A stretch of DNA of 43,165 nt from a virus (taxonomy: Duplodnaviria; Caudoviricetes), in the IMG/VR virus record IMGVR_UViG_3300008255_000207, positions 1-43,165 of that record, one strand, 5' to 3'. Within the stretch, counting starts at the first letter, position 1. The number at the start of each line of letters is the position of its first letter. Shown in pieces: positions 1 through 43,165 of this stretch. A model generated the notes under the pieces. That model was not told where the DNA came from and made no database searches. It saw nothing but the letters and a program-made list of their open reading frames with translations. The position numbers and the translations under genes are program-made.

Positions 1-466
1 AGGCAGTTCGCTAAATAGTTTTGAGGCTTGGTATTCGGCTGCATACATTACGCATACCAAACCCATTAAAAAAAATCAACCCCTGAGCCGCTTAAGTGCT
101 CAAAAATGCGAAGAATCGCTTAATGAAAATTTACAAGAAAGGAATACACCTATGTTTTTAAAAGGATTCAAACCTGTGAAGTGCATGGCCAAGACAGCGC
201 CCTCTACATTGCGTGAACTCAAGTATCAAGCGGATTTAGCCAATATCGAGTACCAATTGCACACCCATCAGCAGATGCCCAACCTTCTGTCTCCCACTTG
301 GCGCTTTGATACTTTGGTTGCGCTTCGTCTTCGCTTTGGAAAAACGCCGGCTTTTGAAACCATCGAGCAGCAGATTGAAAAACACTACGGGCTCAACGGC
401 CTGCGCCTATTTTTAGCTGTGCGCACTATGGCCAGAGAGATTTATCGCTTGGAGAGCTTGGCCTAA
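1..466 (+). CDS. C-terminal part of the junction-spanning SWIM protein; possible independent start at 152
   Basis: No stop in the frame from 2 to 463. ATG 152 has its own SD (GAAAGGA). Confidence 0.65.
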   Translation, partial: GSSLNSFEAWYSAAYITHTKPIKKNQPLSRLSAQKCEESLNENLQERNTPMFLKGFKPVKCMAKTAPSTLRELKYQADLANIEYQLHTHQQMPNLLSPTWRFDTLVALRLRFGKTPAFETIEQQIEKHYGLNGLRLFLAVRTMAREIYRLESLA

Positions 467-545
467 AAGCCAGGTGTTTTGTGAACCTTGAAAATTGAAT
501 AGCCCCCTGGTGAAGGGAATAGTAACCAGGGGGAGGCCGTGAGGC
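457..545 (+). ncRNA. Structured element copy E4: hairpin, boxA-like, hairpin with conserved loop, GNRA hairpin
   Basis: GTGAACCTTGAAAATTG at 481-497. Stem CCCCCTGGT/ACCAGGGGG (503-533) with loop GAAGGGAATAGTA, a variant of TGAATGGGGCATAGTAG. GCC-GTGA-GGC at 536-545. Confidence 0.65.
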
Positions 546-1031
546 TTAAATTTCTAAGAAGCCAAAGCAGCTCTCAGCAGGGATTGTGATTGGATCTGTG
601 AGCGAAAAAGGAAGGTCGATTCCTTCTGATTTCAAGTGCTCACAAATTTTCATCATGTCCCTATCGTGAGACAGTAGGTGGGTGGCCTTTTCAAGCTGTG
701 CCTGAGCGACAATCTTCAGATCATCAGCAATACAGGCTTTGTCTTTCTTGCTGCGCTGATAGTAAATCGAGGCTAATTTGCCCGCCGTTTTAGCATGGTG
801 AATCTCCAAAGCCAAAACCTCAATGTCTCTCGGAATAACATCGGGGTTCCCTTTGACGGCAAATTCAGCCACACAAACGACTGAAGTGAGCATGGGGACG
901 TTGTTTTCTTTGAGCCACTGGTAATACTTGAGGGCTGAAGGGTATTCTGGCGCAGAAGGCTTGGCCAAGTAGATTAAAAAGTTGGTGTCAAAAAAGACCG
1001 TGTACTCTGGTTTTTGAGGCGATTTACTCAC
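546..1031 (-). CDS. PIN-domain (VapC-like) ribonuclease
   Basis: FFDTNFLI, VAEF, DDLKIVAQA and LLSHD acidic PIN motifs. GTG start at 1031 overlaps the upstream stop (GTGA). Confidence 0.85.
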   Translation of the reverse strand: MSKSPQKPEYTVFFDTNFLIYLAKPSAPEYPSALKYYQWLKENNVPMLTSVVCVAEFAVKGNPDVIPRDIEVLALEIHHAKTAGKLASIYYQRSKKDKACIADDLKIVAQAQLEKATHLLSHDRDMMKICEHLKSEGIDLPFSLTDPITIPAESCFGFLEI

Positions 1032-1759
1032 ACAGCCCCCCGAAGAGAGCGAACCCATTCAACAGGGTCTACAACCTGATCAAAGGCATCTGTTTCAGGC
1101 GGGATTGTTTCAGACTTATCGAGATTGTAAGGTAAAAACTCGATAAACTTGGCGTTCCTTACTTCTCCGGTATGTAGATGCTGCTCTACGGAAGCAACAA
1201 GACCTATTTTTTTATAGAGCAAATTGGTCTTAACTGATGCAAGCACCTTGTAAGAGACCGATACAATCACTTTACCCTTGTTTCGGGTTTCTAAATGGAT
1301 ATTTGGGTCTTTGCCACCAGCGGCATAGACAATACCATAAAGGTAGACCCTGGTTTTGAACCAGAAATTGTTTTCAGGCTGAAGCAATGTGTTTTTATCC
1401 AAGAAAAAGGGCTTCTCTGGGTGTCCCTGAGAAGTGTTGATCAGCAATGGCCGATGCAAATCCGCTGTTTTTTCTTTGAGTTTCAAGAGCGCATTTTTGA
1501 AACGGGCCGGAACAATATCCAGATTCCGACTGGTGTTGACCGCATTCAGGGTATCTTGCATGTTTTTAACTGCTGCTGAATCATCGGTTTTGAGATCCAG
1601 CAAAACACAGCAATCTTTGATGTCCAGGCTGACCTTTTGCCGCTTCGCACTTTTATTGGGGTACAAAAGAGCATATGCCTGCTCGATCATCTCAAGCAGG
1701 TCTGGGATATCTAAATCCCCAGGCTTCATATCGTCGATGCGAAGTTGCAGCCAATCCAT
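1028..1759 (-). CDS. Hypothetical protein translationally coupled to the PIN gene (partner/antitoxin candidate)
   Basis: Long AT-rich ORF. Likely ATG at 1759 (the ORF track starts at 1807). GTGA overlap with the PIN gene. Confidence 0.7.
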   Translation of the reverse strand: MDWLQLRIDDMKPGDLDIPDLLEMIEQAYALLYPNKSAKRQKVSLDIKDCCVLLDLKTDDSAAVKNMQDTLNAVNTSRNLDIVPARFKNALLKLKEKTADLHRPLLINTSQGHPEKPFFLDKNTLLQPENNFWFKTRVYLYGIVYAAGGKDPNIHLETRNKGKVIVSVSYKVLASVKTNLLYKKIGLVASVEQHLHTGEVRNAKFIEFLPYNLDKSETIPPETDAFDQVVDPVEWVRSLRGAV

Positions 1760-1825
1760 TTTACGCCCCAATCCGGTTTGCTGTAACACCCATTCTAGCT
1801 GATTCACAGGGGATTATCAACATAC

Positions 1826-1915
1826 ACCCCCCAAGGGGCCACGCGGGACTACTATGCCCCATTCATTGCCTGCTGATTGTCAATGTTCACTGCCCTCCGT
1901 GTTTCACGGTGGCAG
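1826..1915 (-). ncRNA. Structured element copy E1 (chimeric)
   Basis: 1826-1866 is identical to 2674-2714 (41 bp). 1848-1874 is identical to 40837-40863 (27 bp). boxA-like GTGAACATTGACAATCAG on - (1890-1873), preceded by a GAAA-loop hairpin. Confidence 0.7.
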
Positions 1916-1921
1916 GCCACA

Positions 1922-1960
1922 TGCTACGATGGAGGCCAGTAAGCCCTGATAACTGAATAG
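1922..1960 (+). promoter_or_regulatory. Extended -10 promoter followed by a boxA-like motif
   Basis: TGcTACGAT at 1922-1930. AGCCCTGATAACTGAATAG at 1942-1960, nearly identical to 2756-2774. Confidence 0.5.
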
Positions 1961-1970
1961 AGGTGTAGGT

Positions 1971-2501
1971 GTGGAATTATACTTTTTCTTGGCTTCATGC
2001 TTTTTAGCGATCAACCTTTGGATTGCCTACAGCATTGCTCGCTTTGCTCAGAACAAAGTGCCTGATGCTCGCCAAATTATTTATGCCAAAGAGATTGCCG
2101 ATAGAAGGTTAAAAGCTTACGATACCGCGTTAAAACAAGTATCAAGCCTTTTTGCTTCTGAAACATCTACTGAAAGTGGTGTTTCCCGTAGAAACCCGAC
2201 TGAAGATGAAGCCCGCTTTATTGATTATCGGGCCGAGCTTTACAACTTGGCCGAACATATCCCCTGGTTTAGCCCTCGTTCCCTTGAGCTTCACGATCAG
2301 CATCGTAAAGCAGTGGAGAAACTATTGGCTCTTTGGGCTGAACAATCGCTTGAGAGGCCTGCCCATACGGATGAAGGAAAAGAAGTACGAAAGACGGCCC
2401 TTGCTTTGATGCAGTCTCTTGTGAGTGATTATCACCGAATGCCAGCTCTTGACGCCTTTGACGCAGAGCGTGCGCGGAATCCGAAAAATAAGAATCATTG
2501 A
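1971..2501 (+). CDS. Membrane-anchored hypothetical protein (N-terminal TM helix, RLKAY motif); paralogue of 40957-41634
   Basis: Hydrophobic N-terminus. IADRRLKAYDTALKQVSSLF aligns with IIGKRLKAYESIEKLMGLF. Confidence 0.75.
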   Translation: MELYFFLASCFLAINLWIAYSIARFAQNKVPDARQIIYAKEIADRRLKAYDTALKQVSSLFASETSTESGVSRRNPTEDEARFIDYRAELYNLAEHIPWFSPRSLELHDQHRKAVEKLLALWAEQSLERPAHTDEGKEVRKTALALMQSLVSDYHRMPALDAFDAERARNPKNKNH

Positions 2502-2619
2502 TATTCGCAAGAATCTCTTCTTGTGATTCCTTTACGAGCCGAGCAGACTCCCTGTCACTGTACTTAATCAAGGCGAAAATAGCGGTCAAAGTAGCTATAA
2601 CAGAAATTAAAGCAAGCAT
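2269..2619 (-). CDS. Small TM protein, possibly a remnant; 3' part overlaps 1971-2501 antisense
   Basis: Strong SD (AGAGGAGG) before ATG 2619. TM segment LALISVIATLTAIFALI. Confidence 0.4.
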   Translation of the reverse strand: MLALISVIATLTAIFALIKYSDRESARLVKESQEEILANINDSYFSDSAHALRQRRQELAFGDNHSQETASKQGPSFVLLFLHPYGQASQAIVQPKEPIVSPLLYDADREAQGNEG

Positions 2620-2673
2620 GTTCCCTCCTCTGCTTCCAATGTTTTGCCATAAAACAGACAATCAGAAAAACCA

Positions 2674-2751
2674 ACCCCCCAAGGGGCCACGCGGGACTAC
2701 TATGCCCCATTCATCCCGCGCTAATTTTCAAGGTTCACCGGCCCGAAGGCC
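2674..2751 (-). ncRNA. Structured element copy E2
   Basis: On -: C(UUCG)G hairpin, GTGAACCTTGAAAATTAG, stem CGCGGGA/TCCCGCG around the 17-nt loop, CCCC/GGGG hairpin, T-rich tract. Confidence 0.7.
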
Positions 2752-2782
2752 AATGAGCCCTGACAACTGAATAGGGGGGAAT

Positions 2783-3229
2783 CTAAGGTGCTTTGTGTAA
2801 GGCCTTGAGTTTACCTTCGAGGTGAAGGATTTTAAACCAGGAGCGAATAATCTCCTGAATCATTTCCAAGCCCAAGTCTACTTCCTCTCGGCCAATTTGG
2901 TCAAAGGTTTTCAGTTCAACATGAGCCGCATCATTGCCCAGATATTTGAGCTGCATCATGGCATCAACAAAACGCTGGTGGACAGAGGTTTTGTTAGGTA
3001 AATCAAGAATCTTGTGGTGCAGATCGCGACCTTCAGCTCCGACCTCTGCGCAAATCTCTTCGAGCGTTCGGCGAATCATAATGGCCGAAGCTCTGTAACA
3101 ACCAGCGCCAAAGCACTTTAATGCTTCGGTAAGCAATTGAGTAATCAAAGGTGGTAATCCCTCCGTTTCTATCTCTGGCTCAATATCAGGAAAAATCTCA
3201 AGAACCTCAAGAAAGGCGCGCCCAGTCCC
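2783..3229 (-). pseudogene. DUF4145 (HEPN-like) domain gene, apparently 5'-truncated; may still be translated from TTG 3148
   Basis: EALKCFGAGCYRASAIMIRRTLEE and LKYLGNDAAH motifs. The frame stays open and family-like upstream of the TTG (EVLEIFPDIEPEIETEGLPP) up to a TAG inside the boxA-like motif, with no ATG. Confidence 0.65.
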
Positions 3230-3265
3230 CTATTCAGTTGTCAAGGTTCACCGGCCCTCGCGGGC
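3227..3265 (-). promoter_or_regulatory. Partial element E5: GNRA hairpin plus boxA-like motif
   Basis: On -: GCCC-GCGA-GGGC then CGGTGAACCTTGACAACTGAATAG, immediately downstream of the XRE gene. Confidence 0.6.
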
Positions 3266-3299
3266 GCGGTTATCTAAATTGTCCCAAACCTCAAAACGC

Positions 3300-3599
3300 T
3301 TATTGTTTGCCTTTGAACAATATTGACGTTTCATCATCAATACTGCCCCAGGCAATGACAAAGAACACATCGAGAGCGCGTCCAAGCTTTTGCAAGACTT
3401 CAGCGGTTGGGCTGGTAATATCTTGCTCCAGCTTTGCAATCATGCTGACGCTCACCTCTGATTTCTCGGCAAGAGCCTTTTGTGAGAGGTGCTTTTCTTC
3501 TCGTGTGACCTTGAGGCCTTTAGCTGAATAGACACGTAAATCCATGTCTTCAGCATACACAGTTTTTATTGGTTCAGATGTGACAAGTGTAGATAACAT
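3300..3599 (-). CDS. XRE-family HTH repressor (XRE-1)
   Basis: LKVTREEKHLSQKALAEKSEVSVSMIAKLEQDITSPTAEVLQKLGRAL is a classic HTH_3 pattern. Start uncertain (3617, 3599 or 3545). Confidence 0.85.
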   Translation of the reverse strand: MLSTLVTSEPIKTVYAEDMDLRVYSAKGLKVTREEKHLSQKALAEKSEVSVSMIAKLEQDITSPTAEVLQKLGRALDVFFVIAWGSIDDETSILFKGKQ

Positions 3600-3600
3600 A

Positions 3601-3702
3601 TCAATATATTGACTCATTTTTATGATCTATGTCAAGCAATAATGGTAAATTAATTATCAATATATTGATTGACAAAATAAATTAGGTGTGTCAATATATT
3701 GA
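3601..3702. promoter_or_regulatory. Divergent promoters with three operator palindromes TCAATATATTGA
   Basis: Perfect palindromes at 3601-3612, 3657-3668 and 3691-3702. TTGACA on + (3669-3674) and on - (3635-3630), each with its -10 region covered by an operator. Confidence 0.8.
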
Positions 3703-3731
3703 TACAAGAACATGAATTGAAAGGAATCAAA

Positions 3732-3935
3732 ATGCCCCAAACTAGCACGGCCCCTGCGGCCAAAGTTTACCCAGACTGGATGATTGACAGTGTCCAACAG
3801 TACAAGACCGCCCTCACCGGCGGAGCAAAGGCCGACGATGGCCGGTACTGCCTGTGCAGAGAGTTCGACCGTTATGGCGAATGTGCCCACACAGATTTCA
3901 TTAAAAAAAACCAATTGGAGGAATCACATGTTTAA
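3732..3935 (+). CDS. Small SWIM zinc-finger protein
   Basis: SD GAAAGGA. YCLCREFDRYGECAH motif. Confidence 0.7.
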   Translation: MPQTSTAPAAKVYPDWMIDSVQQYKTALTGGAKADDGRYCLCREFDRYGECAHTDFIKKNQLEESHV

Positions 3936-4809
3936 ACCCACGCTCGAAGAACTCGAAGAAATCCTGGAGCTGCATAAAAAGTGGCTGAATGGTGACGTAG
4001 GAGGTGTAAGAGCAAGCCTCGACGGGGCAAGCCTCGAAGGGGCAAGCCTCGTCGGGGCAAACCTCGAAGGGGCAAGCCTCGACGGGGCAAGCCTCGTCCG
4101 GGCAAACCTCGACGGGGCAAGACTCATCCGGGCAAGCCTCGACGGGGCAAGACTCATCCGGGCAAACCTCGAAGGGGCAAGCCTCGAAGGGGCAATCCTC
4201 GACGGGGCAAGACTCGACGGGGCAAACCTCGAAGGGGCAAACCTCGTCGGGGCAAACCTCGTCCGGGCAAGCCTCGACGGGGCAAGCCTCGACGGGGCAA
4301 GCCTCGACGGGGCAAGCCTCATCCGGGCAAACCTCGAAGGGGCAAGCCTCGAAGGGGCAAGCCTCGTCCGGGCAAGCCTCGAAGGGGCAAACCTCGTCGG
4401 GGCAAACCTCGTCCGGGCAAGCCTCGTCGGGGCAAACCTCGAAGGGGCAAGCCTCGCAGCGGCCTACTTGCAACCCATTAAAGAAGATATAAAAAATATC
4501 TTAAATTCAGCCCCCGCCGAAGTTCAGGGCCTTCTTGATTTGCTCAATGCGGGGAAAATTGAAGGCCGCGTATACGAGGGTGAGTGTGCCTGCTTAGTCG
4601 GCTCTATTGCGAAAATCAGAGGTGTTGAATTAGATGCTTTGGGAATCAGAATTGATAGCGATAGTCCTGCTGAATGCTGGTTTCTCGCGATTAATAAGGG
4701 TGCTACACCTGAAAACAACCCAGTTGCCGCAATCACAAAGGAGTGGATTGAAGAATGGTTGTCTGCTCACCCCCAGCCAGCTACCGAGGAGGAGCTTCAT
4801 GTCAACTGA
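3928..4809 (+). CDS. Pentapeptide-repeat protein
   Basis: SD GGAGG before ATG 3928. ELEEILELHKKWL cap followed by ~30 A(S/N/R)L(D/E/V/I)(G/R) repeats. Confidence 0.9.
   Translation: MFKPTLEELEEILELHKKWLNGDVGGVRASLDGASLEGASLVGANLEGASLDGASLVRANLDGARLIRASLDGARLIRANLEGASLEGAILDGARLDGANLEGANLVGANLVRASLDGASLDGASLDGASLIRANLEGASLEGASLVRASLEGANLVGANLVRASLVGANLEGASLAAAYLQPIKEDIKNILNSAPAEVQGLLDLLNAGKIEGRVYEGECACLVGSIAKIRGVELDALGIRIDSDSPAECWFLAINKGATPENNPVAAITKEWIEEWLSAHPQPATEEELHVN
4012..4455 (+). repeat. 15-bp coding tandem repeat, ~30 units
   Basis: Unit GCAA(G/A)CCTCG(A/T)(C/A)(G/C)GG, highly homogeneous at DNA level. Confidence 0.95.
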
Positions 4810-4996
4810 TGCATATATCATCCTCATCTTTGCCATGTCTGCATTGGCACTGATGATCTCACTTTCAGACAAGCCTCGCAGGCAAATTACTGTCGTGCGC
4901 TTGGTTCAGCCACCGCTGAAGCCATTGTCCGCACCCCCATCAATCAAAACTATTTCAGATATTCAATTACCCTTTGAGGAGGTTTCTCATGTCTGA
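4799..4996 (+). CDS. Small membrane protein
   Basis: SD GGAGGAG. TM segment AYIILIFAMSALALMISL. Confidence 0.65.
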   Translation: MSTDAYIILIFAMSALALMISLSDKPRRQITVVRLVQPPLKPLSAPPSIKTISDIQLPFEEVSHV

Positions 4997-5183
4997 TATC
5001 GTCATCCTGATTCTGATTCTCATCTCATTGCTTAAGCTGGCCCAGATTCAGCAGCAGCTCAATTTGCCCTGGATGGCCACACCTGGCGGTAATATGTTGC
5101 CCCCTGGCTTGGCTTTTGAGCGTATGAAATTGGTCATTCAGCTCAAGAATATGCTGGCATTGGAGGGGTACAAATGGCAGTAA
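4989..5183 (+). CDS. Small membrane protein
   Basis: SD GAGGAGG. Hydrophobic N-terminus. Overlaps both neighbours. Confidence 0.6.
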   Translation: MSDIVILILILISLLKLAQIQQQLNLPWMATPGGNMLPPGLAFERMKLVIQLKNMLALEGYKWQ

Positions 5184-5791
5184 CACGCACAGAACTACAA
5201 GGGTTAAAGCAAGAAATGCCCTATAAGGTGCGCAAAGGACCAAAGGGATCAATCCTGGCGTATATTGACGCACGCCAAGCCATGGACTTGCTCGATGAAG
5301 TCTGTGGCCCTGAAAACTGGCAATGCGACTATCGCCAAGTTAAGAACGTCGTTTATTGCGGCGTGGGGATCTTCACCGAATCCGGTTGGGTTTGGAAGTG
5401 GGATGCCGGAGATGAAAGTAATATTGATGCCGAAAAAGGCGAAGCGAGCGACGCATTTAAGCGGGCCGCTGTGCGTTGGGGTGTCGGTAGATTTCTCTAT
5501 AGCTTGGGTGATGTCAAAAAACAGCAGTACAAAGTCCCTGCTCCTGCTGCGCCAAAGCCAGCGCCCAAGCCTGCCCCTAAACCTGCGCTCACGGATACCC
5601 GTCCCGAAGCCCCTCTCACGGATGCCGGTCGCGATAATCTTACCCGTATCTGCAAAGAAACGGGTTGGACTGGCGACCACTTCAAAGAGTTGCTGCGTGA
5701 CATGGATCTGACCTGGAAAGGCCTCAGCAATGGCGATGCTGACGCTCTGATTAACTATTTTGTGCATGAGCCAAAACTGCCCCCGATTTAA
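5174..5791 (+). CDS. Rad52/Rad22-family (Sak-like) single-strand annealing protein
   Basis: LAYIDARQAMDLLDEVCGPENWQ and KGEASDAFKRAAVRWGVGRFLY signatures, Pro/Ala linker. Confidence 0.9.
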   Translation: MAVTRTELQGLKQEMPYKVRKGPKGSILAYIDARQAMDLLDEVCGPENWQCDYRQVKNVVYCGVGIFTESGWVWKWDAGDESNIDAEKGEASDAFKRAAVRWGVGRFLYSLGDVKKQQYKVPAPAAPKPAPKPAPKPALTDTRPEAPLTDAGRDNLTRICKETGWTGDHFKELLRDMDLTWKGLSNGDADALINYFVHEPKLPPI

Positions 5792-5841
5792 CCCCAAACT
5801 AACACCCTGTCTTTAATTTTTAAAAAAAAGAGGTATTTAAC

Positions 5842-6132
5842 ATGTGTAAGAAAACAATTTGCTTTATTGAGGTCGGAAAAGGCGCAAACTTCGTTTTGGC
5901 GCTTTGCGCTCACGGCTTTGCTTTTGTGCCCCAAAATGCTGCCGCACAAAAGATTCTCAGCGACGAAAACGAGAATTTAGAACAGGTGCTTAAATCTGGC
6001 CAACAGCCCCGCGTTTTTGGCCTGGATTTTTCCAAAATTGCCGGGAATATACCTCAAGGAACACCAGTGTCCGAGGGCACTGTTCAGATGCTCTCTGAAG
6101 TTCAAGTTCATCACAGAAAAGCGGAGGAATAG
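5842..6132 (+). CDS. Hypothetical protein
   Basis: SD GAGGT, operon position. Confidence 0.65.
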   Translation: MCKKTICFIEVGKGANFVLALCAHGFAFVPQNAAAQKILSDENENLEQVLKSGQQPRVFGLDFSKIAGNIPQGTPVSEGTVQMLSEVQVHHRKAEE

Positions 6133-6134
6133 CC

Positions 6135-6809
6135 ATGTTTACACCCTCCGTTAAATTGTTGGCCTGGACCCAGCTCCGTCGAGCCAATGATGATTCCCTC
6201 GCTCAATCCGCCGCAGATGTGCTTGAAGAAGTTGCTCTGGATGAAATCAAATGGGCCTGGATTCAGGGTGATCTATCCCCCATGAGCGAATTACAAAGCC
6301 GTAGCGAAGACCTGCCCGAATCTGAAGCAAAAGTCATCGACCAGACGCAGATTGATCAAATGCTGGTTGAAAGAGACATTTACAGGGAGTTGGCCATGAA
6401 TGCCAGCGGAAACACTCGATTAATAGCCGGTCTGCCGATCTCGCCTGTCTCACTGGCCGAGAGACCCCGCTGCCAGCCAGGCGTGGCATACAATATCCTG
6501 ACTGGCGAAACATTCAATATGCACAAACCCGAGGCCTTGGCTGAGGAGGTTGGGCAGGCTCCCGAGATGGGGGAGATCCCCCAGGCCTTCGAGGGGCCAA
6601 GAAAACTGGTCAACTCTCAAGCCCTGAGCAAGGCCTTGAAAAAATACGCAGAGAGCCACAGCCTTGCAATGGACACAATGGCAAAAGCCATGGGCTGGAG
6701 AAGGGGGCTGGCCAATCTGAGAAGCATTCTCAACAAAAAAGGCAGCGTAGACACGAAGTACGCAGACTTCTTTGTGAGCCTGTTCGGTCAGGGTATTCTG
6801 TCGGATTAA
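6135..6809 (+). CDS. Hypothetical protein, possible C-terminal HTH
   Basis: SD GGAGG. C-terminus LKKYAESHSLAMDTMAKAMGW...LRSILN is HTH-like. Confidence 0.65.
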   Translation: MFTPSVKLLAWTQLRRANDDSLAQSAADVLEEVALDEIKWAWIQGDLSPMSELQSRSEDLPESEAKVIDQTQIDQMLVERDIYRELAMNASGNTRLIAGLPISPVSLAERPRCQPGVAYNILTGETFNMHKPEALAEEVGQAPEMGEIPQAFEGPRKLVNSQALSKALKKYAESHSLAMDTMAKAMGWRRGLANLRSILNKKGSVDTKYADFFVSLFGQGILSD

Positions 6810-6829
6810 CAGGCGGGTTTGGGGATGTC

Positions 6830-6958
6830 TTGAAAAAGGCAGCCCTCGAGCGCGAAGAAAAAGAAGTTGAGTATGCGGCCACCCAAGAGCAACTTCAGCT
6901 GCGCAAAGCCGCTGAAGTTGAAGAGATCCGGCTCTTACTCAAAAAGAGATTCCGATGA
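6830..6958 (+). CDS. 42-aa helical hypothetical protein
   Basis: Not in the ORF track. TTG start, fills the gap, ATGA overlap with 6955. Confidence 0.45.
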   Translation: MKKAALEREEKEVEYAATQEQLQLRKAAEVEEIRLLLKKRFR

Positions 6959-7185
6959 GAACACCCCGCAGCTGGGCTGAATGCAAAAGCTGTGCAGCCA
7001 AAATAACCTGGGTTCGCACGCCAGCTGGCAAAGCGATGCCAATCGACGGGCACACCTACGCCAGCAAGTGGAGCAAAAGCATGGGCAGCCATTGGGAAAC
7101 CTGCCCCAAGGCCCAACAGCACAGCAAGCAAGCGATGAAGCCTTCTGTCTTTAAGCCAGGAAAGCGAAAAGGAGAAAGCAAATAA
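6955..7185 (+). CDS. Small zinc-finger protein
   Basis: CKSC...ITWVRT...MPID...SHWETC. Confidence 0.7.
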   Translation: MRTPRSWAECKSCAAKITWVRTPAGKAMPIDGHTYASKWSKSMGSHWETCPKAQQHSKQAMKPSVFKPGKRKGESK

Positions 7186-7376
7186 TGCCCAATTATATTG
7201 CTCCTTACGAAGAAAATTTTTGCATTATTTGTGGTGCAGACAGCTGGCGTTACGTAGCCTGCACAACTTGCCGAGAAGAGGCTCTGGCTGATGAAGAAAC
7301 TATCTATCAGAAGTACATGCGCAAAAGTAAAGAAGTCCAAGCTCGGAAAGAGCAGAAGGGGGAGAAAGGGATCTAA
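7185..7376 (+). CDS. Small zinc-ribbon protein
   Basis: CIICG...CTTC. TAATG overlap. Confidence 0.65.
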   Translation: MPNYIAPYEENFCIICGADSWRYVACTTCREEALADEETIYQKYMRKSKEVQARKEQKGEKGI

Positions 7377-7378
7377 TC

Positions 7379-7492
7379 ATGGCCAATCAAAACAAACCGA
7401 TTCAACTTTCAGAGCAAGAAATCAGCGAGCGCGAGCGCCGGATTGCTGAGATCTTAGTTCAAGTGAAACGGCGGCTAGAATCGAAAAAATGA
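7379..7492 (+). CDS. 37-aa protein coupled to the integrase (directionality factor candidate)
   Basis: Not in the ORF track. MANQNKPIQLSEQEISERERRIAEILVQVKRRLESKK. ATGA overlap with the integrase start. Confidence 0.5.
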   Translation: MANQNKPIQLSEQEISERERRIAEILVQVKRRLESKK

Positions 7493-9438
7493 CTCCTCTA
7501 TTGCCACCTGGCACAAGAATAGGGCTTTTTATCCGCGTTTCGACGGATGATCAAGTCAGGAACGAGTCTCCCGAGGTTCATCTACAGCGCGGTCAAGAGT
7601 ACACCGATGGACACGGCTGGATCGTTGTTGCCGTCTATCAGCTGGACGGTGTGAGCGGTGCCTCAATGATGAATGAACCCGACACCAAACGGATGTGGCG
7701 TGACGTTGAATCAGGTGTTATTGATGCCTTGCTTTTTTCTGCTGTGGCTCGCATGGGGCGCAATATGTTTGATCTCTTTAAAATAGAGAGACATTTGCGA
7801 GCTCATGATAAATGGTTGGTAGATACGCGGCGTGGAGTGATTGATACTGATACCCAAGAGGGATTGGATTATTTTTTTCACTCTGCGCACAGAGCGCATT
7901 CTGAGAGGCTTGAACTCTCAGCAAGAGTTAAAGCTGGCCTAATTACACGGGCAAAGATGGGGCAATTCGTGGCTTCATTGCCACCTTACGGTTATAAAAA
8001 GGTCCCAGCAGCTCAGACTGGCAAAGCCAAAAAGCTGGAAATTGATCCCATTGAAGGCCCAATCAGAGTACTCATGTACGATCTCTACTTGCAGCATCGC
8101 AAATTCATGATCGTTGCTGCAGAATTAAACCGGCGCGGGTACCGAAACAGAAACGGGAAACCGTTCAGCCTTCATAATGTCAGAGCTATATTACTGGATT
8201 CGTCTGCAATGGGTGTGTATTACTCAAACCGCACAGCGCACAACAATCCAACTGGCAAAACAGAGGCAGACAGGATCCCTATCCCCGTCCCTCAACTTAT
8301 AGACGGTGAAAAATGGGAGCGCGTTAAGTCTTTGATTGAGAGCAACCTTCCAAAGGTTCGCAGAGCTATCTACCCTTACAGCGGACTTCTGAACTGCATC
8401 TGTGGCCCCAAAATGTACACAAACAGCTCAATGAATAACTCAAAGTCTCAGTACCGATATCCACCACGCTACTCCTGTCGCCAATGTGGGAATAGAATCC
8501 GTATGAATCTGCTTGATGAAGCCATTGGAGTTCTATTCACTGGCTTTCTGCTTGATGGGGTTCCTGATGGCGTTGAAGTCGAACTCAGTAAAACTGAACA
8601 ACAACTCCTGGCTCTAAAATCTGAGCTAAAAAATGTTATTGCTGGCAAAAATCGCTGGGCTGATGCTTACCAGGCCGGTGCTCTGGAGCTTGACGACTTC
8701 AAAAAGTATCACTCCCCTTTAATTGAGCGTGAGCGTGAATTAACGACCGAAATCAGTTGCCTTGAGCAGGGTCTCAGAACTGATAAAGACCAGTTGCAGG
8801 CCCAAGAACAGGCTGTCCAGGTCTTTCAGTCGGCTTCATGGTCAGACCTGACCACAGAGGAAAAACACGCATTGCTGCGTGAGTTTGTGCAATCTATCAT
8901 TTTGGGCCCAGAGAATATAACCATCAAACTCCTCTATACCCCAGCAGCCTTACAGGTCTCTGAGCCTGGATTGGCCAAACTACACAAAATTATTGCCCCC
9001 CGGCCAGATCACCTTGTCATGCCTAATGATCAGTATGCCTGGTCATGGCTTTTGCACAGAGAGCGCAAAGCAAGAGGTGAAGCCACCCGCAAAGTTTCGA
9101 CTATTCTCGGTATTCATGAGACCACGATCAATCACTGGGAAAAAATGTCTCGCCCCCCAGGCCCCACACATATTGCTAAAATAATGGAGTATCTCGGGTA
9201 TATACCTTGGGTCAGAACGCCTTATGCTCAGGACACATTGGGGGCCGCATTTAGGACTATCCGTGAGGCACTTGGCGTCACACAGCTCGAACTCAGCAAT
9301 AAGCTCAGAATATCTCAGGCAGCGATCAGCAAAGTTGAGCGGGGTGAAGTGGTCAGCGTCAAGTTATTAAACAGGATTGAAATGGCTTTAAAAGTGCCTG
9401 TAAGGCAGATATACAGAGCTTATCAGCCTGAAAATTAA
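7489..9438 (+). CDS. Large serine recombinase (integrase) with two C-terminal XRE-HTH domains
   Basis: IRVSTDDQ catalytic Ser motif, PPYGY, IVAAELNRRGYRNRNGKPFS recombinase domain, CICG...CRQC Zn ribbon, coiled coil, then two HTH_3-like segments. Confidence 0.92.
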   Translation: MTPLLPPGTRIGLFIRVSTDDQVRNESPEVHLQRGQEYTDGHGWIVVAVYQLDGVSGASMMNEPDTKRMWRDVESGVIDALLFSAVARMGRNMFDLFKIERHLRAHDKWLVDTRRGVIDTDTQEGLDYFFHSAHRAHSERLELSARVKAGLITRAKMGQFVASLPPYGYKKVPAAQTGKAKKLEIDPIEGPIRVLMYDLYLQHRKFMIVAAELNRRGYRNRNGKPFSLHNVRAILLDSSAMGVYYSNRTAHNNPTGKTEADRIPIPVPQLIDGEKWERVKSLIESNLPKVRRAIYPYSGLLNCICGPKMYTNSSMNNSKSQYRYPPRYSCRQCGNRIRMNLLDEAIGVLFTGFLLDGVPDGVEVELSKTEQQLLALKSELKNVIAGKNRWADAYQAGALELDDFKKYHSPLIERERELTTEISCLEQGLRTDKDQLQAQEQAVQVFQSASWSDLTTEEKHALLREFVQSIILGPENITIKLLYTPAALQVSEPGLAKLHKIIAPRPDHLVMPNDQYAWSWLLHRERKARGEATRKVSTILGIHETTINHWEKMSRPPGPTHIAKIMEYLGYIPWVRTPYAQDTLGAAFRTIREALGVTQLELSNKLRISQAAISKVERGEVVSVKLLNRIEMALKVPVRQIYRAYQPEN

Positions 9439-9497
9439 TATCAGTCGTAAAGGGTTAACTATGGCACCTTGGGAATAACCCTTTACGACTGATATTA
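9436..9497. repeat. Perfect 22-bp inverted repeat with 18-bp spacer; candidate attP or bidirectional terminator
   Basis: TAATATCAGTCGTAAAGGGTTA (9436-9457) and TAACCCTTTACGACTGATATTA (9476-9497), between convergent integrase and lysis genes. Confidence 0.75.
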
Positions 9498-9579
9498 CAA
9501 ACAGTAAGTGGGGCTCCTATAATTGATGATTTTAACATGTTTCTCCCTGGAACTCGTAGGCAAATCCCTTTGGTTAACT

Positions 9580-9888
9580 TTAATCAAGTTTTTCTAACTT
9601 GTTTAATATCCGCTCGATCGAACGTTCCTGAGATTCAGCAATTACTTTTCTTTCGCGATTATCTGCTTTAAGTTCGGTTAGTTCAGATCTCAATGCGGCT
9701 ACTTCTTTTGATAGGTTTTCGGTAGCTTCTTTATTATCATCCAGCTTGTCTTTGATGGCCGTTTGAACAAACTGGTTTCCGAGCCAGACAACAGCACCGC
9801 CCAAAAGGCCATGGATCCAACTCCAGACAGCTGAAACATCACCACCTGAAACCGCTACTTGTTGGGCTATTTGCTGTTTGTCTGACAT
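9580..9888 (-). CDS. TM plus coiled-coil lysis-cassette protein (holin-like)
   Basis: One TM segment then heptads. Directly downstream of the endolysin. Confidence 0.55.
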   Translation of the reverse strand: MSDKQQIAQQVAVSGGDVSAVWSWIHGLLGGAVVWLGNQFVQTAIKDKLDDNKEATENLSKEVAALRSELTELKADNRERKVIAESQERSIERILNKLEKLD

Positions 9889-9892
9889 GGTT

Positions 9893-10378
9893 TTACTCCG
9901 GTAGATAGGCCGCAACACGCAACCGTATTTCTGAAATTTTTGAAATTAGATTGCGGCCTGGGCAAGCCGTTCCATAGTGATAACCAGGCGCAGCCAAATA
10001 TTTACCCACATATTGATGATAGGTAATTTTGGCTATGTCTTTTTTACGCCAACCAAAACGTTTTGCTTTGACAGCCAGTGCTTGAACCAAACCATAAATC
10101 TGATCAGGCGTTGGCGTTTGGTTTTCAAAATTGCCAGGTACAACCACATTCCAACTTTGGGTATTGGCGCCATAGGTACCATTTGAGATCTCTGTATCTG
10201 GAGCATCCTGAACCAATTGCACTTGGCGATCATCGGGAGTCCCAATATCTTGCACGATCAGATTGTAGCCTTCATTGCGACGGGCCCGTTCTTTGATCAG
10301 AGCATCAGCCTTGGAATTGTCTGCTGAATGATGGATCACCAGATATTGAATCTGGCTGAGATTGCGCAGTTTACCCAT
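9893..10378 (-). CDS. Endolysin, N-acetylmuramoyl-L-alanine amidase (Amidase_2 type)
   Basis: YLVIHHSA, GYN, ITYH and TACPG Zn-amidase motifs. Confidence 0.85.
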   Translation of the reverse strand: MGKLRNLSQIQYLVIHHSADNSKADALIKERARRNEGYNLIVQDIGTPDDRQVQLVQDAPDTEISNGTYGANTQSWNVVVPGNFENQTPTPDQIYGLVQALAVKAKRFGWRKKDIAKITYHQYVGKYLAAPGYHYGTACPGRNLISKISEIRLRVAAYLPE

Positions 10379-10682
10379 GGGGCAAATCCTCCGGCATGAG
10401 TATCTGTTCTGGTTCGGTGTGCTTCATACCCTTATAAAGCAACTTGATAAAACCAGGCAGAAAATCTTCTTTGAAGGCTTTATCTATGCTGTCTGAAAAT
10501 TTCAGATTTTCATCAGCAGCGTCATACCATTCCAGTACTGCCTTTTCTGCTGCAGCTGCTTTTTCATCTGGGCTGGCTTCGCTCATGTTTACAGACACAG
10601 CCTGAACAGTTTCGCTGATGGCCCCCATGATTTCAGGGAGAATAGCCAAAGCCAGAAAAATAAATTGAGGATTCAAAAACAT
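10371..10682 (-). CDS. Hypothetical protein with hydrophobic N-terminus (holin candidate)
   Basis: FIFLALAILPEIMGAI. Overlaps the endolysin start. Confidence 0.55.
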   Translation of the reverse strand: MFLNPQFIFLALAILPEIMGAISETVQAVSVNMSEASPDEKAAAAEKAVLEWYDAADENLKFSDSIDKAFKEDFLPGFIKLLYKGMKHTEPEQILMPEDLPHG

Positions 10683-10683
10683 A

Positions 10684-11541
10684 TCAGCCTTCTTTTACCC
10701 AGGCCCATTGCCCGGAATTTGTTATTTGCCACTTGTATTTGGTCCAATTCTGGTCTACTGCAAACCAGCCATTGGATTTAAGTTGAGGAAACCCAGGGAT
10801 GGGGTAAGTGATTGAATAGTCCTGCCACCAGACCAGGTTTTCAGCAACTGTGAAACCATCAATAACGCGCTGGTTCAGATTGCCCTGGAGCCAATAAGCT
10901 GTTTTAAAAAGCAGGTAGAGAGAGCGGGGAGGGTTAAACGGCTTACCATCAGAAAATGAGCCACGGCACTCAACAGCTCCGAGCATGGATTTGTAAAATT
11001 CAGCCCAGGCTTCACCCTCATTCCCAAATTGCCCAGCCAAAGACAATGCCTGAAGCTGTTCACGAAAAACGCGGGTAATCTCTTTGCGGATATATGCCCC
11101 GGTATCAAAAGCACCACACATCATCGCGTGAAAATGCCCTGCTTCGTGGGAAAGGGTCTTTCTGGCATTGAGTAAATTTGTAACCGTCAATTTATTCGGG
11201 CTGACGGCTTCGGGTTTATATCCTTCAGGGAATACACCCAAATCCAAACGGTCTTTTGAAAAGAAAAGGCCGGCAGCAATCTGGCAACCTGATGTTTTTA
11301 AATCATAATCTTCAAGATTGACTTCGCCAGATGCTCGCATTTCATCGAGCTTGGGGCTGTCCATATGCCAAACTTGGAGATCCAGACCACTCCAATATTC
11401 TGGGAAAGGCAGTTGATCGTAAAGCTCTTTAATGTGAGCATCCCAAAAAGCGGCAGTGCCCAGCTCATCGGGGGACTCTCCAATATAAAAGCGGTGAAGC
11501 ACCACGCCATGGGAGATGTAATGGGCTGCGTATTTGCTCAT
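10684..11541 (-). CDS. Putative zinc metallopeptidase
   Basis: TLSHEAGH (HEXXH) with downstream EAWAE third-ligand motif. Confidence 0.65.
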   Translation of the reverse strand: MSKYAAHYISHGVVLHRFYIGESPDELGTAAFWDAHIKELYDQLPFPEYWSGLDLQVWHMDSPKLDEMRASGEVNLEDYDLKTSGCQIAAGLFFSKDRLDLGVFPEGYKPEAVSPNKLTVTNLLNARKTLSHEAGHFHAMMCGAFDTGAYIRKEITRVFREQLQALSLAGQFGNEGEAWAEFYKSMLGAVECRGSFSDGKPFNPPRSLYLLFKTAYWLQGNLNQRVIDGFTVAENLVWWQDYSITYPIPGFPQLKSNGWFAVDQNWTKYKWQITNSGQWAWVKEG

Positions 11542-13364
11542 GCTTCCACCGCCATCAGTCTGGACGCTGCGAAATCAACGGTTCCAGAAGCGTTTTTGGC
11601 CTTGCCGATATACTGAACCGCGTCACCCTCTGCCAGGTCAGTGGGCCTGAGCCAATCAACGGTAAAAGAAGCGTCATTCGTCCCAGGGGTGGCCAAAACC
11701 TTTTCTGCCACCAGCGTTTCAGCGCCGCCGTTCACGGACTCATAAATGGCCAGGCCCAATTCTGCAGAGGTAGAGCATTTGTATTGCCCGTCCCATGTCA
11801 CGCTGGTACCGCCAGCACGAACGTGATCCAGAGCAACCTGCGAGGGCTCCCCTTGCCCCCCGTCGGTCAGCTGCGGAAATTCAACGGCAAAGAACTGGGC
11901 TGAATTCAGGGTGTAAGTGCTGCTGGTTCCGTCAGTGGTTCGGGCCTTGGCGGTCACGGTATAGGTGCCTGGCGCCAAGCGGCTGGTCGGGATTGCCATC
12001 ACGAACGGGGTTTTGTATCCGTTGGTGCTGTTTTCCCACTCGCTGTTCAGCTCGATCAGTTGCGTGCTGCCAATGTGCAGGGACAGCCGGATATTGCCGG
12101 TGCCAACGGTACGCTGAACATATCCGGTCAGGAACACCACATATTTGGTGGCTTCAGTGACTGTTAGGGTCAGGGAAAAATTATTGCTGCCGTCATTCAA
12201 GGTGGCCTGGCTGGCGCTGGAAATCGTGGCAGCCCCAGCTGGGTTGAAGACCTGGTAATCGCCCTGAATTTCGACTGCGACCAAGCGACGCAGGAACAGA
12301 TTAAGGAAATTGGTGCCCGTGCCTGAGTAGGCCTGAACTGTGAATGTTTTGGAGCCGTTCAGGGAGCCAGTGAGGCGGGCAAAATTCAGCGCATAAGCCG
12401 CGCCGATGCCTGTGCCGTTTTGCCAAATGTAATCCCCGTAACCTGTGGACCCGTCGTAAAAGCGGAAATAGTTCTGGACAGCGCCGCCCCCAGCGTTTTG
12501 ATTCACGCCGCCACAGAACAGCAGCAAAACAGGGTTATTGGTGGGTGAAATCGTCACGCTGAGCGCGTTTACGTCTGTGTAAGAAGTTGCTGAAATCGAA
12601 CCAGATCCCGATTTGGTATCCATGCCAAAGGCTGCTGTGCTGGCAATTTCAGCCGCCCAGAGCACCCCACTGGCATAATCCAGAGCATAGGAACCGCCCG
12701 ATCGGCCCTGCATTTTAATGGTTTGGCTGCCGGTGGATGCTGCCCGTTTGTAAAACTGGCTGAAAATTCCGACCTGGCTGTAGCCGGTGAATTCGGTATC
12801 TGCTGACCCGTCATGGAAAGCGGTGAAAGCCGTGTCCTGACCACCGCCGTTTGAATCAATGTTTGCAGTGAATCCACACAGCAGGTTATTGCCGCTGGTG
12901 GCTATGGGAGAGGTGATAGAAGCCCCTACAACGTCAGTTAAAGACGTTTCGCCCGTGGTGATCGTGTCCGTGATCCCAGTGGCACTTTGCAGCCAGCGCG
13001 GATCCCCGGCCCCGTCCAGCTGGGTATAAGATGCGTTGCTGAAATCGTCCATTTTCCCTACTCTGGCAATGGCCCGCTGGGTGCGTGGGCGTTCCAGAAT
13101 CCAGCGCCCATCACCACTGCCTGAATCTGGCACCATTACAAAGGGGGTGTTTGCCGTGGCTGTTGAGTCCGGATCATAGCGGTACGGGCCGAACCCTGCC
13201 ACGTTTACGACAAAATGGGCATCGTTTGAGTAGGTGGGCAGGAGGGTCACGTCAATGGCCGTCAATTCAGCCAAAGAAGGCCTTTTCCAGAGTGAAATCG
13301 CATTCAGCTGCTCAGGCGTACCTGGCGTGTTCGGTGCCCATGGGATTTCATGATTAAAAGTCAT
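11538..13364 (-). CDS. Tail fibre / receptor-binding protein with tandem beta-rich modules
   Basis: Gly/Ser/Thr-rich, repeated modules, last gene of the tail block. Likely ATG at 13364. Confidence 0.7.
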   Translation of the reverse strand: MTFNHEIPWAPNTPGTPEQLNAISLWKRPSLAELTAIDVTLLPTYSNDAHFVVNVAGFGPYRYDPDSTATANTPFVMVPDSGSGDGRWILERPRTQRAIARVGKMDDFSNASYTQLDGAGDPRWLQSATGITDTITTGETSLTDVVGASITSPIATSGNNLLCGFTANIDSNGGGQDTAFTAFHDGSADTEFTGYSQVGIFSQFYKRAASTGSQTIKMQGRSGGSYALDYASGVLWAAEIASTAAFGMDTKSGSGSISATSYTDVNALSVTISPTNNPVLLLFCGGVNQNAGGGAVQNYFRFYDGSTGYGDYIWQNGTGIGAAYALNFARLTGSLNGSKTFTVQAYSGTGTNFLNLFLRRLVAVEIQGDYQVFNPAGAATISSASQATLNDGSNNFSLTLTVTEATKYVVFLTGYVQRTVGTGNIRLSLHIGSTQLIELNSEWENSTNGYKTPFVMAIPTSRLAPGTYTVTAKARTTDGTSSTYTLNSAQFFAVEFPQLTDGGQGEPSQVALDHVRAGGTSVTWDGQYKCSTSAELGLAIYESVNGGAETLVAEKVLATPGTNDASFTVDWLRPTDLAEGDAVQYIGKAKNASGTVDFAASRLMAVEA

Positions 13365-14383
13365 CAGATGGGCATCCTTATATAGTGGTATTTGATAAAC
13401 CAGCATGTATCTTCATCATTAGACAGCCTGGCTGTTTTATTGGCCGAACGGCTGAACAGTGTGCCGCTGCCGGGGGTGCTTGTGGCCAAGCCATTCCCAA
13501 ATCCAGCAAACTCACCAAGTTGCAAATTGACTGATTGGCCAACGGTCGGCACATAAAGCAGGGGCTCAGTAGTTTCCATTGTCAAAGTTCCAGGCGTGCC
13601 TGGCGTAATTGAGGCAATGCGACTTGCACTTTGGGCTGGGCTGGTACCAATCAAAACAGCATCACCGACGTTAAAGCCAGTAGTGTCTTCTACATCAAAG
13701 GTGAGCGTATTCCAAGTGCCAGCGGCAACAGTGGTGGCAGTCGTTAAATTGCCTTCATCAAAGTTGATTTTCAAAACAATCTTGCTGCCAGCGGTGGTGT
13801 TTTTGCGTGTCAGTGGCGTATTTCTGAAAATTTCACGCCCCATGGTAGTATCACTGCTGGAAGAAGGTACCGCATTGGTGCCCACAGCCAAATAGCTCAG
13901 GATCCCGTCTTCATTGCTGGTGTGGGCATTACACAGCCGGGCCCCTTCGGTATCTTTGAGGTATGCCGTGGTAACAGAATTCCAAAAGTGTGGACCCGTT
14001 TTGACCAGCTCCCTGCCGAGCTCACCGCGAAAAATAGCGTCCCAGCAGTCATAAAGCGCAGTTTCAGGAGCCCGCTCCAAACGCGCTTGCCGATCGGCAG
14101 TGATCCGGGCCTCCAGGGTATCAGGCCAGGTACCCGTATAAAGCTGCTCTTTTGAAAGCTGCTCCATTTGCTTTGCCCAGATTTCCCAGGCTTCAGCTTC
14201 CAGGCGTTTGCGCTCAGCATCAAAGCCAACACGGGCAGATACGTTTTCACGCATAAGCAGAGCAAGCAGTTCTTCGTCAGAGATTTTTGTTTTTAAACAA
14301 TACGTCTGGTAAAGCCCTGCGTCCTCGGTTTGGTGGTAGAGGTTTTTTTCAAGAATCTTCATACCCTTATTTTGAAGGGGCAT
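13364..14383 (-). CDS. Tail/baseplate structural protein
   Basis: YLAVGT...DTTMGREIFR and LGEFAGFG...LFSR tail-collar-like motifs, synteny. Confidence 0.6.
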   Translation of the reverse strand: MPLQNKGMKILEKNLYHQTEDAGLYQTYCLKTKISDEELLALLMRENVSARVGFDAERKRLEAEAWEIWAKQMEQLSKEQLYTGTWPDTLEARITADRQARLERAPETALYDCWDAIFRGELGRELVKTGPHFWNSVTTAYLKDTEGARLCNAHTSNEDGILSYLAVGTNAVPSSSSDTTMGREIFRNTPLTRKNTTAGSKIVLKINFDEGNLTTATTVAAGTWNTLTFDVEDTTGFNVGDAVLIGTSPAQSASRIASITPGTPGTLTMETTEPLLYVPTVGQSVNLQLGEFAGFGNGLATSTPGSGTLFSRSANKTARLSNDEDTCWFIKYHYIRMPI

Positions 14384-14408
14384 AAAGAGGCCTTATTTTA
14401 GATTTGGT

Positions 14409-16202
14409 TTAGGGCAGTGCAGCAGCATGCCAATAGGTGCTGGGATCATCTGCGTCAATCGCGATAATCGGCGGGCCGTAGGGTGTGCCGGGATAGGGGT
14501 ACCACGGGCCGGGCCCGGCTGTGGATATGTCTGTAGCTGTGAGAGTGTCGCTATAATTCACCACTTCATCAATCGGGTATCCTTCGGTAGCATGCACACA
14601 ATCTTTGATCAAATACTGTTCACCGAAAATGCGTGAGCTCGTGAGTTTATCGTAATCCCGAATTTTACTTTTGCGCTCGCGCAGAAGCATTTGAAGCAGC
14701 GCGTTTTCTGTCAGCTGGGTGCGGTCGGTGAAAGAGAAGTCATAGGAGACCCAGGCAGCATCATCACCACCCCGTGGTGAGGCATAACCCGGTAGCACTT
14801 GCCAGGCAATTTCTGCAATGGGCACATTTGCCACCGCGTCATGCTCCGGGGCATTGTGCTGAAGCGTGGATCCTGCGCGTATATTGGGCACATAAAACTT
14901 GCGGTTGTCTGTTCTGAAAAACCCGTCCCAACCTTGCAGGCGAACATACAATTCAGCCAGGCGCTCGGCCTCGTCAAACGTAAGAGGCGTGTTGATCCTG
15001 ATAATCACCTTTACACGGCCAGCGTCTGCTCCAATTTCATTGTTTGCAATTGCTCTGCGTGCTACTTCGTTGAAATCTTCTGCGATTGTTTCAAATTCAT
15101 CGCCAATAACTTCATACGGCACACCGGCAGCCGTGGCCTCTTTGAACTTTCCGCCGATACGGATATCATCGATGGGATCAACGGTGCTGAGATTATCTTC
15201 AATCGTATAGCTGCTTTGGCTGCCTGTGGCCCTGATCGTCATTCCAGGAAAAAGCTGCTGGTACCAGCCTGCAAGATTACTGGTACCCAAAACCACATTG
15301 CTGTCATTGAAGAAGTCTGCCAGGCCGGTATTGTAGAGCAACGGGGCCCGTAGCAAAATGCTGTTGCGGTAGGTTTTTTCATTCGGGCTCAAGCTCCAAT
15401 CGCCGGGATGGCAAAAGCCTGGCAGATCCCGCCCGTTGCCGTATAGATTTGCGTCCGTGATCGTAATTGGTACCAAAAGCGCCTGGCTGGTTTTGAGGTC
15501 TAGGCAAATCTTGGTGGGGTCTTGGGTAATGTCCAGATAAAAACCACTGTTGGGGTTATTCTTGAGTACTTCATCAAAGATTTCATCCAGGTACTGGCCA
15601 GCGATGATCCTCTCCTCAATCTCATCACCTAATTCGACATTGATGCCCGACGCATCAAGCTCAGGCGCATAGCGGCTGCACAGATCAGACAGCATTCCGC
15701 CCTCCTTCGCATTTCGAATAATTTCAAAAATGGGCACACGGTGAAACAGTGCGATCTCATTCACGCAGCTGACTTGGTAGCGCTTTCGCGTCGTTAAATC
15801 GCTGTTTTGATGGTAATAAACCGGCTTTACAGCATCTACTTGACCTTTAAAGCGCCAATCGTTACCAATGCGCAAGCGCACCTTTTGCCCTTTGACCGCG
15901 CCATACTTGAACGTAATACAGCTGGGCTGTTCAATGTCTTGGGCCACATAGTCCATTGTGCTTTGCTCAAACCCCATGCGTTCACGCCCGCGCGGCAAGC
16001 CTTGGGGATCAATGTGCAAGCGTTGTTCATACCAGGTGTTTTGCCAATACAGTTCGAGCGAAAGCTGTAAGGGCAGCTGAGGCTCACTCGGATCCCGCCT
16101 GTAGGGATTCAGGGGGTCAAATGCCCCCACAGGGTTTTGCAGTTGCAGGAGAGCAGCAGCAATTTCAGCAGCGCAATCATCGCTCCAATCGAGAAAGCCC
16201 AT
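14409..16202 (-). CDS. Tail tip/hub protein
   Basis: 597 aa, immediately downstream of the tape measure. Confidence 0.6.
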   Translation of the reverse strand: MGFLDWSDDCAAEIAAALLQLQNPVGAFDPLNPYRRDPSEPQLPLQLSLELYWQNTWYEQRLHIDPQGLPRGRERMGFEQSTMDYVAQDIEQPSCITFKYGAVKGQKVRLRIGNDWRFKGQVDAVKPVYYHQNSDLTTRKRYQVSCVNEIALFHRVPIFEIIRNAKEGGMLSDLCSRYAPELDASGINVELGDEIEERIIAGQYLDEIFDEVLKNNPNSGFYLDITQDPTKICLDLKTSQALLVPITITDANLYGNGRDLPGFCHPGDWSLSPNEKTYRNSILLRAPLLYNTGLADFFNDSNVVLGTSNLAGWYQQLFPGMTIRATGSQSSYTIEDNLSTVDPIDDIRIGGKFKEATAAGVPYEVIGDEFETIAEDFNEVARRAIANNEIGADAGRVKVIIRINTPLTFDEAERLAELYVRLQGWDGFFRTDNRKFYVPNIRAGSTLQHNAPEHDAVANVPIAEIAWQVLPGYASPRGGDDAAWVSYDFSFTDRTQLTENALLQMLLRERKSKIRDYDKLTSSRIFGEQYLIKDCVHATEGYPIDEVVNYSDTLTATDISTAGPGPWYPYPGTPYGPPIIAIDADDPSTYWHAAALP

Positions 16203-19200
16203 TAAAACAACCTTCCTGCATTGCCAGCAAAAGTGTTATTGGCTTCTTTATTCAAGTCACTGGCTGCTCTTAATGCCGTTTGGTACATATCAAATTCACC
16301 GACGATATAATTGCCGGAGATCGTGATCTGAGGGCTGAAGCTGCTGACAGAAGTGCTGGCCACCGGGGGCATCCATGGCCGCAACAGTTCTGGCAATTTG
16401 CGCAAAGGTGTGACTACTTCTTGGCGATCGAGCATAACGGGCCCGTATTTATCACCAGAGTACTTAGATTTATCTGGCGTAATTCCACCCCCGGCCAAGC
16501 CCTGCATGGCTGAAGTGGTTTCATAATAATAGCCATCAGTACCTGAAATTGTATGAGTGGCATCAGGTGTTTTTGTTCTGGATGTACCAGAGCTCTTTGA
16601 GGCCACGCTTTTGGCTGCCTTTTCTTGAGCAGCAAGCAAAGCCTCTGCCTCTTTTCGCGCAGCGGCAATACCGGCAGTGACCTCAGCCCATGCTGGAGCC
16701 CAATCGCGGGTGCTTTGCGTGGCCCTGAGAATTTCATCATCAATCGGCCTGATTTTTTTCTCGGCAGCCTCTTGCAAAACATCCAGCTCCAGTTGGAGCT
16801 TGTCGATAGATTGCTGCTGCTGGTCAAGCGCCAGCTGCTTGAGATCTATATTCTCCTGAGTGCGCTGGTCATCAGTGTCGTAGCGAGCATCAATCGCTTC
16901 AGAAGCGTATTTCTGCCAATTGGCATAAGCTTCGGCCCATTCCTTTTCAAGCTCCAGTTTGCGGGTGCGGGTCAGATCAGCGGTGGCCAGCTCCATCTCA
17001 GCAGCCTTGGCCCGAATCAGCTGGGCATTTTGCATTCTTTGCGCGTAATCGGATTCAGAAATCCGCTCGTCAGTGCGCATATTATTGGCTTCAAGCTCTT
17101 GCAAATCCGCTTCTTTTAGCAGGCCCTCACGTTTGGTTTTGCCTGAAACAGTGCTCAATCCATCATGTGTGGTGGTATTGGCAATTTCTTTGACGCCCGC
17201 CCAAGCCAGTGGATCTGAATCCAGGGCAGCCAAATCAGTTTTGAACTTGGTATTTGCTTTCCCGTCATTGGGATTGTAAACCTTTTTCTCAGCTTCACGT
17301 GCTCGGCGGCTGGCATCAAGTAAGCGCTGCATATCTTCCAGCTCAGTCTTGAGCGGCCGCATAGCAATCTGAATAGCTTTAATCTGGTCTTGCATGCTAC
17401 GGCTATTGAGTTCCAGCTGCTCTTGTATCAAGGTTTTTTGGTTATTCAATCGCTCAGTATATTCCTGCAACCAAATCTCTTTAAGCTTTTTCAGCGTGTC
17501 CTTTTCAGCATTGAGCCTGGCTTGGCCAAGTTTGCGCAGGGTATCCGCAAGCTGAGGGCCTTCGAGGTTGTCTCGGGCATCTTCCTCAGCTTCAGAGATC
17601 TTCTGAATGGCAGCCTCATAATCCGCAACAGCATCATCCAAACCGGTCTTAGTGCCCTTGGCTATCTCAGACTGAAGATCCAAAGCTGCCGTAGTCGCAG
17701 CATTGGCCCATTTTTGAGGAATATCCTTTTCGCCCTTGTCCAAAGTAGATTGAAGCAGTTTGCGCCGTTCATTCATGGCCTCCCACTCTTCAGGACTGAG
17801 AGAAGGGTCTTTCATCTTGTCTTCAAGTGTAGCCTGCTCTAAGCGAATCTTTTCACGCAGCAATTCAATCTCTTTTGAAGCCCCTTTGAGCGTGAGATTG
17901 ATCTCCATTTCGCGGGTCTGAGCAATTTCACTGTTAATTTTTGCTTCATCCTGAAGTCTTTTCAACCTCATATCAGAATCCACAAGGGATAAGCCAGTTT
18001 TTTGCTCTTTAATAATGTCGTCCCAGGCCTTTGAATCCCAGTTGCCCGTTTGAACGCCTTGCTTTGTCCAAGCCTCGCTTCTATCAGCAAAACGCTTATT
18101 TACAGCATCAATGCGCCGCTGGCGTTCTGCCGCTCGATCATCTTCTTGGCCAGGAGTCAGCTTGGCAGATTCTTCTGCCTGAGTAGTACGAGAGTCTTGA
18201 ATTGAATTCCAGGCATCAATATTTGCCTGCTTTACTTTTTCAAGGCGCTCCTGCTCAATTCTGAAAAGTTCTACTTGGATTTTAGCCTCAATCTCTTCGC
18301 GTTTTTTGGGCAAAGAATCGAAGAAATTATCTACATTGGCTTTTTCTTCAGGGGTATAAGCACCGAACCAACCCGTTGCCGTAATGGAAATGTCTTCACC
18401 TTGTTTGGCCAATGCACGCAGTTCAAGTTCTTTGCGCATCTCAATCTGTTCTTTTTCAAGGTCAAAAGTGTCTATACCCCTTTGTTTGGCCATTTCTATA
18501 CGAGTGGCATGAATTTCAGCATCCATTTGTAGAATGCTGGTCTTGAATTCCTCAGCCTGGTTATGTATTTTTAAGGGATCGCCAAAGAGATTGTCTTTGA
18601 TGCTTGATGTAAGGCTATCCAACAGCTGAGGGAATGTAGCACCAATACTTGAAAATGCGCCTATGGCGGCCCCAATTCCGGGGATTGCGCTAAACAGATC
18701 GCCTTTGATACCTTTATCCGATCCAAAGGATTTCCCAAGGGCTTCACTCAGCTTGCCTGTCCCACCTGGCTCAAACAAATCCATTAAGGTCAGAGCGTTG
18801 CCGTTGATGTCTTTGAGGCGACTTAAAGCGCCCTCAAGCCTGTTTGTCCATCCTGCAATATTGCTGCCAATATTTTGGCTGAGCCCTGCCATGTGCGAAA
18901 GCGCACCCAGAGTGGCATCAGTCGCGACCATCAGATCTTGCGCCACTTGCTTCCGCACCTGGCGTTCTCTCTCAAGACTTTGAAGAATAAGATCTTTACT
19001 CTGAAGCTCTAAATCAAGCTCAGCCCGCTCGCTATCTGTCATCTGCTTTTGAAGGCGATAAACAACCTCTGAAAGCTCTTTGCTTTGGCTGTTGCTCTGC
19101 AAGTGAGCCTTGGCCGTTTCAAGCTGGGCCCAAAGCTCACCTGAAATCTGGCTTTGCAATTTACTCTTTTTCTGCAAGGCTTCGGCCTGAATGCGCTCGA

Positions 19201-22200
19201 TTGTCTCCGGATCCTTTTGACCAGAAAGCGACGAACGCAAATCCCGATCAACCTGGCCAAGCTGATCATTGAGACCGTCAAGCTTGCGCTTGTGGGCAAA
19301 TTGCTCCTTGAGCCGTTCGCGCTCCATGTATCCATTGCGAGCTGACTCTGTGAGAGCAAGCTGAGTCAAAGCGTATTCGTCGGTCGTTTCCTTTTTTTCT
19401 CGCTTGAGAAGATCAAGGTGAGCCTGCAACCTTCTCTCCTCATCTCCCTGGCGAATCTCGCTCAACCTCAGATCCTTGTCCAGACCATCGAGCATTAAGC
19501 CAGCCTCTGCACGGGCACCCTCAACCAGAATGTCTTCTGTAATTTTGGCCAAACGTTCTCTCTCAGCGATCAAAGCATCGGTATGGGCCTTTTCAGCAAC
19601 CAGGCGTAAAGCAGCGTACTTCTCTTTGATTTTCAGCTTTTGCGCTTCAGTGGTACCTTCTTCAGCTAAACGCCCCATCTCTTCAGAGCGAAGGCTGGCC
19701 AAGGCTTTCTGATGGCTCGCTTGAATATCATCAAAGGTGTCAGCGGTCAGCTGGGCTTTGGCCACTGCAACATCCGCTTCAATACTGAGGCTTTCTTGTG
19801 CCCACCGGAGAGCTTCGGCCCGCTGTTTTTTCTGCAATTCAGCAGAATTCTGGATCCCATCAATACCCAGCTGGTTAATTTTATCCTGAATGGCAAAGAC
19901 TTCTTTATCTGCCTTAACCCAGGCATCGCTGCCTTGTTTGAAGCCGTCACGAACACCTTTCATTTCTTCTAACTGCTTCTTATACAGTTCAGCCTCTTTA
20001 GTGAGAGCCTGCTGTTTGAGAATCATCTTTTGGATGTCTTCACCACCACCTGCTGCGCTGGTATTCATTTCAAAGATGCGGGCATGAGCTGCCCGATTGG
20101 CATTCATTTCCATTCTGCCAGCGCCTTTGCCATAGCTTGCCATGCCAGTTTTGGGGTCGTAGGCTTCAATATGCCCATAAGTCTTAGTGGCATTAGTGAA
20201 GCCAGCCCCACGGTCATAGACGATTATAGAGGCGGCCTTGAGGTTTGCCATGACCTGTTTATAGTTTTGGGCATTGATTTTTACTTCATGAAAGCGTTTT
20301 GTATCCTGGGCCAATCGATTGGCCGCATCAGCGGCATGAATCGGGTTATCTCCAGACCTGCCTGTCATTTTGTCGAACATACCACCATCGCCAAAGGTTT
20401 CTTTGTACGCTTGGTAAACGGATGCAAAACAACTAGAGCCCGCTCTGCTGACGTTTTCGGAATTGGTGATTAGCTTTTGAGCCTTTGCGTCATCTATTGT
20501 TCCAATTTTCTGACTATTGGCTGCCAAAAGTGCGACCTGCTTATCCAACTCCGTTTTGAGCGTCGTCGTTTCGCGTTTGTGTTTTTCAGATAGAGCCTCC
20601 ACACGCTTTTGAGCTTCTTGGTCAGCCTTGCGATCTGCCTCATGATCTTTGGCATTTTCTGTTCCAGGTGCGTCGGTGGGTTTTTTAGACAGAACATCTG
20701 ACACTTGTTTTTCAAGCTTTTTATAGTCTTCAAGTGTTTGATGTGCACGTTGCAGCTGATCCTTAGATGCGTCAAGATCTTTTTGTTTGGCCGCAATTTT
20801 CTGATTTAAAACAGTAATTTGGGAATCAACTTTTGGTGCTTCGTCAAATTCAGTAAGGCCAGCAGAATGCCCTTTGCCTTGTCGTGTGGCCAACTGCTCC
20901 TTTAGATCCGCAAGTTCACGCTCACCTCGCAAAATACTCTTCATTTCATTTTGTTGGCTTTTTATGAGCTCAAGAGAGGCCTGAAGATCCTCGCGAGACA
21001 TGCCATCTAACTGGCCTGCTTTTATCTTTCGCTGCAGAGCATTCATTTTAGACTGCTGTGTATTTTTCTTACCAGCTTCTTCTGAATAGTTATCATTTTG
21101 GTCTGCTTCCGAATTCATAATGCCGGTGACAGTATTTACCCCAATATTGGCAACAGCCCCCAAGGCGAGTCCTGTCCAGCCAACAGGCCCTGACAACATT
21201 GCGAGAGCACGCCCCAAAAAAGGTGCCTTTTCAATGATCTGAGACATCATGCCAAGCATTTTGCCACCGGCAAAGACTGTGCCGCCAAGAGCGATTGTCA
21301 GCGCGGCCACGCTTGCGGCTAAAAACCCTATCTGAATACCTGCTGCTCGCGCAGGCTCAGGAATACCAGCAACTACATCGAGCAGGCCCTGAAGAAATTT
21401 AATACACTCGGCCACAGCAGGAGAAAGGTCTTTTCCGATTGAAATAGCAAGGTTGCTTGCTTTTGAATTTAACTTGGCCAGCTCAGCATTCAGGCCCTGC
21501 TGCATGATGTCAGCAGTTTCTTTACTGGCTCCATCGACGTTGTGAAGGGCATCAGTAAGTTTATCCAGCTCTTGTTTTGAGGACTTCATGAGCACTTGGG
21601 CAGCGCTCAGTGCTTCTGTGCCGAAGATTTCAGCAAGCATTTTGCCTTTGCCCACATCGTTGAATTTCTTCATTTTCTCGCGCAGTTCTTCAAAGACCTG
21701 GCCCAACGGTTTGAGCTTGCCTTGAGCGTCTTGAGTGGTGAAGTTGAGATCATCGAAAATCCGCTTGGCATCAGTACTTGGGTTGACCAGGCTGGTAAGC
21801 ATACTGCGCATCGATGTGCCTGCCTGCTCACCTAAAATCATATTGTTTCCGAGCAAGCCCAAGATGGCTGTCATTTCTTCAAGACCTTGATTGCTAGCAC
21901 GGGCCACGGGGGCAACATATTTCATCGACAGCTGGAGAGATCCAAAACTGGTTGCACTGACGTTGGCAGACTTGGCCAATACATCAGCAACGTGCGCAGC
22001 GTCTTTGGCATCTAGGCCAAAACCACGAATGGTGCCCGCAATCAATTGGCCAGAATTGCCTACACTTTCGCCAGAGGCCTTTGCTGCTATGGCCACGGCT
22101 TCGATTGCATCAGACACCTCTTGGCCCGTAAAGCCCAAACGTGCAAGTTCGGTATCAGCAACGGTCAGCTGAACAGCAGTAAAGCCATAGGCCTCACCCA

Positions 22201-22999
22201 GAGCCATGGATTTCGCTGTCAGGTTTTCTATCTCACTGCTGGACGCTCCAGAGATTGCTGTGAGGGTATTCACTTCCGCCTCAAGCTCTCCGAATGCCTT
22301 CGCACTAAATCCACCGGCAGCAGCTAGGGCCGCCAAGGCGGTACCCGCAATTGCAGCAGCTCCAGTCAGAGCAGATTCCATGTCTTTGAGGCTGCCAGTC
22401 CAATCATCGGCCATTTTCTTGCCCGCTTTGCCTGTTTCAGCAGCGGCTTTGGATTCTTTGTCCAATTCCTGTTTGACTGTGGCACTGCTTGAGCGCGTAG
22501 TACTGGCGATCTTTTCATTGGCTTTTTTGACTTCTTCAGCCATTTTGCGGGCAGCTTCTGCCTCTTTGAGTGCAGCAGCGGCAGCAGCATCCCAATCAGG
22601 CTTGGGAGCATTGGCCAAGGCCCCTTGTTGAACCTGCAAACGCTCCATGCCCGTGGCAGCCTGTTTACTGGCCTGACCAATTTGTACCAGCTGGCCGATA
22701 TAATTGGCGAAATTGGCTTTGTTTAAATTGGGGTCAAGGTCAGAAAATGCTTTACGGCTGGAAGCACTGAGCAAGTGCATTTCTTTTTGAAGGGCATTCA
22801 AGCTGGCAGTCATGGACAATTGCAGAGATTTGGCCTGCTTATCCAGCACAGCAAAGGCCACGCCCACTTGGCCAAGTTCTGCTTTTGCTTGCTGATCAAA
22901 GGTCTTTATCTGCGCAAGAATGCCCTCAAGGCCGCGCTTCATTTCGTCAGTTTTGATCGCAATCGTAAATTTTAGATATTCTTCAACAGCATCAGACAT
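16202..22999 (-). CDS. Tape measure protein (TP901-type core) with an internal CHAP/NlpC-P60-like segment
   Basis: 2265 aa. AAHVADVLAKSAN, MKYVAPVA and GEQAGTSMRSML core motifs. SSCFASV...YGHIEAY Cys/His pair. Confidence 0.92.
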   Translation of the reverse strand: MSDAVEEYLKFTIAIKTDEMKRGLEGILAQIKTFDQQAKAELGQVGVAFAVLDKQAKSLQLSMTASLNALQKEMHLLSASSRKAFSDLDPNLNKANFANYIGQLVQIGQASKQAATGMERLQVQQGALANAPKPDWDAAAAAALKEAEAARKMAEEVKKANEKIASTTRSSSATVKQELDKESKAAAETGKAGKKMADDWTGSLKDMESALTGAAAIAGTALAALAAAGGFSAKAFGELEAEVNTLTAISGASSSEIENLTAKSMALGEAYGFTAVQLTVADTELARLGFTGQEVSDAIEAVAIAAKASGESVGNSGQLIAGTIRGFGLDAKDAAHVADVLAKSANVSATSFGSLQLSMKYVAPVARASNQGLEEMTAILGLLGNNMILGEQAGTSMRSMLTSLVNPSTDAKRIFDDLNFTTQDAQGKLKPLGQVFEELREKMKKFNDVGKGKMLAEIFGTEALSAAQVLMKSSKQELDKLTDALHNVDGASKETADIMQQGLNAELAKLNSKASNLAISIGKDLSPAVAECIKFLQGLLDVVAGIPEPARAAGIQIGFLAASVAALTIALGGTVFAGGKMLGMMSQIIEKAPFLGRALAMLSGPVGWTGLALGAVANIGVNTVTGIMNSEADQNDNYSEEAGKKNTQQSKMNALQRKIKAGQLDGMSREDLQASLELIKSQQNEMKSILRGERELADLKEQLATRQGKGHSAGLTEFDEAPKVDSQITVLNQKIAAKQKDLDASKDQLQRAHQTLEDYKKLEKQVSDVLSKKPTDAPGTENAKDHEADRKADQEAQKRVEALSEKHKRETTTLKTELDKQVALLAANSQKIGTIDDAKAQKLITNSENVSRAGSSCFASVYQAYKETFGDGGMFDKMTGRSGDNPIHAADAANRLAQDTKRFHEVKINAQNYKQVMANLKAASIIVYDRGAGFTNATKTYGHIEAYDPKTGMASYGKGAGRMEMNANRAAHARIFEMNTSAAGGGEDIQKMILKQQALTKEAELYKKQLEEMKGVRDGFKQGSDAWVKADKEVFAIQDKINQLGIDGIQNSAELQKKQRAEALRWAQESLSIEADVAVAKAQLTADTFDDIQASHQKALASLRSEEMGRLAEEGTTEAQKLKIKEKYAALRLVAEKAHTDALIAERERLAKITEDILVEGARAEAGLMLDGLDKDLRLSEIRQGDEERRLQAHLDLLKREKKETTDEYALTQLALTESARNGYMERERLKEQFAHKRKLDGLNDQLGQVDRDLRSSLSGQKDPETIERIQAEALQKKSKLQSQISGELWAQLETAKAHLQSNSQSKELSEVVYRLQKQMTDSERAELDLELQSKDLILQSLERERQVRKQVAQDLMVATDATLGALSHMAGLSQNIGSNIAGWTNRLEGALSRLKDINGNALTLMDLFEPGGTGKLSEALGKSFGSDKGIKGDLFSAIPGIGAAIGAFSSIGATFPQLLDSLTSSIKDNLFGDPLKIHNQAEEFKTSILQMDAEIHATRIEMAKQRGIDTFDLEKEQIEMRKELELRALAKQGEDISITATGWFGAYTPEEKANVDNFFDSLPKKREEIEAKIQVELFRIEQERLEKVKQANIDAWNSIQDSRTTQAEESAKLTPGQEDDRAAERQRRIDAVNKRFADRSEAWTKQGVQTGNWDSKAWDDIIKEQKTGLSLVDSDMRLKRLQDEAKINSEIAQTREMEINLTLKGASKEIELLREKIRLEQATLEDKMKDPSLSPEEWEAMNERRKLLQSTLDKGEKDIPQKWANAATTAALDLQSEIAKGTKTGLDDAVADYEAAIQKISEAEEDARDNLEGPQLADTLRKLGQARLNAEKDTLKKLKEIWLQEYTERLNNQKTLIQEQLELNSRSMQDQIKAIQIAMRPLKTELEDMQRLLDASRRAREAEKKVYNPNDGKANTKFKTDLAALDSDPLAWAGVKEIANTTTHDGLSTVSGKTKREGLLKEADLQELEANNMRTDERISESDYAQRMQNAQLIRAKAAEMELATADLTRTRKLELEKEWAEAYANWQKYASEAIDARYDTDDQRTQENIDLKQLALDQQQQSIDKLQLELDVLQEAAEKKIRPIDDEILRATQSTRDWAPAWAEVTAGIAAARKEAEALLAAQEKAAKSVASKSSGTSRTKTPDATHTISGTDGYYYETTSAMQGLAGGGITPDKSKYSGDKYGPVMLDRQEVVTPLRKLPELLRPWMPPVASTSVSSFSPQITISGNYIVGEFDMYQTALRAASDLNKEANNTFAGNAGRLF

Positions 23000-23056
23000 G
23001 TGGCAAAGCCCCCCTGCTTTGATTGTGCGGGGGGGCTTAGAGGGCTTATTTCAAGT

Positions 23057-23359
23057 TTATCTAAAAAGGTCTGAGTGTGATCCCATTCTCACATAAGTGA
23101 GCTCTGAATCCGGGGGTTCAGTTCCCTTCTTTTTAGGCGGATGATGCAAATAATAAATCACAAGTCGATCAGGTCCAAAGTGAAACTCACGATGTCTCTT
23201 CCAGTCACCATTTAAAGGATGATCCTTGAATTCTTTAGGAAGCGACATTCCGGTACTAAGATAAGCAGCGGCTTCTTTATACCGCTCAAAATCCCAGTTT
23301 CGGGCTTTACACCGTTCAATATCTTTTTCGAACTGATTGGTAAAAGCAATCTTTATCAT
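23057..23359 (-). CDS. yafQ: YafQ-family mRNA interferase toxin
   Basis: FTNQFEKD, KDHPLNGDWKRHREFH, DRLVIY and RMGSHSDLF. ATG at 23359. Confidence 0.9.
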   Translation of the reverse strand: MIKIAFTNQFEKDIERCKARNWDFERYKEAAAYLSTGMSLPKEFKDHPLNGDWKRHREFHFGPDRLVIYYLHHPPKKKGTEPPDSELTYVRMGSHSDLFR

Positions 23360-23360
23360 G

Positions 23361-23627
23361 TTAAATTCCGAGAGCTTTAAACGCCTCTTCATGCGAATCA
23401 AAAGATTCGAGGTTCTGTCTTTTTTCAGCATCCCGCATAGCTTCTAAAGTTATAGCATTTGGAATTCTGATGTCGAACGGAATGCCTCTCAACATTCTGA
23501 TTTGTTGATAATACATCCGAATCGCCTCTGATGCGCTAAGCCCTAATTCCTTTAATATTTTTTCTGCTTCGTGTTTTAGCTCAGGTTCAACTCGAACACG
23601 AATCGTTTCCGTTGCGGTATTAGTCAT
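23361..23627 (-). CDS. dinJ: RelB/DinJ-family antitoxin
   Basis: IRVRVEPELKHEAEKILKELGLSASEAIRMY...GIPF...PNAITLEAM. Confidence 0.92.
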   Translation of the reverse strand: MTNTATETIRVRVEPELKHEAEKILKELGLSASEAIRMYYQQIRMLRGIPFDIRIPNAITLEAMRDAEKRQNLESFDSHEEAFKALGI

Positions 23628-23652
23628 TCGATCAGCTCCTTAGGAAAGGGTG

Positions 23653-23704
23653 CAAACAGACTTTAATATCAAAGTCTGTTTGACTGTACCTCAAATGTAG
23701 CACA
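23653..23704 (-). promoter_or_regulatory. Moron promoter and 12-bp inverted repeat upstream of dinJ
   Basis: TGcTACATT extended -10 (23702-23694). CAAACAGACTTT/AAAGTCTGTTTG at 23653-23682. Confidence 0.55.
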
Positions 23705-23719
23705 AACGGGGAACGGAAA

Positions 23720-24265
23720 TCAACGATAAACAGAACTGAAGTTTATACTTCTGCGCCTGGCTTCGTCAGTAATCGCTTTTTCAGGGTTATAGCCCTGTAC
23801 GCCGTAGATGATGGCCTTCGTCCATTTGTCTGGCAACTCTGGATCATTGGGATCAAGCCCTGCCTCTTGCCATGTAAGTGGCGGCTGATTCAGAGCCATG
23901 GGTACACGCCCAACAGCTCGGCCTGTGTCATCTTCAGGCGGGTGCCTTAACCACCATTCATAATCTTGCATAACCCAGCTGTGCCCAGCTGCGTCTTCAA
24001 GCAAACGAATTTCACCCGGGGTTAGATCTCGGAGGGCTGCAAAATTGGCAGCCTTTCCACCGGCAAGGCTCCAGAGTCTTCGGTACCAGTATCTTCTGCT
24101 CCACCACTCGTATGGAGCTGATCCTGGAGTGCCATCGTCATTTGGCGGGAATAAAGGATAACGCTCTCGCTCAATGCGTTGATATTCTCGATACTGGCGA
24201 GACGAAACGAATAAATCAACCGCTTCAGTGGTATAGGCATCCCTTCCCACCATTCGATAAAATTT
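23720..24265 (-). CDS. Tail assembly chaperone, frameshifted (T-like) part
   Basis: Lies in the -1 frame relative to 24022-24795. In-frame slippery heptamer A-AAT-TTT at 24265-24259. Confidence 0.6.
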   Translation of the reverse strand, partial: KFYRMVGRDAYTTEAVDLFVSSRQYREYQRIERERYPLFPPNDDGTPGSAPYEWWSRRYWYRRLWSLAGGKAANFAALRDLTPGEIRLLEDAAGHSWVMQDYEWWLRHPPEDDTGRAVGRVPMALNQPPLTWQEAGLDPNDPELPDKWTKAIIYGVQGYNPEKAITDEARRRSINFSSVYR

Positions 24266-24795
24266 GCATAGTTTATTTCAACCACCTGGCGTATAACGCC
24301 GATCTGTTGGTTGGGTGGGCAAATGCTGAAAAAGTCAGGATCAACCTCTGCGCCTGGGTAGCTGAGCAGAAATGAAACCGTTTCATACACGCTGATTTTT
24401 AAGGCATCTGCGCCGGGTCGGTGGACAATGGTTTCAAACAGCTCATTCACATACGTCAAGGGATCAGAAGCGGCCTGCTGTAGTCTCAGCAGTGCTTGGC
24501 CACGGTAAAGACCTGCTGACCATTCCTCAATTGCAGGGAGCAGGATAGACCAGTAGTGATCCCCGCCCAATACGGGCAAAAAGCCTTTGACAATCTGCTG
24601 GCCCGCGCCAAGGGTAAAAGCCTTTTCACTGCGCAGCGGGGGCTTTGGCTCCCAACCAGGTACATCACGCTCAGCAGCTGGCTGGGCCAAGCGGGCCATA
24701 ATGGCATCGACTTCAGCTTGATCAGCGCCTTCCGCCAAAAGCGCCGAGTAAATTGTGTCCGTATGCTTCAAAATCGCTTTGCCAGTCTGATCCAT
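24022..24795 (-). CDS. Tail assembly chaperone (G-like)
   Basis: SD GAGGA. Position between tail tube and tape measure, with an overlapping -1 ORF. Confidence 0.65.
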   Translation of the reverse strand: MDQTGKAILKHTDTIYSALLAEGADQAEVDAIMARLAQPAAERDVPGWEPKPPLRSEKAFTLGAGQQIVKGFLPVLGGDHYWSILLPAIEEWSAGLYRGQALLRLQQAASDPLTYVNELFETIVHRPGADALKISVYETVSFLLSYPGAEVDPDFFSICPPNQQIGVIRQVVEINYANFIEWWEGMPIPLKRLIYSFRLASIENINALSESVILYSRQMTMALQDQLHTSGGAEDTGTEDSGALPVERLPILQPSEI

Positions 24796-25354
24796 AATGT
24801 TTCCTCAGTGCTTTGTGAAATTTATCGGTCTTTACTTCATCTGCCAGGTCTGTTTCTTTGCCAATCACCCGGAGAACAGCCCCCAATGGCCGGGGCTTAT
24901 AACCCAATGAAAAGGGTTTGTTTACAGCAATTAGGGCTATGGGTGTCTCCCCTTCGCGCTGCTTGACTTCGGTGTGAACTACAATGCGCAGGCTTTTGAT
25001 CCGCCTTTGACCCTCGTAAAACTTCTGCACACTGTCACCCAAGCGATTGCAGCGGGCATCCCATTCCATCCAGAGCACGCTATCAACAGGGTATTTTGCC
25101 TTCTGCTTTTGGGCCTGAAACAGCTGGGCCATCTCTGCCTTGATATTTGCGGGATCGTGTTCTGCTTCAGTAGAAAAAATGATTCTGCTGCCCTTTTTAA
25201 TCTGAAGCAGTTGGTCAACATAAAAAAAATACCCGCCTGGAGCCGGATTACCTAAGATAATGCTCGGATCCGAGGCGAGATGGTCAATTGAGTAGCTGAT
25301 GATTCCGTCAGCTGCCTCAATTCCCAAAAGGTCAGGAGACTGGGATGGTTCCAT
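24722..25354 (-). CDS. Hypothetical protein
   Basis: Long ORF filling the gap after the tail tube gene. Start uncertain. Confidence 0.55.
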   Translation of the reverse strand: MEPSQSPDLLGIEAADGIISYSIDHLASDPSIILGNPAPGGYFFYVDQLLQIKKGSRIIFSTEAEHDPANIKAEMAQLFQAQKQKAKYPVDSVLWMEWDARCNRLGDSVQKFYEGQRRIKSLRIVVHTEVKQREGETPIALIAVNKPFSLGYKPRPLGAVLRVIGKETDLADEVKTDKFHKALRKHYGSDWQSDFEAYGHNLLGAFGGRR

Positions 25355-26186
25355 ACATGCCGTTAATGGTTGATGGCACAATCTGATAAGTATTTCCAGC
25401 CCCAGCAGAGAGCTTTGAATACCCCAGCAAATCGAATTCAATCATGGTTTTTTGTTGACCATCATTGCTCATGGACTGGTCAAAACCACTGACAGGCTGA
25501 CAACGCCAGCAGGTTTGGCGGTTGCTATCACCGTGATTGAAATCATTGGCGATAATGACTTCTCGCAGCAAGGGTGAACCGCCGCCAAGGTCTTGTTCAA
25601 AGCCTTCGAGTAAGTAAACAGCAGAAGATGCGGCAGGAATTTCATCCAACTCATAGAGAAGGTAGATCCATTCGTTTGTTTCATCAACCGAACGAATTAC
25701 TCCACGCATAACTGGAGCATTAGAATTGGTGCGAGGAATCAAAATACGCTTGCCAATATAACTTGCAAAAGCTGTTGCGCCGCCCGTATCCATTTTCAGC
25801 TTGCTGGTAGTGCTGCCTGTGGCTGCGGTATTGGCTGTAACAGGAGAAGTGGGCTGTGTATCAACGGTTTTAATGCTGGTGCCATTCCCGACCTCCATGG
25901 CCAACAAGTTCAAGTCCTGAATGGCAATATTGAGTTTGCCATTCCAGCCCTTGAGAATGTTCTCCAAAACAATGTCTGTAGCCCCTGCAGTCACAGGAGC
26001 CAAATCTGGCTTCAAAGAAAACTTTGTGTCTTTCTGATCAGCCAGGCCTAGCAGACGTTTGCCTGTCAGAGAAGTGTAATCACGACCAGAATTGTACGCA
26101 TCAATAAAGATACGTCCGGCCGGAATTGCGGAAGGTGCTGTTTGTTCAGGCAATGGCTGAACAGTAGCGAGAGTTTGAGCGCCCAT
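25332..26186 (-). CDS. Major tail tube protein
   Basis: SD AGGAG, size, synteny, beta-rich composition. Confidence 0.65.
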   Translation of the reverse strand: MGAQTLATVQPLPEQTAPSAIPAGRIFIDAYNSGRDYTSLTGKRLLGLADQKDTKFSLKPDLAPVTAGATDIVLENILKGWNGKLNIAIQDLNLLAMEVGNGTSIKTVDTQPTSPVTANTAATGSTTSKLKMDTGGATAFASYIGKRILIPRTNSNAPVMRGVIRSVDETNEWIYLLYELDEIPAASSAVYLLEGFEQDLGGGSPLLREVIIANDFNHGDSNRQTCWRCQPVSGFDQSMSNDGQQKTMIEFDLLGYSKLSAGAGNTYQIVPSTINGMYGTIPVS

Positions 26187-26189
26187 GGT

Positions 26190-26651
26190 TTAATCTCCTG
26201 TAAAAAAAATATTTAGAGTGCAGGTGCTGAGCTCGATGTCGGGCCCATCCGAGCGCACGCGCCAGAACTGGGAGCCATTGAGTTCTATCCTGATGTTACC
26301 CGAGGGGGTTGAGGGGTTATCTGAACTTTGGAAATCGAGCAAAGGTATAAGGGCCATGCGTGGATTTGCCTGCTTGAGCTTAAATCCCCAGGCATTGCGC
26401 AGCCGCTCGCGCATTTGAATTCTTACCCAATCACTGAGCGAACGGGGCAAGCGCAAATCGAGCTGTATAAGCGTAAAGCCCTCAAGTGTGGCTGGGCCAT
26501 CTGCCATTTGATGCATGCGCAGCGAGGGTTCAGGCTCAGGTGAAATATTGTCCAGCTCTGTATCCAGAGCAATAGACAGGGCCGTCGCCTCAGTATCTGA
26601 AGTAGTTTTGAAAAACAGGGCAGCTGATGCCAGCGTATTTGCTTGGCTCAT
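26190..26651 (-). CDS. Tail terminator-like protein
   Basis: Synteny and size only. Confidence 0.5.
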   Translation of the reverse strand: MSQANTLASAALFFKTTSDTEATALSIALDTELDNISPEPEPSLRMHQMADGPATLEGFTLIQLDLRLPRSLSDWVRIQMRERLRNAWGFKLKQANPRMALIPLLDFQSSDNPSTPSGNIRIELNGSQFWRVRSDGPDIELSTCTLNIFFTGD

Positions 26652-27136
26652 ATCCGCACCCCCCATCCTTGACGCAATGGGCCCTGATCAAGGGGGGTGT
26701 TATCCACCAAAATTGAGACTGCCCCAGCAGCTATATCCGCTTTCAATTCCCGGTCTATATCATCACCTTCAAACCCGCTTGGCAGATGACGAAGCACATC
26801 ACGGGCATGTTCACGAATGGGCCTGACAGATTTGGCCAACATGCCCTCTGGTGGGATAACAATTTTTACCCAACCATCGCCCTTGGTGACTGTAAAGCCT
26901 TTTTTACCACCCCACCGAGGGGCTGACCCACGCTCACGCATTGAAATTGCAATAGCTGCCATTTGGGCCCGGCTCACTTCTGACCAGTTGATAATTCGGG
27001 TACTGCCCTGATCGACGGCTGCCGCATAACTGACATTGTTCTCAATTGAAATGGAGTACTCCGACTGTAAACGATTGATGCGCGAGCGCAACAATGCCTC
27101 TATGCTTGAAATATTGGAAGTGATGATAATACTCAT
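26648..27136 (-). CDS. Neck/tail completion protein (HK97 gp10-like)
   Basis: NNVSYAAAVDQG and TPLDQGPLRQGW motifs. Confidence 0.6.
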   Translation of the reverse strand: MSIIITSNISSIEALLRSRINRLQSEYSISIENNVSYAAAVDQGSTRIINWSEVSRAQMAAIAISMRERGSAPRWGGKKGFTVTKGDGWVKIVIPPEGMLAKSVRPIREHARDVLRHLPSGFEGDDIDRELKADIAAGAVSILVDNTPLDQGPLRQGWGVRI

Positions 27137-27585
27137 TTGTCGCGCACCAAGGCCAGTTTCCAGCTCAAGCCATCATTGTCGGCAAGTGTGCCAGGTGCAA
27201 TTGAATAATAATCACTGCCCAATTTATAACGCAGCTGCTGACCTGGCATCAAATCTTTGCCCAACAGTTGCTCTCGTGTGAGCAGACTGCCAGATTGATC
27301 CTCGGCAGCAATTTCAATATCCGCATCACCGACACGTGCCAAAGATTTAAGTTCATCACTCCAGCGTTTGGCATCGCCCAAGCGTTCATCAATGGGGATC
27401 AGCAAGACTTCTGAATCTGCTAACAAAGCCAAAGCACTGCCCTTAAGCGGATTGGTTCCTGCCAGCGTCGTGGCCCAAACTTCCATTTGCAAAGGCAGCC
27501 TGCCACCCAAGTTTTTGCTCTGGGCATTCAGGCTCTTGTATTTTGTTGAGATTTTGGTCTGAAGCCTGCGCTGAAAGGTGGTCAT
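27133..27585 (-). CDS. Head closure / head-tail joining protein
   Basis: Synteny, ATGA overlaps. Confidence 0.5.
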   Translation of the reverse strand: MTTFQRRLQTKISTKYKSLNAQSKNLGGRLPLQMEVWATTLAGTNPLKGSALALLADSEVLLIPIDERLGDAKRWSDELKSLARVGDADIEIAAEDQSGSLLTREQLLGKDLMPGQQLRYKLGSDYYSIAPGTLADNDGLSWKLALVRDK

Positions 27586-27953
27586 ATAATCGCGCGATTC
27601 CGCCGCTTGGTTCCGCCACGGGATTGGGTATTGATGTTTAAATCAAGCGAGGTGGCCAGTTGCTCACGCCAAAAGCGGTACATGTCCATGGTTCGCGCCT
27701 CGGAATCTTTGGCAAATTTAATACCCTTGGCCTCGTCGATATCAAAGCCCTCGGGCAAAGCTTTGAGCTGCGTACGAAGGTTATTAAGTGTATCAAGATG
27801 CTCTCTGACCATAGCCAAATGAGCATCCTCAGAAATAGCATCCAAAGTGGGGTTAACGTAGAGAGTCACATAAGCTGGTGGCGTCTCCCCGCTGCTCCAG
27901 CGCAGATGGTCTTTAATTTGAGCTTTTTCAGTATCAGTCAGAGAGCCTGGCAT
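27582..27953 (-). CDS. Head-tail adaptor protein
   Basis: LTDTEKAQIKDHL helical N-terminus, synteny. Confidence 0.55.
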   Translation of the reverse strand: MPGSLTDTEKAQIKDHLRWSSGETPPAYVTLYVNPTLDAISEDAHLAMVREHLDTLNNLRTQLKALPEGFDIDEAKGIKFAKDSEARTMDMYRFWREQLATSLDLNINTQSRGGTKRRNRAII

Positions 27954-27955
27954 TT

Positions 27956-28141
27956 TTAAGGTGCCTTCGGTTTATGCCAGCTGCCGAGCTGCATGTCTGG
28001 CAAACCAGCGTATTCTTTGTGAGCATCAGGGTGAGGCTCTTGAGATTCTTTTGATTTAGGCGGATTGGCCAAAGGAGGTTTTGAGGCTGCAGCTGAAGCT
28101 GCAACCTCACTCTTTTTGGCTTCGGGCTTTTTATCGTCCAT
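27956..28141 (-). CDS. Small hypothetical protein
   Basis: SD AAGGAG. Confidence 0.55.
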   Translation of the reverse strand: MDDKKPEAKKSEVAASAAASKPPLANPPKSKESQEPHPDAHKEYAGLPDMQLGSWHKPKAP

Positions 28142-28175
28142 GGGAATACTCCTTAATTGATTGGTTTAAACCGGA

Positions 28176-28538
28176 TTATTTTGCGGGCTTTGGTTCAGGA
28201 GGCTCAACAGAATCAACTCTGCTGAACCCTTTGCGGTGCTCCCAGCGGCCCTTTTCAGGGCATTTGGGATCGAGATGGGTCTTTTTTTTCTTCACTTGTT
28301 CAGTGCGCTTTTCAATGGGCTGGCCTTGATCCATCAGCTGTAAAGCCAAGGGTTCATCCTTGATCTCCTGGCCTTTTTTGTACTTCACCGTGGAGAGCCC
28401 GCCATCGCCAACACTGCCCTCGAAATCGTCCTCAGCAAAATAGCGGTGCTTGTCGGCATAGAACTCACCCTCTTTCAACTCAGCTTCTGGCTGGGTTTTT
28501 GGTTTCTTTTCTGCCGGTGGCTTTTCCTGTTCGCTCAT
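28176..28538 (-). CDS. Hypothetical protein (capsid-adjacent)
   Basis: SD GAAAGGA. Confidence 0.65.
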   Translation of the reverse strand: MSEQEKPPAEKKPKTQPEAELKEGEFYADKHRYFAEDDFEGSVGDGGLSTVKYKKGQEIKDEPLALQLMDQGQPIEKRTEQVKKKKTHLDPKCPEKGRWEHRKGFSRVDSVEPPEPKPAK

Positions 28539-28564
28539 AATGAAAAATTCCTTTCTTTATAATG

Positions 28565-28589
28565 GGGCCTGGAATTTAACCAGACCCCA
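28565..28589 (-). terminator. Hairpin after the major capsid gene
   Basis: TGGGGTCTGG/CCAGGCCCCA stem. No strong U tract. Confidence 0.4.
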
Positions 28590-28594
28590 GATGA

Positions 28595-29926
28595 TTAGCT
28601 TGTCTGGATAGCAACGCCACGAACAAAGGTGGCATAAATATGCTCACCAAAGTTTTTCAGACTGTCAGTTGTGGCAGCCCGACCCGTGAATGATTTCCAT
28701 GAAGTTGTAAAAACTTCAGCATTGGCATCCAACGGTTTGCGGATTGTCAGGGTGATATGAGACTCGGGATCGTGAATCTGATTAAACAGAGGCCCAATCT
28801 CTTTACTCAAGTGATTTGGCTCACCCTCGTAGTAGTAGCGCTCGGCAATGCCTTGACCAGTCACCAATGCACGACGAACCTTCACGCCACTCGCGTTATT
28901 GCTTTGAGCCAGCTGGTGGCTCCAGTCGAAGCGAATGCCCATACATTCGACGTTATTTCCGTAATGGAAATCGTCAGATTTGTACTGGCCACGATAAGCC
29001 TCTCTGAAAGATGAATTCTTCCACATTGAGCTAAAGTGGGTTTTATCGCCCAGAAAGTGATACATCCCGGTTTCTTCATGAGGATCGATGCCATTGAGAC
29101 CTAGGTAGGTACCAGCATCAACAACCGTATCAAAATCGAGCTTGTCACCAGCCTGAATTGCTGCAGGCGATGTGCGACCATTGGGACGCAATTGAGGCGG
29201 AGCACTGACTGCTTTAACCAGATCTCCGATTGTAATCGCGTTAATGTTTGCAGTAATGGTGATGGTGCCGGGGATGGTGTCATCAGCATCAACACGGGTG
29301 CCCTGTGTAACTGCAGAAATCTGACGCAGCACGGTGCCATCATTTGTGTTTGTGATATAGACCGCAACAGTGTTTGAAGCACTGACAGCTTTGCGCACAC
29401 CATCTACATAGCTGAACGTCAGACCGTTGGTGTCATACACATCAAACTCAGACAATGTGATAGCACTGTCTGTTTCTGAAGCGTTGGTACAGCCTCCGTG
29501 ATAAGCCTGGTTTAAAGTGCGCCGATCCTGGAGATCGAGTGTCGCGCTGGCTTTCCCTGCCAACCACTGCAAATCACGTTCAAAGGTGTCAGCAAAGTTG
29601 ACCATGGCAGCCATGACATTGGTTTTGGTCATGCCCTGAAAACGGTACAACCTGGCGGGCCATTTTTCAGTTTTGGCATAGCTGGCAGTCATACCGCTGT
29701 CGATTGAGTCATTGTCAGGGGGAGTTGTGGGGTCTTGATCAGGGGCTCCGTTTTCTTTACGAGCACGCCAAAAGGTTTCCCCATCGTGCTGCGGAACAGA
29801 AACGTCATCGAATGATTGTCCATAAATCAGGCGGCGTTTTAAAGCATTGTTAAACGTCCCGATAGCGAGGTCTGACTCAACCGTGTGGTCGAGATCGGTA
29901 CCTAAATTGTGAATAGATCCTGCCAT
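28595..29926 (-). CDS. Major capsid protein
   Basis: 443 aa after the scaffold gene. Contains an apparent beta-rich insertion. SD GAAAGG. Confidence 0.75.
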   Translation of the reverse strand: MAGSIHNLGTDLDHTVESDLAIGTFNNALKRRLIYGQSFDDVSVPQHDGETFWRARKENGAPDQDPTTPPDNDSIDSGMTASYAKTEKWPARLYRFQGMTKTNVMAAMVNFADTFERDLQWLAGKASATLDLQDRRTLNQAYHGGCTNASETDSAITLSEFDVYDTNGLTFSYVDGVRKAVSASNTVAVYITNTNDGTVLRQISAVTQGTRVDADDTIPGTITITANINAITIGDLVKAVSAPPQLRPNGRTSPAAIQAGDKLDFDTVVDAGTYLGLNGIDPHEETGMYHFLGDKTHFSSMWKNSSFREAYRGQYKSDDFHYGNNVECMGIRFDWSHQLAQSNNASGVKVRRALVTGQGIAERYYYEGEPNHLSKEIGPLFNQIHDPESHITLTIRKPLDANAEVFTTSWKSFTGRAATTDSLKNFGEHIYATFVRGVAIQTS

Positions 29927-30010
29927 TGTTCGGCCTTTCTTCCAAGTTTTTTATTCGGCTGGACATCTCGTCCAAAACTTTTGAGGCATCTCGCCTCGGG
30001 CTTGTTTAAT

Positions 30011-30670
30011 CTAGCGGCGCATAGCCTGCCAACCGGCTTTGATCAATTTTTTATTTTCAAGGCTGGTTGATGATGGGTCTATTTTTACTTTGCCTGGTGA
30101 AGTTCCGCCTCGGCCTTCACCACCTGGCGCCGGGCCCGTGTCGGTGGGTTTGTTCTCACCAAACAGATGGGGCTTAGCCTTGGCCAAGGTTTTGGCAAAA
30201 TCTGCAGGGGTGGTCTTTTCACGTTCTTCTGCTGGTAATGCATTCCAATGCAGCATCACGCTGTCAATGTCTGCAGCCCCAACAGTAGAAAAGGCCAGCT
30301 TTGCTTCCAAGTTGCTACGAGTACTCAACTCAGTTTCATACTTGAGCTTCCAGTCTCCAGCTTCCGCTTTTGCACGTTCAGACTCTGACAGTTCAGCGCG
30401 TTGCCGTTCTGTTTCAGCATCTTTCAGCCTTTTGAGCTCTAAACGACGCTCAGCGGATTCATTGTTGACTTTGGCCAATTTTGATTCTGCACTGGTGAGT
30501 TTGCCGTGAACACCTAAAAGCAATTCAGCCAGCTTGCCAGGATCGCCCTTGGCAGCAGCTATTTGCTGTTCAAGCTCACTGGGTTCTGGCTTCTCGCCAG
30601 TACCAGTGCCTTCAGCGGCATTATTATTTTGATCATTGGTAGCCTCGTTAGAGGCATTATCTGAATTATT
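30011..30670 (-). CDS. Capsid scaffolding protein; true start unresolved
   Basis: NNESAERRLELK coiled coil and KAKPHLFG motif. The frame is open and protein-like ~50 codons upstream of TTG 30523. Confidence 0.7.
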   Translation of the reverse strand, partial: NNSDNASNEATNDQNNNAAEGTGTGEKPEPSELEQQIAAAKGDPGKLAELLLGVHGKLTSAESKLAKVNNESAERRLELKRLKDAETERQRAELSESERAKAEAGDWKLKYETELSTRSNLEAKLAFSTVGAADIDSVMLHWNALPAEEREKTTPADFAKTLAKAKPHLFGENKPTDTGPAPGGEGRGGTSPGKVKIDPSSTSLENKKLIKAGWQAMRR

Positions 30671-30745
30671 GAAAGCAAAAGCCCTCCTTTTGACAGTCTT
30701 AAAACTATCATGAAGGAGGGCAAAGGGGGCTTATTTTAAGTTTGG

Positions 30746-30964
30746 TCAACTGACCAGCGTTTCTTCTATTCTGGGATCAGGATCCCACTCAAGAACTCTA
30801 GCACCCATACGAGAAGAGAAATGTTGCATACAATCGTTTGCGGAGCCTACAATGTTCTCGAGAACCATTTGAAGATGGGCCTGAACGCTTTTGTTCGGGC
30901 ATTCCCACTCACAGGTCTCTTGGTTAAACTCAGCGATATCATCCAGAAACTGAATCTTTGCCAC
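30746..30964 (-). CDS. Small acidic protein, candidate immunity protein for the MuF toxin domain
   Basis: SD GGGAG. Overlaps the MuF stop. Confidence 0.5.
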   Translation of the reverse strand: MAKIQFLDDIAEFNQETCEWECPNKSVQAHLQMVLENIVGSANDCMQHFSSRMGARVLEWDPDPRIEETLVS

Positions 30965-32885
30965 GCATTATCTCCCAAATAAAATCGAAAAATTTCGGAT
31001 CTCGAACACTAAATAGAGCTGGATTTAAGTACATTTGCTCAAATCCTGTTGCCAAAATCTCAGAGCCTATAGGGGGCTCTCCTGGAAACTTGGGCAAGGA
31101 CCGCTCCACTTCCCCTTTTCTGGTCACATAATATGACTTGCCTGAATAGGCATCATTGAAATGGTCTTTGCGCGTCCATTCGTCTTTTCCAAAGATTTCC
31201 CGAGGATATATTTTGCTCAACTGAACAAAATCTTCTCCCCTTACTCTATTATCGAGGAATTTTAGACTTTCTTGCAAGGCTTTTTTGTCCCAGAGCTCAA
31301 AAAAGTGAGTTAATTCATGCACTATCAGATATGTCGGGTTTTTTTCATTAAGATAGAACAGATCTGGATTGTTTTCATTTTCCTCACCATCTCTTTGACC
31401 TGCCTGAAATTGTGGGCGTCCCGTTTTTCTAATGATTTTAATTGGCTTTAGGGGCAATCGCCCGCCAAGCATTTGCCCAAATCCTTTAGCTGTAATTTCA
31501 GTCTTTTCTCGCAAAGGTTCTAAAACACCAGGGCCATACTGAATGTTTAATCTCGGTGCATCAGGAAGCAAAATTGCATTTCGAAATTTCTCACCCTTAG
31601 CGTAGAGCGTAGCCAAATGTCTTTCACCAGCAATGCGGTTCTCGTCGTGCAAGCGATTGTATCGCTGTTTTTCCAAGGTCAAAATTTTTTTCTTTTGCCT
31701 ATTTTTCTCTTCAATTCTAAAAAGTTGTTTGTCTCGCGCCTTTTCTTCCTTCTCGAAAGCCTTTTGTAGGGCCAATGTTTCCAGCCCTTTATCTTTTATC
31801 TGGGCACGTACTTCAGGGCCACTCAATTGGCGCAAATGCCCTGTTGGTTGTGCTTGTAAAGGTGGCGTTTGGGATTCGTCTTGCACATCACGCCCTGAGC
31901 GGCTGCTGTTCTCGGACGGCATCTTAGGCTCTCCCTGTGGATGCTTTGCTTCACCAAACGCTTTACCCGACCAATCTGGAGACCATCCAACTTCAACGCC
32001 ACGATCCCCAAAGTGAGCAGGGATCGATTTGGTGCGCAGCCCGAGCTCAAAGTGTTTCATTAAAATGCCACTGTTGGAGGCCTTGCGCCCGGTTATAGTT
32101 TTGTATTCCGCTTTTGCAGCATTGAGAGCTGCCGTGTGGACTTCGTAATACTCCTTTTTGGTCACATTGCGCACAGTGCCAGAAAGTGCCCATGAAAGCC
32201 AATGGTTTCGGGTCTTATTGGTTTTATCCACCAGGTCTTTGACCATCAACCAAAACTCTTTTTTGGGGAATTCAAGCTGCATTTGTTTGATCAATTCCAC
32301 CTTGCCCTGATTACTGGCGCGGGCCGTCTCCATGCGAACGATCAGGTGAAGGTGGTTTTTGTTCTTTGCCTGGCCTTTGAATTGGCCCAAGCGGCGCATT
32401 GTTTGCTTAACGCCCTCACCTTGAGAAACAGACTGAGCAATGATTGAGCGGATCTGCTTCTGCTGGAGCTGGTTGAATCCAGATATAGCAATGTTTTGAG
32501 TGTTCACCAGGGCTTTGATTGTCTGCTGTGGAATGATTGGTTTGAAGTCTGCGTATTGTGAGGCTGTCTTTGGATCGCCAAAGGCCTGCTCTAACTTCTG
32601 CCATGCTTTTTTATCGCGTGGGATCTGCTGATTGAAAACCCTGCGAACCTGTGCACCAAGCAGATCCCCATGTTTTTCTCGCATGGTTTCCATAACGGCC
32701 CCCAGCTGGGCATGCACCAGGCGCATGTGCCTGGCAGAATAGGTGTTTTTACCTTCGAGGGCCTTGAGCTTGCCTTCGAGCTCCAAGAATGAATCCTGGT
32801 AAACCCGCATCATTTTATTGACGGTGCGGGCCTCTTGATTGGCCAGCCAAGCAGCCTCTTGGCTTACAAGCTCTTTTATATCCAT
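30939..32885 (-). CDS. MuF/SPP1 gp7-like minor head protein with C-terminal HEXXH domain
   Basis: IVRMETARASNQG and IPAHFGDR MuF-like motifs, a linker, then LIVHELTHFFE...SEILATGFE. Confidence 0.7.
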   Translation of the reverse strand: MDIKELVSQEAAWLANQEARTVNKMMRVYQDSFLELEGKLKALEGKNTYSARHMRLVHAQLGAVMETMREKHGDLLGAQVRRVFNQQIPRDKKAWQKLEQAFGDPKTASQYADFKPIIPQQTIKALVNTQNIAISGFNQLQQKQIRSIIAQSVSQGEGVKQTMRRLGQFKGQAKNKNHLHLIVRMETARASNQGKVELIKQMQLEFPKKEFWLMVKDLVDKTNKTRNHWLSWALSGTVRNVTKKEYYEVHTAALNAAKAEYKTITGRKASNSGILMKHFELGLRTKSIPAHFGDRGVEVGWSPDWSGKAFGEAKHPQGEPKMPSENSSRSGRDVQDESQTPPLQAQPTGHLRQLSGPEVRAQIKDKGLETLALQKAFEKEEKARDKQLFRIEEKNRQKKKILTLEKQRYNRLHDENRIAGERHLATLYAKGEKFRNAILLPDAPRLNIQYGPGVLEPLREKTEITAKGFGQMLGGRLPLKPIKIIRKTGRPQFQAGQRDGEENENNPDLFYLNEKNPTYLIVHELTHFFELWDKKALQESLKFLDNRVRGEDFVQLSKIYPREIFGKDEWTRKDHFNDAYSGKSYYVTRKGEVERSLPKFPGEPPIGSEILATGFEQMYLNPALFSVRDPKFFDFIWEIMRGKDSVSG

Positions 32886-33301
32886 TAATTAGAGTGCGGG
32901 CCGTTTTGCAGCAATGCCCGTGCAGCCATCGCAGCAGAGGCAGATTTAGGTAGAATCAAGCGGGTGTTTTCAGCCAGCTTCTTTGCTCTGGCCACACGAA
33001 TAGCTGACGCCAGGTGCTGCAGCCAAGTGGCAAATTCTGAAATAATCCGCTTCTCTTCAGCCTCAAAGCTGCCAGCTTCAACAGCATCGACAGTATCCAT
33101 GTTCCAGTAGGTTTCGATACCTGTGGTGCTATCAATTCCAACATAGACATATTCAAGTGATTTGGGGCTGCCAGCGGTTGGGGATCGACGTTCAAAGCGC
33201 CAATCGTTTATATTTTTACTGGCATGCAAAAGGTGTTCCATGGAATTCAGCCGAGCTCGTGGGTCCCCAACTTCACCGCGCCGAACGTGAATATTACTCA
33301 T
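32885..33301 (-). CDS. Hypothetical protein
   Basis: Likely ATG 33301 overlapping the portal stop. Confidence 0.6.
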   Translation of the reverse strand: MSNIHVRRGEVGDPRARLNSMEHLLHASKNINDWRFERRSPTAGSPKSLEYVYVGIDSTTGIETYWNMDTVDAVEAGSFEAEEKRIISEFATWLQHLASAIRVARAKKLAENTRLILPKSASAAMAARALLQNGPHSN

Positions 33302-34886
33302 CGCCATCATCCTCTTTAGGTTCTTTATTTGAAATTTCAAAGGCAGCAGCCTGCATGTCCAGCTGCTGCTGCTGGGATTCCATTTGCTCCTTCTCGATCT
33401 GCTCCTCTTCTTCAGCGATGTCTTCGACATTGAAGAAGGGCAAAATATAGCGCCTGGCAGTACGTTTGCTTAAAAACCCGTTCATAACTGCTGATTCAGT
33501 ATTCTGGAGTTCCAGCTGGATAGACTCAGGTGTAACCGGCAGAAGATTGCCCCAATCAAGCTGTACTGTGAAGGTCTTTAATCCAGTTGGGATTTCTACT
33601 TCGGGCAATTTCAATTGAACTTTAAAAGAGCCTTTGACCAGCTTTTCAACGATGTCCACAATTGAATAACCTAAATCGCTGCGGTGACGCATGTTCTCTG
33701 CAATTTGAGGCCCCAAGCGCAGCATAAGAGCTTTGCCTGATTGCTCATTGTCTTGAGGTATCACCATGATTCTGGCCGCTTGGTAGAGATCATCTTTGGA
33801 TTCAGCAATATCTGTTTGAGCTACTTTGTAGCCTTCGGTATCATTGGCAAAGCTCTGGATTGAATCGCCTTCGAGCTCCCACACTGCACCACGTTGAAGG
33901 GGCTCGTCATCCTCAGCGTCACCAGGTCGACCAGCGGTACCTGGTCCCTTTGGCTTGGTCAGCAAAACCCGCTGAGGGTCCATGTTTCCACTGACACCAG
34001 CCATGATGTTGTTTCGGTATTCGATATACCCTTTGATATTGTCAATCATCTCGTCTGAAAACATAGAGTCTTTAAACTTCACAATCGAAACAGGCACAAA
34101 GCCCAGGCCATGCTTCAGCGCGAAAAGAGGCACACCAAAATCTATTTCACCCTGATCATCAAGATCGGTTTTGTCGGTAATTTCAAGCTCCCACTCAATC
34201 CAGGCGATTGAGTCAATGCGCTTTTTGTAGAGAAAGGTTTTCTCTTTGCCCATAACCTTGCGCTTAAAGAAGTACTTCTCTTCAAACCATTCCAGCTCAC
34301 GTGGATTGCGCTCAAAATACCCCCAATCGCACCACAGCCGATCTGGTAGCGTGTAATAGGGATATCCGTCATAAAAGCGCAGCAAAACAGGTTGCTCTTT
34401 GAGTGCCAGGCCTTCAAGCACTGCGTCTTCGATCATGTCCTGAAGACGCGAGGCCTTGAGCAATTCATCCAAAAAGGATTGAACGGCTCGCTTTTGTGCC
34501 AGGCTGGCTGCGAGCTCGGGATCGTCAACATCATCAAGCGGGTCCAGGCCAGGGAATGGTGCTTCGTCTTTTGTCACCAGCGAGATGGCTGGGAATTTAT
34601 CTGCTCCGACCAGGTAAGCCTGCTGAGTATGCACCATGATTTTGCCAATGGCAGGTTTAACAACGGGCTTCCAGTTTTTTCTATCAATCTGCCGGCCTAA
34701 ATCATCATACCGTTGACCCCAAGGGATACGGCGGCAATCCTCGTCAAACAGCTCTGTTTTATAACAGCGCCGGTAATCGATCAGCTGCTCTTGAAATTTG
34801 CTGTAGCCAGTTGGTGGGGGAATAATCTCACGGGCTTGGGGTGGGTGAACCTGTACGAGCTCTGACAGTTGTTTCGTGATTGTCAT
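33294..34886 (-). CDS. Portal protein (SPP1 gp6-like)
   Basis: QSGKALMLR and LSKRTA...EEEQIEKE motifs, synteny. Confidence 0.8.
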   Translation of the reverse strand: MTITKQLSELVQVHPPQAREIIPPPTGYSKFQEQLIDYRRCYKTELFDEDCRRIPWGQRYDDLGRQIDRKNWKPVVKPAIGKIMVHTQQAYLVGADKFPAISLVTKDEAPFPGLDPLDDVDDPELAASLAQKRAVQSFLDELLKASRLQDMIEDAVLEGLALKEQPVLLRFYDGYPYYTLPDRLWCDWGYFERNPRELEWFEEKYFFKRKVMGKEKTFLYKKRIDSIAWIEWELEITDKTDLDDQGEIDFGVPLFALKHGLGFVPVSIVKFKDSMFSDEMIDNIKGYIEYRNNIMAGVSGNMDPQRVLLTKPKGPGTAGRPGDAEDDEPLQRGAVWELEGDSIQSFANDTEGYKVAQTDIAESKDDLYQAARIMVIPQDNEQSGKALMLRLGPQIAENMRHRSDLGYSIVDIVEKLVKGSFKVQLKLPEVEIPTGLKTFTVQLDWGNLLPVTPESIQLELQNTESAVMNGFLSKRTARRYILPFFNVEDIAEEEEQIEKEQMESQQQQLDMQAAAFEISNKEPKEDDGDE

Positions 34887-35329
34887 GGGGCCCCCTGTAA
34901 CTCAGCAGACTCAGACACAACGGTCAGCCAACCCATTTGAGCGGCAGCAATAAACACCCATTGGGTGATGTGATTGTCTGCGATATGGGCAACATGATCA
35001 CGGGTACCGAGCGAGACAGCTTGGAGCAGTTGCACTGAAAGGCCAAAGAGCTGTTCTTTTTTTAGCGGGGCCAAACTGGAGTGGTAGATCCCCTTGATAT
35101 TGCCGTTATCATCAACGGATTGTTCGCCGTGAAGGCTGGCAATGCGGCAAACAAAGTCTGAGCAGGTTGCCAGGCCATTTCTCCACTTTGAGCGATGCCA
35201 TTCACTCACGGTCACATTGTGCAGCGTACCGCCCAAATTCCAACCCTTGGTCAGGTTGATGGATTCCGGCAGGATCATTGTTTTACGAAGTTTTTTCATA
35301 GGTTGCACCTCAATATAATTTTGAATCAT
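34883..35329 (-). CDS. Hypothetical protein
   Basis: Coupled between terminase and portal. Confidence 0.6.
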   Translation of the reverse strand: MIQNYIEVQPMKKLRKTMILPESINLTKGWNLGGTLHNVTVSEWHRSKWRNGLATCSDFVCRIASLHGEQSVDDNGNIKGIYHSSLAPLKKEQLFGLSVQLLQAVSLGTRDHVAHIADNHITQWVFIAAAQMGWLTVVSESAELQGAP

Positions 35330-36951
35330 TAGTAGTTGGCCTTAATCGCCTTGCGGATCGGCTGCTCATCAAAGGGTGGGAACAAGAAGCGCAGCAGGTA
35401 GCCCAAGGCATCGGAAATGTGGGTTAAAAGTTTGTCAGTTTTGTCAATTTGGCCCTCTTTTTTAAGGTCTGGCCTAACCTTGCGCATGTCTTGCACCAGG
35501 CGTTTGCAGCGCTTGGGGTCAATATAAAGGCGCGGGGCCCCGATGGTTGGGCGCAGGAGAGCATTAACTGCATTGGTCCTCTCGATCACCTGTGGATTGA
35601 ATGTGATTGTGGGGATTGTCAGACGCTTGCGAAAGACCCGCCCAAGAATGTCTTTTGCTACCTGGTACTCAGAAACAGTTTGGCCATGGCCACCGCTGGC
35701 ATCGCCATAAAAATGCAATTCGCCTTTGTGGTTGCCGAATTTATGGCCGTCGCATTCTCTCTCAAGGAATGCTTCACATAGGCCAGCCGTGTCGCCGTTT
35801 GGGAGTATGAATTCGTCTAAAACCTGAACATCCCAATCCCCTTGGCCATTGTCAAAGAGTTGGCAAACGGCAGCCTCAAGTGGGCTGGTACTCAGGATAT
35901 TAAAATCTGAGGTGAGGTAGAGTGGGGCATAGGGGTTGTAATCATACTTTTTGACATTATTTACCCCGTCACGATAGGCCCGGTACACCCTGCCAGACTG
36001 ATCAATGACGATTCGGGCAAAGACTTCTTGCAGGGCCTTGAGCGGGTCAATGGTGCGCAGGAGTGGCAAAAGATAATCTTGCCAATCGAGATGCCTAGCT
36101 TCAGTTGAGCTTTGGAAGGTCACACGGTAAAGTTTTTGAGCTTCGGGATCCACCGGGTTGAATTCTTCCCACGTCCAATTGTCGCCGGGTAGATCAGGGA
36201 TTCCCACAACCATGCCCTGTAGTTTGTGGCTCTTTTTACAGCGCAGGCGCCGCTTCATTTCTTGAAAGGCTGCCGAGGCAGTATCTGCAATTTCATCCAG
36301 AGCAAACCATCCTATATTTACCCCGCGGATTCGTTTCCAGCCCGTGAGGGTGCGGGTCAGGATATGGGCAACCTTACCTACACCCACTTTGATCGAAATG
36401 GTATTTTTGTAGCCACCCTTAAATTTGCTCGAGGCCTTCCATGATTTTGGTGGCTTGCTGTTGATGACATACTCAAGACCGCTTTCGTCCAGCAGCTCAT
36501 AGAAATGTGGCAGAGTACTCTGAGCCAGCTGCGTGAACGTATTTGCAGCGAGGAGCCCGGTTGTCTCCCAATTTGTCAGAACTCGGCGCAGCGCGTAGCG
36601 GGCTAGAACATAACTTTTGCCGGTACCCACGCCAGCGCACAGCCAGTGGTAACGGTAGGGAGAATTGAGAAAGAGCCAAACTTGCAGACTAATTTCATCT
36701 TTGATCGTCGCTGTGGTGGCAACATCAATCTTATTGGCCAATTTTGGGAAGAGCTTTGCATTGTCCTTGCGGGCTTCGGTCAGAGCATCGGCCAAACCAT
36801 CAAAATCTTCTGCACAGCCCAAATGACCATCGCCACCGGTCCAGGTGTGCGGGTCTTGATTGGGGAGTGCTTTTTCAAGAATACGCCAGAGTGCTTTGCC
36901 GCCTTTGCTCTGCAGTAGCTCTGCTGCACTATTCATCATCACGGGCTTCAA
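35329..36951 (-). CDS. terL: Terminase large subunit
   Basis: Walker A AGVGTGKS, Walker B WFALDE, nuclease SDFN, YGDASG and HISDALGY. Confidence 0.93.
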   Translation of the reverse strand: MKPVMMNSAAELLQSKGGKALWRILEKALPNQDPHTWTGGDGHLGCAEDFDGLADALTEARKDNAKLFPKLANKIDVATTATIKDEISLQVWLFLNSPYRYHWLCAGVGTGKSYVLARYALRRVLTNWETTGLLAANTFTQLAQSTLPHFYELLDESGLEYVINSKPPKSWKASSKFKGGYKNTISIKVGVGKVAHILTRTLTGWKRIRGVNIGWFALDEIADTASAAFQEMKRRLRCKKSHKLQGMVVGIPDLPGDNWTWEEFNPVDPEAQKLYRVTFQSSTEARHLDWQDYLLPLLRTIDPLKALQEVFARIVIDQSGRVYRAYRDGVNNVKKYDYNPYAPLYLTSDFNILSTSPLEAAVCQLFDNGQGDWDVQVLDEFILPNGDTAGLCEAFLERECDGHKFGNHKGELHFYGDASGGHGQTVSEYQVAKDILGRVFRKRLTIPTITFNPQVIERTNAVNALLRPTIGAPRLYIDPKRCKRLVQDMRKVRPDLKKEGQIDKTDKLLTHISDALGYLLRFLFPPFDEQPIRKAIKANY

Positions 36952-37495
36952 TGGCAGAAATCAAAAGAGCCATCAGTTCAGGTGTGAGCTCCATACCACC
37001 TGGCAGATACACATTTTGCTCAAAGCGCACGGCAGTAATTTCGTCGTCGTCGTCCCGATCTTTTTCGTATGCGCCAAGAAGGCGGTTTCGGTTGACCATG
37101 AGACTATCTATGGTTTTTATAAACTCAGGATCCCCAGCTTGAACCCAGCTGACAACAGTATCAGTTTCAATAGATCCTTTGCTGGTTTCTCCGGAGACGC
37201 TTGTGCTTTTTTCCATCTCACCCACGCTACGCAACCAGCCGTCCCAGGCTTCACGGATCAGCATGTTGTAACGCTCAAGCTCTTCAGCAATATGGGTCTG
37301 CATTTTGAAATCTGTACGCTGTTTGATGATGCGCCTGCGCGCTTTGGTAAAAATGCGCCTGGCAGTTTCATAATTGACGCCCGTTTTTTTTTCGATGTCC
37401 CGCCAGCTGTTGCCCATCAGCCGCAAATCTTGGATACTCTGCTCCACTTCAGCGTCAGAAAGCTCTTCTGTGTCTGTTTTTTCGCGTGGGGCCAT
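36929..37495 (-). CDS. Terminase small subunit
   Basis: N-terminal HTH (LRLMGNSWRDIEKKTGVNYETAR). Overlaps the terL start. Confidence 0.7.
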   Translation of the reverse strand: MAPREKTDTEELSDAEVEQSIQDLRLMGNSWRDIEKKTGVNYETARRIFTKARRRIIKQRTDFKMQTHIAEELERYNMLIREAWDGWLRSVGEMEKSTSVSGETSKGSIETDTVVSWVQAGDPEFIKTIDSLMVNRNRLLGAYEKDRDDDDEITAVRFEQNVYLPGGMELTPELMALLISAIEARDDE

Positions 37496-37592
37496 GTCAC
37501 ACCATTACTGTTCTGGGCTTACTTCAAATTGAAGTACCATGTTGTTTTTCTGCCAATTTGGGCGCGTGTGACAAACTCGATTTTGACAGCTA

Positions 37593-38003
37593 TTATTCAC
37601 CATGTTCTGATTTTATAACGGGCTTAGACTGCGCTATTTCAGGATCAGGCGGTAACTTTAGTCCTCTGCGCTGAATATCTTTGAACTCGCCTTGATAATA
37701 GCTGTCTACTATTTCAGCCAGCCGATCTTCCAGCTCTTGGCCATTGGCTCCAGCGTCCATTTCTAAAGCAAAAAGCAAATCTAGGTGCCTAAGGCTGAGC
37801 ACATTATCACCTTGGGATTGGCGTCTGATCAGCTCTTTAGCGGCCCAATCCCAATTGAACAACAACCAGGCGCGAAAGCTTTGCCAGACAGTTAAACGCA
37901 GGGCCTTTTTTGTAACCCGTTGATTACAGCAAGGGCATTTGGGAGCGGCCAACGGCTTGTATTTTTTGCGGTACCTAAAACCTGGAAATTCAAGTTGACC
38001 CAT
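37593..38003 (-). CDS. Hypothetical protein
   Basis: SD AGGT. CPCC motif. Confidence 0.6.
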   Translation of the reverse strand: MGQLEFPGFRYRKKYKPLAAPKCPCCNQRVTKKALRLTVWQSFRAWLLFNWDWAAKELIRRQSQGDNVLSLRHLDLLFALEMDAGANGQELEDRLAEIVDSYYQGEFKDIQRRGLKLPPDPEIAQSKPVIKSEHGE

Positions 38004-38046
38004 GATTTTTACCTACAATAATCAGGACTATTGCATGTGTAGTAAG

Positions 38047-38131
38047 CGCTGAAACCAGCATGGTTACTATGTCAATGACGAACAACACTTTTGATTTTGC
38101 TGGTATTAACGATAGAATGCTGGTTTCAGCG
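38047..38131. repeat. Perfect 15-bp inverted repeat, 55-bp spacer, at the early/late boundary
   Basis: CGCTGAAACCAGCAT (38047-38061) and ATGCTGGTTTCAGCG (38117-38131). Confidence 0.7.
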
Positions 38132-38140
38132 TTTTTTGTC

Positions 38141-38485
38141 TTAAACAAAATTTAAACAAACTCCAGAAGATCTAAGCTTTTGAAGATTGGTTATGCTCAC
38201 TTGTTCAGTAGAATAAAATCCAGCAAACAAGGTGCTGAGATAGCGATGATTGGGTATAAATTGCACCTGTTCGATTATCTCGTCAATATCCAGGTGATTC
38301 AAAACCCATTCAGCTGCCAGTTGAGGGTAGGCAAAGGTCTCGGCAAATATGCGCTCCCAAAGTTTTGAATGAGGCTTTTGGGCGTCTTTTTCTGCATGAA
38401 CTGTAGCTCTGTGCTCAGCGATTAAGTGCAAAGGGATCATCAGATGCCCTTCATCAAGTTGAATACTCAAAAGCTCATGGCTCAT
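38141..38485 (-). CDS. Hypothetical protein
   Basis: SD GGAGGG. ATGA overlap at 38485. Confidence 0.6.
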   Translation of the reverse strand: MSHELLSIQLDEGHLMIPLHLIAEHRATVHAEKDAQKPHSKLWERIFAETFAYPQLAAEWVLNHLDIDEIIEQVQFIPNHRYLSTLFAGFYSTEQVSITNLQKLRSSGVCLNFV

Positions 38486-38973
38486 GCTCTGATACCCTCC
38501 TGACTCCGTTGTTTGGCAATTTCTTTGCGGTAATGAACCAACCAACGGCCATATAGACTGCCTAAGAGTGGTTCGCCAAAAGTATTAAAGAAGGCGTTTT
38601 GTCTGCTGGGATGGCATTCACAAGGCATTGCGATATTGCAAGTTCTGGAATGTTGAACAAGTTCAATCTGCTCAAAGGTGAGCTCTTTGGGCATGCCAAA
38701 TTCAACCCAAATAGGCAAAACAAACACAAAGCTTTTATCCAAGCAAAAGCGGCATTTAAAAGTTTTTTGAGCAAATTTTGCTTCTTTCTGAGATTGTCGC
38801 TGCTGTTCTTGGTGCGCTTTTTTCGCTTCGAGCCAGGCCATTTGCTCAATTTGAGAAAGCGCCTCTACGTCAGCGGCGCACATAAATGCGGCATCTTTAG
38901 GCTTGAAAGCCTTCTTGGAGACAGTCTTAGACACGACGTTTGGAATGGATTCTGAGATATGGCTAAGGCTCAT
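38482..38973 (-). CDS. Zn-binding protein next to the initiator (helicase-loader-like position)
   Basis: CRFC...CECH. SD GGAGG. No Walker motifs. Confidence 0.55.
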   Translation of the reverse strand: MSLSHISESIPNVVSKTVSKKAFKPKDAAFMCAADVEALSQIEQMAWLEAKKAHQEQQRQSQKEAKFAQKTFKCRFCLDKSFVFVLPIWVEFGMPKELTFEQIELVQHSRTCNIAMPCECHPSRQNAFFNTFGEPLLGSLYGRWLVHYRKEIAKQRSQEGIRA

Positions 38974-40001
38974 GTCGAAGCCTCCAATGGGCAAGTGTTC
39001 AAATTGGGAACTTGCCCTGTTTGAAGCCTTGCAACCAGATCTTTCCGCTCTGCTCGAAATTTTTCAAAAGGGCTGTTTTCTCTGCGTTTGCGCTCACGCT
39101 CAGCCAAAATGGTCTGTTGTTCTTCGGGTGAGAGGGCGTTAAAAGCAGCCTTTTCGGCTGCTATTTGAGCCCGAATTTCTTTCTCTGCCTCGCGTTGGGA
39201 TTCTCGCTCAGCGCGAAGCATGGCCGCTTGCTCCTCGGCTTTTTTTCGCTTTTGAGCTTCGGCCTGGTGTTCTAGCCAGGATTTTGGTGCCGGCAGATTG
39301 TCACGCAAGGCAGCCTGAAAAACAGCGACGGGATTGCGCGGATTGTGATACGGCAACCAATCGAGCTGATTGCGGCAAGCTTCGAGGCCATAATTTTGGC
39401 AAAACCTTTCGGCTTGGCTTCGGTTGAGTGGCGAGCCAAGTGATTCCAACGCCAGCATTTTGGCGATCAGTTCTTGGGCATGGGTGGGTCTGTCTTGATC
39501 TTGAGAAAAATTATTTTGCGCGTGCGTCGTCGTCGTTTCTTCTAATTTGGTTTTTTCTAAGATCGTTTCTTCTAATATCCTTTCTTCTATATCATGTGGG
39601 TTTTCCACACGCGGGTTTTCCACATGTGGATTTTCCGCATGTGGATTTTCCGCATGTGGAAAACCCACACACGGTAATTCAACATACGGGGAATCAATAT
39701 CATCAAGGTCTTCAGTGACAATCCATTCGGTTCCCGCAAATTTGGAACCGTTCTTTTTTTTGCGTATTTCAAGTAGCCCAAACATCTGAATTTCTTTCAG
39801 TATGTTGCGCAAAGAGGCTTCGCCATTTTTAGCCCTCAACAGAAGGTCTTTGCGGTTTACGGTCCAGCCGTCTGGGCGTGAGATGAGATAGGCCCATAAG
39901 CCTTTTGCTTCCCACGACAAATTGGGCGATTCTATCACTCGCAGGTCAACAGAATAGTATTTTTGCGTTTTCTTTTTGCGTAGAGTTGTTAATTCTGACA
40001 T
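38970..40001 (-). CDS. Phage replication initiator (N-terminal wHTH)
   Basis: NLSWEAKGLWAYLISRPDGWTV, internal iterons, RNPVAVFQAALRDN C-terminal domain. Confidence 0.85.
   Translation of the reverse strand: MSELTTLRKKKTQKYYSVDLRVIESPNLSWEAKGLWAYLISRPDGWTVNRKDLLLRAKNGEASLRNILKEIQMFGLLEIRKKKNGSKFAGTEWIVTEDLDDIDSPYVELPCVGFPHAENPHAENPHVENPRVENPHDIEERILEETILEKTKLEETTTTHAQNNFSQDQDRPTHAQELIAKMLALESLGSPLNRSQAERFCQNYGLEACRNQLDWLPYHNPRNPVAVFQAALRDNLPAPKSWLEHQAEAQKRKKAEEQAAMLRAERESQREAEKEIRAQIAAEKAAFNALSPEEQQTILAERERKRRENSPFEKFRAERKDLVARLQTGQVPNLNTCPLEAST
39593..39669. repeat. Iterons / putative replication origin
   Basis: Four direct 15-mers CA(T/C)G(T/C)GG(G/A)TTTTCC(A/G) plus one inverted copy, next to an AT-rich tract at ~39540-39592. 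Confidence 0.75.
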
Positions 40002-40010
40002 GCTATCCTC

Positions 40011-40193
40011 CTATGCCCAGCTTGGCCTGTTTTTTGTTTGTGAGAGGCTGCGCTCAACAGCACGTTGGAGTTGCCGTACTTGGACAGATCTGTCCTGTCG
40101 CCATGATTTGAATTCTTCCCAGAGGGTATTCTGATCTTTTTCGGCCCGTAGCTTTGCGGCCGCTTTGAGAACTTTTTTGTATACGTTTGCCAT
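40011..40193 (-). CDS. Small basic hypothetical protein
   Basis: SD TAAGGA. First gene after the structured leader. Confidence 0.6.
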   Translation of the reverse strand: MANVYKKVLKAAAKLRAEKDQNTLWEEFKSWRQDRSVQVRQLQRAVERSLSQTKNRPSWA

Positions 40194-40485
40194 AATCCTT
40201 ACCTCAGATTGTTATTTTTTGTCGAAGCCCGAAGGCCGGGCCAGGGAGCTACCCTGACCCTCAATCATGAGGTACCAGCCGTGGTAGACTGATTTTGTTA
40301 GTTTGGGGTACTACCACGTTTTGTTGGTACCTCTTTTTTTTTGCCCGCTGCTTCGGGGCTGATCACAGGGGGCATGCTATGACCAGGCCGAAAGCAGAAA
40401 ACAAACCGCCGGACCGAATCCCAGCGGGCATACTACTCATATATCACCTAAAAACGCGACAGAAACATCCTTTCTTTTTATTAAG

Positions 40486-40551
40486 TGGCTAAGACGGGAA
40501 TTGAACCCGTCACTTAGGCGAGTGAATCCTAAGCATGGCCAGATTTAGCCA
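40486..40551 (-). ncRNA. tRNA-like RNA lacking a D arm
   Basis: Acceptor-like stem TGGCTAA/TTAGCCA, stem CTTAGG/CCTAAG with 9-nt loop ATTCACTCG, T arm GACGGG-TTCAATT-CCCGTC. No CCA. Confidence 0.6.
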
Positions 40552-40580
40552 AGAAAAAGCCCAGCCATTGCTGGCCGGGC
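40552..40580 (-). terminator. Intrinsic terminator immediately 5' of the tRNA-like RNA
   Basis: GCCCGGCCA-GCAA-TGGCTGGGC followed by TTTTTCTT. Confidence 0.7.
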
Positions 40581-40672
40581 CTGAATTTAATAGTGGAACC
40601 AGACTAAATCTACTCTGCGTTTAACCGCAGCAGGGAGAGCAGGAAACGGTAAACCTGCGCTCGCTGGTGGGG

Positions 40673-40786
40673 TTATCGTGTATCAAATACAGAGTGATTT
40701 ACCGATGCAAGTGATGAATCAAGCGAATTGGTATTAAGCATTCCTTGCGAACCGCCGTAAAGCTCAATCTGTTTTTCATGAGCCAC
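40673..40786 (-). pseudogene. Fragment resembling the N-terminus of a Doc/Fic-family toxin
   Basis: VAHEKQIELYGGSQGMLNTNSLDSSLASV resembles the Doc pattern H..qI..yGG..G.rd...LeSAl. Stops before the Fic catalytic motif. Confidence 0.5.
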
Positions 40787-40813
40787 ACATGTGCAAGAGC
40801 AAAAACAAATTTA

Positions 40814-40896
40814 CCCGCCAAAGCGGGGCGCAGGCAACTACTATGCCCCATTCATTGCCTGCTAATTTTCAAGGTTCACTCGCTGCAAAATGCAGC
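40814..40896 (-). ncRNA. Structured element copy E3
   Basis: On -: GCTGCA/TGCAGC hairpin, GTGAACCTTGAAAATTAG, stem GCAGGCAA/TTGCCTGC around the same 17-nt loop, CCCGC/GCGGG hairpin. Confidence 0.7.
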
Positions 40897-40956
40897 ATGG
40901 AAGGCTCAAAAAGCCCTCTATGCTATACTCTGGCTTTAATTTGATCACAGTTTTTT

Positions 40957-41634
40957 ATGCTTAAACTGATTAGAGTAATAAGCATGAACAAAGAGCAATT
41001 CGAAATTTTAATTGACCTACTCAAAAGCCTGTATCCTGTTTTTCTGGCAATAATGAGCATTCTTTTGACTGCGTTGCTTGGCTTCTTTACCAAACGAATT
41101 GACTTTGCCAATGATTATTTCAAGCTCATTATTGGCAAAAGACTGAAAGCTTACGAATCGATTGAAAAGCTTATGGGTTTGTTTCTGATTGAGTCCAGAA
41201 ATCCTGACGGAAAGGTTGTGAATGCATTTCTGCTCCCTGATTTTATTGATCAGGAAACCGGTGAAAGACTTCCTCTTGTGAATTTGCTCGCAAAATTGAA
41301 CATAGTCTTTTACCAGAACGAACAGTGGCTGAGCAAGGAGTTTGGAGAAATGCTTAAAGTGTTTCTCCAGCTCTGCTCCGATATTGACGGTCCGGAAATC
41401 CTTCATTCCAACCTGCAACACAACAGGCTTTTTGAAGATTGCCTGAAAAGAGCGATAGAGCGGAGAGAAGACCTTGATAAAAGCGCCAAATCTGTAATGA
41501 AGCAATTCCATAGGGACTTTGCTAGTATTCACGATGTTACGGGGTTCTTGAAAGAAAAGAATGAAAATGTTCATATTATGCTCAGAATAGTGAAATTACT
41601 GGAAGCAATAAGACGACTATGGCGAAGCCCATAA
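40957..41634 (+). CDS. Membrane-anchored hypothetical protein (RLKAY motif), moron-like
   Basis: TM segment VFLAIMSILLTALLGFF. AT-rich. Own extended -10 TGcTATACT at 40921-40929. Start 40957 or 40984. Confidence 0.75.
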   Translation: MLKLIRVISMNKEQFEILIDLLKSLYPVFLAIMSILLTALLGFFTKRIDFANDYFKLIIGKRLKAYESIEKLMGLFLIESRNPDGKVVNAFLLPDFIDQETGERLPLVNLLAKLNIVFYQNEQWLSKEFGEMLKVFLQLCSDIDGPEILHSNLQHNRLFEDCLKRAIERREDLDKSAKSVMKQFHRDFASIHDVTGFLKEKNENVHIMLRIVKLLEAIRRLWRSP

Positions 41635-41745
41635 GCATTGAAATAGCGAAATCAATCCCACAGATGTAGTGAAACGGGCAAGCTAATGCCACACAGAGTA
41701 GCATTAGCAATGTTTGCGCCCAATCGCTCGCTAAAAATTTCATAG

Positions 41746-42123
41746 CTAATCCCGATCAAAGCGAGACATGGTATTTGGGTCGAAGCTGATGTGGTCGCCA
41801 TTTTTGTAGGCCTCAAAAGTTTCCTGGCTCACATACCAGGTGTCAATGGACGGCTTGCCACTCTCGCGCTCACCGTAGACAGAAAGAACCCAGTCTTCAT
41901 CATCCACTTCCGTAGTTGGAACCATGACAATTGAAGTGCTCGATGAACTGCCATTTGTCCCCGTCACGACCATACTTTGAACGCTCGAATAGGTGCGTTC
42001 TGGCTGGTGTTCTTTTGACGAAATGACGCCGTAATCAACACCCAGACCGCTGCAACCAATCAGAGACAGTGAGGCAAAGCGAAGTGGAAAAGAGCGAGTA
42101 GTCAGGGGCCTGACTTTAATCAT
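41746..42123 (-). CDS. Putative lipoprotein
   Basis: Basic N-terminus from ATG 42123, lipobox-like LIGC, short hydrophobic region. TTGACA on - at 42190-42185. Confidence 0.55.
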   Translation of the reverse strand: MIKVRPLTTRSFPLRFASLSLIGCSGLGVDYGVISSKEHQPERTYSSVQSMVVTGTNGSSSSTSIVMVPTTEVDDEDWVLSVYGERESGKPSIDTWYVSQETFEAYKNGDHISFDPNTMSRFDRD

Positions 42124-42270
42124 TCGTCCCATTTTTTCTGAAAATCGTCGAAGACTTTGTCCATTTTGCGGGAATGGCAATAAATGTCAATACACAAAAT
42201 GACGGACAGGATTATCGTCAAAACGGACGGAATAATTGTAATGATCTCAAGAGTCAGATTTTTCGACACA

Positions 42271-42297
42271 AAAAATAGCCTCAATATTTATTGAGGC
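42271..42297 (-). terminator. Terminator after XRE-2
   Basis: GCCTCAATA/TATTGAGGC followed by TATTTTT. Two further hairpins at 42317-42369. Confidence 0.6.
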
Positions 42298-42370
42298 CAC
42301 ATGTTACGATAGGAACACCAGGTTGGTCCCTGGTGATTGTTATCTGCCCTCAGCTTTCGAGCTGGGGGCT

Positions 42371-42661
42371 TTATTCTTCCCAATCTGCATAAATATACAA
42401 GCCAAAAAACCGCCCAACTTTACCGAGTGTTTCTATGCCTGGGTTTTTTACGATCCCAGACTCCAGACGCTTGATTGTATTGATATCAATACCAGAAGCT
42501 TTTGAGAATGCATCTTGGGTTCTATACCCATTCTCAGCTCTCAACTTCTTTATCAGGTCTGGTGAGTACGGTTCAAATCTTGGCATTGTAGTACGAAACA
42601 CTCCAAAGCGCGTAATAGCGCGCACCTTCTTGTTATCCATTCTACAACTTGTTTCTTGCAC
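42371..42661 (-). CDS. XRE-family HTH repressor (XRE-2)
   Basis: IKKLRAENGYRTQDAFSKASGIDINTIKRLESGIVKNPGIETLGKV. Start 42661, 42640 or 42586. Confidence 0.85.
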   Translation of the reverse strand: MQETSCRMDNKKVRAITRFGVFRTTMPRFEPYSPDLIKKLRAENGYRTQDAFSKASGIDINTIKRLESGIVKNPGIETLGKVGRFFGLYIYADWEE

Positions 42662-42685
42662 TGTCTTGTGACCTCGTTAACATCG

Positions 42686-42761
42686 ATTTTATTCTATTGA
42701 ACTTAAATTGTCAATAAAATCTTTATTGGCTATTGACTAGTTTACTGTAATAAACTAGAAT
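42686..42761. promoter_or_regulatory. Back-to-back sigma70-type promoters with an operator palindrome
   Basis: - strand TTGACA(42714-42709)-17-TAAAAT. + strand TTGACT(42733-42738)-17-TAGAAT. Palindrome CTAGTTTA-N6-TAAACTAG at 42737-42758. Confidence 0.8.
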
Positions 42762-42815
42762 AATTTTCAGGATAACAAAAACACCCGGCCTCACCAGCCA
42801 GAAAGAAGGACCAAC

Positions 42816-43165
42816 ATGAAAACCTACGAACAGCGTGTTGAAGACGACCTTGCAGAGATTGAATCTGCACTCAAAACGCTCAAAACAAAGAAACAGGAGC
42901 AGACGCTTATCAAAGTGGCGCAAGTCACCCCTGAGCGCATTGCTAAATACCACACCCAAATAAGTCACTGCGATTGCCAAGATTACCAGCGCGGAGGCTC
43001 TTACAGCTCTCCCGATCACCGCGATTGCAAACACACAATCAAGCTTCAAGGCGAAGTGCATTTTTACCAAACCCGTCAGCTTAAAATGGGTATTTGGATC
43101 TGCAATTGCATCGAATGGGATGAAAGTGGCGAAGGGAATCAAGGTTCCTGTGTTCACACCAAAGC
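42816..43165 (+). CDS. N-terminal part of a tandem SWIM zinc-finger protein; continues across the circular junction to 466 (271 aa in total)
   Basis: Not in the ORF track. SD GAAGGA precedes ATG 42816. Translation MKTYEQRVEDD...HCDCQDYQRGGSYSSPDHRDCKH...ICNCIEWDESGEGNQGSCVHTK contains two CxC..CxH SWIM motifs. The frame is open to the window end and in frame with 2..466. Confidence 0.75.
   Translation, partial: MKTYEQRVEDDLAEIESALKTLKTKKQEQTLIKVAQVTPERIAKYHTQISHCDCQDYQRGGSYSSPDHRDCKHTIKLQGEVHFYQTRQLKMGIWICNCIEWDESGEGNQGSCVHTK

Follow-up and report, generated by a model that had tools for sequence, protein, structure and literature searches.

A covarying boxA and double-hairpin element in phages of Sericytochromatia, a candidate antitermination signal

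To our knowledge, what is understood of how temperate phages achieve early antitermination comes almost entirely from E. coli phages, namely from the N/nut and put systems. The lambdoid boxB is a short hairpin with a five-base GNRA-like loop, and N and boxB change together, whereas put acts alone through the zinc-binding domain of β', with neither Nus factors nor a phage protein. The antitermination site of rRNA operons has the layout boxB-boxA-boxC and uses NusA, NusB, NusE, NusG, SuhB and S4. Two further points of reference are the order of the lambda nut site, in which boxA comes before the hairpin (cited section of PMC8632103), and the loop E or S-turn, which the cited passage of PMC4695836 defines by AGUA opposing GAA beside a helix.

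Here we describe an element found in a window of 43,165 nucleotides (the whole stretch of DNA analysed, IMGVR_UViG_3300008255_000207), which is a temperate phage of Sericytochromatia. The element is compact, at about 90 nt, and reads 5' to 3' as hairpin A, boxA, hairpin B and hairpin C. It is a conserved, covarying four-part sequence that is uncatalogued, and 13 full copies are present across seven contigs (phage or prophage), with up to four copies per phage. Its range so far is one phage family within one class, Sericytochromatia, and this narrow range limits its general weight. Because the element comes with natural compensatory variants, a naturally broken copy (E1) and its own downstream terminators, it lets one ask how a phage gets past terminators when it lacks N, and whether the Nus complex of rRNA operons can be made more capable by RNA structure; it would also be a regulatory RNA that doubles as an exchange point for toxin-antitoxin and defence-like cargo.

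Structure, covariation and boxA identity of the element

Four full copies lie in the window. E4 (456-547, plus strand) consists of hairpin A at 456-475, boxA at 481-502, hairpin B at 503-533 and hairpin C at 534-547, and the other three are on the minus strand: E2 (2673-2754; hairpin A 2737-2754, boxA 2723-2738, hairpin B 2689-2721, hairpin C 2673-2688), E3 (40814-40898; hairpin A ~40882-40898, boxA 40864-40879, hairpin B 40830-40862, hairpin C 40814-40827) and the chimeric E1 (1826-1916). The first-pass annotation, which had reported these four copies and three partial ones, gave their coordinates and strands correctly, as it did the loop sequences of E1-E4, the stops of the PIN gene (546) and the DUF4145 gene (2783) and the GTG at 1971. 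Taken as a whole it described something real and mostly as it is, and it erred on the partial copies and on hairpin B of E1, said to pair, in which just four of eight pairs form. The mismatch in E1, the loop-E signature and the leader-trailer-like duplex described below had been overlooked. The four copies of boxA plus loop in the window, exact or with one mismatch, exceed chance. The boxA core by itself is weak evidence: it has nine matches in the window at three mismatches or fewer, compared with a shuffle mean of 2.7, and one of 100 shuffles reaches nine.

Across 10 distinct stems of hairpin B, 77 of 80 cells pair, and 20,000 arm-swap permutations never gave as many. The paired share of hairpin B is 96.9%, seven of its eight pairs have changed on both sides and none of 500 shuffles was as good; in slid registers, pairing fell to just 28-54%. 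While the stems vary, GAA, GG and UAGUA stay the same in each of the 13 full copies, and GAA with AGUA (at 512 and 521 in E4) forms, at the level of sequence, a loop-E signature in every one of them. What had been called the loop was correct in sequence and is better read as an internal GAA/AGUA motif with a small purine-rich cap loop, whose closing pair varies (U-G, C-G or U-A). The stem arms are separated by 13-15 nt, with GAA/AGUA within them, and not by the five-base GNRA-like loop of a boxB. We note that the copies are related and may have been homogenised by recombination, which would inflate the invariance of the loop. Hairpins B and C together span about 45-50 nt and fold better on the boxA strand in 13/13 copies, by a margin of only 0.2-0.3 kcal/mol in two. 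The stem of hairpin C is only ~5 bp; with a T-rich tail behind it, hairpin C resembles a terminator by score in E2, in E3 and in the copy of G041, and E4, the two E4-like copies and those of L170, G042 and G044 lack such a tail. Directly 5' of boxA, a hairpin is predicted at 15/15 phage sites (one of them weak), a count made without a shuffle control.

No Rfam family matched the elements in the window (E up to 1) or in nine related loci (E up to 5). The absence of an Rfam match and the covariation of hairpin B together bear out the earlier suggestion of an unrecognised covarying RNA motif. BLAST against phages and plasmids returned nothing relevant. A strict pattern had no match in 185,579 species genomes, a weak blank, given that the G001 copies differ slightly from the pattern or were not returned. 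The pattern scans gave mostly chance matches (1/1; 48 of 53 loci, the others being four in the window itself and one new; 9/10; 1/2), and one scan gave none. A looser pattern of boxA plus GAA..AGTA returned 46 viral loci, none with more than 5/7 stem pairs and none matching the model; boxA is thus frequent among phages, whereas the B and C hairpins turned up nowhere else in this search. The model likewise found no copy in 151 sampled genomes of the phylum outside Sericytochromatia, with only 38 candidates scored per genome. A terminase alignment search returned 80 distant viral loci. The main texts of openly licensed papers and of bioRxiv held no description of the element; a supplementary motif catalogue might list one.

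The boxA had been taken for the rrn type, and its placement in host rRNA leaders and two CRISPR leaders supports this. The phage consensus matches 14-18 of 19 positions on the sense strand, 70-178 nt before 16S rRNA, at 11/12 loci and in 9/10 host-class genomes, with at most 1/200 shuffles reaching the score; the reverse strands of the 16S leaders score 9-13/19. The same boxA precedes two CRISPR arrays, and GAACCTTGAAAA is annotated as the boxA of cyanobacterial ITS regions in the cited part of PMC8461337. At a further site in the window (3227-3270, minus strand), the 20 nt that start with GAACC agree without a mismatch with a 16S leader site of the host class (L141). Among 47 class genomes, 29 have a Rho match above the cut-off, all four that bear prophage copies being among them, and each of these four has a NusB-family (PF01029) match. 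In 7/9 host loci, boxA also supplies the leader side of the 16S leader-trailer helix, so the boxA match alone does not prove Nus loading. The model of hairpins B and C found nothing in the host rRNA loci of the 47 class genomes.

Position of the copies and a putative antitermination role

The minus strand that bears E3 is headed by HTH1, a Cro/CI-type repressor-like gene (42371-42661). Downstream of E3, on the same strand, are two intrinsic-terminator-like hairpins (40406-40582; at 40557-40582 and 40406-40427), with a tRNA-like fold between them at ~40481-40551, followed by a replication initiation gene (38970-40001, minus; phrog_4707). SWIM1 (42816-43163, plus), the first gene of the divergent operon, runs past the contig end. 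E4 faces the cargo region from the side of the SWIM1 operon, has homologues in L025 and G001, and is preceded by a 104-aa ORF (152-466, plus; homologues in G001 and G042), the last gene ahead of it. The cargo begins with a PIN-domain gene (546-1058, minus; PF01850, E 1.9e-5), whose stop overlaps hairpin C of E4 and which is likely the toxin of a two-gene pair; its likely partner is a 259-aa ORF (1028-1807, minus) that overlaps its start and has no family match. A 176-aa ORF (1971-2501, plus), also without a family match, lies between E1 and E2 and antisense to them. E2 and E1 are on the strand headed by HTH2 (3300-3617, minus), a second Cro/CI-type repressor-like gene, from which SWIM2, a small SWIM-like zinc-finger gene (3732-3935, plus), diverges.

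In 6/6 contigs scanned, a copy follows a repressor-like HTH gene and lies upstream of terminators and replication genes, which is the position of nutR, and in 6/6 loci scanned at least two terminator-like hairpins follow on the strand of the element. In three phages a second copy, in the opposite direction, is on the divergent transcript. From this position and the downstream terminators we infer an antitermination function: the element may act in the nascent RNA as a nut- or put-like signal, a reading that we prefer to the alternatives below and for and against which, judged from sequence, we see the balance as about even. The boxA before all 13 full copies would imply the involvement of Nus, and it argues against Nus independence. 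On this view, host NusB-S10 would be recruited by hairpin A together with boxA, and Rho would be kept from acting on untranslated and on antisense cargo, as happens in rRNA operons. Hairpins B and C would bind some part of the host elongation complex, much as put does, and help it resist intrinsic terminators as well, without N. In phages with a duplicated HTH/SWIM module, an inward-facing pair of elements would let both convergent transcripts cross the cargo block. Against antitermination stand the terminator-like hairpin C of E2, E3 and the copy in G041 and the persistence of E1 with its broken hairpin B. No promoter-like site was found in 40150-40900 of the window; four of five relatives scanned have such sites after the element and ahead of the replication gene, which may make read-through unnecessary.

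Two of the supposed partial copies proved to be complements, and the third is not a truncated element: at 3227-3270 a hairpin and boxA of the host type stand alone, with neither hairpin B nor hairpin C, and 2748-2777 and 1934-1963 (both minus) are its near-complements. The former, just beyond the stop of the DUF4145 gene (2783-3148, minus; weak PD-T7-4 match), pairs as an anti-boxA trailer with the leader strand at 3227-3256 over 30 positions (26 Watson-Crick, three G-U and one A-C). The resulting 30-bp duplex, which resembles the host 16S leader-trailer helix, brackets the gene, which is 5'-truncated (~330 bp are missing from its 5' part compared with the G001 copy). The G001 copy, located elsewhere in that prophage, has such a duplex as well (-45.1 kcal/mol; -52.3 kcal/mol in the window), with one C-G to U-A double change. 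The 1934-1963 trailer, which reads as a degenerate boxA on the plus strand, is 90% identical to the DUF4145 trailer of G001 and forms a partial duplex with the boxA of E2.

Cargo exchange and alternative readings

It had been proposed that cargo cassettes are exchanged at the elements, and the comparison of relatives agrees: their cargo differs, shared DNA is concentrated at the elements, two copies are chimeric and one recombinant junction is at boxA. Although the elements make up 2-19% of each accessory region, 43 of the 71 DNA segments shared between such regions overlap an element on both sides. In E1, the 5' arm is of the E3 type and the 3' arm and hairpin C are of the E2 type, with the switch in the loop; a second chimera (G041:C55), after a DUF891 gene pair and outside recognisable phage context, also switches at the loop, and in run X2 a recombinant junction is at the 5' edge of boxA. 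The E1 sequence also occurs in a separately assembled contig of run X1 (possibly from the same sample) that spans the switch, which makes an assembly artefact unlikely. Campbell-type integration of a circle was rejected as the origin of E1, as it predicts two reciprocal chimeras and E2 is intact. Little else in this variable region is conserved, which makes the elements likely crossover points. The likely agent of exchange at short homologies is the Erf/Rad52-like single-strand annealing protein (5174-5791, plus; PF04098, phrog_1097), which would use the elements for crossover, with cassette exchange as a by-product. Swapping looks secondary, because the whole early region of G041, from replication gene to integrase, carries a single copy.

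The absence of an evident N-like gene, noted earlier, was upheld by Pfam and PHROG searches with 53 window proteins, which gave no N match, and 13 small early window proteins hold at most four Arg per 15 residues, in a contig that may lack a few bases at its ends. A SWIM-like gene is first after the divergent promoter in the window, G001, L170, G041, G042 and G044, so that each of the six contigs extending into this region has one where lambda has N, and a phage protein may be a partner. A true nut analogue, in which boxA loads host Nus and hairpin B (with C) binds a phage antiterminator unlike N, for which the SWIM zinc-finger protein is the most plausible choice, would share the order of boxA and hairpin with lambda nut (cited section of PMC8632103) and gain a timing switch that a host-only RNA lacks. 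We consider it somewhat unlikely in view of the missing arginine-rich motif, of searches with SWIM for homologues and in the Atlas that gave no functional link, and of SWIM proteins that fall to 24-34% identity between phages or modules where the loop stays identical, unlike lambdoid N and boxB. If instead hairpin C were an attenuator or plain terminator tuned by hairpin B, with boxA serving only upstream genes, the three T-tailed copies would be explained; the tailless copies, the short stem of hairpin C and the action of boxA downstream of itself make this highly improbable.

The duplex around DUF4145 in the window and G001 might point to RNA processing or stability, in which boxA would supply one side of a processing duplex, while hairpins B and C would protect or mark the ends of cargo mRNAs cut from a long early transcript. 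The pairing of boxA with the 16S trailer at 7/9 host loci and the tRNA-like fold downstream of E3 are consistent with this, and leader-trailer helices are RNase III substrates that the enzyme cuts (cited part of PMC10250234). Such a role is unlikely for the full element and suits the partial copies better: a downstream partner clearly past the shuffle range is missing for all 13 full elements and present only for the two sites that lack hairpin B, and the bias of G-U to the sense strand of the gene (4/6 independent mismatches) is not significant. The two chimeras, the X2 junction and the shared segments would also be expected if cassettes were exchanged by a site-specific system working on DNA (attC- or REP-like), whose recombinase would recognise the single-stranded hairpin and cross over in the fixed loop. 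We regard it as very improbable, since the 53 window proteins include no integron-type tyrosine integrase, HUH enzyme or transposase, the sole integrase being a large serine recombinase; since the early region of G041 has one copy; and since junctions occur at several points (loop, boxA edge, trailer), as homologous exchange predicts. It would also leave the match of boxA to rRNA leaders and the fixed orientation unexplained.

Returning to antitermination, we tentatively put forward, as a possibility that we rate below antitermination as such, a third class of early antitermination in phages, a hybrid of nut and put that would combine a boxA of the host rRNA type with a loop-E double hairpin and make polymerase ignore Rho-dependent and intrinsic terminators without a phage protein; the same phages would enclose a defence-like cargo gene in an imitation of the 16S leader-trailer helix and trade cargo at the elements.

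Comparison with known systems

Like the short shared segments at the boundaries used by Rad52-like phage recombinases, which accept short, diverged homology (cited part of PMC3945230), the elements are short stretches in otherwise unrelated accessory DNA of a phage with an Erf-like gene; here, however, the shared segment is a structured regulatory RNA element, and its loop of 15-17 nt is by itself below the 23-27 bp minimum quoted for Red-beta, so that flanking identity would be needed. With loop E or the S-turn (the bulged-G motif, as in T-box leaders), the element shares AGUA opposite GAA next to a stem, the definition in the cited PMC4695836 passage, in 13/13 copies, but its motif is capped by just 6-8 nt and would sit near the hairpin tip, and it has no T-box match in Rfam.

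The lambdoid nut sites (lambda, P22, phi21) resemble the element in having boxA and then a hairpin with a conserved purine-rich loop, after a Cro-like gene and before terminators and replication genes, and in the second, opposite copy on the divergent transcript seen here in three phages. The hairpin of the element is longer, bears the loop-E signature and is followed by a second one; the element further differs in the extra hairpin 5' of boxA, in its up to four copies and in the lack of an arginine-rich N candidate. The put sites of HK022 (putL and putR) likewise have two adjacent hairpins with non-canonical features in an early phage transcript and no N gene (cited parts of PMC8632103 and PMC9378689), with a double hairpin of ~45-50 nt here versus about 65 nt in put; unlike put, all 13 full copies are preceded by boxA. 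The antitermination site of rRNA operons shares with the element the hairpin right before boxA and the boxA itself, which matches host 16S and CRISPR leaders, and the phage boxA/anti-boxA duplex encloses a gene as the rRNA leader-trailer helix does. To this rRNA-type site the phage element adds two conserved hairpins with a GAA/AGUA motif after boxA, and it sits in phage mRNA, upstream of intrinsic terminators.

Structure and distribution of the element

The element, in which hairpin A is followed by boxA, hairpin B, and hairpin C, occurs in the window as four full copies (E4, 456..547, on the plus strand; E1, 1826..1916, E2, 2673..2754, and E3, 40814..40898, on the minus strand) and three partial ones (a hairpin and boxA without hairpins B and C at 3227-3270 and anti-boxA "trailers" at 2748-2777 and 1934-1963), confirming the copies and positions reported in the first-pass annotation. 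In E2, E3, and E4, boxA remains single-stranded among three folded hairpins (z-scores of -1.8 to -2.6). E1 lacks this fold (z -0.7); the 5′ arm of its hairpin B is that of E3, and its 3′ arm and hairpin C are those of E2. These arms mark E1 as a chimera whose switch point lies within the loop, and the sequence across that point is also present in a separately assembled contig of sequencing run X1, possibly from the same sample. Pattern and genome searches revealed nine further full copies (three in the genome G001; two in the 1.9-kb fragment L025, which includes an HTH gene; and one each in the contig L170 and the genomes G041, G042, and G044), giving 13 in 7 contigs. Replication, recombination, or SWIM genes are common to the window and L170, G001, G041, G042, and G044.

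The claim that the stems of hairpin B differ but still pair holds for 10 distinct stems (77 of 80 cells; E1 and two duplicate stems left out) and fails for E1, in which 4 of 8 pairs form. None of 20,000 arm swaps reached the 10-stem count, and in a 12-row alignment of all full copies except E1, 96.9% of hairpin B cells are paired, 7 of 8 pairs are changed on both sides, the score is reached by 0 of 500 shuffles, and slid registers give 28-54%, bearing out the proposed covariation with statistics that ignore the relatedness of the copies. GAA, GG, and UAGUA never vary; the closing pair does (U-G, C-G, or U-A). The loop E/S-turn motif is defined by opposing GAA and AGUA (PMC4695836, excerpt), and we infer this fold for hairpin B from its sequence. 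A covariance-model search of Rfam matched no described motif to any copy, in keeping with the first reading of the element as an unfamiliar motif, and no description was found in openly licensed papers and bioRxiv. The covariance model recovered two held-out, damaged copies (in G041 and in G040, the latter decayed and within a related prophage region) and found no copy outside Sericytochromatia in 151 sampled phylum genomes and no match in 46 other viral boxA loci. Overall, we conclude that this is a real, uncatalogued structured element, so far confined to one phage family of Sericytochromatia.

Some copies depart from the common form. One in G001 (L055 4575-4662) has an extra hairpin between boxA and hairpin B, with a spacer of 28 nt versus 2-7. 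Hairpin A of E4 (456-475) matches the corresponding G001 hairpin (L055 866-885) at 15 of 20 positions as the reverse complement and at 10 of 20 in the same orientation (hand count), as if inverted. At G041:C55 (L202 9002-9874), the loop and 3′ half of the element form the end of a DUF891 gene pair, boxA is absent, and nothing nearby resembles the phage genes of the window; this locus may be a cassette that remained in the host chromosome.

The phage and its early region

The 43,165-base window spans an entire virus record and codes for a tailed, temperate phage, with genes for terminase, tape measure, large serine integrase, Erf-like recombinase, and replication initiator. The terminase is 93% identical to that of a Sericytochromatia genome bin (G001, contig L055), another homologue carries the name Sericytochromatia, and alignment with G001 suggests that both contig ends are nearly adjacent. 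The early region comprises two divergent modules, each with a minus-strand Cro/CI-type HTH gene (HTH1, 42371..42661; HTH2, 3300..3617) facing a small plus-strand gene of SWIM-like type (SWIM1, 42816..43163; SWIM2, 3732..3935). The window and G001 have this switch twice, and G041, G042, and G044 have it once (window 3300-3935 and 42371-43165; L205 10180-13610). SWIM1 carries an N-terminal "KTYEQR..EDLAEIE" segment in the window, and SWIM2 carries it in G001. The palindrome TCAATATATTGA, present three times between HTH2 and SWIM2 (3601-3701), is likely an operator. Elsewhere, the serine integrase (7489-9438) has C-terminal HTH_3 domains and a perfect 22-bp inverted repeat after the gene (9436-9497), a RelB/YafQ toxin-antitoxin pair lies within the tail gene block without an element copy (23057-23627), and the replication gene contains a 36-bp inverted repeat and iteron-like repeats (39593-39669), together a likely origin.

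In the window, G001, L170, G041, G042, and G044, one copy of the element shares its strand with an HTH gene, which it follows, and precedes a conserved non-coding block leading to the replication genes; farther along that strand, all six loci have two or more terminator-like hairpins. By analogy, a place after the HTH gene and before terminators and replication genes is the position of nutR. No promoter-like site was found between E3 and the next gene in the window, and such sites occur within the cargo (the accessory genes) in four of five relatives. In the window, G001, and L025, a cargo block separates the HTH-side copy from an E4-type copy that faces it from the opposite strand, and the early region of G041, from replication gene to integrase, holds a single copy.

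The non-coding block also contains a tRNA-like element before the replication genes (window 40481-40551, minus strand; L167 3573-3645; L201 4518-4591; L203 721-792; L204 6525-6597; L210 2108-2203). The versions in the relatives are scored as tRNAs whose anticodon loops vary or are malformed; that of the window has acceptor-like and T-arm-like stems (z -3.7) and no ARAGORN call. We take them to be reminiscent of RNase P-processed phage immunity RNAs. A second short module, which includes GGCCACATG and a terminator-like hairpin, is repeated downstream of the HTH gene and of an anti-boxA trailer (window 1914-1935 and 42265-42309; L055 2665-2693 and 4376-4420).

Cargo exchange at the elements

The gene that comes after the element or faces it is almost always a different one, the cargo including PIN, Panacea/SocA, DUF2335, and Fic/Doc pairs, DUF4145, and unknown proteins. 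Between E4 and its G001 counterpart, homology starts at the first base of boxA and stops at hairpin C. A contig of sequencing run X2 is identical to window 481-631, with different upstream sequence resembling that of L025, and the DUF4145 cassette follows HTH2 in the window and HTH1 in G001. Ten accessory regions, of each of which elements make up 2-19%, share 71 segments, and 43 of these overlap an element on both sides; most of the others are apparently short non-coding hairpins. Sequence comparison thus supports well the idea, raised in the first-pass annotation, that cargo is swapped at the elements. The phage encodes a Rad52-like (Erf-like) recombinase, and such enzymes work on short, diverged homology (PMC3945230, excerpt); a recombinase dedicated to this exchange is not well supported.

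Host boxA, candidate partner proteins, and known antitermination sites

The phage boxA consensus matches at 14-18 of 19 positions, on the sense strand and 70-178 nt before 16S rRNA, in 11 of 12 host loci (9 of 10 genomes; the exception had just 205 nt of leader, and two partial 16S matches are outside the count), with scores reached by at most 1 of 200 shuffles. One further host-class 16S leader shares a 20-nt identity with window 3230-3249. The motif is also found ahead of CRISPR arrays in G001 and in another genome, G033, a known context for boxA (PMC13753749, excerpt), and GAACCTTGAAAA is the annotated boxA of cyanobacterial ITS (PMC8461337, excerpt). The assignment of the phage motif as an rrn-type boxA is supported. 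TTGAMAAYTGAATA is common in unrelated viral contigs (L229-L274), often apparently intergenic, without hairpins B and C.

In seven of nine host loci, boxA pairs with sequence after 16S rRNA as a leader-trailer helix (background in PMC10250234, excerpt). Window 3227-3256 and 2748-2777 pair likewise around DUF4145 (26 Watson-Crick, 3 G-U, and 1 A-C), with -52.3 kcal/mol on the gene's strand versus -47.3 on the opposite strand; the duplex recurs in G001 (-45.1 versus -39.8 kcal/mol), with one C-G to U-A double change. Because the G-U bias (4 of 6 independent mismatches) is not significant, the duplex may be a DNA inverted repeat; that it is an RNase III site, or releases a Nus complex after the gene, is speculation. 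For the full elements, none of the 13 had a leader-trailer-like partner clearly beyond the shuffle range. The window copy of DUF4145 lacks ~330 bp at its 5′ end, and the family weakly matches the PD-T7-4 defence model.

As first noted, no N-like gene is evident: none of the 53 window proteins scanned matches an N family, and the 13 proteins checked lack an arginine-rich stretch, with 4 Arg at most in 15 residues. In six contigs the place of N is taken by a SWIM-like gene, making its product the main rival as partner of the element. We lean toward a host factor, as for put (the HK022 double-hairpin antitermination RNA), which acts with a host partner (PMC9378689 and PMC8632103, excerpts), because, besides the lack of an N match or arginine-rich stretch, the SWIM-like proteins are just 24-34% identical across most of the six contigs with the loop unchanged, and searches returned no function for them. 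Rho and a NusB-family gene are present in all four prophage hosts.

By analogy, the element most likely functions in the manner of nut or put. Membership tests place it outside nut/N, and it cannot be assigned to put. A predicted hairpin lies directly 5′ of boxA in 15 of 15 phage sites (one weak), and this hairpin-then-boxA order is that of the rRNA antitermination site, boxB then boxA (PMC8632103, excerpt).

Follow-up and report, generated by a model that had tools for sequence, protein, structure and literature searches.

Two kinds of described systems come close to the repeats discussed here. On the RNA side, the lambda nut site, made of boxA, a spacer and boxB, acts with the N protein and Nus factors (PMC2724277; PMC8632103), and boxA is reported to recruit NusB-S10 in both rrn and nut complexes (PMC8632103; PMC2724277), while it can also repress or promote termination (PMC5725501; 10.64898/2026.07.09.737519). 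The presence of boxA in CRISPR leaders has already been described as well (10.64898/2026.07.09.737519), and phage HK022 carries the put RNA (PMC8632103). On the recombination side, the PeSL repeats that border non-essential genes in T4-type phages are presented as places where recombination shuffles cassettes, with small circles as a conceivable by-product (PMC2839356), and recombination at short repeats is also reported for the "boundary sequences" (PMC3029335). Recombination at short regulatory repeats is, in other words, a known route to phage mosaicism.

The stretch of DNA analysed here, called the window (43,165 nt, IMG/VR record IMGVR_UViG_3300008255_000207), belongs to a temperate phage, whose genes include those for a tape measure protein, a terminase, a serine integrase and an annealase of the Rad52 family. 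A previous sequence-only reading had pointed out three repeats in it, E1 to E3, which share a 19-bp core, and had proposed that E1 is a chimera of the two other types. The repeats are more than bare recombination sites: they are structured elements led by a boxA and read on the minus strand for E1 to E3, and what is conserved in the core is an RNA loop, carried by the strand opposite to the one considered in that reading. Besides, the inventory of three was incomplete, as a fourth copy (E0) and a lone boxA are also present. The elements and their parts are as follows:

1826 to 1890, minus strand: hybrid element E1, defined by exact identity extension, stem comparison and fold
1890-1877, minus strand: boxA of E1
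1873-1865, minus strand: 5' arm of E1, of the type found in E3 and in the related locus L196
1864-1850, minus strand: loop of E1
1849-1841, minus strand: 3' arm of E1, of the E2 type, with an E2-type tail hairpin down to 1826
1848 to 1866, no strand: 19-bp core, the interval containing the E1 crossover
2674 to 2738, minus strand: intact element E2, with boxA at 2738-2725, a 9-bp stem and 15-nt loop at 2721-2689, a tail hairpin, then a U-rich run
40815 to 40879, minus strand: intact element E3, upstream in transcript sense of a structured leader and of the replication and late genes
481 to 547, plus strand: E0, the fourth copy, in opposite orientation, with boxA at 481-494, a stem at 503-533 with a shorter variant loop, and a GNRA tail hairpin
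3230 to 3251, minus strand: lone boxA, 49 nt after an HTH gene, with chimeric flanks
1933 to 1963, plus strand: copy 1 of a boxA-variant repeat, directly behind a promoter-like motif; a similar variant occupies the boxA slot of L025
2747 to 2777, plus strand: copy 2 of the boxA-variant repeat

In transcript order, the element consists of a variable hairpin, a fixed 14-nt motif (boxA), a spacer of 4-9 nt in most copies, and a stem-loop with a 9-bp stem and a loop of 13-15 nt, after which a short tetraloop hairpin ends it. Sixteen distinct copies were gathered from this phage and from related phages and prophages, namely E0-E3, L002, three in L192, L194, L195, L196, L023, L025b, two in L036, and L236; the hairpin of L023 recurs in L025, L034 and L054 and was counted once, while L034b, which has another loop, the half-element L065 and contig fragments were left out. 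In the 11 distinct rows that remain once E1 is set aside, 93.9% of the cells are paired and 8 of the 9 stem pairs have changed on both sides, compared to 33-53% in slid controls and to 500 shuffles of which none scored as high, this count not being a probability since the rows are relatives and the events not independent. L236, which was found after the model had been built, brings a new stem with 8 of 9 pairs. Apart from E1, the weakest stems are those of L025b (6/9 pairs, decayed) and L194 (7/9), neither of which shows a split between arm types. The strand is further indicated by the UUCG, GAAA, GUGA and UUUG tetraloops and by the G-U pairs, which all fall on the boxA strand. Within the loop, GAA and UAGUA are invariant in 12 of 12 aligned loops and stand opposite each other on top of the stem; variant loops occur in E0, L036a and L025b, and one contig of run X4 appears to replace the GAA side by letters pairing with AGUA (with a loose end at 511), as fits a helix-like loop motif. 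The half-element (L065/L193; 10329-10345 in G001:C55) has the loop, the 3' arm and the tail without boxA or 5' arm, and is located where a small accessory-like gene ends.

No match to the element was found in Rfam 15 (E<=1 for the window, E<=0.5 for five relatives), nor to E2 by BLASTN among 50,697 INPHARED phages at E<=1, and the E0-type pattern had 0 matches in viral sequences. In the same line, no description of it is given in the titles and opening lines of abstracts among the papers listed for Sericytochromatia and phages, although motif tables in the supplements could hold one. Several side interpretations were dropped: the short "MGHSS" ORFs that begin within the loop were regarded as fortuitous, a pseudoknot between the loop and an upstream boxA-variant antisense fits E1 and E2 only, and the loop is unlike the host CRISPR repeat. 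One CRISPR spacer (L049, 2502-2536) has 21 nt in common with the L192/L008-type element, the loop among them, which may be due to chance.

The assignment of the fixed motif to boxA rests on its occurrence in the host and on published letters that agree with it. In three host genomes, its four exact matches (4/4) are located in a 16S-23S spacer behind two tRNAs (L071), in two CRISPR leaders (L069, L070) and in a prophage element (L072), and the spacer boxA/D4 published for cyanobacteria has identical letters (PMC8461337). The stretch of the lone boxA (3251-3230) differs from the spacer site of genome G001 at 3 of 22 letters. The host boxA sites, which lack the conserved two-hairpin unit, reach only 16-19 bits with the element model, and Rho and NusB are above cut-offs in 5/5 candidate host genomes. 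L069 and L070 are the leaders of distinct CRISPR arrays in Ca. Sericytochromatia genomes, in which Rho is also encoded. An interpretation of boxA as a -35 promoter box was discarded, as no -10 was seen at the right spacing by inspection. Outside this group of phages, the boxA+D4 pattern is found at no fewer than 119 viral loci (at least 119), of which none has the loop hairpin among the matches listed; it is common in unrelated phage contigs (L073-L191), by eye often ahead of tRNA-like or other structured RNAs, and in L191 it is followed by what we take to be a hammerhead-like sequence.

Judging from the prophages related to the window, the host is likely Ca. Sericytochromatia: the prophage L192 of genome G002 is collinear with the window, with 79% over a 4-kb block and 66-82% in other long blocks. 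The exact loop accompanied by boxA and stem was found in 3 of 15 genome matches, all titled Ca. Sericytochromatia or Ca. Blackallbacteria. Exact-loop matches devoid of boxA and stem were put down to chance (1/2 viral, 12/15 genome and 35/43 metagenome loci, and 29/31 viral 15-mer matches); eight metagenome loci were kept, three of them being the window itself. When 47 genomes of the Sericytochromatia class were searched with the element covariance model, seven gave matches and five were accepted (G001, G002, G003, G043, G044), the two others being dropped by eye. Of the individual model matches, L202 and L203 were dropped by eye and L067 because it has no stem. Searches for related loci with ORF 152-466 and the terminase retrieved no relative in viral contigs.

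As regards placement, an HTH gene precedes boxA by 17-102 nt in nine loci (L002, L034 twice, L036, L192, L194, L196, L236, and the window at 3251), with the reservation that the L236 gene is a putative HTH gene and that one of the L034 genes is a weak HTH match. In the three E0-type copies, boxA comes 15-21 nt after an early gene, E0 itself beginning 15 nt past the stop of ORF 152-466, and in E3, L195 and site 1 of L192 cargo genes are located between the HTH gene and the element. The genes that follow the element vary from phage to phage: Panacea, Fic/Doc, PIN, DUF433, DUF4145, DUF2335 and unknown membrane-anchored ORFs. In the window, the surrounding features are:

546 to 1807, minus strand: two accessory ORFs on the downstream side of E1, one unknown (1028-1807) and one with a PIN domain (546-1058)
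1915 to 1930, plus strand: conserved promoter-like motif, probably of extended -10 type, ahead of the cargo gene; second copy at 42295-42310
1971 to 2501, plus strand: ORF for a cargo protein of 176 aa that has a hydrophobic N-terminus and fits no family; it is flanked by E1 and E2
2783 to 3229, minus strand: DUF4145 gene truncated at its 5' end, with the boxA variant on one side and the lone boxA on the other
3300 to 3617, minus strand: XRE-type HTH gene 2, followed downstream by the lone boxA, E2 and E1
5174 to 5791, plus strand: Rad52/Rad22-family single-strand annealing protein, candidate recombinase (PF04098, E 1.9e-14; phrog_1097)
7489 to 9438, plus strand: large serine integrase
9436-9497: perfect inverted repeat (22 bp, spacer of 18 nt) that directly follows the serine integrase, putatively attP-like or a terminator
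40957 to 41634, plus strand: cargo ORF beside E3, no family above cut-off
42371 to 42661, minus strand: XRE-type HTH gene 1, upstream of E3

The two cargo ORFs are weakly similar to each other (30% over 64 aa, E 1e-4), and the PF04098 match bears out the Rad52-type annealase that had been proposed from the letters. In L192, the DUF4145 cassette occupies the other accessory site (site 1), with a complete gene and a promoter-like motif of its own; in the window, it occupies site 2 in truncated form. With PADLOC, DUF4145 had no more than weak PD-T7-4 matches, and one L036 protein had a partial NsnC match. A module of divergent HTH and SWIM-like genes is present twice in the window (42371-43165 together with 1-466, and 3300-3935), twice in L192, and once each in the stretches of L194, L195 and L196 that were examined; the SWIM-like gene is a constant neighbour of the element (score 0.89), which gives no more than a lead. 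The window also contains a 15-bp tandem array that codes for a pentapeptide-type repeat protein (3920-4570) and, inside the tail module, a RelE-like toxin gene with a small partner (23057-23627).

Taken together, these data lead us to consider, with moderate confidence, that E1 is a loop-crossover hybrid of two boxA-hairpin types and that the element is a nut-like RNA site directed against Rho termination. The nut-like function, which is reasonably probable in view of the motifs and their placement, would proceed as follows: boxA would load host NusB-S10, with NusA and NusG, and the loop would be read by a conserved partner, be it RNA polymerase, a Nus factor or a phage protein. The early transcript, being protected from Rho, could then cross untranslated antisense accessory DNA; the one carrying E3 would reach the replication and late genes, and the one carrying E0 the annealase and integrase genes. 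No N-like antiterminator is annotated among the 53 ORFs with PHROGs, N proteins being small and fast to diverge. A clear U-run follows the tail hairpin in few copies only (E2, L192b), and such terminator-like tails suggest that some copies may terminate rather than allow read-through.

The region downstream of E3 holds other conserved blocks. A structured leader, in which three hairpins can be told apart (one of 10 bp with a GCCCC loop, one long, and one with UUCG), precedes a 60-aa ORF and the replication gene in the window (40200-40420, minus strand), L192 (5790-6130), L002 (240-500) and L194 (230-520). The window copy has no Rfam match, and the likeness to C4 antisense RNA that we presumed for it got no support from Rfam either. 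In the L192 prophage of G002, the long hairpin of the leader carries a 55-bp insert (~5910-5965) resembling a CRISPR repeat of the same genome (L070) and bordered by a short duplication, which is possibly a solitary repeat or the outcome of ectopic Cas1-Cas2 integration. A second conserved non-coding block is found at 40520-40720 (minus strand) and in five relatives; it is followed by a tRNA gene in four relatives and by none in the window.

The same leader bears on a less probable reading, which would leave the loop crossover of E1 unchanged, and according to which the element would be a small stable RNA or an attenuator, boxA assisting its folding and the loop acting in trans as an antisense, a decoy or a ligand sensor. 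Two adjacent hairpins could indeed shield a short RNA, the terminator-like tails and the boxA seen by eye ahead of tRNA-like and structured RNAs in unrelated contigs would agree with it, and the loop of one leader hairpin (40386-40359, minus strand) is complementary to the element loop over 6-7 nt in four phages. However, this hairpin was not found in three other long element-bearing loci (L195, L196, L206), as a result of which it was rejected as a kissing partner of the loop, and complementarity elsewhere in the window (8-9 nt) does not exceed what chance would give. In addition, a loop that is invariant across divergent phages would fit a fixed host partner, as in the nut-like function, better than an antisense pair of the immunity type.

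Turning to E1, exact extension confirms that it equals E2 over 41 bp (1826-1866 / 2674-2714) and E3 over 27 bp (1848-1874 / 40837-40863), and that the two stretches overlap only in the 19-bp core, which E2 and E3 share at that place. The core occurs three times with 0 mismatches where 0.02 occurrences are expected, and 0 of 100 shuffles gave three. The mismatch of the stem arms was also correctly seen, E1 keeping 5 of 9 pairs compared to 9/9 in E2 and E3; accordingly with isolated 33-mers, the stem folds in E2 (-15.5 kcal/mol) and E3 (-13.6 kcal/mol) and not in E1, and the covariance model gives 51.2 bits to E1 against 73-74 to E2 and E3, both of which belong to its training set. The 5' arm of E1 is 9/9 identical to those of E3 and L196, and its 3' arm 9/9 identical to that of E2. 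Mixed arms of two stem types are found in E1 only (1/16 distinct copies), the other 15 copies offering no sign that this arm combination is a conserved variant. Both parental types occur elsewhere, the E3 stem being intact in L196 and an E2-like stretch with three differences being present in X3/X4 contigs, which supports the proposal that E1 is a footprint of recombination with its crossover within the core. As far as letters can tell, the covarying stem pins this crossover to within 19 bp.

The parentage has to be qualified: the E2 and E3 types stand as sources of E1, whereas present-day E3 is doubtful as the partner. E1 equals L196 over 36 nt, compared to 27 for E3, and this match includes boxA letters at which E1 and E3 differ, so that present-day E3 is probably not the partner; the E3-type element of a different phage, or else an older state, is more likely. 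E3 for its part equals L196 over 51 nt, the stretches of E1 and E3 against L196 overlapping by 27 nt, and the upstream hairpin of E1 resembles those of L023 and L034. Deletions between elements had been predicted to restore a perfect hairpin, and this holds to the extent that an E3-to-E1 join would equal L196, a natural element, over 60 nt. The distance involved had been set at 4176 bp across the junction. The record is linear without terminal repeat, and its two ends are ~29 bp apart, within one ORF, in the collinear prophage L192; the window is therefore probably a nearly complete permuted genome, and adding these ~29 bp brings the E3-E1 distance to ~4205 bp. This 4.2-kb segment is not a recent insertion, since L192 has the two-module layout of the window. 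No deletion junction was found in the Logan contigs examined, which cannot prove absence; the E1-E2 deletion would be invisible in k=31 contigs because the repeat measures 41 bp. Among relatives, L192 does lack the cargo gene and E2, but its junction lies in the boxA-variant repeat and not in the core.

The simplest history would be that a 1.4-kb cassette array (1848-3256) entered a site with a single element, by one crossover in the loop and one in boxA. E1 was probably tolerated, since intact E2 is upstream on the same strand and E1 may be redundant. The order of events and the donor are not fixed by the data, as gene conversion from E2 would yield an identical E1. Such a conversion or template switching within the genome, copying the 3' arm and tail of E2 onto an E3-type element 848 bp away, is an unlikely origin: the perfect 41-bp identity of E1 and E2 does stop at the end of the tail hairpin, as it would predict, but the boxA junction at 3238-3256 and the relocated DUF4145 cassette are left unexplained. 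It would, moreover, still be a homology-driven exchange in the loop.

The core is not a privileged site. The same chimeric pattern is observed at boxA and at the boxA-variant repeat, so that the loop appears as one of several short homologies rather than as a dedicated site. At 3238-3256, the window is chimeric at boxA: on its HTH side, it corresponds to one L192 site with 97% over 35 nt, and on its downstream side to a second L192 site with 97% over 37 nt. In L192, what flanks window 1933-1963 on the left is joined to what flanks window 2747-2777 on the right, and X2/X4 contigs change flanks at 481, the first base of boxA. E2 and E3 share a second 19-bp identity at boxA, and for 14 elements the longest identity lies in the loop in 74 of 91 pairs and in boxA in 6 of 91. 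With the longest identities there, homology-driven exchange would fall in the loop or boxA without any site-specific enzyme, and we hold it to be probable, with good confidence, that the exchange is homology-driven rather than site-specific. As boxA and the loop stay constant whereas the stems diverge, these fixed parts would provide the longest identities between copies and would collect crossovers, probably through the Rad52-family annealase and between co-resident phages; by means of them, the annealase likely exchanges cassettes of toxin-antitoxin and DUF4145 genes. Rad52-like enzymes prefer homologies that are short and diverged. The 19-bp core is shorter than the 23-27 bp given for efficient pairing by Red-beta (PMC3945230), and it is part of a 43-bp stretch over which E2 and L196 are 84% identical. 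Crossovers at boxA, where the stem stays whole, were seen repeatedly, and a crossover in the loop, where it is broken, once in 16 copies, maybe for the very reason that loop crossovers break the stem.

It is, by comparison, improbable that the core is a dedicated site-specific site, whether integron attC-like, of HUH type or a secondary site of the serine integrase, with E1 as its product. The phage does encode a serine integrase, the core is invariant inside a hairpin of variable stem that adjoins exchangeable genes, and the half-element L065/L193, outside any prophage, breaks at the stem/loop border. Nevertheless, a system cutting in the loop should make many mixed arms and not one in 16 copies, the junctions in boxA and its variant leave no single fixed crossover motif, and loop variants exist (E0, L036a, L025b). 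The 53 ORFs of the phage include no tyrosine recombinase or HUH protein, the serine integrase being the only candidate, and the inverted repeat at 9436-9497 has no motif in common with the core.

E1 is very likely a real recombinant. In run X1, positions 1837-2703 are covered by a single Logan contig with a mean depth of 7.3 and 0 differences to the window, including 11 nt of the E2-type arm, the core and the whole E3-type side of E1; E3 is inside a single unbroken X1 contig. Mis-assembly, which had been named as a threat to the chimera, is therefore unlikely, a false joining of E1 and E3 being impossible in a k=31 graph since their identity is only 27 bp. X1 is the probable source run of the window, X2-X4 do not cover E1, and the data come from one sample, so that this support is not independent. 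That E1 would be an artefact or an independently decayed stem is hardly credible: although it appears in the probable source run only and a decayed copy exists (L025b, 6/9 pairs), the X1 contig spans the junction with an identity below k, and random decay does not give two arms each 9/9 identical to a different known stem type.

Going one step further, it is conceivable, if doubtful at this stage, that the element is an N-free antiterminator RNA of Sericytochromatia phages, in which the host rRNA boxA would be combined with a sarcin-ricin-type hairpin read by host RNA polymerase, by Nus factors or by the SWIM zinc-finger protein encoded next to it. Early transcripts would run through toxin-antitoxin or defence-like islands, and the fixed pieces would be the crossover points of these islands. 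If so, one element would both license and shuffle the accessory genome.

Compared to the lambda nut site (PMC2724277; PMC8632103), the element likewise has boxA 5' of a conserved-loop hairpin with a spacer of mostly 4-9 nt, and likewise follows closely, in each of the two early directions, the first gene of a temperate phage that is regulatory or early. It differs in that its boxA is of the host rrn type, a second hairpin follows, its copies flank exchangeable cassettes, its 13-15-nt loop with GAA/AGUA is unlike a short boxB with a GNRA-like fold, and no N homolog was recognised. With the boxA of rrn operons and CRISPR leaders, as presented in PMC8632103, PMC8461337 and 10.64898/2026.07.09.737519, it shares the boxA itself, hosts that encode Rho and NusB, and a boxB-boxA order as in rrn, the variable hairpin being usually directly upstream of boxA; unlike these host sites, it adds a conserved two-hairpin unit and repeats around phage accessory loci. 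HK022 put resembles it in its size (~65 nt), its two adjacent hairpins, and its position in the early transcript of a temperate phage without recognised N, whereas the sequences are unlike and the part of PMC8632103 that deals with put describes it without boxA; the boxA of the element suggests that host factors take part, unlike in the factor-independent put mode. If the element antiterminates without N, its mode would thus lie between those of nut and put.

The GAA and AGUA strands facing each other also recall the bulged-G (sarcin-ricin / loop E) motif AGUA/GAA (PMC1865062), a fold that the element would adopt judging from its letters. Compared to the ribosomal bulged-G loop, the strand order of the element is reversed.

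As with the PeSL cassettes (PMC2839356) and the "boundary sequences" (PMC3029335), recombinant junctions are located at short repeats on the borders of variable genes. PeSLs are nonetheless described as promoter-terminator units of virulent myoviruses, whereas the element is a boxA-led structured RNA of a temperate phage; it lacks the unit of sigma70 promoter and terminator, no -10 being seen by inspection at a 17-nt spacing behind the TTGACA/TTGAAA of boxA, and the mismatched arms of E1 record a crossover to within 19 bp. Since recombination at repeats was already known, the chimera alone is a clean example and not a new mechanism, which sets loop crossovers, rare and breaking the stem, against boxA crossovers, repeated and keeping it. 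The element itself is a structured RNA family absent from Rfam 15, built on the host rRNA boxA and found in phages of a non-photosynthetic sister group of Cyanobacteria. E1 is, in this sense, a real chimera produced by a known process, and it marks a new variety of boxA-based phage RNA element.
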